From a virus (taxonomy: Duplodnaviria > Caudoviricetes): a stretch of DNA of 32,878 bases. Made by a program: the position numbers and the translations under genes. The stretch is taken from positions 1 to 32,878 of IMG/VR virus record IMGVR_UViG_3300032233_001613; one strand, 5' to 3'. Below are positions 1-32,878 of the stretch, in pieces. The notes beneath the pieces were generated by a model. The model saw only the letters and a program-made list of their open reading frames with translations, was not told the DNA's origin and made no database searches. Each line of letters opens with the position of its first letter. The stretch's first letter is position 1.

Positions 1-72
1 GGCTTACGAGGCAACGGCCGTTCACAAGGAACTGACCGAGAGCTTCGTTGAAGCCGGACGGTTCGGGAAGGA
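1..72. repeat. Terminal direct repeat, copy 1 (identical to 32807-32878)
   Basis: GGCTTACGAG...TTCGGGAAGGA matches the last 72 nt exactly; probably the assembly overlap of a circular or permuted genome. Confidence 0.95.
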
Positions 73-316
73 GCCGCCGCAAGTGGTGGTTCGTTCCCAC
101 CGTCACCGCTACCTGAAGGACGAAATCTACGGCGACAAGGGCTATTACATCTCCGTGGTGACCCCGGCGTGGCAGGCCAAGACGCCGTTCACTTGGAAGA
201 TTCCCGGTGCCCGGTTGAGCCAGCCGCAGTTCGGTGGACTCCTCATCCGCAAGGGCGAGGACGAACTCTACACGCGCTCAAAGGTGTGGTGCCTTGAGCG
301 GACGAAGGAGGGGTGA
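1..316 (+). CDS. Metallophosphoesterase, C-terminal part
   Basis: Frame 2 is open from base 2 to the stop at 316 and contains the terminal SHRH (GHxH-like) motif. Confidence 0.8.
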   Translation, partial: AYEATAVHKELTESFVEAGRFGKEPPQVVVRSHRHRYLKDEIYGDKGYYISVVTPAWQAKTPFTWKIPGARLSQPQFGGLLIRKGEDELYTRSKVWCLERTKEG

Positions 317-489
317 TGGCCTTCAAGCGCACATTCCGTGAGGAGTTCTCCCTGTTCTTCGAGATTCCGGCCCTCATCTCTCTTGCGGTGCTCGGCCTAA
401 TCCTGTTGCCGATTGTCGGTCCATTCTGTCTCTGGAGGCGTGGGCCAAAGATAAACAAGGGTGGTCACTGCGACCACAAGGAGGGGTGA
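316..489 (+). CDS. Small membrane protein (57 aa)
   Basis: TGATG coupling with upstream GGAGG; MAFKRTFREEFSLFFEIPALISLAVLGLILLPIVGPF... has one hydrophobic segment. Confidence 0.55.
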   Translation: MAFKRTFREEFSLFFEIPALISLAVLGLILLPIVGPFCLWRRGPKINKGGHCDHKEG

Positions 490-490
490 C

Positions 491-727
491 ATGGCAATCC
501 ATGTTGACGAGTGGCTGAAGGAGCTAGAGGCTTTTTCGAAGCGTTCTGACGAAGGCCACACCGCCGAAGAAATCTCGGAGAACACGGGGATGACACTCCG
601 TGTCGTGCGAGAACGGCTCAAGCAGGTCGCACGCCTTGGCCGACTTCGTGTCGGTCGCCGTAGTTCCATGACCATTGACGGCCGCCATACCGTGGTCCCC
701 GTCTATCTGGTCACGGGTTCCAAGTGA
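491..727 (+). CDS. Winged helix-turn-helix DNA-binding protein
   Basis: AGGAGG SD before ATG 491; TAEEISENTGMTLRVVRERLKQV is an HTH-like pattern followed by beta wing. Confidence 0.6.
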   Translation: MAIHVDEWLKELEAFSKRSDEGHTAEEISENTGMTLRVVRERLKQVARLGRLRVGRRSSMTIDGRHTVVPVYLVTGSK

Positions 728-927
728 ACAAGGACCGCCAGCCGGACACATTTGCGCTGGTGTGCGACGGGTCAAGTGGGGACAAGGACGCCGAACTGCG
801 AATGGCTTCTAGTCTCCACATCATGTTCAACGCATGGAAGCGTCACAAGTTACCGCAGGCAATCCCGTGGGCTTGGACGATGACCCAGAAGCAGATTGCC
901 CATTACAACGAACCCCGGAACCGTTAG
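724..927 (+). CDS. Hypothetical protein
   Basis: GTGA overlap with previous stop; last gene of the plus-strand arm. Confidence 0.55.
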   Translation: MNKDRQPDTFALVCDGSSGDKDAELRMASSLHIMFNAWKRHKLPQAIPWAWTMTQKQIAHYNEPRNR

Positions 928-940
928 GCTCCGGGGTTTG
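909..940. terminator. Probable bidirectional terminator between the convergent arms
   Basis: AACCCCGGA...TCCGGGGTT stem followed by T residues, where plus- and minus-strand gene runs meet. Confidence 0.55.
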
Positions 941-943
941 TCG

Positions 944-1189
944 TTACGAGAGGTCAACGGGGTCGTGTTCAACCGGCCCCTTGTTGTCGGGAAGGAACAC
1001 CCGAATCTCCTCCAGCGTCTCACGGAGCGCTGTAAGCGTGCGCTCCTTGGCGTTCAGGAACCCGATTGCCCGGTCAATCATCTGCACAGAGTCGGGGTAC
1101 TTGCGGCGAAGCTCATCGGCCTTGTTCTTGATGAAGTCCTCGATGAATTCCACCGCAGCCATGACATCGTTGAAGTTGGGGGTAGCCAT
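944..1189 (-). CDS. Hypothetical helical/coiled-coil protein at the end of the lysis cassette
   Basis: TAATG coupling with upstream gene; amphipathic helices. Confidence 0.65.
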   Translation of the reverse strand: MATPNFNDVMAAVEFIEDFIKNKADELRRKYPDSVQMIDRAIGFLNAKERTLTALRETLEEIRVFLPDNKGPVEHDPVDLS

Positions 1190-1524
1190 TACTTGCTCCC
1201 CTGCCAGAACCGGATACGGACGCCGACGCTGTGACGGAACTGACGGCTGTCAAGGCCAAGGCTCGTGCTGGCAACGAACGAGGCGTGCGGCGTGACATTG
1301 TACGCGCCGTGGACGCCAACCACCCACTCAGCGTGACGGCCCTCGACGGCCTCACTCCGCGCAAACGGGGTCGTCCGCCACTCGTAGTTCAGGCCCGACG
1401 CCAACGACAGGCGCTTCGGAGACAGGAGCGGAGCGACGGTGTCGCTGGCCGCACGAGCGTAGGTGGCGAACAGACACACTACTAGCACCGCAAAACAAAC
1501 AGACTTCATAAAACCCTTGGTCAC
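1189..1524 (-). CDS. Exported small beta-strand protein (outer-membrane-protein-like)
   Basis: Sec signal peptide ending ARA-A; four amphipathic beta-strand-like segments; near-terminal VGVRIRFW. Confidence 0.65.
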   Translation of the reverse strand: MTKGFMKSVCFAVLVVCLFATYARAASDTVAPLLSPKRLSLASGLNYEWRTTPFARSEAVEGRHAEWVVGVHGAYNVTPHASFVASTSLGLDSRQFRHSVGVRIRFWQGSK

Positions 1525-1718
1525 TTGATGCCCCCTTCGGGAATGACATTCTTCACCGTCTTGGAAACAAGGCGGCCGATGACATAGACGAAAGCCATGT
1601 TCACGAAATCGGCCGCTTCCTTCGTGAGAACATTGGCGTTGACCAGAACCGAAACCACGGCCGCAACCAGCGCAACCCAGAACTCCGAGGTGCGGATTAC
1701 CAGCGAGAACTTATTCAT
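1521..1718 (-). CDS. Holin-like membrane protein
   Basis: 65 aa, two hydrophobic segments, TSEFWVAL motif, charged C-terminus, in the lysis cassette. Confidence 0.65.
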   Translation of the reverse strand: MNKFSLVIRTSEFWVALVAAVVSVLVNANVLTKEAADFVNMAFVYVIGRLVSKTVKNVIPEGGIK

Positions 1719-1722
1719 TGAA

Positions 1723-1809
1723 TCACCCCCTGATTAGGAACAGGACGATGAACGCGACCCCTAGTAGCGCCGTGCCCATGATTGTGTACCGAGCCTGCTT
1801 GACCGTCAA
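1723..1809 (-). CDS. 28-aa single-transmembrane peptide
   Basis: TTG start overlapping previous stop (TTGA); MTVKQARYTIMGTALLGVAFIVLFLIRG fills the gap between two lysis genes. Confidence 0.45.
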   Translation of the reverse strand: MTVKQARYTIMGTALLGVAFIVLFLIRG

Positions 1810-1988
1810 CTCCCATCACCACCCTTAGTCGCCTTGAGGACGGCCACCTCGGTGCGTAGGTCTTGGACGGCGTCGCGTAAATCCTCCAGCACCCGCTCGT
1901 GGCGGGAAACGGCCGAGAAGGTTACGGCGGCGTTGGCGATGATTGTGCAGATTGCGACAACGGCGGGAAGCCACGAGGTTACATTCAT
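1806..1988 (-). CDS. Holin-like protein (one TM plus coiled coil)
   Basis: N-terminal TM then heptad LEDLRDAVQDLRTEVAVLK; ATGA-coupled to the endolysin. Confidence 0.6.
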   Translation of the reverse strand: MNVTSWLPAVVAICTIIANAAVTFSAVSRHERVLEDLRDAVQDLRTEVAVLKATKGGDGS

Positions 1989-2470
1989 GCAGCCACTCCG
2001 AAGGTATGCCCGCCGATACGCGCAGTCTCACGGGTTCGCCCTGACTCAAGCTCTTGTTTAGAGAACCACCTGCTCCTCGGACGAGCGCTATCGTCCGCAC
2101 CCCACAGCGAGTTCACGCAGTAGTGCGTGGCTCCTTCGGTGGGGTCACCAACGAGTCCATCTAGTGTTTCGTGTGCCGCCTTGACGCACGCCGCCCATAC
2201 CGCCATCGGGAGGTTCTTGGCACCCTTCCGAACCGTGTCCTCCAAGAAGGACCGGCGCGGCTGGGAATGGTTCCAGCACGAGAACTGCCAAGGCATGAGG
2301 ACAACGAACTTAACTCCGAGCTTGCGGGCAAGCATCCGATTCTTGACCACCCAAGCAATGGCATACTTGCCCAAATCCGATTCGCCCTCGGCCTCACCGA
2401 GCACGGTAAGCGCGAGCAGGACAACATCGTCCTGCTCACCCGGCGCCTTATTCGGGTCGGGGAACACCAC
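1985..2470 (-). CDS. Endolysin, SleB/Hydrolase_2 cell-wall hydrolase family
   Basis: LALTVLGEAEGE, VVKNR, WQFSCWN, DPTEGATHY and IGGHTF are typical SleB-family motifs. Confidence 0.88.
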   Translation of the reverse strand: MVFPDPNKAPGEQDDVVLLALTVLGEAEGESDLGKYAIAWVVKNRMLARKLGVKFVVLMPWQFSCWNHSQPRRSFLEDTVRKGAKNLPMAVWAACVKAAHETLDGLVGDPTEGATHYCVNSLWGADDSARPRSRWFSKQELESGRTRETARIGGHTFGVAA

Positions 2471-2472
2471 TG

Positions 2473-3183
2473 TTAGTTAGTGTACCCGAAGTAGTCAACA
2501 CGGATTGGAACGCGCTTGTTGAGCGCGCCAGTAGCGCCAACCGTCTGCATGGGACGGATGAGGACATTGAGGTACGGCGCACGAATCCACATGCCGTTGC
2601 GGTCAATGAGCGGGATTGCGATGGAGGCAGGCCGGGGGAAGTTCATACCCGCGGTCTGAGCATCCCGCGAAAGCTGAACCACATATTCCGTGGAGGTGGG
2701 GTTGAGCAGAGTGGGGGCGCCGCCAAGGTTCATGGACACGAGATTAAGCGAGTCCACGGTGCCAACAGTGAAGTCAACGACATTTTTCGCCAACGGGAAG
2801 TTGAATGTCGAGTCAGAACTGATGGAACTGGTCCACGACCCGGTGACTCGCACGGCAAGTCGAACGGTGGAGAACAGAGATGGCGAAGTCATGTTCGCGG
2901 AAATGACGAGGTAGCTTCGCACGGCCTTATAGGTGGTAAGAGCGGTGCGTGTGGAGTCAGAGCTTCCGGGAGCGATGCTGTCGGGTGCGACACACCCGCG
3001 GTACTTGATGATGAAGTCGGACTCCTTATCACCAAACACCACGATGGCCTTGCCAAGCGTGTCAACGACCGCGCCGTTGGTGGCGTTCTGGTAGTAGTTG
3101 CCAAACAGCGTGGCGTTGCCAGCGGCAAACGCGGCAGCGGCGATAAGGCAAAGGAGTGCGGCTACCGTGAATACCTTCTTCAT
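2473..3183 (-). CDS. Sec-exported beta-rich protein
   Basis: Signal peptide MKKVFTVAALLCLIAAAAFA; S/T/V-rich mature part; AGGAGG SD; TAATG coupling. Confidence 0.75.
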   Translation of the reverse strand: MKKVFTVAALLCLIAAAAFAAGNATLFGNYYQNATNGAVVDTLGKAIVVFGDKESDFIIKYRGCVAPDSIAPGSSDSTRTALTTYKAVRSYLVISANMTSPSLFSTVRLAVRVTGSWTSSISSDSTFNFPLAKNVVDFTVGTVDSLNLVSMNLGGAPTLLNPTSTEYVVQLSRDAQTAGMNFPRPASIAIPLIDRNGMWIRAPYLNVLIRPMQTVGATGALNKRVPIRVDYFGYTN

Positions 3184-4634
3184 TACTTACCTCCTGTGTT
3201 CTGAGACGGCTGCGGGAACTTAAGTGGCCCGGCGTTGACGGCGGGCTTATTGCTCTTTCTGCTTTGATACATGATATACGCAGGCAACGCCGCGATTGCG
3301 GCACGAACGGCCGGGTCTGTGGCGGTCAACATGATGCGCGAAGCAAGAGCCGGGTTGGTCATGGCAAGCGCAAGGATGGCTCCGTACTCAGCCGACTTCT
3401 GGCCGTGCTCGTTGCCTTCGGCACCAAGTGTTCCAATCGCACCTCCGGCAAGAGCGCCAATGCCAGCGCGATGGAGAACGCCGACTCCACCGGCCCCAGA
3501 ATGGGCTGCGGAAGCAAGTTCCTTGGCAGCGATTGCGTTGCTCAGGTTTTTGCGCATAGACCGGAATCCCTCTCCGATTCTCCCCGGAGCGTTCCTGAAG
3601 ATTCTAGTCGCAGCGTCGGCAAGTTCCTTTGCGTGCATGGCTTCGGCGGAGTGTTCGCTTGGAATAGGGAACTGCTTGCCAGCAGCACCGCGAGCAGAAG
3701 CCATCATCTGGATAGCTTTCTGCCGCTGCTGAATAAGAATCTGGTATGCGTGTTCTGGGTCAATCATCGAGGGGAGGTTTGCGCGGAACTCGTTGAGATG
3801 CGCAACCAGTCGCTTTGCCGTGGAGAAGTCTGCACCGCGACTGAACTTATACACCTGCCCGCGCAGTTCCTTTAGGAACTCCCCACGAGGAACCATCATT
3901 CCAGCGCGCTTGGCCTGCATAGCCCACTTTCGACCTTCTTTAGCGGCGTTGAGGAAGTTACGCCACACCTCGCCGGTCAACTTCTCGGGAGCACCTTCGC
4001 GAAGGCCACTACCCTTGACCAAATACGGACCAATTATTGGGGCCTTTCGGACTTTCTCGGCAGAAGGAACAACCTTGCCGACACCCGGAATCTTTCGCAG
4101 GGAACCAACGATGTCGGGCCCGCCAATCGGGATGCGCTGACGAATCATCTCCTCGGCTCCCTGCTTCACCTCGGGCCACACATGGCGAGGCATGGACGAC
4201 AGCAAGGAATGCACGCCGCCCGCCCTAGCAAGCTCGGGAAGCGCAGCGCCAAGGCCAGCCTCTGTGGCAGCCGCAGGAATCTCGCCAAGCATAGACCCCG
4301 GAGCGTCACCAAAGCCGTGCGTGCGGTAGTAAAGCTCCTGCGCACCCTTGCCAGCCATGTGGCCCAAGAACTGGCCACCGGCCTGCATGAAACCCTTCTT
4401 GGCCCGGCCTCCGCGGCGACCACCGAACCGGCCAATGCCAGCACCGACAAGCCCGATAGTCGTCGGGAGTGCGTCAACGAATCCGGGAGGCTTCGAAGGG
4501 GCCTTGTAAATAACTGCGCCACTCTCCTTGCGAGCCGAGGCAACAAGGCTATCCGGAACAGCAACTGGCTTTGATTCGCCGGGAAACAGCATCATTTCAT
4601 CTTTGCCGCTACCGTTTGTGGAAGTATTCATCAC
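3183..4634 (-). CDS. Putative internal virion/ejection protein 3
   Basis: A/G-rich, helical, glycine-zipper hydrophobic segments (AGIGALAGGAIGTLG); downstream of the nozzle gene as in podoviruses. Confidence 0.55.
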   Translation of the reverse strand: MMNTSTNGSGKDEMMLFPGESKPVAVPDSLVASARKESGAVIYKAPSKPPGFVDALPTTIGLVGAGIGRFGGRRGGRAKKGFMQAGGQFLGHMAGKGAQELYYRTHGFGDAPGSMLGEIPAAATEAGLGAALPELARAGGVHSLLSSMPRHVWPEVKQGAEEMIRQRIPIGGPDIVGSLRKIPGVGKVVPSAEKVRKAPIIGPYLVKGSGLREGAPEKLTGEVWRNFLNAAKEGRKWAMQAKRAGMMVPRGEFLKELRGQVYKFSRGADFSTAKRLVAHLNEFRANLPSMIDPEHAYQILIQQRQKAIQMMASARGAAGKQFPIPSEHSAEAMHAKELADAATRIFRNAPGRIGEGFRSMRKNLSNAIAAKELASAAHSGAGGVGVLHRAGIGALAGGAIGTLGAEGNEHGQKSAEYGAILALAMTNPALASRIMLTATDPAVRAAIAALPAYIMYQSRKSNKPAVNAGPLKFPQPSQNTGGK

Positions 4635-6157
4635 TTAACTCCGTGTCTGCTAAAAAATCCGGCGGAGCCTCCGTCGGCGGTGGGATGCTGACGACCATAG
4701 ATTCCGGGTTCAGTATCAGGAAGGATGTTGTCGTACTCCGACGTAATCCTAATGTTCGGGTCATACGGCAGATTTTCTCGCATAGACTGTAACGCCATGT
4801 CATAAACACTGACTCGATTGACTGCGTCCGCCTTAAGCACCGCAAGCGCTGTACGCAACTGGCTCTTGGTAAAGTCGTTGTTCAGAACAGCACGCATTTC
4901 TGCTGCACCAGCTACGGTATTTGACCCTGTCATATTCGGGGAGTTCAAGATTCTCTGGAACTCTGGGCGAACAACATCGAGAGCAACTTGATACGAAGTA
5001 ACGTCGGGGTCGCCCGTCCAGCTCTTGACTGTGCGAACAAACCCGTTAACAGGACGAATATTGGTGTCGGGTATTTTGTCGAGCATGTTATCAAGAATAG
5101 CCGCGTTTCGTTCGGCGGTAGAGATAAATGCGCGAGCATTGTCAGACATCTTCTGAAGGTTAGCCAGCGAACGCGAGTTGGCCTTGACGGATTCCGATGC
5201 CCTGACGACAGCTGCAGGAGAGAACCCACGAGCCTTCATCCCGTTGAAGATTCTTGCCGCTCCGGGAGAGCGCATAAACCCGCCCGGAAGGGTTCCGCCT
5301 GACGCCATCATACCCTGCGCAAACTGAACACCTTCGTCAGAAAGCATGACAGGCTTCTGACGATTCAGTTCCGACCGCGGCACAAGCGCTTCGCCATTCT
5401 GCTCCCAAATCTTGATGTCCGGGTTAAGGCGACGAAAGCGGGCGATTTCCTCCGGCGTAGTGAGGTGAATGATGTTGTTATCCTCTGCGCGCTGACTCAT
5501 CGGCGTGTAGAGGTCGTCGGTCTTTACATACGGGACATTCGCGTTGATTGCGTTTCGGCCGGTATCCGTAAGTTGCTGGTTAATGTCACCAATGTTATCG
5601 GCCGTAACTTTGGTCCACCCCGGAACTTCCTTGTCGTCCTTGAGCTGAGCCTCGCGCCACTTCTGAATGAAGTCGGCGCGGTTCTTCTGGTCCTCCTCCC
5701 ACGCCTTCTTCTTCGCCGCTAGGTCTTTCTCTCGTAGAGCGGCCTTCTCGCCCTTGGCACCGACATAGCCAGAAGCAAGGCCATGCAGGAAGCTGGTGCC
5801 CGGCGTGTTCGGCTTGTAGGTGGACTCGTCAATGTAGTCCTTCATCCCCTTGAGAGCGCCCTGAAGCCGAGAGCCGCTGAGAAACAGGCCCGGCTTGATG
5901 CGCATACGCTCGCCGAGCTTGTTCTTGAACGGGAGCGGGATGTTGAACGGGATAGGAATGTTCTTGGGGACAGCCGCCTCTGGCTTCTTGACCGCAGGGC
6001 CAAACACCTGCGAAAGAACAGCTTCCGTAGGGTCAACAGTCGTCGTTGGCTTGGCATCGGCGGCCGGGGCAGCAGCCGGAGTTTTTTGAGAAGGTTTCCC
6101 CAAATTAGTAACATCAGGAAGCAAAGAATAGAGCTGTCCAAACGAATACGAACCCAT
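4631..6157 (-). CDS. Putative internal virion/ejection (DNA transfer) protein 2
   Basis: 508 aa helical/coiled-coil protein at the position of podoviral ejection proteins. Confidence 0.55.
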   Translation of the reverse strand: MGSYSFGQLYSLLPDVTNLGKPSQKTPAAAPAADAKPTTTVDPTEAVLSQVFGPAVKKPEAAVPKNIPIPFNIPLPFKNKLGERMRIKPGLFLSGSRLQGALKGMKDYIDESTYKPNTPGTSFLHGLASGYVGAKGEKAALREKDLAAKKKAWEEDQKNRADFIQKWREAQLKDDKEVPGWTKVTADNIGDINQQLTDTGRNAINANVPYVKTDDLYTPMSQRAEDNNIIHLTTPEEIARFRRLNPDIKIWEQNGEALVPRSELNRQKPVMLSDEGVQFAQGMMASGGTLPGGFMRSPGAARIFNGMKARGFSPAAVVRASESVKANSRSLANLQKMSDNARAFISTAERNAAILDNMLDKIPDTNIRPVNGFVRTVKSWTGDPDVTSYQVALDVVRPEFQRILNSPNMTGSNTVAGAAEMRAVLNNDFTKSQLRTALAVLKADAVNRVSVYDMALQSMRENLPYDPNIRITSEYDNILPDTEPGIYGRQHPTADGGSAGFFSRHGVK

Positions 6158-6159
6158 GT

Positions 6160-7551
6160 TTAACCTCCCATGCCGAGATAACCACCAACCGCCTTGCCAG
6201 CAAGGCCGCCGACGAAGTTGCCGAACCCGCCCTGACGGTACTCCTGCGCACGCTGGAGGTCATTCTGCGTGCGAGCCGTCATGGCCGTGTTGGCGGCGTT
6301 CTGGGCCTGCTGCTTCATGTAGGTGTCCTGCGACTGGAGAGCCTGTCCGCGTGTTTGGGCCATGATATCCTGCACGCCGCGCCCGGTCTGCATGAGCGCC
6401 TGCTGCTTTGCCACAGCCTGCTGAGCGGGGTCCATGCCACCAAGGCTAGCCTGAGTCATCTGGCGGCGAACAAGGGCGTCTGCGGTGCCCTGCGCACCCT
6501 CAAGCTGGCCCTGAATGAGAGCCTGATTTCCTCGCGGGTCGAAGTACCCAGCGCCACGAGCGGCGTTGATGTCTCCGGCCATACCGCGCTCGTAGCCATA
6601 CGGGTCAATCTTCGGCTTGGGGCCGGTGTTAATCAGCCCACCAAGGGCAAAGCCGGGGATGCCAGCGTTTGCAATAATGCGCCCCGGACGGAACTGGCTT
6701 TTGGCGCGCTTCATGGCCTTGCGGGCAAGGTATCCGGCGAACTGCCCGGCGACACCGCCAAAGGCGTGCCCTTCGGCACCATCCTCGCCGCTGCCGTACT
6801 CGCCCTGCTCGGCCTCGTCAAGCTCAAGGAGCATCTGGAGAATACGCACGGCGCTCGAAGGATAGTTCCCTTCGTGCTCGTTGTTGGTGTCTTCTCCGGG
6901 CACCATACCGCCCTGCGCAAACCCGGCGTTGACTCCGGGGTACTGGCCGTACTGCATGGGAGCGGGGCCGCTATAGCCCTGCATCTGCGGCGGAGTAAAG
7001 GTAGCGGGCTGGCTACCGGGCATTGAAACGCCCGCCTGTTGGGCGGCAGAGCCGGTCGGCATCTGCGTAGGCGCTCCCTTTGCGATTCCCTTCAATCCAC
7101 GAACGGCCCTAATGATTCCACCGAACGCGTATCCGGGGACGGAGCCTCCGTATTCCATGCCAACGGGACCAATGCCATTCATCATGTTGTGTGCTCCCCG
7201 CTGGTTCAGCGCCAACAGCGCAGCAGCGATTTGAGGATTCTTGGTGACTCCGGGATTCATAACGATTTCTCCCGGAGTAAGCATCGCCGGAACCGTATCC
7301 TGCTTGGCAGGCTTGCCGGGGGTTACGCCGGGGATGTGCGGCAGGCCGCGTTTGCGAAGTACCACGGGGACACCTCCATAGGTCTGGCTAGAGGTTGTGG
7401 CAGGCGTAGAAGTGCCTAGTGATGCAAGCAGACTGCCGCCGGTGCCGCCACCTCCTACCGAATCTCCGCTTCCGGCAGAGCTGCTTCCGCTGCGCGGCCC
7501 CTTGAGTGGCTCGTCGAAGGCGTCAAATCCAATGCCGCCGTAAACAGACAT
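6160..7551 (-). CDS. Putative internal virion/ejection (pilot) protein 1
   Basis: G/Q/A-rich; DTVPAMLTPGEIVMN motif and five G-[YFMH]-x-x-GG motifs; C-terminal glycine zipper. Confidence 0.6.
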   Translation of the reverse strand: MSVYGGIGFDAFDEPLKGPRSGSSSAGSGDSVGGGGTGGSLLASLGTSTPATTSSQTYGGVPVVLRKRGLPHIPGVTPGKPAKQDTVPAMLTPGEIVMNPGVTKNPQIAAALLALNQRGAHNMMNGIGPVGMEYGGSVPGYAFGGIIRAVRGLKGIAKGAPTQMPTGSAAQQAGVSMPGSQPATFTPPQMQGYSGPAPMQYGQYPGVNAGFAQGGMVPGEDTNNEHEGNYPSSAVRILQMLLELDEAEQGEYGSGEDGAEGHAFGGVAGQFAGYLARKAMKRAKSQFRPGRIIANAGIPGFALGGLINTGPKPKIDPYGYERGMAGDINAARGAGYFDPRGNQALIQGQLEGAQGTADALVRRQMTQASLGGMDPAQQAVAKQQALMQTGRGVQDIMAQTRGQALQSQDTYMKQQAQNAANTAMTARTQNDLQRAQEYRQGGFGNFVGGLAGKAVGGYLGMGG

Positions 7552-7560
7552 AATATTCTC

Positions 7561-10500
7561 CTATGCCCCGGCGATTGTCGAGTTAGGATTCCCGACTTCG
7601 CGGTACTTGAGTGCCAGCTTCCAAATCCTGTTTTCGCCTGCGTCCGTGATGCTATTCCATTGCGCCCAGAACATGTCCGTGGAAACCCGCTGCGTGGAAT
7701 CAATCGGGATTACCTGTTTATGCGACCGGGACTTAATGGTTGAGTTGACCGGCAACTTCCTGTCAAGGCCGTAGTTGAATGTCGGGACTTGGTCGTTAGC
7801 AAAGATTAGACGGGTCTGCGTACCAGTACCAAGGCTGGTCATGTGCGACGCTTCAACGGCCTGAGGCTGCAACAGACTGAAATCCGACGAGATGAATGGT
7901 GCAAAGATTGCGCGCCCTTCATAACTGTGGCCGTTGTCCGTCGTTCCCGTGTTGATTTGCTGCACATGGCCGTCATAAGTGCCGTTATTGCTATCAACTG
8001 CGATGAACGACAAGAGAGTGCTGGTATGAACACTTCCCATTGCCCCTATGATGCAGTTCTCTGTGTCAACATTATACATGCACGGGGACGACCAAGCGTA
8101 TGTAATCCTTCCTTCAGGCGACACCAGCTCCTCCGCCCCGCTAGCCTCGATTCCCGGAGAGTAGTCGTAAAAGCAAATCTTGCTGAGCAAGACTTCTTCT
8201 GACTGGCCGTTGAACCCAAATGACCTGAACGCACAGGCTAGGGTTCCGTCGAGAACGGCAAGGCTGAGCTGCTGGTCGTCCGTATCGGCGGCAGCAGACG
8301 CCATTGACAAGCCAATCTCATAGGCCAAGTCGCCGGTGTTCTTGGCGCGATTGTAGATTGCGCCACTCAACTTGAACTCGCGGCGGCTCTTGTCCGTGAC
8401 AATGATGCCGTCGTGCGTTGCATACGCAGCCCACCCATTTCCAGCGGTGATTCCAAGGTAGGAAATGCAGCCTCGCGTGTCGTTGATAGTGAACAGTCGG
8501 GTATCGGCGTCCTCGCCAGTATTTGAACCGCGCTGGTTGGCAAGCATGTGGATACCGTCTGAGTACGCGATGATTGCCGCGCCCTCAATGTCCACGATGC
8601 CCATGCACGACCGCTGGTAAATCTGATGCGGCGATGCGTGCGGCATACGACGGTTGCCAGCCACCCAAGCATTCGGAGCCAGCGAGATACCAGTAGCCGC
8701 AGCGCCCGGGGACGAGGTCGTGAAGTAGACGCTTGTCTTGTCTGGCGTGCGAGCGTCCCGAACGGTATCAGAGGTCTTATATGGGTTGAGGAAGGCAACG
8801 GCCGGGAACGAGAAGCAGAAAGCCCGAACGAATCCTCCGGTTCTACACGGCAGCGTGGTCAGGTCGCTGTCGAAGGTAATGTAACCCTCGTCGCCCGTGT
8901 TGCTGTAGAAGGCGCAAACATGAGACGCGAGACTGGATGTGGCCGCAGCAGACATGGTCAAGCTAGTCGAGCTTTCCTTGGACACGACATAGGTTCCCGC
9001 GGGGATATTGCCAGCGTATGTGTCGGTCTTGTTGGTAATCTCGGCACCAATAGGAATGTTGTCGAACGAACCGGAGGTCGTAAGCGTAGTCGAGTTGTTG
9101 ACCGTCACGCATGTGCTGACCTCCTGAACCGTAGGAGCCAGCATCGAGGTGGAGATGGAACCGTCAACTCCGGGAGCAAGCTGAGCTGCCCATGTCCCAT
9201 AACCAGCCAAAGAACTGAGGTTATTGATTCCATCAACCAGACTCTGTAGCGTTGTGTAAGTAGACAGGTTGTAAACCTGTCCTGTCGCCGAACCAGAAGA
9301 AGAAACCTTGTATAGCTTGAAGTATCTAGTACCCGAAGATGTCTTGATAATCCTGAAATACTGGGCAGTTGCTGTATACGCGGAGTCGTCCGTGTCGTGT
9401 GTGTTTAACGAATAGTCAGTTGCCGCCGGATAAATCCAGTCCACCGGCGACACGGCGCTGTTACCGATTGGGCTAATCATGAACGCGCTCTGATTTGGCA
9501 GCGTGTACGAGATGATTGCGCGCTGGTCGCCAGTACCGATATACCGAGCACGACGCGGAAGGACCAAGTCGAGGCGGACAACATCTGCGTCCTCAAGGAG
9601 CGAGTTGTCATCTCCGCCTGTATCAACATAAACCTTCTGAGTATTGTTGTTGATTACGGCAATAATGCGTAGGTCGAGAGGCGACGCGGTGACGACATCC
9701 GTGAACGCAGTCCTATTCTGCTTCGGCGAACGCAGAAGAATCCTAGCAGTGGTTCCCTCGGGACCAATCGGAATGTTCTCGTACTGGATGAACGAGTAGT
9801 GCTTCTGGCTTCCAACAGAGGTTGGCGAGCCAAGCACAACGAACCCACGGCCACTAGTAACCGTCGAGTTTGGCATGCGCGGGATGTACGGAGCCGAGAA
9901 CGAACCGTCCTCGAACTGGAACACCACGGACACAAAGAAGGTGTCTCCCTCTGACCACGGAGCATTATGCAAACTTGATGCGCCAGCGGGGTCCGTAACA
10001 ACGGTCGGTGGGCACAGCGGGGGCCAAGGCCCGGTAGGGAACATGCGAACAGTCTCGCTACCTACCGAGCTGCTTTCGTTGAAGCGCTTGTTCCACCGCC
10101 ACGGATTACCGTAAAGATTAGGAGCATAAAGCCAGTTTTGGTTCTGAATGACATTGCGCGAGCCGCAGGTCAAGAACTGCCGCGTAAACTCCGTAGCTCC
10201 GCGGTTATACAGCCCTGACCCGCTATCTACGAATGTCGGGACAACCTTAAGGCGGTACTTTGACGAGCCGGTATCCGTCGTCGGGTCGTTGCTATAGGTC
10301 ACACCATCCGAGAACTCCTCAAGAAGCGTGTAGTTCTTGAGGGCATTGGATGGCGTTGCGCCGGAATTGGTGCTGGCCATGTAGATGGTCCCGCGCTTGC
10401 TGGAGTCGTTTCCAAAAAGGACGGACAGCAGAGGCAATCCGCTGGAAACCGACGGTGAATCAATGGCGAACAACTTACGGGACTTTGCGGACCACTTGCT

Positions 10501-10782
10501 AGCAAGCAACCCGGTCGTCTCATTGTTCGGATAAATGTCTGCCCCGGGCATCGTGTCGTTGACGATTGAGCTACCGGAGCGCTTGCCGACGGCTCCCGTG
10601 AACGGTTCAATCACGACATTGCGCGATGAGTTGGTATCGGTGCCAAGCATAGAGCCGACAATCTGAGAGTTCTGCGCGTAGATTGGGTCAACCGACGAGG
10701 TGTAACCGCCGCCCCAAGGGCCACGAGTCTGGGACAGGATTGCCCCTGTGGTTGCGCCAACTGCGTCGAGGCCTTCGCTCAT
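7561..10782 (-). CDS. Tail nozzle/head-closure protein (tail tubular B or P22 gp10-like) with inserted beta domains
   Basis: ~1073 aa from ATG 10782 (TGATG overlap); beta-rich; directly follows the adaptor; S/T-rich central insertion. Confidence 0.6.
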   Translation of the reverse strand: MSEGLDAVGATTGAILSQTRGPWGGGYTSSVDPIYAQNSQIVGSMLGTDTNSSRNVVIEPFTGAVGKRSGSSIVNDTMPGADIYPNNETTGLLASKWSAKSRKLFAIDSPSVSSGLPLLSVLFGNDSSKRGTIYMASTNSGATPSNALKNYTLLEEFSDGVTYSNDPTTDTGSSKYRLKVVPTFVDSGSGLYNRGATEFTRQFLTCGSRNVIQNQNWLYAPNLYGNPWRWNKRFNESSSVGSETVRMFPTGPWPPLCPPTVVTDPAGASSLHNAPWSEGDTFFVSVVFQFEDGSFSAPYIPRMPNSTVTSGRGFVVLGSPTSVGSQKHYSFIQYENIPIGPEGTTARILLRSPKQNRTAFTDVVTASPLDLRIIAVINNNTQKVYVDTGGDDNSLLEDADVVRLDLVLPRRARYIGTGDQRAIISYTLPNQSAFMISPIGNSAVSPVDWIYPAATDYSLNTHDTDDSAYTATAQYFRIIKTSSGTRYFKLYKVSSSGSATGQVYNLSTYTTLQSLVDGINNLSSLAGYGTWAAQLAPGVDGSISTSMLAPTVQEVSTCVTVNNSTTLTTSGSFDNIPIGAEITNKTDTYAGNIPAGTYVVSKESSTSLTMSAAATSSLASHVCAFYSNTGDEGYITFDSDLTTLPCRTGGFVRAFCFSFPAVAFLNPYKTSDTVRDARTPDKTSVYFTTSSPGAAATGISLAPNAWVAGNRRMPHASPHQIYQRSCMGIVDIEGAAIIAYSDGIHMLANQRGSNTGEDADTRLFTINDTRGCISYLGITAGNGWAAYATHDGIIVTDKSRREFKLSGAIYNRAKNTGDLAYEIGLSMASAAADTDDQQLSLAVLDGTLACAFRSFGFNGQSEEVLLSKICFYDYSPGIEASGAEELVSPEGRITYAWSSPCMYNVDTENCIIGAMGSVHTSTLLSFIAVDSNNGTYDGHVQQINTGTTDNGHSYEGRAIFAPFISSDFSLLQPQAVEASHMTSLGTGTQTRLIFANDQVPTFNYGLDRKLPVNSTIKSRSHKQVIPIDSTQRVSTDMFWAQWNSITDAGENRIWKLALKYREVGNPNSTIAGA

Positions 10783-11549
10783 CAGTCCTCCGTCCACTCA
10801 ACCGAGTCCTGACCCTGACTGGCTGGCGTAGCGGCGTTGTAGTCGAACTCGCGCAGAGACTTGGGAAGCGGGGCAACAATGGCCTGCATGAATGTGGGAT
10901 TCATGTCCGGCTGTCGAGCTGACATCTCGTATGCCAACAGACGGGACACATACTGGGCGTCCGTCGAGGTCAGGTTGGGGATGTTGCTAGCGCTGGCAAG
11001 GTGCATCTTCTCAACGCCCTTGAGCGTCAGGTACTGCGTCCGATTGAGTGCCGGGTAAACCCAGAAGCGCCACTTATCGTAGCCCGTGGCGTTCTCGGTG
11101 GAATCTCCCTCACGCTCAGCGGCCCAATACATCCAGTCCGAGCTGCTGCTAGGGATAGCATCGTCCTGATTGTCGCGCCCAAACTTTGCAATGATTTCTG
11201 GGACGGTGAGACGCTCAAGGTCAGTCGGTAGGCCGTTGGCAAGAACGGTCGCAAGAACGCTGGAGTTCGTCTGGTGTGCAGAAGTGATGCCGTTCAGGTC
11301 AAAGGTCCAATCCGTGGATGTGTTGGTAAGAACGGTGGTAGTACCAGCCGGGAATGTAAGCCCCGTGGTTGACGCAGCAAAATAGCGCGGCTGCACACTA
11401 AAGCAGTGTGCATACCGCGCCAGAATGTCGTTCAACAGCACGAGGGCCTTGGCGTTGCTGATGGCGTAGTTGCCAGCCGCGTCGTCGTCGTTGCAGAAGG
11501 TGCGAGCGAGCGTGATGATTGCGGAACCAGTCAACTGCGTGCTAGCCAT
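10782..11549 (-). CDS. Head-tail adaptor (tail tubular A-like)
   Basis: N-terminal helices (AIITLARTFCNDD...LVLLNDILAR), central beta part, C-terminal helices; position between capsid and nozzle genes. Confidence 0.6.
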   Translation of the reverse strand: MASTQLTGSAIITLARTFCNDDDAAGNYAISNAKALVLLNDILARYAHCFSVQPRYFAASTTGLTFPAGTTTVLTNTSTDWTFDLNGITSAHQTNSSVLATVLANGLPTDLERLTVPEIIAKFGRDNQDDAIPSSSSDWMYWAAEREGDSTENATGYDKWRFWVYPALNRTQYLTLKGVEKMHLASASNIPNLTSTDAQYVSRLLAYEMSARQPDMNPTFMQAIVAPLPKSLREFDYNAATPASQGQDSVEWTED

Positions 11550-11552
11550 AGG

Positions 11553-12137
11553 TCACTCCACTTCGTCGTCAAGAACCCATTCGGTCCCCTGCTTGACCCA
11601 AACATTCCCATCCGGGTCGCGCTGCGGCGACTCGGCCTTGGGGGTGAACAAAGGCGCTGGCTCCCACCCATCATTCCAGACGAAGTCCATCCCGTCTGGA
11701 CCCATCACATAGCGCTCCGCTGCCGTCGCCATGTCGAAGTAGATGGCCGCCGAGCGCCCGCCTCGCCCAACAGGGCGAAGGCCCTTGCGCTTAAGATTGT
11801 CTACATGCTCCTCAAGGATGCTGACAACCTTGCCGTCCTTGCGTGCAACTCGCTCGAACTTCTGCCCGACGTTGAACTCCTCGCCGCGTTCCTTCTTAAC
11901 CTTGCGCGAGCCATTCATCATCTCAAAGGCCCGTTTGGCGTGACTAGGTGGCACATGGGCCACCCAATCACCATTCTTCTTGTATTCGATACTGGCTTTT
12001 GCGTCCCGTCGCAAATCGTCCGGGCCGGGAGCAGCCTTATTCGCTCTTGTCCGCGCTCTTGCGGCTCCGTCGGTTACGCTTGTCCAGCGGCGTGCCTCCG
12101 ACTTCGATACCGAGGGCAGCGGGGAAGGCTTCTCCAC
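11553..12137 (-). CDS. Hypothetical protein
   Basis: Likely GTG start at 12137 with AGGAG 7 nt upstream; overlaps the end of the upstream gene by ~100 nt. Confidence 0.55.
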   Translation of the reverse strand: MEKPSPLPSVSKSEARRWTSVTDGAARARTRANKAAPGPDDLRRDAKASIEYKKNGDWVAHVPPSHAKRAFEMMNGSRKVKKERGEEFNVGQKFERVARKDGKVVSILEEHVDNLKRKGLRPVGRGGRSAAIYFDMATAAERYVMGPDGMDFVWNDGWEPAPLFTPKAESPQRDPDGNVWVKQGTEWVLDDEVE

Positions 12138-12738
12138 GGATTCGCTCCTGTTCCTTGGCGACGACATTGGCGGTAATGAGGTCCGTAGCAAGTTCCTGAT
12201 TCTCGCCGGGGCGCTCAAGAGGACGGACTTCCTTCTCTACAAGCATGTCACCGCGCTGCACATTGGGGTAGTGGTACTCGCCCTCGCGCGCAGGAACGCG
12301 AACCTGCACATCGGTTTCCGGGTCAATGAAGGTCTTGATGTAAAGGCCCTCGACCTTTTCGTAGGTTTCACCCTCGTCGGCAATAACGCGAACGGCACCG
12401 CGATTGTCCTCAATGTCCGAGATTCGCGGGACCATACGGAAACATGCGGACTCCCACCGGCGAATAGGCTTGCCCGGCATAGCGACCTCAAACGCATGGC
12501 ACCGGGGGCCGCCGCCTTCGCTGTATTCCTTGCCCTTGTACGACAGCGGGCAGATGTTGAAGAACTCACACCCACGGTTCACGCCACGAACAGGCTTGCT
12601 ACACGTCGAGAATACCGCAGGGTCAAGCCCAAGCTCCTCCAACTCACCCTTCGTTCCAACGGGATAATCCGGAACATGCTCCGGGATACCGTTCTTTCGA
12701 TTCTCGGGGTTGAAGGTCAACTTCTGTTCGACGGGCAC
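12037..12738 (-). CDS. Cys-rich hypothetical protein (possible metal binding)
   Basis: GGAGG SD then GTG 12738; TCSKP...GCEFFNICPL...RCH...AC. Confidence 0.65.
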   Translation of the reverse strand: MPVEQKLTFNPENRKNGIPEHVPDYPVGTKGELEELGLDPAVFSTCSKPVRGVNRGCEFFNICPLSYKGKEYSEGGGPRCHAFEVAMPGKPIRRWESACFRMVPRISDIEDNRGAVRVIADEGETYEKVEGLYIKTFIDPETDVQVRVPAREGEYHYPNVQRGDMLVEKEVRPLERPGENQELATDLITANVVAKEQERIRGEAFPAALGIEVGGTPLDKRNRRSRKSADKSE

Positions 12739-12754
12739 GAATACCTCCAAGTTG

Positions 12755-12786
12755 AGGGTGGGGCGGGCCCGTGACCCGCCCCATCC
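12755..12786 (-). terminator. GC-rich hairpin after the major capsid gene (attenuator or mRNA stabiliser)
   Basis: GGATGGGGCGGG-TCACGGG-CCCGCCCCACCC on the minus strand just after the TAGTAG stop; no strong U-tract. Confidence 0.5.
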
Positions 12787-12795
12787 AGTTCGCTA

Positions 12796-13653
12796 CTAGG
12801 TGATGTTGATGCTGACGATGCTGCTATCGTACCACTCCGCAGCGCCGAACTCGGTGTAGCAAATGAACCGCTGCACGAGGCCGTCCATCTGCGACTCAAG
12901 CATCTTCGGCTTCTGGTTCCAGCCGAGCGCCCACGCATCCTGAATCATAAGCGGACAATACTTCGTACCCGTCTGGTTCAGGACAAGGCCCGACTCTTCG
13001 ATGTTGGCACCATAGGTGGTGACAAGCTGACCCGAGGTGGCCGAACCAGCCGAACCACGAATCTGGTACTCCTTGAGGGCCGAGATATTGAGCGCCTGCG
13101 CCAGAACATCCGGGTGGAGGACGATGTTGTACGGAGTCTTGCCGATACGGAACTTGCGCTTCGCGTTCTTGGCGAGCTTGGCAACAGCCGAACGCCAAGT
13201 CGCGTCGTCGAACGCCGCACCAGTCTCAACAAGCGAGGCGCTGGCGGCAAGGGCAAGCAGCGTGCTATCAATCTTCTCGTCGAGAGACGAGAGCATCTGC
13301 TTGCGCCACGCCGAGATGGCGTTACCGTCATCGATAATCTGGTTCAACGTGTCGGGGTTAAGCTCGATACCAGCGTAATACGCCGTCGGCGTAACCGTGA
13401 CTTCGGCCTCAGTGTTCGTCGAGTAGGTCAGATTGTCAGAGGCAAGGTGGGAGCTGGCCGACGCAGTCTGGGCCGTAATGGGCGCAATCTTGCGAAGGTG
13501 GAGCTTCTTGCCAATCTTCTGGACGCCAACGGGTTCCGCGACGAGAGGGGCAACAATCGCCTCCTCCATCGGGTCGAGCGCGAACTGGCTATCCCACACT
13601 TCCTTCAGGATAGACGCAGCTTCGGTGCTGGTGCGAATACTAGCGTGAGCCAT
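12796..13653 (-). CDS. Major capsid protein (HK97 fold)
   Basis: 285 aa after portal and scaffold; LKEVWDSQF start, spine-helix-like WRKQMLSSLDEKIDSTLL, IVLHPD, GQLVTTYGANIEES, TEFGAAEW; AAGGAG SD. Confidence 0.8.
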   Translation of the reverse strand: MAHASIRTSTEAASILKEVWDSQFALDPMEEAIVAPLVAEPVGVQKIGKKLHLRKIAPITAQTASASSHLASDNLTYSTNTEAEVTVTPTAYYAGIELNPDTLNQIIDDGNAISAWRKQMLSSLDEKIDSTLLALAASASLVETGAAFDDATWRSAVAKLAKNAKRKFRIGKTPYNIVLHPDVLAQALNISALKEYQIRGSAGSATSGQLVTTYGANIEESGLVLNQTGTKYCPLMIQDAWALGWNQKPKMLESQMDGLVQRFICYTEFGAAEWYDSSIVSINIT

Positions 13654-13679
13654 AACTAATCTCCTTTATAGCGAGATTC

Positions 13680-14378
13680 CTACCGATTGTAGTCGGGGCG
13701 GATTTCGCCGGAATCCCACTTGGCCCGCAGTTCACGAGCCGACGAACCACCTCGCTTGAGGGTGCTCGCCATCTCAGACCACGGGACTGATTCACTCTTT
13801 GGAGAGCCAGCATCGGCAGCGGGGAATGCGGACGATGGGGATGCACCGTTCGACACCCGCGACTTCAGCCGCTCGTTCTCGTTCTGGAGTTCGGCCAAAC
13901 GCTTCTGGTACGAGGCCGATTCGGGGTCGGTCACGATGTCAAGTGCGCTCTGCACCGGCATCTGATACCCGGAGTTCCGAACCAGCGTCGCAACCTTCTG
14001 ACGTTTGTTATCAGGCACATTCAAGAGTTCGCCGATGAGCCATTGTTCCGCTCGGGCCTTCGCAGATTCCTGCATCGCCAACAGAGCGGCACGGGAGGCT
14101 GGGTCGTAAGAAGCCTGCTCTTGCAGTTGCTGGACAAGCTCAGCGGTCGGGTCGGTGGCCGCCTGAACACTACCGCTATACGCAACTCGTTCCATTTCCG
14201 CAAGGCGCTGCTCTACGGCCTGCTTCTCGGCCTCTAGCTTGTTATATGCCTCTGCCTTTTCCTTCCACTTGAGTGCCTCCTGCCACTTCTGCTCGCTGCC
14301 GTCCTGACCGTTGCCCTGCTTCGCAGCCTCGTTGGCTGATGCGGGGGTAGCCTCAGGCGTCCCAGACTGGTCACTCAC
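13680..14378 (-). CDS. Capsid scaffolding protein
   Basis: Acidic disordered N-terminus, coiled coils, located between portal and capsid genes. Confidence 0.7.
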   Translation of the reverse strand: MSDQSGTPEATPASANEAAKQGNGQDGSEQKWQEALKWKEKAEAYNKLEAEKQAVEQRLAEMERVAYSGSVQAATDPTAELVQQLQEQASYDPASRAALLAMQESAKARAEQWLIGELLNVPDNKRQKVATLVRNSGYQMPVQSALDIVTDPESASYQKRLAELQNENERLKSRVSNGASPSSAFPAADAGSPKSESVPWSEMASTLKRGGSSARELRAKWDSGEIRPDYNR

Positions 14379-16303
14379 GATGGAATACTCCCTTCAACTG
14401 GTGGTTGTGCCGGGGGACCGCCCGGCGGCGGGCCTTCAGGGGGAGGCCCACTGGGGCCGCCCTGCGGCGTTGCAGGCGCACCGGGAGGAGGCGGAGGAGG
14501 CTGACTCATAGCCTCCGACAGCGCACTCACGGCAGCCTGCGACATCCCTGCCTCCTTTGCCAGAACAGAAATCACGGCAGGAGGAAGATTCATGCCCTGA
14601 ACCTGACCGAAGAACTGCGCGATGGCCTGCGCACGGTCAACATCCTGCTGACGCCAGTCGCGGTTCGCGGTCACAGAAACATTCATAGGCGTCAGGTCAG
14701 AACCTCGGACACTGGCATATGCAACATCGCCGGAGTCCGTAATCCAAGAAATCGTCTGGTCGCCCATGTACGCACGGTACAGGTCAACGACGACGCGGGC
14801 ACCGATGCTCTCCTGAAGCGCCATGTCCTGCATGTGGAGCTGAACAGGAAGGTCGCCCTGCTGCTGGAGAGCGTTGACAGTACCAACCGCAATGTCCTTG
14901 CTGCGGTCTGGGCCAAGCGCGATGTCGCCCGTGCCGATGTGCTGCCACTGCTGCTCAATCATGTTGCGGAAGCCCGGCATGGACGAATTCATTCCGGGGG
15001 CTTGGAAGAACTTCGTCATCTCCGCAGTCAGCGGGTCGTCCACCCACGCAAGGTCAATAGGTGCGCCCGTGAACTTGAACTGGTTGCCCTCGCTGTCCTT
15101 GAGCGAACCGAGCTTCGACATGAGGATGCCGCCAGCAAGCGACATCTGCTCCCAAGTAGACCGGAAAGTAGAGTTGTCTACAACGGTCAGCGTCTTGGTG
15201 GCCTCGGTGTCGGAGATACCATCCCGGCGAAGGGGGTGCTTGTAACAGCCGAGTTCCATGTAAGGAAATGCAGAAAGATGGGCGTCAGGGAACAAAGCTC
15301 CTTCGGTCCAACTACCCTCGAACATGACCGTATTGGTCCCGTCGAACGGGGCGATGACCGCGAAATAGCCCTCTGGGTACTGGAGGAAAGACCCTTCCTC
15401 GTCCTTGGTCGTGATGAGGCGCATTTCGACTTGGCCATTCATCACCTCGGGCGGGACAGAGTTCGCCTCGTCATACGGAATCTTCTTGCCGGTACTCACA
15501 TCGAGCCAGTACCAGTCCTTCTGCGGAAGGTCCATGCTGACCTTCTTGGCAGCCTTTTTCGCAAACGGGTCGTCCCGGTAGTAGCACTTGAGGACGGTTA
15601 CGATGCCGTCGTCCGGGTCAAGGGCGTCCATCCAGTCGCGGTTGGTGTCGCCGCTGTAGGTATCAATGCGCGAGGTGTCTTTCTGCGAGCCGTCCCCGTG
15701 GTCGGGCTTCCAGTTGTCCGGAGTGATGCCCTTGGGGACATTCCACCCACGCGAGCGCATAGCCTCAAGCGCGGAAAGACGCATTGGAACCTGTTCGATG
15801 ACAAACGGGTTCAGGGGGGAATGCAAGAATGTCTGGCCCGGAGCGATGTGCAGGTAGCGTGGGTCAACAAATCGGAACACGATACCATGACGCTGGTCCC
15901 AATCAATCGCAACGGTCCCGCGACCTCCGGCAAGCGCCGACCAAACCATGCGCGAGCGGACATCGTGGTAAGCCTTGAGCGGGTCGTGGAAGGTGTTACG
16001 CAGGAGCCTAGCAGTAACCTCGGCAGCAGCCGCGTCCGCCGTGGGCTGGACGGCGTGAGCGTCGAACTCCGGCATCTGGCGGAGCAGAAGGCTGGCCTTG
16101 TGCCGGATGAGGTTCAACTGTCGCTGCGTCGTCGGCTGGATGCGCCGTTTGTCCTTGGTGAACCCCTCGCTCGTGCGGTAGTGCTCAAGGTCAAGACAGA
16201 ACGCCAGAAGACGACCATACAGGTCGTTGCGCGGCTGCCAGAACCGCGACGAGTTCTGCCATGCGCGAGTGAGCTTGTCGTGAACCTTATTGTTACTTGC
16301 CAC
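14375..16303 (-). CDS. Portal protein (P22-like)
   Basis: 642 aa; SALAGGRGTVAIDWD, RFVDPRYL, IAVGTVNALQQQG and Pro-rich C-terminus; follows terminase. Confidence 0.82.
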   Translation of the reverse strand: MASNNKVHDKLTRAWQNSSRFWQPRNDLYGRLLAFCLDLEHYRTSEGFTKDKRRIQPTTQRQLNLIRHKASLLLRQMPEFDAHAVQPTADAAAAEVTARLLRNTFHDPLKAYHDVRSRMVWSALAGGRGTVAIDWDQRHGIVFRFVDPRYLHIAPGQTFLHSPLNPFVIEQVPMRLSALEAMRSRGWNVPKGITPDNWKPDHGDGSQKDTSRIDTYSGDTNRDWMDALDPDDGIVTVLKCYYRDDPFAKKAAKKVSMDLPQKDWYWLDVSTGKKIPYDEANSVPPEVMNGQVEMRLITTKDEEGSFLQYPEGYFAVIAPFDGTNTVMFEGSWTEGALFPDAHLSAFPYMELGCYKHPLRRDGISDTEATKTLTVVDNSTFRSTWEQMSLAGGILMSKLGSLKDSEGNQFKFTGAPIDLAWVDDPLTAEMTKFFQAPGMNSSMPGFRNMIEQQWQHIGTGDIALGPDRSKDIAVGTVNALQQQGDLPVQLHMQDMALQESIGARVVVDLYRAYMGDQTISWITDSGDVAYASVRGSDLTPMNVSVTANRDWRQQDVDRAQAIAQFFGQVQGMNLPPAVISVLAKEAGMSQAAVSALSEAMSQPPPPPPGAPATPQGGPSGPPPEGPPPGGPPAQPPVEGSIPS

Positions 16304-16445
16304 GCTTCACCCGGAGAGCCTCAGAAAGCGCGATGGCAATGGCCTGCTTGCGGCTCTTGACGGCAGGACCACGCTTGGAACCACTATGCAAAGTGCCGGT
16401 CTTGAACTCGTGCATCACCTTCTCAACCTTGCTCTTTCGCTTCAT
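16293..16445 (-). CDS. Small basic protein (DUF6496-like)
   Basis: MKRKSKVEKVMHEFKTGTLHSGSKRGPAVKSRKQAIAIALSEA is a pattern I recognise from a widespread phage family; AGGAGG SD. Confidence 0.75.
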   Translation of the reverse strand: MKRKSKVEKVMHEFKTGTLHSGSKRGPAVKSRKQAIAIALSEALRVKRGK

Positions 16446-16467
16446 GGCTCCTCCTGTGATGGCGGGT

Positions 16468-16493
16468 GGGGGCCAGCCGAAATGCTGGCCCCC
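16468..16493. other. 10-bp GC hairpin downstream of the exported-protein gene
   Basis: GGGGGCCAGC-CGAAAT-GCTGGCCCCC. Confidence 0.5.
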
Positions 16494-16522
16494 TGCGGCC
16501 AAGTGCCGCGTCACCCGCGATG

Positions 16523-17212
16523 TTACGGCTGGACGGCCTGCAAATGTCCAATCTTCGCCGCAACCTTATAACCAGCGGCATCGTGATACGCGAGGATGAA
16601 TCGCACATACGGCCAGAGATGCAGCGAGCCGGTGCTGATAGCCTCGTTAGGGACGGCAGCACGAACCTTGAAACGGTAGAACCATACGGGCTTGCCATTG
16701 GCAACGGTAGCGCCGTTGGCACTAAGCAGGTCCGTGAACGCGCCGTTGATGATGGTCTGGTTGTTGCGCGACGCGATGATATTCGTGTTGGCGTTCAGGT
16801 TCTGGTTGCTGACAGCCGCGGCCGTCACCCAAGTAGCGCCATCCACCGAAACCTGAGCAGCGACAGCAAGCGAGTCCGCGCCGCTCTGGCAATCGTCCGT
16901 ACCCGGAGCGTCATAGACGCACAGCGTCGCAAACACACCGCTGGTGTCCGAAGCCGCCTGATTCATCGGGACAATCCAGCCCTCGGTGGCAATAGCCGCA
17001 GTAGTATCGAAGACGCTCGACGCGAAAGTAGCGCCTACCGTAAACGCGGTGAGCGAATCAACATACCCCGACGCTTCGGTAGCGGCAGAGGTGCGGAAGT
17101 AAACATTGTCATACTTCATGAACGCGCCAGCAACCGTGCCAACGGCGAAGGCGTTCGACGCCATAACGGTGACGCCGATGGCGCACAGAACAGCAGCAAG
17201 AATCTTCTTCAT
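16523..17212 (-). CDS. Sec-exported beta-rich protein
   Basis: AGGAGG SD then ATG 17212; signal peptide MKKILAAVLCAIGVTVMASNAFA; QVSVDGATW and WPYVRF beta-sandwich-like motifs. Confidence 0.75.
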   Translation of the reverse strand: MKKILAAVLCAIGVTVMASNAFAVGTVAGAFMKYDNVYFRTSAATEASGYVDSLTAFTVGATFASSVFDTTAAIATEGWIVPMNQAASDTSGVFATLCVYDAPGTDDCQSGADSLAVAAQVSVDGATWVTAAAVSNQNLNANTNIIASRNNQTIINGAFTDLLSANGATVANGKPVWFYRFKVRAAVPNEAISTGSLHLWPYVRFILAYHDAAGYKVAAKIGHLQAVQP

Positions 17213-17291
17213 CTGGAGGTTCCTCCTGTTAGTGAAAGCCACGCTGGCCGGGCGCGGCCGTGTCGGGCCACCGACGCGGCGTGTAGTAACA

Positions 17292-18845
17292 CTAAATGGA
17301 AAACGGGTCAACCGCCGAATCCTGTCCGGGAACAATCAACTTGTGTTTAGCGAGAAACATCTCGCCGTCAGTTTTCTCCATTGACTTTGGCTTCTCGTAC
17401 AATGGCAGGGTTTCAAGCAGGTGGCAGGCAAGACCGAGAACAATCATGTCCTCGTCGTGCGCCCCTGCACCAGCCTCGATGCGGCCGTTGCGATTTACCA
17501 CAACATCGCCAAGAGAGTCGCACCCTTGCTGGCTCCAGAACAACAATCCGTCCTCGACGATGGCCTTCTGCAAAGCGCCGATGATTGTTCCACGAGTCGT
17601 GGCGGTAGTAAGCCAGCCAATCCGTTGCGACAGCGGAACATGCAGCGAGTCCCGGTGATGCTCGATGTAGACATTGCCGTACCGGTCGCAGCCCTCGTAG
17701 AACGACTCGCCGTATCCAGAGTTGCGCTCCCAGACGAGCATTGCGTTGTTATATTGCGTTGCAAGATGGCGACTTAAGCGCCCAAGCTCGTAGGCCGGGA
17801 TGTAACCGTTGTACCGGACGAACACCTCTTTGCTCTTGCGGCCGACGACGATTACCTCGCACGGGTCGTGCTCTCCGGCCTCGTCCCAGATTCCGGCTGA
17901 CGGGTCGGCGATGACGAAATAGGACTCGTCGGGATTAGGGTCGCACCAAGACTCGTAGACGACTGCCGTACCGGTACGAGTAACCCACTTCTTTTCAACC
18001 CCTGTACGGCATCTTTCCGACCATCGCCTCAGGCCATCTTGGTCAAATGGGTTAGTCCCGGTCAGGTCAACATAGTCTCCGTACAGCTTGGCCTTCTGGA
18101 GTGGGCCTCGGGAATCCTGTTCGATGGCTTTCTTGTGCTCGTCAGACAAAGCCTTGTTGTCGAACACGGACATCGTCAACTCAATCTTGCCGTCCTTGCC
18201 GTCGGGGCCGCCGCACCCCTTGAAGTCGTCGCGCAGCGGACGCCACTCGCGCTTATCAATGGGCGTAGCCGTGATGAATCGAACGAAATGACGGTTGGCC
18301 TTGCCTCGCATACGAAGCTCGACCCACATATTCCAGTCCGGCGGCTCGTCCGCGTGAGCCCAATCGAGTCGCATACCAGCCACCGACTGGCCTCCCTCGA
18401 CGAAGAACCGAATGCAGGACCATTGACGCCAGTCGTCGTCAGTCGAACGGTTGGGCTTTACCCAAATCGCCTCGATGGCTGTACCATTTCGCTCGATGTG
18501 GTGGGGCCAATGTCCAATGGCCTCCTGATACTTGCGAATCACGCTTTCCTTTGCCATAGCGCGACCCTTCGCAAGCACGACACCAGTATTTGGCGTGCCC
18601 AGCATGGGAAGCGGAACGCCGTCAATCTCCACAAAGCCGCGAGCAAGGGCCACCCCACAGAACGCGCCAATGGTCGTCTTACCGGCCTGATTTCCAGAAC
18701 GCAGGTAAATCTCCCGGAACTTTGCGAGACTACCCGCGAACCGTCGCTGCGCATCACTCTTGAACCTGAAGTGCGTTACGGGGTCGGCCTTGAAAGAGGC
18801 CAACCCCGATTCGGCTGTAAGAAAAACTGACGGGTCAAAGTTCAC
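17292..18845 (-). CDS. terL: Terminase large subunit
   Basis: Walker A SGNQAGKT, Walker B AHADEP, motif III TATP, RNase H-like nuclease acidic motifs IADPSAG and HDEDMIV. Confidence 0.92.
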   Translation of the reverse strand: MNFDPSVFLTAESGLASFKADPVTHFRFKSDAQRRFAGSLAKFREIYLRSGNQAGKTTIGAFCGVALARGFVEIDGVPLPMLGTPNTGVVLAKGRAMAKESVIRKYQEAIGHWPHHIERNGTAIEAIWVKPNRSTDDDWRQWSCIRFFVEGGQSVAGMRLDWAHADEPPDWNMWVELRMRGKANRHFVRFITATPIDKREWRPLRDDFKGCGGPDGKDGKIELTMSVFDNKALSDEHKKAIEQDSRGPLQKAKLYGDYVDLTGTNPFDQDGLRRWSERCRTGVEKKWVTRTGTAVVYESWCDPNPDESYFVIADPSAGIWDEAGEHDPCEVIVVGRKSKEVFVRYNGYIPAYELGRLSRHLATQYNNAMLVWERNSGYGESFYEGCDRYGNVYIEHHRDSLHVPLSQRIGWLTTATTRGTIIGALQKAIVEDGLLFWSQQGCDSLGDVVVNRNGRIEAGAGAHDEDMIVLGLACHLLETLPLYEKPKSMEKTDGEMFLAKHKLIVPGQDSAVDPFSI

Positions 18846-19690
18846 TTGGCCTTCCGCTTAACCCCACGGTACAAACGATTCTTGGACACCATGCCGCCGT
18901 AGGCGAAGCCCTTCAGCTTGTCGGGGTTTACACGGCCTTCCTTGGCCTTCTTTGCATAATCCTTTGCAAGTGCGCCGTAAGCCTGCGTACCAAGTGCTAC
19001 ATCGGCGACAGGCGAGGCGACACCCATGACTCCGCGCCACGCAGGGTTGCGGCCAACCATCTTGGCGACATACTTGAGAGGGCGAATAGGGTTGAATCTG
19101 CTGGCGGCAGCGCCTCGCGTGAGGACAGCGTTCCAATACGCCTCGTCAACCTTGTCGTAGGCGTTACCGACACCCTTTGCGGCACCCTTAACGGCGTTTC
19201 CAATGCGCGTTCGCATAGACGGATTGCGAGGAGGCATTATCGGCCCTTCTTTCCGCGTCGCAACACCGCCGTAAGCGTAACCCTGCTTGCCCTTGGAGCG
19301 AGAAGCGGCAATACCAGCACCAGCCGCAGCGGCAGGAAGGATTCCGCGTGCTTCAAGCGCTCGGAGACGGCGCATTATCTTTGACGCATACTTTTGCAAA
19401 GCGTCAGCATTAGGCTTTGCATCTACTTCCTTAACAGACATTCCCATCTTTCGCATGTAATCGCGCTCAGGCTTGATAATTTTGCTGACAGCGATTCCTT
19501 CGGCCGGGACAATGCGCATATACCTGCGCATTGTCCCGCTACGGATGTCATTTACGCCGGACAACTTAGCCATAGAACTCATCTGCACGGCCTTCTTTGC
19601 CGCGGCATAAATCTTCGGAGAATCTTCCTTCATGGCTTTTGCCGTCGCTAGAGCCCGCTTGATTGCCCGTCCAGACGACCAAATAGACAT
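18842..19690 (-). CDS. Highly basic protein, paralogue A
   Basis: K/R/A/M-rich; RGILPAAAAGAGIAASRSKGKQGYAYGG and a second KGFAYGG. Confidence 0.75.
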   Translation of the reverse strand: MSIWSSGRAIKRALATAKAMKEDSPKIYAAAKKAVQMSSMAKLSGVNDIRSGTMRRYMRIVPAEGIAVSKIIKPERDYMRKMGMSVKEVDAKPNADALQKYASKIMRRLRALEARGILPAAAAGAGIAASRSKGKQGYAYGGVATRKEGPIMPPRNPSMRTRIGNAVKGAAKGVGNAYDKVDEAYWNAVLTRGAAASRFNPIRPLKYVAKMVGRNPAWRGVMGVASPVADVALGTQAYGALAKDYAKKAKEGRVNPDKLKGFAYGGMVSKNRLYRGVKRKAK

Positions 19691-19691
19691 A

Positions 19692-20357
19692 TCAGCGACC
19701 CTTCTTTGCTCGGCGCACCACGCCGCCGTAGGCGTAACCCTGCTTGCCCTTGGAGCGCGATGCGGCTACGCCAGCGCCAACGGATGCGGCGGGGAGAATG
19801 CCTCGCTTTGCAAGTTCACTCATGTAGCGAATAACATCATTAGGGCGGCCAACGCTGCTTGCTCGGAGTTCGCGAAGCATACCAGCGCGCATAGTCCGCC
19901 TCTGTGCGGTCTTGGCGACGACCTTATTCCCAAGGCCGTAATCCTCCGCAATCTTCTTCATTTTCGCAACTCGCTCAACCTTGTTATGGTTGTACCCGCT
20001 CGAAACATAGTCCTTAAGTCGCTGGTACACCTTGGGAAGTTCCGCCTTCAACTCACGAGCACTCTTTACATAGCGGTTCACCCCAACACCACCCATAACG
20101 ACGGAGTCCTTGGGGTTCCTACCAGAAATCTTTCTCATGAAGTTGATGCCCTCGCGAGAATTTGCAAGGACTCGCTGCCTTGCAACGGATGTGCTCACCC
20201 CGGGATTGGACTTTTTAATATACTGCGCAATATCACTGCTCAACATGTCTGAGAAACGCTTGGCGATGTCGCCGCCGGATTGCGCCAGTTTGGTGTCGTG
20301 GCGCAACTTTTCGGCAATTTCGGGCGCGAGCTTTGCGGCCTTTCTAATCCATCCCAT
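19692..20357 (-). CDS. Highly basic protein, paralogue B
   Basis: Ends RGILPAASVGAGVAASRSKGKQGYAYGGVVRRAKKGR. Confidence 0.75.
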   Translation of the reverse strand: MGWIRKAAKLAPEIAEKLRHDTKLAQSGGDIAKRFSDMLSSDIAQYIKKSNPGVSTSVARQRVLANSREGINFMRKISGRNPKDSVVMGGVGVNRYVKSARELKAELPKVYQRLKDYVSSGYNHNKVERVAKMKKIAEDYGLGNKVVAKTAQRRTMRAGMLRELRASSVGRPNDVIRYMSELAKRGILPAASVGAGVAASRSKGKQGYAYGGVVRRAKKGR

Positions 20358-20359
20358 GA

Positions 20360-20818
20360 TTACTTCCTCCCGCAGGTCGGGCAGCAGCCCGCCATGCCAC
20401 CGTACTTGAATCCCTGACGCTTGCTCGAAGAGCCAGCGGCGATAGCAGCGGCCGGAGCGATGCCCGTACCCATCTTGAGCAGGCTCTTGAGACGCGAAGC
20501 GTCCGTCAGAGAGCGGGCCTTGGCCGAGAACGCGGGCACACCTGACTTCATGTAGTGCTTGCGGAGGTCGTTCAGGGCGCGCTTCATGGTCGCGTCGCCC
20601 ATAATGGTCGCGGAACCCTTGATGGTCGCGCTGGCGGCATCCTTGAGCGACTGATAACCCTTAGGGAATTCGGCCTTCAGGGCGCGCATACGGGTGAGGG
20701 CGCCACGGGTGATACCACCGTGCTTCGCCTCCTCGATGCCGTGGATGATATTGCTCAGCGCCTTGCGACTTAGGCGCGACTTCGAGAGAGACTGAGCGTA
20801 CTTACCGTAGTTCGGCAT
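20360..20818 (-). CDS. Highly basic protein, paralogue C
   Basis: Ends GIAPAAAIAAGSSSKRQGFKYGGMAGCCPTCGRK; AGGAG SD. Confidence 0.75.
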   Translation of the reverse strand: MPNYGKYAQSLSKSRLSRKALSNIIHGIEEAKHGGITRGALTRMRALKAEFPKGYQSLKDAASATIKGSATIMGDATMKRALNDLRKHYMKSGVPAFSAKARSLTDASRLKSLLKMGTGIAPAAAIAAGSSSKRQGFKYGGMAGCCPTCGRK

Positions 20819-20826
20819 GGGGACTC

Positions 20827-21030
20827 CTAGTTCAGATTGACTCCGACCGTGGACCCGTCGTCGCCTCCCACCGTCGTGAACGACTTGATGAGTGCAGTCA
20901 GCAGCCGGGCCAGTTGATTTGGCGTCAGCGAAACCTTATCGCTGTCGCATGACATGACCCTTACCACACCCTCGTCGTCAATGGCAAGAGTCATATTCAC
21001 TTCGCCGATGTTATCGTTATCATCATTCAA
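20827..21030 (-). CDS. Hypothetical protein
   Basis: Probable TTG start at 21030 after GGAGG; fills the gap in the operon; start uncertain. Confidence 0.45.
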   Translation of the reverse strand: MNDDNDNIGEVNMTLAIDDEGVVRVMSCDSDKVSLTPNQLARLLTALIKSFTTVGGDDGSTVGVNLN

Positions 21031-21532
21031 CTGGTGTAAGTCCTCCAAGTCTGCGGATGGCGGCGTGCCGCTGCTCCGGGAAGGCGTTGAAGTACGCTTC
21101 CAGATACGATACGCACCGTTCAGCACCGTCGTGTGGTCCGACACCCTCGACACTCTTTGCCGTCTCCACATACCGACGCAGGTCGTCCTCCGACCTTGCC
21201 CCAAGTCGGTTCACAAACTCGACGATGACGCGCCTCTCCTCGCCAATCAGCTTCATAACCTGCGCGTACAGGTTCAGGCAGGTCTTATTCTTCGGGTCGC
21301 GGATTCCCAACTTCACTGTGCGGACATAATCACGAACCGTTTCCTCGTCCGCCAACCCCTCACGAATCTGGTCGCCAGCCACGCTCACCAAGTCGCGCAC
21401 CTGCTTCGTGAACTGCAACCTGTCCCCCACAGGTACGACATCCCCCGGCAGCCGCTGCTTCTGAAGGTACTTCTCGTGGTCCCTCTGGGCCATCTGACGC
21501 CCCTGCTCGATACGCTCCTTCAGACCCACCAC
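21023..21532 (-). CDS. Hypothetical helical protein, candidate terminase small subunit
   Basis: GGAGG SD; 169 aa, helical, near the start of the packaging arm; function inferred from position only. Confidence 0.5.
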   Translation of the reverse strand: MVGLKERIEQGRQMAQRDHEKYLQKQRLPGDVVPVGDRLQFTKQVRDLVSVAGDQIREGLADEETVRDYVRTVKLGIRDPKNKTCLNLYAQVMKLIGEERRVIVEFVNRLGARSEDDLRRYVETAKSVEGVGPHDGAERCVSYLEAYFNAFPEQRHAAIRRLGGLTPVE

Positions 21533-21583
21533 TACCTCCAGTTGTCAAGGAATCTTACAGGGAACTTTTCGGTGCGCGCTGCG

Positions 21584-21796
21584 TTAGTCCAGAGTCTCTA
21601 TGTCGTTGTCCACGACCCGCCATGGGTCGTTGCTCGCCCCCCGGGGCACCCCACCTGCCGCGCGCGAAACCATATCGGAAACGCGAGACTCCAGCACAGC
21701 GACACGACGCTCAAGCATCGTCACCTTCGCTCGCAGCTCGCTCGTCCCTTCGCTCGTCGCGCCGCTGCTCGCTCGTCGCTTCAGCCAGTCCAGCAT
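21584..21796 (-). CDS. Small coiled-coil protein
   Basis: AGGAG SD preceded by a CA-rich leader; LRAKVTMLERRVAVLESRV heptads. Confidence 0.6.
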   Translation of the reverse strand: MLDWLKRRASSGATSEGTSELRAKVTMLERRVAVLESRVSDMVSRAAGGVPRGASNDPWRVVDNDIETLD

Positions 21797-22081
21797 GAGC
21801 GCTCTCTCCTGTTGTGTGTGTGTGGTCTAGCATGCACGCAGCGCACAGCACGCACGATGCGCGTGCATGTGTCTGTGTCTGCTAATGTTGTGTAGTGCCT
21901 TGGCTAGTGGCACTCGCTGCTGCTGCTGCGCAGGCTACAGCACATCTCGTCAATGTATGTGTCATGGGTTTGTAAATGCCAGACAGGACAACAGGTTACG
22001 AGGCTATTCTTGACATTGCCGTGACAGACAAGGTTTGCTCATTATATAGCAGAAAAAAAAACAGCAGCATGAAGATTTCCC

Positions 22082-22110
22082 TTGAACAGGAGCATCGGCT
22101 GTGGTAAGTT
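22082..22110 (+). promoter_or_regulatory. Early promoter P1
   Basis: TTGAAC-17 bp-TAAGTT with GTGG directly before the -10. Confidence 0.65.
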
Positions 22111-22169
22111 GCCCATGTCAGCAGGAAGCAGCACCAGCCACAAACCACACCAACCAAGGAGAACAAGCC

Positions 22170-22721
22170 ATGGACACCACGACCGTCTGCAAGATGCTTC
22201 GGGACCTGCACGAACTGCGCTCCAGTGAGGAGTCGCTTGGATGGACCATCAAGAGCCGTGTTCGTGCTGCGCAGCGGGAGGCTGAGCGAATGGTCGAGAA
22301 GGAGTTCGCTGCGGAGGTCGCTGCGAAGGCTATCGAGGTGTCGAATGCTGCCGACATGGCATACTTCGTGACGATGGGCGCTCTGTCCGGCTCCAAAATT
22401 GTGGTCACCTGCCGCGCCACGGGGAGCGAGCACGATGCGAAGACTACGGTCTGGCGGGAGTGGCAGCATCGAGGCAATGGTTGGTCTGTGGTGCGGTCGT
22501 ACGCGATTGGTGTCTGCAAGCGCGACCACAACGTCAAGTACAGCGGTGAGTGCAAGCGAGGCACGCTCGCACTATTCGAACTGAAGAGCGACGGCACCAC
22601 GTCTACGAAGCCGTCCTATCGGCTCCATCAGATTGGCGACGAACTCTTCGTTTCGATGGGCATCCTCCCCGACGGTTTCGATATGAACATCGTTAGTGCG
22701 GCTAGTGCGAAGGAGGACTGA
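22170..22721 (+). CDS. Early hypothetical protein
   Basis: AAGGAG SD, ATG 22170. Confidence 0.7.
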   Translation: MDTTTVCKMLRDLHELRSSEESLGWTIKSRVRAAQREAERMVEKEFAAEVAAKAIEVSNAADMAYFVTMGALSGSKIVVTCRATGSEHDAKTTVWREWQHRGNGWSVVRSYAIGVCKRDHNVKYSGECKRGTLALFELKSDGTTSTKPSYRLHQIGDELFVSMGILPDGFDMNIVSAASAKED

Positions 22722-22733
22722 CGAATAATCCTC

Positions 22734-22762
22734 TCGACAGGGAGCGTCTGGTGTGGTAGGAT
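22734..22762 (+). promoter_or_regulatory. Early promoter P2
   Basis: TCGACA-17-TAGGAT, TGTGG extended -10. Confidence 0.7.
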
Positions 22763-22813
22763 GCTCCCTGTCGAGAGTGAGTCACCAACCACCAACAGCG
22801 AGAGGAGCCACTC

Positions 22814-23002
22814 ATGTCGGACCTGAGCAAGAACACCAGCAGCGATGCAATCATCTTCTGTACCCTGTGCGGGGCGCATGGTGAACGAGCTAGCATGTGG
22901 TGTCGAGGTGACGACGACATCGCGGTGTGCGCCAAGTGTCAGGAGCGCCTCAAGCGAGAGGCTGCGTGCGACATCTGGGCATATGAGCCCGACTGGAACT
23001 AG
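22814..23002 (+). CDS. Small zinc-finger protein
   Basis: CTLC...CAKC; GAGGAG SD. Confidence 0.65.
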   Translation: MSDLSKNTSSDAIIFCTLCGAHGERASMWCRGDDDIAVCAKCQERLKREAACDIWAYEPDWN

Positions 23003-23014
23003 CAAATAAATCGC

Positions 23015-23043
23015 TGGACACAGCCAGCGCGATGTGGTAGGAT
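23015..23043 (+). promoter_or_regulatory. Early promoter P3
   Basis: TGGACA-17-TAGGAT, TGTGG. Confidence 0.7.
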
Positions 23044-23089
23044 GTGTCCATCAACGAAGCGAACCACACCAAGCCAAGGAGAGAGCCAG

Positions 23090-23449
23090 ATGGGCGTTGT
23101 CACGATGGTGAAGATTGAGACGAACAAGAGCGGTCGAACCGTTGCCCGGAGCTGCGTCGAGCAGGTCATTGGCATCACCTACGCGGATGGTTCGTCAGAG
23201 ATTCGGGTCATCCTGTTCAATCGCGAGTATCTGCCCATTGCAGCGCGCGTCTATGTTGAGAACGGAACCACTCAACTCGCGATGGATGCGTTCTGCCGTG
23301 AACACCTGTCTGAATCCGATGCCGCCTCAGCGAGCGAGTTCAACAAGAACGCTATCGCATACTGGGCAAACTATCGTTCGGCTGGAAAGACTATCGTTCA
23401 GGTCGGCGGTCCTCACCTAGAAAACCTTCTCGCCGTATTCGGCCAGTAA
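23090..23449 (+). CDS. Early hypothetical protein
   Basis: AAGGAG SD, ATG 23090. Confidence 0.65.
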   Translation: MGVVTMVKIETNKSGRTVARSCVEQVIGITYADGSSEIRVILFNREYLPIAARVYVENGTTQLAMDAFCREHLSESDAASASEFNKNAIAYWANYRSAGKTIVQVGGPHLENLLAVFGQ

Positions 23450-23457
23450 AAAACATC

Positions 23458-23486
23458 TTGACGAGGGGCACACGACGTGGTATGGT
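23458..23486 (+). promoter_or_regulatory. Early promoter P4
   Basis: TTGACG-17-TATGGT, GTGG, A-rich upstream. Confidence 0.7.
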
Positions 23487-23536
23487 GCCCCTTGTCGAGA
23501 GCAGGTTCCAAGCCACGCCAACCAAAGGAGCGAGCC

Positions 23537-23845
23537 ATGCAGAACCTGACCATTGAGCAGTTCGTGAAGCGGTACATGGTCCTGTTGTTTTCTTGGAAGC
23601 AGGCAGAAAAGACCGGCATGTGTGGCATGACGAAGCTCGCTAACGAAGAAATCCGCGAACTTCTGAACTCTCATCCTGTTCTGTGGTCGACGGCCATGTT
23701 GTACGCGTCCAGCGAGTTCGCTGGAGATGGCTCTGAAAATTACGACATCGCCATCGCACGAATCGCAAGGGAAATGCCGTCCTACATTGAGGCTGTCAAG
23801 TGGAATTTAGACTACTTCGAGAAGGAACGGGCGAATACTCCGTGA
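23537..23845 (+). CDS. Early hypothetical protein
   Basis: AAGGAG SD, ATG 23537. Confidence 0.65.
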   Translation: MQNLTIEQFVKRYMVLLFSWKQAEKTGMCGMTKLANEEIRELLNSHPVLWSTAMLYASSEFAGDGSENYDIAIARIAREMPSYIEAVKWNLDYFEKERANTP

Positions 23846-23870
23846 CAATGCGCGCGTGATGTGGTATGAT
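23842..23870 (+). promoter_or_regulatory. Early promoter P5
   Basis: GTGACA-17-TATGAT, TGTGG. Confidence 0.7.
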
Positions 23871-23916
23871 GTCTCCAGTAAAGCAGCACACCACACCAAA
23901 CCACGAGAGGTGAAAC

Positions 23917-24237
23917 ATGGCGCGATACGAGGGATTCATCAACTGCTCGTCCACCTTCATCTGCCTGTGCTGCGAAAAGCGCGCCGAGATGGACGCCATG
24001 AGGCTTCGAATCGCAGAGCTAGAGAATGCCCTTGCAGCGGCATCGTGGCTTTGCGCCAGCGCAGCAGCCGACCTGCTCGTCGATGACGTAGAGGCGATGA
24101 TTCGCCATCCTAAGGGCAACGCCGTCGAAAAGGTGTGCCGTGAGTCCGAGCGCCTGCTTGGCAGCAGGTTCGCTTGCGGGCGCGACTGGGAACGCGGATG
24201 GGGACTGTTCGAAAAGACCGGCAAGCCCACTCTGTGA
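23917..24237 (+). CDS. Early hypothetical protein
   Basis: GAGGTG SD, ATG 23917. Confidence 0.6.
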   Translation: MARYEGFINCSSTFICLCCEKRAEMDAMRLRIAELENALAAASWLCASAAADLLVDDVEAMIRHPKGNAVEKVCRESERLLGSRFACGRDWERGWGLFEKTGKPTL

Positions 24238-24290
24238 AGAGGATGCGCGACGCTACATCGCAAAAGGTGCTAGGCTGTAGAAATAACCAA

Positions 24291-24319
24291 TTGACAAGAT
24301 GCTCCTGTTGTGGTAGGAT
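24291..24319 (+). promoter_or_regulatory. Early promoter P6
   Basis: TTGACA-17-TAGGAT, TGTGG. Confidence 0.75.
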
Positions 24320-24374
24320 TCACCTTGTCGAAAGCAGCACGCACACGCAGCACACACACACACGAGAGGTTCCA

Positions 24375-24539
24375 ATGATTGAGTTCGTTCGTCCAATGCG
24401 AGACTGGAAGGACAGAGCAGCAGGATGGGCTGTGTGGCGAGTGACGCTCGCCGATGGGAGCCGACACATCGTGCACGGAACGCGAGACGATGCGCGAGAC
24501 TATCGAGATGCTCACCCCGACAAGGAAAGCACGCGATGA
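24375..24539 (+). CDS. Small early protein (54 aa)
   Basis: GAGGT SD, ATG 24375. Confidence 0.55.
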   Translation: MIEFVRPMRDWKDRAAGWAVWRVTLADGSRHIVHGTRDDARDYRDAHPDKESTR

Positions 24540-24685
24540 TTTACGGTGTCCGGTACGACGGCATCCTCTGGTTCGTCACCAAGGAGGGAACCCCGCTCCT
24601 ATCGTGTAAGAGCCAGTCCGATGCGAACAGAATGTGTGAGAAGCTTGAGGGCCAGGAGATATTCTACTTGACGCCAGCCGAATGA
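24536..24685 (+). CDS. Small early protein (49 aa)
   Basis: ATGA coupling, AAGGA upstream. Confidence 0.55.
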   Translation: MIYGVRYDGILWFVTKEGTPLLSCKSQSDANRMCEKLEGQEIFYLTPAE

Positions 24686-24696
24686 CGTGGTAGTAT
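24668..24696 (+). promoter_or_regulatory. Early promoter P7
   Basis: TTGACG-17-TAGTAT, GTGG. Confidence 0.7.
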
Positions 24697-24746
24697 GCGT
24701 CTCGTCAGGGCGGTCCTGACACCGACCACAAACAAGAGAGGGAGCC

Positions 24747-25142
24747 ATGACCAATCGTCGCCACAACATCGAACGAGTCCACCTCCTGATTGGCAACGAC
24801 GACGAACACAATCGCACGATGCACAGCATTCACCTGAATGCCGTCATGCTGCGTGAAATCGAAGGTCTGGTGTCCGACTTCAATACCGTCGTGGACGATT
24901 GGACCAATGACAAGGACGCTACTCTCTGCGGGTTCGCATACACGGAAGAAGATGACCACATGTTCCGATGCGTCCACGCCGCTGTGAACGCGCTGAGCGA
25001 TGCCGTCGGTGTTCTTCGCACGGCGCACATCAACTCTCGCACCATTGTCAAGGAGATGCGAGAGGATGCTGCGCATCAGACCGATGCGGTCAATCGAGAG
25101 GCCGTCGGCCACGCTCCGGTCAACAGCGGTGAGGTGCGATGA
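24747..25142 (+). CDS. Early hypothetical protein
   Basis: GAGGGAG SD, ATG 24747. Confidence 0.65.
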   Translation: MTNRRHNIERVHLLIGNDDEHNRTMHSIHLNAVMLREIEGLVSDFNTVVDDWTNDKDATLCGFAYTEEDDHMFRCVHAAVNALSDAVGVLRTAHINSRTIVKEMREDAAHQTDAVNREAVGHAPVNSGEVR

Positions 25143-25291
25143 ACTGCGACGGGTGCGGCGAGTGGATGGACTCCGGTGAGGTCTACCGGGGTCCGTCAGG
25201 CGGAAACTTCCACGTTGAGTGTCTGGCCGAAGCGATTCACCAGTCAGAGCAGGGCATGGCGAGCGCTATGTTCGCATACTTCAACCGATGA
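25139..25291 (+). CDS. 50-aa zinc-finger protein
   Basis: Not in the track; ATGA coupling, GAGGTG SD; MNCDGCGEW...FHVEC (CxxC...HxxC). Confidence 0.6.
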   Translation: MNCDGCGEWMDSGEVYRGPSGGNFHVECLAEAIHQSEQGMASAMFAYFNR

Positions 25292-25461
25292 CGGAGGGCG
25301 GGTTGGACAAGTGGCACAAGTACGAGTCGCTCATCTGCGAGATGGTGGACACACCAGACCTTGACTCGTTCATCAAGGCACACCGCTCGCTGCTCAAATG
25401 GGCAGAACGAAATGGGAACCCACCAGAAAAACTACTTGACATGCAGGACTGGGCGTGGTAA
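25288..25461 (+). CDS. Small hypothetical protein (57 aa)
   Basis: ATGA coupling with the previous ORF. Confidence 0.5.
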   Translation: MTEGGLDKWHKYESLICEMVDTPDLDSFIKAHRSLLKWAERNGNPPEKLLDMQDWAW

Positions 25462-25464
25462 TAT
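25436..25464 (+). promoter_or_regulatory. Early promoter P8
   Basis: TTGACA-17-TAATAT, GTGG, A-tract upstream. Confidence 0.75.
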
Positions 25465-25510
25465 GCACATGTCGGCGTCAGAGGGACGCCGCTTGAACAG
25501 GAGGCGCGAG

Positions 25511-25834
25511 ATGGGTGCGTTCAAGGACATGGCAATCGAGCGAGAGGAGCGTGCGATGCGTGGGAACCATACTTGGGTCGAGTTGTTCGAGGAGGTGCAG
25601 GTTGGAGAGGACCGCTACATTGAGGTGACGGTTGAGGTTCTCGTGACGATGCACCGCGCCGACCGTCGTACCGGAGACGACGGTTACGGAGAGGTCGAGG
25701 ACATGCGCTTCTCGTGGACCAAGGACTGCTCGCAGGAGGATGCTGCCAAGGTTGTGGAGCGCATGAACGACGACGGTGTGGTCGAGTGCCTGTCAGACCG
25801 TGCAATCACGGCCGCGTTCGAGGAGGTGGCATGA
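25511..25834 (+). CDS. Acidic hypothetical protein
   Basis: AGGAGG SD, ATG 25511; very E/D-rich. Confidence 0.65.
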   Translation: MGAFKDMAIEREERAMRGNHTWVELFEEVQVGEDRYIEVTVEVLVTMHRADRRTGDDGYGEVEDMRFSWTKDCSQEDAAKVVERMNDDGVVECLSDRAITAAFEEVA

Positions 25835-26052
25835 CCAGACTTGCACGCAAAGTCCGCCGGGTGGCGGGGGATGGCCGCGATTCGTTCGTGGTCATCCTCC
25901 ATCCAGATGACGGTGCGATGGGCGCGAGCATCGAACTGCGGGAGAAGGGGAGGCGCAAGGGATACCGAATCGAGTTGTCCCGCCTGTATACCAGACTCGC
26001 AATGCAGGAGGCTGGGTTCTCTGGTAAGCGCTCGAAGGTACGGTCGAAGTAG
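25831..26052 (+). CDS. Small basic hypothetical protein
   Basis: GGAGGT SD, ATGA coupling. Confidence 0.6.
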   Translation: MTRLARKVRRVAGDGRDSFVVILHPDDGAMGASIELREKGRRKGYRIELSRLYTRLAMQEAGFSGKRSKVRSK

Positions 26053-26059
26053 ATTGTCC

Positions 26060-26088
26060 TTTACTTCCGTAGAATACCGTGGTATACT
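26060..26088 (+). promoter_or_regulatory. Promoter P9 (replication genes)
   Basis: TTTACT-17-TATACT, GTGG. Confidence 0.65.
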
Positions 26089-26111
26089 GTGGTATAGAGA
26101 GGGAGGTGCAA

Positions 26112-26789
26112 ATGAAGCCGTGGAAGGAACTACGGTTGGACATCGCGTCGTATATTGCGGAGGTCCGACACGGGGCGCTGAGCTACGAGCAGCAGACCCG
26201 GCTCTCGATGGCGTGGCCGACGGTCTACCTGTCTGGGAACGCGTCAGGGTGCGGAGAGGATGTCTGGCGAGGTGCGCTTGGGTACACCGCTACTGAATGG
26301 GAAAGCGCGCGTGAGCGGTTTGCTTTAGTGCTTGACAAGGATGGGGTGTGGATGTTATGTTTCCTTCGCGACGAGATTGCGCGGCAGAGGGAGCAGTCTA
26401 AGAAACAGAGCGAGAGGGTATCGAAGCGGTGGAATACCACGGTAAGCCAGCGTATACCGAACGATACCAGCGAATACCCTGCAGTTGCATTAGAATCAAA
26501 GAAAGAATCTAGTCTCTTGTACCTTGAGGCTAACGGCGGGGAGAGGTGGGTTCCGTCTGCGAAGCAGGTTAAGGACTGGCAGGTGGCGCATCCCGGGGTT
26601 GACTTCGATGCAGAGTTTGCCCGGATGCGTGGTTGGTTGGAGGCGAACCCGGAGAGGCGAAAGACTCTACGCGGTCTGCCAAGGTTCGCGAACTTCTGGT
26701 TGTCGCGAGCGGAGTCCAAGACTCCGTTGACCAGAGTCCACTCCGAAATCGGTTCGGTGTGGTCGCTTAATCCCAAGAGGGGAGGCTGA
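26112..26789 (+). CDS. Replication initiator (lambda O-like architecture)
   Basis: GGAGGT SD; N-domain, iteron-encoding linker, C-domain VDFDAEFARMRGWLEANPERRKT...RFANFWLSR; directly upstream of the DnaB gene. Confidence 0.7.
   Translation: MKPWKELRLDIASYIAEVRHGALSYEQQTRLSMAWPTVYLSGNASGCGEDVWRGALGYTATEWESARERFALVLDKDGVWMLCFLRDEIARQREQSKKQSERVSKRWNTTVSQRIPNDTSEYPAVALESKKESSLLYLEANGGERWVPSAKQVKDWQVAHPGVDFDAEFARMRGWLEANPERRKTLRGLPRFANFWLSRAESKTPLTRVHSEIGSVWSLNPKRGG
26432..26520. repeat. Putative replication origin: 10-bp-phased ATACC iterons plus AT-rich tract
   Basis: ATACC at 26434, 26454, 26464, 26474 (AAGCC at 26444), then ATTAGAATCAAAGAAAGAATCTAG. Confidence 0.6.
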
Positions 26790-26790
26790 C

Positions 26791-28038
26791 ATGTCGGGCA
26801 CTTCGCAGCGAGTTTTGGGTTCGCTTCTGCTGGGCTGTGGCGACCCGCTAGTTGTTGACCCAACGGCGCTGGCAACGGGGCTTCAGCGGGCCATCCTTGG
26901 CGTCATGGCGCGATATGGGAACGGGGTGTCGGCAGAGCAGGTGCAGAACGAACTCGCTGGCAAGGAGAACCCGGACCAAATCATGCAGGAGATTGTGTCC
27001 TGTACCGGGACCAGCGTCTCGTTCTCCGAAGGTGGATTCGCTGCTCTGGTCGGACAGTTGCACCGCGAGAAGGCGTCGTCGTCCATCCGACGAGGCGCGC
27101 TAGAAGTGGTCAGGGCGCTGGACGAGGGAGAGACTCCCGAAGGTGTCGCTGCCAAGGTGGCCGCAATCTCGGAGCATACTCACCCGCCTATCGGCAACGA
27201 GGTCGAGAACATCGGCGACAACATGCACGAGTTGTTCTTGAGCAACGACAAGGACGCCTTGCCTCTTGGCATGAACTGTCTCGATGCGCTCAAGGTCGTG
27301 CCGGGGAACCTGACCGTTCTTGCCGCCCGCCCGGGTTTCGGCAAGACCGCCCTGCTTGGAACCTTCACGCTCGCTGCTGCCAACAACGGGTGGCGCGTCC
27401 TGTTCTTCTCTCTGGAGATGCCGGGCAAGCAGATTCGACAGCGACTCCTCGCCGGTAACTCTAGCATCCCGATGTCGAGCATCCTTCATCCGGAGGGGAC
27501 CGAACTGCTGGACAGCGTGCGAACCCTGTCTGAACTCCCTATCGGAGTCCGTGACGCTGTCGCCGGGGACACCCTGACAGTAGAGCGCATAGCTGCCACG
27601 GTTCGCGCATATCGCAAACGCTATCCAGACGACATACTGGCGGTCATGGTGGACTACATCCAGTTGGTCAAGTGCCGGGACAAGTACGACATCAGGCACC
27701 AGATGCTTGGGCATGTCTGCCGTGAACTCAAGGCCACGGCTCTTCGCGAGAAGGTTCCGATGGTGGTGGCCGCACAGATTGGGCGCGGGGTCGAGAACCG
27801 TGGCAAGGAGGCCAAGCCGCAGTTGTCCGACCTGCGGGAGTCGGGGGAGATTGAGAACACCGCAGACCAAGTGGTTCTCGTCCACCGCGAGAGCATCCTG
27901 TCCGACACGGCGCTGCTAGCCGTTGCGAAGTACCGGATGGGCGCACCGTTCGTGGCAGAAGCCCTATTCGATGGACCGTGCTGCGTATTTCGGGATGTCC
28001 ACGCCGGGCGCACGGTCGTCAGGGAGGAGTGGCAATAA
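26791..28038 (+). CDS. dnaB: Replicative DNA helicase, DnaB family
   Basis: AARPGFGKT, FFSLEM, VDYIQLV, AAQIGR, DLRESGEIENTAD, AKYRMG. Confidence 0.93.
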   Translation: MSGTSQRVLGSLLLGCGDPLVVDPTALATGLQRAILGVMARYGNGVSAEQVQNELAGKENPDQIMQEIVSCTGTSVSFSEGGFAALVGQLHREKASSSIRRGALEVVRALDEGETPEGVAAKVAAISEHTHPPIGNEVENIGDNMHELFLSNDKDALPLGMNCLDALKVVPGNLTVLAARPGFGKTALLGTFTLAAANNGWRVLFFSLEMPGKQIRQRLLAGNSSIPMSSILHPEGTELLDSVRTLSELPIGVRDAVAGDTLTVERIAATVRAYRKRYPDDILAVMVDYIQLVKCRDKYDIRHQMLGHVCRELKATALREKVPMVVAAQIGRGVENRGKEAKPQLSDLRESGEIENTADQVVLVHRESILSDTALLAVAKYRMGAPFVAEALFDGPCCVFRDVHAGRTVVREEWQ

Positions 28039-28146
28039 TAAGGCGGACCCCCCCGGCGCGAGACGGGGCTTGCGTCAGCGAGGCGCGAGAGGGGAGCGCC
28101 GTCAGCCGAAGGTCCGCCGACAGAACATACCACATCAAGAAAACAC

Positions 28147-28175
28147 TTGCAATCACGGTTCGTTTGTGGTAAGAT
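28147..28175 (+). promoter_or_regulatory. Promoter P10
   Basis: TTGCAA-17-TAAGAT, TGTGG. Confidence 0.7.
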
Positions 28176-28214
28176 TCACGCATCGGTAGGTTAACCGACA
28201 ACGAGAGGAGCAAC

Positions 28215-28514
28215 ATGCTGCAAGAGAGGATTGCCAGAGCGCAGGCCGCGGTTGATAAGGCGCAGGCCAGACTTGCCGCCCTGCTGGAGCGCAGCAACCG
28301 CCCGCCCGTGGTACACAAGTGTAGGGGATGCGGGTCGGAGATTCAGGTGGTTGGCCGCGGCCGTCCGAAGGTGTGGTGCGAGCCGTGCCGTGACGGAGAG
28401 CCGTACAAGGTCTGGTTCAGGAACAAGTACCGAGAAAAGTGGCGCATGTACCAGCAGAACTATCGTCAGTCCAAGAAAGAACGACTGTCCGAAATGGACG
28501 CAGCAACCAACTAA
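28215..28514 (+). CDS. Zinc-finger protein with GRGRP (AT-hook-like) motif
   Basis: CRGC...GRGRPKVWCEPC; GAGGAG SD. Confidence 0.65.
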   Translation: MLQERIARAQAAVDKAQARLAALLERSNRPPVVHKCRGCGSEIQVVGRGRPKVWCEPCRDGEPYKVWFRNKYREKWRMYQQNYRQSKKERLSEMDAATN

Positions 28515-28532
28515 ACAACCCAAGGAGACACC

Positions 28533-29093
28533 ATGAGCACGAACGATTGGCTTCCCGGTTCGCCCAAGGCTAGCAACGGCAGCGACTACTTCCGACTCAA
28601 GGACTTGAAGGACGCCCCCGGCAAGGCGTGCGACATCCGAATCATGTGCCCGTTCCTGACCGGGTACGAGGGCTGGACGGAGGGCAACAAGCCAGTCCGT
28701 GCGCAGTCTATGGACGGGTTCGACAAGGCCACCAAGTGGCGCGTCGAGAACGGCAAGGAGCAGGGTCCGCGACCGTTCTGGGCCACGGTTGTCTGGAATC
28801 ACAGCGCGCAGAAGTTGCAGGTGTGGTCCTTTACGCAGGCGACCATCCACCGCCAGTTGCGAGACTTGCTGGACAACAAGAAGTGGGGTGCCCTGAACTC
28901 CTATGACATCACCATCACCCGCAAGGGCGACGGCACCAAGACGGAGTATTCGTTGGTACCCAACCCGAAGGAGGCTCTGGAGCCAAGTGTCCAGTCTGAA
29001 TGGGACGCGCTTCAGGAGCGATGGGTCGGCCTCCCTGCTCTGTTCGGCAACGGCCACCCGATGCAGCCGTTCGACGAGGCGATGTTCAACTAG
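28533..29093 (+). CDS. Single-stranded DNA-binding protein (phage gp32/gp2.5-like OB fold)
   Basis: FWATVVWN...YDITITRKGDGTKTEYSLVP and acidic-aromatic tail FDEAMFN; in the replication module. Confidence 0.65.
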   Translation: MSTNDWLPGSPKASNGSDYFRLKDLKDAPGKACDIRIMCPFLTGYEGWTEGNKPVRAQSMDGFDKATKWRVENGKEQGPRPFWATVVWNHSAQKLQVWSFTQATIHRQLRDLLDNKKWGALNSYDITITRKGDGTKTEYSLVPNPKEALEPSVQSEWDALQERWVGLPALFGNGHPMQPFDEAMFN

Positions 29094-29100
29094 GCAGCAC

Positions 29101-29203
29101 GGCCGCCCCACCGGGTGGCACCCGGAACAGCGGGGCGCCTCCCCGGTGGGATACGGCAACCCACGAGTCTTTCGGATAGAGCCTCAAGCCGAAGGGGCCG
29201 GGG
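29101..29203 (+). ncRNA. Structured RNA element, copy 1 (unidentified)
   Basis: Colinear 103-nt repeat of 30043-30145 with compensatory stem changes. Confidence 0.6.
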
Positions 29204-29441
29204 TCAACTTGGCAGGAAACCGCCGCGAGCAGGAAAGGACCGGCCTTGTAAACCGGGCTTTCCGGACGACGCCTTACCAGCGAGCGTACCGCCACTAGCA
29301 CAATAGTGCAGCTAGGCGGGTAGCGGCGGCACACTTAAAGCGGGTGGCGGCTGCGGGCGGAAATGTCGGACACGGCATGGGCACCGACCCGCAGCGGCCC
29401 GCGACTACGAGAAGGCATGACGAGCCTCGGAGGGGGGAGAG

Positions 29442-29966
29442 ATGAAATACGAAGAACTGACTGTGGCGCTAAAGAAGCATCGGCTGTGGTTGGGCGGCGG
29501 TGCGGATGGTGAAAAGATGAGATTGCGCAGAGCTGACCTACCCGGAGCCAACCTGACCGGAGCCATCCTTTGCTGGGCCGACCTGCCCGGAGCCAACCTG
29601 ACCGGTGCCGACCTGAGCGGAGCCAGACTGAGCTGGGCCGACATGACCGGTGCCGACCTGACCGGTGCCGACCTGAGCGGAGCCAACCTGTCCGGAGCCA
29701 GACTGACCGGTGCCAACCTGACCGGAGCCAACCTGTCCGGAGCCAGACTGACCGGTGCCGACCTGAGCTGGGCCGACCTGCCCGGTGCCAGACTGAGCTG
29801 GGCCGACCTGAGCTTGGCCAACCTGAGCCGGGCCGACGTGACCGGAGCCATCCTTTACCGGGCCGACCTGACCGGAGCGTTCTGCTCCGAATGGCAAAGC
29901 AACCCCGTCGGTCTGCCGGATGATTTGCTGGAGCTGCTTGAGGTGCGTGAGGACGACAACGAATAG
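29442..29966 (+). CDS. Pentapeptide-repeat protein
   Basis: Long run of A[DNR]L[TSP][GW] pentapeptides; N-terminal LKKHRLWLGG...G typical of phage members. Confidence 0.9.
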   Translation: MKYEELTVALKKHRLWLGGGADGEKMRLRRADLPGANLTGAILCWADLPGANLTGADLSGARLSWADMTGADLTGADLSGANLSGARLTGANLTGANLSGARLTGADLSWADLPGARLSWADLSLANLSRADVTGAILYRADLTGAFCSEWQSNPVGLPDDLLELLEVREDDNE

Positions 29967-30042
29967 TTCGTGAAAGACGCATAGGTAAGGAAGTATCGTA
30001 CATTTCGTGGCAATCAACCCGCGCAATACCGCTAGGGCGTAC

Positions 30043-30145
30043 AGTCGTCCCGCCGGGTGGCTCCCGGAACAGCGGGGCGACTCCCCGGTGGGATACGGCA
30101 ACCCATGAGCCGACTGGATACAGCCTCATGCCAGTTGGACCGGGG
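30043..30145 (+). ncRNA. Structured RNA element, copy 2 (unidentified)
   Basis: Repeat of 29101-29203; ends just before the SD of the nuclease gene. Confidence 0.6.
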
Positions 30146-30161
30146 ATAGAAAGGGAGAGGG

Positions 30162-30914
30162 ATGAAACTGGACCTGAGTGCTCCGCACACTAAGTACCTG
30201 TCGTCAGACGGAAAAGAACTCACCGGCGTCACCACCTATTTGAGCGTCATCGCCAAGCCCCAGTTGCTCAAGTGGTATGCCACCGAAGAACGCAAGGGCG
30301 TCCTTGAAGCAGTCGAGAAGCACTTCAAGACTGCTGGGCCCTCGACGCTGGTTCTTCCCAAGGGCCCTTTTGCAGAGGCCAAGCGCGACAAGGCCGCTGA
30401 CCTTGGCACCGTGACGCACGCTCTCATTGAGGCGTGGCTCAAGAGCGACCCGCTTGAGCGGGACGGAATCCCAGACGAGGTGTACGACGCTGCGCACCAC
30501 GGACTGAACAGGTTCCTTAACTTCTGGCTCTCCGGTCGCTACAGCATCATCGAGTCAGAGCGGGTCATGGTGTACGAGTCCGTCAACATGGCATTCGGGG
30601 GGACCGTGGACATCATCGCCAGCAAGCCCACGGCAGACGGAGACAAGGTTGTTCTCATTGACATCAAGACCACCAAGCCGTCGCGGTACTGGCCGTACCC
30701 TGAGACATTCGCGCAGGTGGCCGCCTATTCTCATGCGTACTCGAAGATTACCGGGACGCCTGTTGACAGCGCCGTTCTTGTTCGGGTTGGCAAGGAGCCG
30801 GGCGATGAACTAGAGACTGTCGTCGTCACTCCCGAACAACTGATGCAGGGTTGGTGCTTGTTCTATGCAGCGTACCGAATGTACGAGTCCAAGAAGAAAC
30901 TGGAGCGGTCGTGA
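30162..30914 (+). CDS. PD-(D/E)xK exonuclease (RecB/Cas4/lambda-exo-like)
   Basis: GVTTYL, GTVTHALIE, ESE, GTVDII, IDIKT, QVAAY. Confidence 0.85.
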   Translation: MKLDLSAPHTKYLSSDGKELTGVTTYLSVIAKPQLLKWYATEERKGVLEAVEKHFKTAGPSTLVLPKGPFAEAKRDKAADLGTVTHALIEAWLKSDPLERDGIPDEVYDAAHHGLNRFLNFWLSGRYSIIESERVMVYESVNMAFGGTVDIIASKPTADGDKVVLIDIKTTKPSRYWPYPETFAQVAAYSHAYSKITGTPVDSAVLVRVGKEPGDELETVVVTPEQLMQGWCLFYAAYRMYESKKKLERS

Positions 30915-31171
30915 GTCACACCTACGAGTGCTTAGGATGCGGAAAGCAGTTCTTCCAGCCGCGAGGGAACGCAACTATCCCGGTGTGCTTCGAGTGCAAG
31001 AAGAATCCGGACAAGAAGAACCGCGCTGTCTGGAAGCACAGGATGAACCAGATGCAGAAGCGTATTGACGACGAGGCTCAGCGTGATACCAAGAACCTGC
31101 GCAGCGGAGAGGCGTTCACGCCCATTCAGGCGGAGCGCATCATTGAGAAGATGCAGAGGGGTGAATGGTGA
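30911..31171 (+). CDS. Zinc-ribbon protein
   Basis: GTGA coupling; CLGC...CFEC. Confidence 0.65.
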   Translation: MSHTYECLGCGKQFFQPRGNATIPVCFECKKNPDKKNRAVWKHRMNQMQKRIDDEAQRDTKNLRSGEAFTPIQAERIIEKMQRGEW

Positions 31172-31338
31172 CAAAGGAATCTATGACGGTGCGTACTTTC
31201 CTTACGGTAGTGGTTGTGGTAGTGTCGTTCATGCTGCTGCTCCCGCTGGTATTGCTCAAGGCCGTAGAAGGAATCTACTACTGCTATGTCATTGCGAAAG
31301 ACTCCATCGCGCAAGTCTGGGCGCCCCGCAAAGCGTAG
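31165..31338 (+). CDS. Small membrane protein (57 aa)
   Basis: Not in the track; MVTKESMTVRTFLTVVVVVVSFMLLLPLVLLK...; GAGGGG SD. Confidence 0.5.
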   Translation: MVTKESMTVRTFLTVVVVVVSFMLLLPLVLLKAVEGIYYCYVIAKDSIAQVWAPRKA

Positions 31339-31681
31339 GCGAGGATGGGGTAGTGCCGTCAAGACCGCGTACAACGGAGTCGTGTACGCGAGCAAGGCAG
31401 AGGCAACATACGCTGCCCGTCTTGACAGGATGGTCGGAGATGGCGATGTTAAGAGGTGGACGCGGCAGGTCAACTGGCCGCTACGAGTCAACGGCGCGAA
31501 GGTGTGCTCGATGATTCCAGATTTCATGGTTTGGATTCCTGACGGGCGGGACGGCGAGATGATGGAACTCCACGAGGTGAAGGGGTTTGAGACTCCGGTA
31601 TGGAGACTCAAGCGCAAGCTGTTCGCTGCGCTGCACCCCGACATCACCTATGTCGTTATACCCGCAAGAGAACTCGTCTGA
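31286..31681 (+). CDS. DUF1064-like PD-(D/E)xK endonuclease (possible resolvase)
   Basis: NGVVYASKAEA...RQV...IPDF...EVKGFETPVWRLKRKLF. Confidence 0.78.
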   Translation: MSLRKTPSRKSGRPAKRRRGWGSAVKTAYNGVVYASKAEATYAARLDRMVGDGDVKRWTRQVNWPLRVNGAKVCSMIPDFMVWIPDGRDGEMMELHEVKGFETPVWRLKRKLFAALHPDITYVVIPARELV

Positions 31682-31692
31682 CGGGAGGAGCG

Positions 31693-31947
31693 ATGCCCAA
31701 GACAGCTGCATGGCAGCGCAAGGAAGGGAAGAACCCCAAGGGTGGGCTTAACGCCAAGGGACGCGCGTCTGCCAAGGCGCAGGGCATGAACCTAAAGCCG
31801 CCAGCGCCCAATCCGAAGAACGCCAAGGACGCTGCTCGGCGCAAGTCGTTCTGCGCTCGCATGGGCGGTATGCCGGGGCCGATGGTTGACGAGAAGGGCC
31901 GACCTACTCGTAAGGCACTCTCCCTAAAAGCGTGGAAGTGCGAGTAG
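31693..31947 (+). CDS. Conserved basic phage protein (DUF6321-like)
   Basis: AWQRKEGKNPKGGLNAKGRAS...RRKSFCARM...SLKAWKC; GGAGGAG SD. Confidence 0.75.
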   Translation: MPKTAAWQRKEGKNPKGGLNAKGRASAKAQGMNLKPPAPNPKNAKDAARRKSFCARMGGMPGPMVDEKGRPTRKALSLKAWKCE

Positions 31948-31950
31948 CCC

Positions 31951-32289
31951 ATGAACGAGTCCCGGCTTGAGAAGCGGCTGCGGTTCGCGTTCGAGTGTTC
32001 TACGGTAAGGTGGACGAACCCAAAGGCAGAGCAGTTCGCGGCAATCACGGCGGACGCTGGCAAGAAGGTCATCTATCTTCCGCCCGGATACGACGACGAC
32101 TATACGCTGCGAACGCTGTTCCACGAGTTGAGCCATGTCGCAATCCCCGGAGAGTTGGGGGCATTCGGCTCTTTCGAGGAGGACATCCTGTTGCGCGTCA
32201 TCGAGCCGCGCCTGATGAGCCACCTCGTCGAGCGACCCAGAAAGCACGCTTGGTGGCTCCGCAAACTCCGGGAGGTACGGGACAAATGA
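31951..32289 (+). CDS. Small HExxH (zincin-like) protein
   Basis: TLFHELSHV followed by a downstream EE. Confidence 0.65.
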   Translation: MNESRLEKRLRFAFECSTVRWTNPKAEQFAAITADAGKKVIYLPPGYDDDYTLRTLFHELSHVAIPGELGAFGSFEEDILLRVIEPRLMSHLVERPRKHAWWLRKLREVRDK

Positions 32290-32878
32290 AGAAAGCCAAG
32301 GAAGGCTGCAAGCAGGTCGTTGTCGTGTCCGACATCCATTGCGGGTGCAGGCTTGGCTTGTGCCCCAAGGACGGGGTTGCTCTTGACGACGGCGGAATCT
32401 ACATGCCGTCGCGTATTCAGCAGAAGGTATGGGAGATGTGGGAGGAGTTTTGGGGCGAGTGGGTTCCGCACGTCACGAAGGGCGAGCCCTACGATGTCGT
32501 GTTCAACGGAGATGCCATTGACGGGGTCCACCACGGTTCTGTCACGCAGGTAAGCCACAACATCACCGACCAAGTCTCCATCGCACTTGCTTGTCTCCAG
32601 CCTGTTGCTGCCAAGGCAGAGCGATTCTACATGGTGCGCGGCACCGAGGCGCATGTCGGCAAGTCAGCGCAGGCGGAGGAAGGCTTGGCTCGCGCACTTC
32701 ATGCGGTACCTAATGAGGACGGTCAGCACAACCGTTGGGAACTCTGGCTCCGCGTCGGCGGTCACCTCGTCCACTTCCTCCACCATATCGGCACGACGGG
32801 TAGCGCGGCTTACGAGGCAACGGCCGTTCACAAGGAACTGACCGAGAGCTTCGTTGAAGCCGGACGGTTCGGGAAGGA
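32286..32878 (+). CDS. Calcineurin-like metallophosphoesterase, N-terminal part (continues across the join to 316)
   Basis: Not in the ORF track. ATG at 32286 overlaps the previous stop (ATGA). Translates MKKAKEGCKQVVVVSDIHCG...VVFNGDAIDG...MVRGTEAH...HFLHH, giving DxH, GDxxD and GxxxH motifs; frame continues into position 2. Confidence 0.8.
   Translation, partial: MKKAKEGCKQVVVVSDIHCGCRLGLCPKDGVALDDGGIYMPSRIQQKVWEMWEEFWGEWVPHVTKGEPYDVVFNGDAIDGVHHGSVTQVSHNITDQVSIALACLQPVAAKAERFYMVRGTEAHVGKSAQAEEGLARALHAVPNEDGQHNRWELWLRVGGHLVHFLHHIGTTGSAAYEATAVHKELTESFVEAGRFGK
32807..32878. repeat. Terminal direct repeat, copy 2
   Basis: Exact match to 1-72. Confidence 0.95.

Follow-up and report, generated by a model that had tools for sequence, protein, structure and literature searches.

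The early region and its promoter cassettes

The window, the whole stretch of 32,878 nucleotides that was analysed, is probably the complete genome (32.9 kb) of a small uncultured phage. Terminase and portal genes recovered in a family scan of the open reading frames (ORFs) mark it as the genome of a double-stranded DNA tailed phage with an end repeat of 72 nt; no cultured relative of the terminase was found, and no family match to an RNA polymerase was obtained among the ORFs scanned, the largest of which encodes 1078 aa. The early region is organised in cassettes in which an upstream stop codon, an A-rich tract, the -35 box, GTGG-TAnnnT, a leader, a ribosome-binding site and an orphan ORF follow one another in this order (Table 1). 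As the initial annotation had reported, ten predicted sigma-70-type promoters with a TTGACA-like -35, a 17-nt spacer ending in GTGG and a TAnnnT -10 box are present, all on the + strand and each ahead of small orphan genes. Eight of them fall within 22082-25475, the other two having their -10 boxes at 26083 and 28170, and the motif GTGGTAnnnT occurs 13 times against 1.95 expected, a number reached in none of 100 shuffles. The eight main early ORFs (e1-e8) gave no PHROGs or Pfam match above cut-off, e2 having weak matches only, and no tblastn match in related loci over 8 kb. P9 sits ahead of the likely replication-initiator gene, and the -35 hexamer of P10 is palindromic and common to a divergent promoter. 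The sequence of P1-P8 agrees letter for letter with one contig of the likely source run, which also lacks any inversion or deletion joint across P1-P8, though neither agreement is independent. Joints between cassettes were likewise absent from the contigs of three runs, of which only one covers the region at a depth of about 11, contigs being prone to drop rare variants.

Table 1. Predicted promoters, stems and ORFs of the early region, with the internal control promoter (positions in the window)
Feature	Position	Strand	Remarks
P1, predicted promoter	22082..22110	+	-35 TTGAAC, -10 TAAGTT; TGTCA start-site motif downstream
e1, orphan ORF, 183 aa	22170..22721	+	stop codon directly upstream of P2; no family
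P2, predicted promoter	22731..22777	+	-35 TCGACA 22734-39, -10 TAGGAT 22757-62
P2 stem, 18 bp, one G-T	22731-48/22760-77	+	11-nt loop; -38.7 kcal/mol
e2, ORF, 62 aa, Cys-rich	22814..23002	+	weak B-box-like match below cut-off
P3, predicted promoter	23012..23050	+	-35 TGGACA 23015-20, -10 23038-43
e3, orphan ORF, 119 aa	23090..23449	+	no family match
P4, predicted promoter	23456..23500	+	-35 TTGACG 23458-63, -10 TATGGT 23481-86
P4 stem, 16 bp, two G-T	23456-71/23485-500	+	13-nt loop; -30.2 kcal/mol
e4, orphan ORF, 102 aa	23537..23845	+	stop codon inside P5 -35 box
P5, predicted promoter	23842..23870	+	no stem (z +0.7)
e5, orphan ORF, 106 aa	23917..24237	+	no family match
P6, predicted promoter	24291..24331	+	-35 TTGACA, -10 24314-19
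e6, orphan ORF, 54 aa	24375..24539	+	no family match
P7, predicted promoter	24668..24720	+	-10 24691-96; -35 arm at chance (z -0.1)
e7, orphan ORF, 131 aa	24747..25142	+	no family match
P8, predicted promoter	25436..25490	+	-10 25459-64; 8-position arm at chance (z -0.5)
P9, predicted promoter, outside 22082-25475	26060..26095	+	9-bp hairpin around -10
P10, predicted promoter, outside 22082-25475	28147..28198	+	small 5' hairpin
Predicted promoter just after terminase gene (internal control)	17262..17311	-	GAC-to-GTC 34 nt

Stems between the -35 box and the start site

In at least six of these promoters the -35 region had been described as one arm of an inverted repeat whose partner lies just downstream of the -10 box. 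All six arm pairs were found in place, but only those of P2 and P4 are clearly non-random. The perfect 15-bp arms of P2 (22731-45/22763-77) were confirmed and extend to 18 bp, and the 16-bp arms of P4 with two G-T pairs were recovered as described. Measured against shuffles, complementarity is well above chance in P2 and P4 (arm-duplex z -8.0 and -7.2), moderate in P3 (-3.4) and weak in P6 (-2.2), but at chance in P1, P5, P7, P8, P9 and P10 (-1.3 to +0.7). Folding of whole cassettes gave z values of -7.6 for P2, -5.1 for P4, -2.3 for P3, -1.0 for P6, -1.1 for P8 and +0.2 for P7. No ungapped hairpin in the genome is longer than that of P2, and P4 ranks second; the + strand holds nine such hairpins of at least 11 pairs, these two included, and six shuffles reach at most 11-13 bp. 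Permutation of own against swapped arms gave 73/200000 for all ten promoters, 1221/40320 without P2 and P4, and 430/5040 when P6 was left out as well. Among 130 unselected viral promoters, z lies below -3 in three and below -5 in one (Fisher p against this background 0.005 and 0.013, respectively).

Because only two of the ten promoters have a strong stem, such a stem is not a requirement of the class. Stem-loops of 6-9 bp occur at P3, P7, P8 and P9 and weak ones at P6 and P10, with none at P1, where a bulged stem is non-significant (z -1.3), or at P5. Their placement varies, over the -35 box in P3, around the -10 box in P9 and after the start in P7, P8 and P10. At P3, a perfect 8-bp arm pair (23015-22/23043-50) in a register unlike that of P2 is accompanied by an alternative 6-bp hairpin (23012-29) that overlaps the -35 box, and P6 carries a weak arm pair of 11 positions, one G-T and one A-C among them, in the same register as P2. 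At the predicted 5' end of the P7 transcript, a competing hairpin of 6 bp (24704-20) begins with the start-site GTC, and P8 has a 6-bp hairpin (25474-90) at the corresponding place. True orthologues of P2 and P4 were not found; at the head of the early region, none of 11 promoters from nine distant relatives, which include no such orthologue, has a comparable stem (lowest z -2.4).

Spacing and covariation

The distance from GAC to GTC is 34 nt in P2, P4, P6 and P7 and 33 nt in P8, as the initial annotation had noted, but P3 is in another register, at 29 nt. Its use as a hairpin signature does not hold, since it is merely the distance from the -35 box to the start-site motif: the GAC..GTC core at 33-34 nt is incidental because the two motifs face each other. 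The same spacing without a stem is found in 17 orthologous post-terminase promoters (30/119 inner pairs) and in 80 other viral promoters with TTGAC..TGTCR, in which inner Watson-Crick pairs number 114 against 115.4 expected and none has more than three of its 5-7. The internal control promoter in the window has no -35 stem either, its GTCG pairing downstream instead. The constant spacing would suit a dimeric phage regulator that shuts off the early promoters from GAC/GTC half-sites about 34 bp apart, and an 88-aa ORF at 461-727 has weak helix-turn-helix matches, all below cut-off; such an operator is nevertheless very improbable, as the -35 to start geometry accounts for the spacing and complementary variable positions with two-sided changes would not be needed.

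That the arms differ yet stay complementary is borne out by P2 and P4, which covary beyond what a protein operator needs, but not by the family as a whole. Between P2 and P4 three pairs are changed on both sides with no mismatch within either stem, and loops and leaders have diverged; the within-stem differences are all transitions along an A-U/G-U/G-C path. With P2, P4, P6 and P7 aligned in one register, two-sided changes affect 6 of 18 pairs (equalled in 2/500 shuffles, slid controls giving 1-3) and 79% of cells pair, compared with 35-50% when slid, figures biased in favour of covariation, as P2 supplied the structure and register guided the choice of the four rows. The free inner pairs are Watson-Crick throughout, 6/6 in P2 and 6/6 in P4, which fits template switching on DNA just as well as it fits a role in RNA.

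Template switching, in which a polymerase repeatedly copied one arm onto the other in the ancestor of P2 and P4 and its copies without any function arising, is the main alternative, though a rather doubtful one, for the origin of the stems. The -35 box and start motif would then form a quasi-palindrome, with P1 and P6 as decaying versions, and the exclusively Watson-Crick inner pairs as well as the patchy distribution over two of ten promoters would follow. In P2, P3 and P4, consensus bases have given way to ones that pair, the departures from the family consensus falling at exactly the base that perfects a pair (in the -35 box of P2 and P3 and the -10 box of P4); template switching predicts these departures, whereas an RNA stem that tolerates G-U needs none. 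In proteobacteria there is support for template switching as a means by which imperfect inverted repeats are made perfect, in the available part of PMC5941160. However, the same seed is left unextended in the 80 other viral and 17 orthologous post-terminase promoters, two G-T pairs stand uncorrected in P4, and the restriction of P2-P4 stem differences to transitions along the wobble path also speaks against this origin.

Strand preference and DNA-level alternatives

Selection on the top strand, proposed from the G-T wobbles, is not supported, since every G-T pair has at least one partner dictated by a promoter motif, namely the -35 box, the last T of the -10 box or the start-site motif. Only P4 folds better on the top strand (z -5.1 vs -2.9; -30.2 vs -21.7 kcal/mol), which favours an action of the stems in RNA; the equal folding of P2 on both strands (z -7.6 and -7.8) and the better folding of P6 on the bottom strand (z -2.2 vs -1.0 on top) count against it.

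The symmetry of P2, which is perfect for 15 bp with both strands equally stable (DNA duplex -21.9 and -22.1 kcal/mol), would suit a switch in the DNA, where negative supercoiling from eight tandem promoters extrudes a cruciform or hairpin that takes the -35 box and start site out of the duplex and throttles the promoter; the region that melts first lies in the loop. This is unlikely, as loops of 11-17 nt and GC-rich arms are unfavourable to extrusion, the bottom strand of P4 would carry two A-C mismatches (-12.9 vs -18.2), and most cassettes lack the feature. Supercoil-driven extrusion of promoter hairpins has been shown for N4 (PMC4496689, in its available part). It is quite unlikely that P2 and P4 throttle themselves. 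Selection would then have lengthened the natural complementarity of the -35 box and start-site motif into a stem, formed in underwound DNA or by pairing of the newly made pppGUCG 5' end with the non-template strand at -35, and strong upstream transcription would switch the downstream promoter off with no protein needed.

The bottom-strand hairpins might also act as terminators of transcription running leftward through the early genes, their U-rich tails being the complement of the A-rich tracts. T-rich tails follow on the bottom strand at P2, P3, P4, P6 and P8, with a run of six T at P4, a terminator-like site is flagged on that strand at P3, and a leftward promoter is predicted with its -10 at 28124-29. 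Antisense termination is still a rather improbable purpose, given that strong promoters would in any case be preceded by A-rich tracts, that the best tail, at P4, accompanies a weakened bottom stem, and that a terminator predicted for the leftward promoter itself follows within about 90 nt.

A promoter active on single-stranded DNA, as the initial annotation had considered, and an RNA decoy for the host sigma factor are both extremely improbable. The fold does place a duplex -35 beside an unpaired non-template -10, as at a fork junction, but the start site is consumed as the partner of the -35 box and no template is therefore left to transcribe; moreover, this is a double-stranded DNA tailed phage, no RNA polymerase was found among the ORFs scanned, and Rfam gave no match up to E 1. 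Frpo of the F plasmid, as described in the available part of PMC13478746, also has its promoter boxes within a hairpin, which holds both -10 and -35 and works on transferred single-stranded DNA, whereas here the start of the -10 box is looped out and the start site pairs with the -35 box; -35 and -10 together in a duplex with free template downstream were not found. The promoters of the N4 virion RNA polymerase (PMC4496689, available part) resemble those described here as early promoters with variable stem bases that stay complementary, but are small template-strand hairpins centred at -11 and served by a phage polymerase; the present ones combine host -35/-10 boxes with 11-17-nt loops, and neither a polymerase gene nor a small template-strand hairpin at -11 was detected.

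Relation to PeSL cassettes and a possible role in early RNA

The layout had been thought to belong to no described promoter class. Promoter-early stem-loop (PeSL) cassettes, known from the T4-type phages RB49/phi1, PST and nt-1 (PMC2839356, PMC4122927, in their available parts), nevertheless include stem-loops that overlap the -35 or -10 box and contain G-T pairs (PMC2839356), and the promoter-wrapping hairpins are a variant of this known phage arrangement of promoter plus stem-loop rather than a promoter class of their own. Both systems, as far as the available text of these papers describes the PeSLs, place repeated sigma-70-type promoters between orphan ORFs of a variable early region, arrange stop codon, AT-rich tract, -35, -10, ribosome-binding site and start codon in this order, and have G-T-containing stem-loops of variable placement. 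Ten sites here combine the repeated promoter with an AT-rich upstream tract in intergenic spaces; stem-loops overlap or adjoin promoters, and the cassettes, which lie in a variable region, end on the 3' side in the ribosome-binding site and start codon that serve an orphan ORF. The genome is not that of a T4-type myovirus (32.9 kb, a 72-nt end repeat and a terminase without cultured relative), and the cassettes are therefore PeSL-like rather than T4-type PeSLs. The P2 and P4 stems also differ in length, 16-18 bp, and in reaching from the -35 box to the start site with most of the -10 box looped, a layout absent from the five PeSL subclasses in the available text of PMC2839356. There, one PeSL stem-loop cut lacZ read-through like a strong terminator; termination of upstream transcripts and mini-circles are features of the T4-type PeSLs.

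We tentatively favour, at somewhat less than even confidence, the reading of P2 and P4 as PeSL-like cassettes in which the hairpin serves to punctuate early RNA that reads through. This was among the options first proposed for the hairpins and is the most likely of the readings, without the 6S-like sigma70 decoy then attached to it. The tandem early promoters predicted for the host polymerase, of which P2 and P4 lie inside a long inverted repeat and P3 and P6 inside a weak one, would be active, with starts about 7-8 nt after the -10 box, and transcripts would read through the early cassettes, as the lack of any terminator-like site on the + strand between 19373 and 27385 suggests. The repeat would probably fold only in RNA arriving from the upstream cassette, the transcript from the predicted start lacking the 5' arm of the P2 and P4 stems. 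Punctuation may take the form of polymerase pausing or attenuation, or of a double-stranded cut site; no U-tract follows any top-strand stem as in a canonical sense-strand intrinsic terminator, which leans towards cleavage or pausing. Stems of 16-18 bp have a plausible length for RNase III substrates. In T7 and SPO1/SP82, RNase III processing hairpins lie between early genes, separate from promoters; these phages share long intercistronic stems and a polycistronic early region of small genes with the present one, in which the candidate stems are instead built from promoter sequence and cleavage is putative. The hairpin could protect the 3' end left on the upstream mRNA, and each orphan gene would then rely mainly on its own promoter. 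As for its origin, the -35 box and the GTCG start motif may have offered a free 5-6-bp seed that was extended in this phage lineage through unconstrained spacer and discriminator bases.

The promoter-in-hairpin translational gates of T4 gene e and I-TevI (PMC3014915, available part) likewise have a promoter that encodes the 5' arm upstream of an internal start, as predicted at P2 and P4, and hence only read-through RNA can fold the hairpin. Here, in contrast, the promoters are of early type and the 3' arm holds no ribosome-binding site, ending about 25-30 nt before it; predicted access to that site is unchanged (0.46 vs 0.52 at P2, 0.55 vs 0.55 at P4, 0.59 vs 0.59 at P6).

Significance

A -35 consensus and a start-site motif that are complementary by default at 33-34 nt constitute a ready hairpin seed and, at the same time, a trap, as ordinary promoters mimic a covarying family. 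P2 and P4, both clean and short, lend themselves to tests that tell selection at the RNA level apart from cruciform control in the DNA and from mutagenesis by template switching. Should the stems act on read-through RNA, the range of PeSL-type cassettes would reach an uncultured phage family distant from T4, in a compact arrangement whose punctuation mark would be the promoter itself.

Genome context and relatives

The window, which is the entire record, probably represents a complete circularised 32.9-kb genome, since it carries a 72-nt direct end repeat. It belongs to a tailed dsDNA phage whose minus strand codes for endolysin, portal and terminase and whose plus strand codes for DnaB helicase, SSB and exonuclease, the promoter and hairpin region being a plus-strand early region between structural and replication genes. 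No cultured relative was found, and the phage family is represented in metagenomes: the terminase retrieved 135 protein homologues, 55 of which were aligned with it, and searches with the alignment gave 3, 46 and 1 loci. Six of the homologues (P0001-P0006) include terminases of close relatives, at 81-93% identity. None of the related loci longer than 8 kb holds a homologue of the small early orphan ORFs e1-e8, and terminase-related loci yielded no true orthologues of promoters P2 and P4. Scans for P2-type promoter patterns returned one and three unrelated stretches, all without strong stems, and no Rfam family matched in the window. Three minus-strand ORFs sharing a G(Y/F)xYGG motif are without family matches and are possibly internal virion proteins.

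Positions of features in the window
Feature	Position	Strand	Remarks
Candidate phage regulator, 88-aa ORF	461-727	+	weak helix-turn-helix and sigma region 4 matches, all below cut-off
Capsid protein	12796-13653		
14-nt element GTCGGTGGC(A/C)CGAC	17262-17275	-	at predicted start of promoter directly past terminase gene
Three adjoining basic ORFs	18842-20818	-	similar G(Y/F)xYGG motif in each, near C-terminus in two, mid-protein and near end in third
Promoters P1-P8	22082-25475	+	P9 and P10 lie outside
A/C-rich leaders, examples	22136-22162; 23882-23908		from the P1-P7 set
P2 stem	22731-48/22760-77	+	18 bp, one G-T, loop 11
P4 stem	23456-71/23485-500	+	16 bp, two G-T, loop 13
Hairpins inside small early ORFs	25165-25197; 25866-25900	+	13 and 15 bp, with G-T pairs
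P9 -10 surroundings	26074-26095		recur at 26429-26455 inside downstream gene
Gene behind P9	26112-26789		directly before DnaB; likely replication initiator
Structured RNA of leftward promoter at P10	28026-28122	-	predicted, ~90 nt; stem and U-rich tail at 3' end; folding z only -1.6
P10 and minus-strand promoter	28124-28175	+/-	back to back; common palindromic -35 hexamer TTGCAA, 28147-52

Promoter cassettes

There are 13 occurrences of the motif GTGGTAnnnT, where 1.95 would be expected, and at ten plus-strand sites (P1-P10) it is combined with a TTGACA-like box 17 nt upstream. These promoters are real as sequence, their activity and start sites being predicted. Directly before the -35 box of most of P2-P8 stand the stop codon of the upstream gene and an A-rich tract, while downstream of P1-P7 come a leader rich in A and C, a ribosome-binding site rich in purines and a small orphan ORF. 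The leaders have ACCACAC-like words in common, complementary to the extended -10 GTGTGGT, and pairing is predicted in P5 read-through RNA; this complementarity may be due to chance. P1-P8 are identical in one contig of the likely source sequencing run, which is not independent, and no variant, loop inversion or cassette deletion was found in them in one DNA run, possibly the source. Among the listed sequencing runs, none from RNA contained the sequence.

The repeats shared by P9 and its downstream gene, similar ones being present in the orthologue of that gene in the related locus L008, are possible origin iterons with autoregulation of P9. L008 apparently has a divergent promoter pair like that at P10 in the corresponding position (near 2234; by eye).

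Strength and distribution of the hairpins

The initial annotation described a family of self-complementary promoters in which the -35 box pairs with the start-site region. Two strong stems (P2 and P4) and a moderate one (P3) bear this out; a rule for the whole family they do not make. Complementarity of the arms relative to shuffles reaches z -8.0 in P2, -7.2 in P4, -3.4 in P3 and -2.2 in P6, but only -1.3 to +0.7 in the remaining six, and folding of whole cassettes agrees with this ranking. P2 and P4 are the longest among nine ungapped plus-strand hairpins with at least 11 pairs, shuffles (n=6) reaching 11-13 bp; four of these nine, P2 and P4 included, lie within about 3 kb of the early region. 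When own arms were compared with swapped arms across all ten promoters, 73 of 200000 permutations did as well, a signal that weakens without P2 and P4 (1221/40320) and without P2, P4 and P6 (430/5040). Among 130 unselected viral promoters (clustered from 139 distinct matches in 135 loci, 1/64 parts of the collection), z fell below -3 in three and below -5 in one.

P2 and P4, paired in a common register, have three pairs in which both bases differ between them, and neither stem contains a mismatch. Across P2, P4, P6 and P7, two-sided changes affect 6/18 pairs, a count reached by 2/500 shuffles and biased in favour, because the alignment was picked for register and the structure taken from P2. 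The start regions of P7 and P8 each fold on themselves into a 6-bp 5' hairpin. In L223 (151-200), an unrelated viral promoter, spacer and start region form an 11-bp inverted repeat that leaves the -10 box in the loop; the layout thus recurs sporadically.

The -35/start-site core

A start-site motif, TGTCG or GTCG, lies 6-10 nt past the -10 box in this promoter family, in agreement with the general rule of pyrimidine at -1 and purine at +1 (PMC4782308). The TTGAC of the -35 box is the complement of this motif by default, and the common GAC/GTC core is incidental. Three sets of control promoters bear this out. At the promoter past the terminase gene, 17 distinct sequences, the window's included, place TGAC 32-35 nt ahead of GTC; their inner positions are paired in 30/119 cases (25%), the lowest z is -1.8, and GTCG pairs with a downstream CGAC, not with the -35 box. 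Selection for TTGAC..TGTCR in 16/64 parts of the collection gave 101 cores from 123 loci, which clustered to 80 distinct viral promoters; these have 114 inner pairs where 115.4 are expected. Eleven early-region-head promoters, picked by eye in nine relatives with terminases 30-69% identical, keep TGTCG in three and have TGTGCG in three, none forming a stem below z -2.4. The 33-34-nt GAC-GTC distance is therefore the distance from -35 to start, shared by stemless controls, and nothing more is needed to account for the short P7 and P8 arms. A widespread class with an inverted -35 (TGTCAA), suspected from ~500 matching viral stretches, was rejected because TGTC is not enriched after the -10 box in the 130 unselected promoters and because pairing of inner positions is no more than expected in the TTGAC..TGTCR set.

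The 14-nt element at the post-terminase promoter is present in L003, L005-L008, L012, L017, L020-L023, L026, L032, L033, L037-L039, L041 and L045. Among 31 loci that extend 300 nt beyond the terminase, with terminase identities of 30-84%, it occurs in 18, as variants or partial copies in eight, and is absent from five. Its 4-bp stem encloses a loop that hardly varies, a two-sided change being seen by eye in the L043 variant; closer relatives have a second hairpin behind it, whose loop contains GGCC, and the downstream gene appears to begin with a signal-peptide-like stretch. Rfam holds no match to the element, and a scan for it returned 31 stretches, none from the window's phage family. It may serve as an operator or, at the RNA level, as a conserved 5' leader.

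Pairing type and strand preference

Selection on a top-strand hairpin had been argued from G-T wobbles, which do not establish it. Every G-T pair has one partner fixed by a promoter motif (a -35 T against the start-motif G or the base after it, the G of TTGACG against the -1 T, or the last -10 T), the free inner pairs of P2 and P4 are Watson-Crick throughout, and folding is equal on both strands in P2, better on the bottom in P6 and better on the top in P4. A protein operator, as another account of the arms, is very unlikely. The family consensus is broken at the pair-perfecting base, in the -35 box of P2 and P3 and the -10 box of P4. Strong selection on pairing could produce this, and so could template switching (PMC5941160), by which one arm is copied onto the other. 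That the stems are a by-product of such switching is unlikely, though it is the main rival of the favoured reading.

Comparison with known systems

The statement that no described class has this layout needs qualification. Cassette anatomy and variable stem-loop placement match the promoter-early stem-loop cassettes (PeSLs) of T4-type phages (PMC2839356, PMC4122927). In PeSLs the stem-loop, which may contain G-T pairs, can extend over the -35 or the -10 box, and one that was tested proved a strong terminator. The window's genome, however, is not T4-type, termination by its cassettes and shuffling among them are hypothetical, and the long -35-to-start stem falls outside the five subclasses in the text of PMC2839356; the cassettes are thus best called PeSL-like, not PeSLs in the strict sense. 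No paper on the exact -35-arm/start-arm layout came up in a literature search that covered mainly journals without subscription and, for the PeSL papers, their text; the figures and supplements of those two papers might depict it.

The 3' arm stops short of the ribosome-binding site and predicted access to it is unchanged; masking of the site was therefore rejected, and a gate of the T4 gene e type (PMC3014915) is ruled out. An ssDNA promoter (a fork resembling Frpo or N4) or sigma decoy is scarcely credible: the geometry fails because the start site is the partner of the -35 box, no phage polymerase was detected, and the defining features of N4 and of Frpo promoters differ from those of the window's promoters.

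Possible role in early transcription

A transcript from the predicted GTCG start would carry no 5' arm, which leaves read-through RNA and unwound DNA as the only states in which the stem can fold. A supercoiling-driven switch in the DNA is improbable. Read-through is likely, as the plus strand across the early region has no terminator-like site. No U-tract follows the top-strand stems, which argues against canonical termination; an antisense terminator, with an A-tract serving as U-tail, is quite improbable. RNase III sites are known from T7 and SPO1. The reading tentatively favoured is that an intercistronic RNA hairpin punctuates the early read-through RNA of this phage, where it may act by pausing or attenuation, or through an RNase III-type cut with protection of the 3' end.
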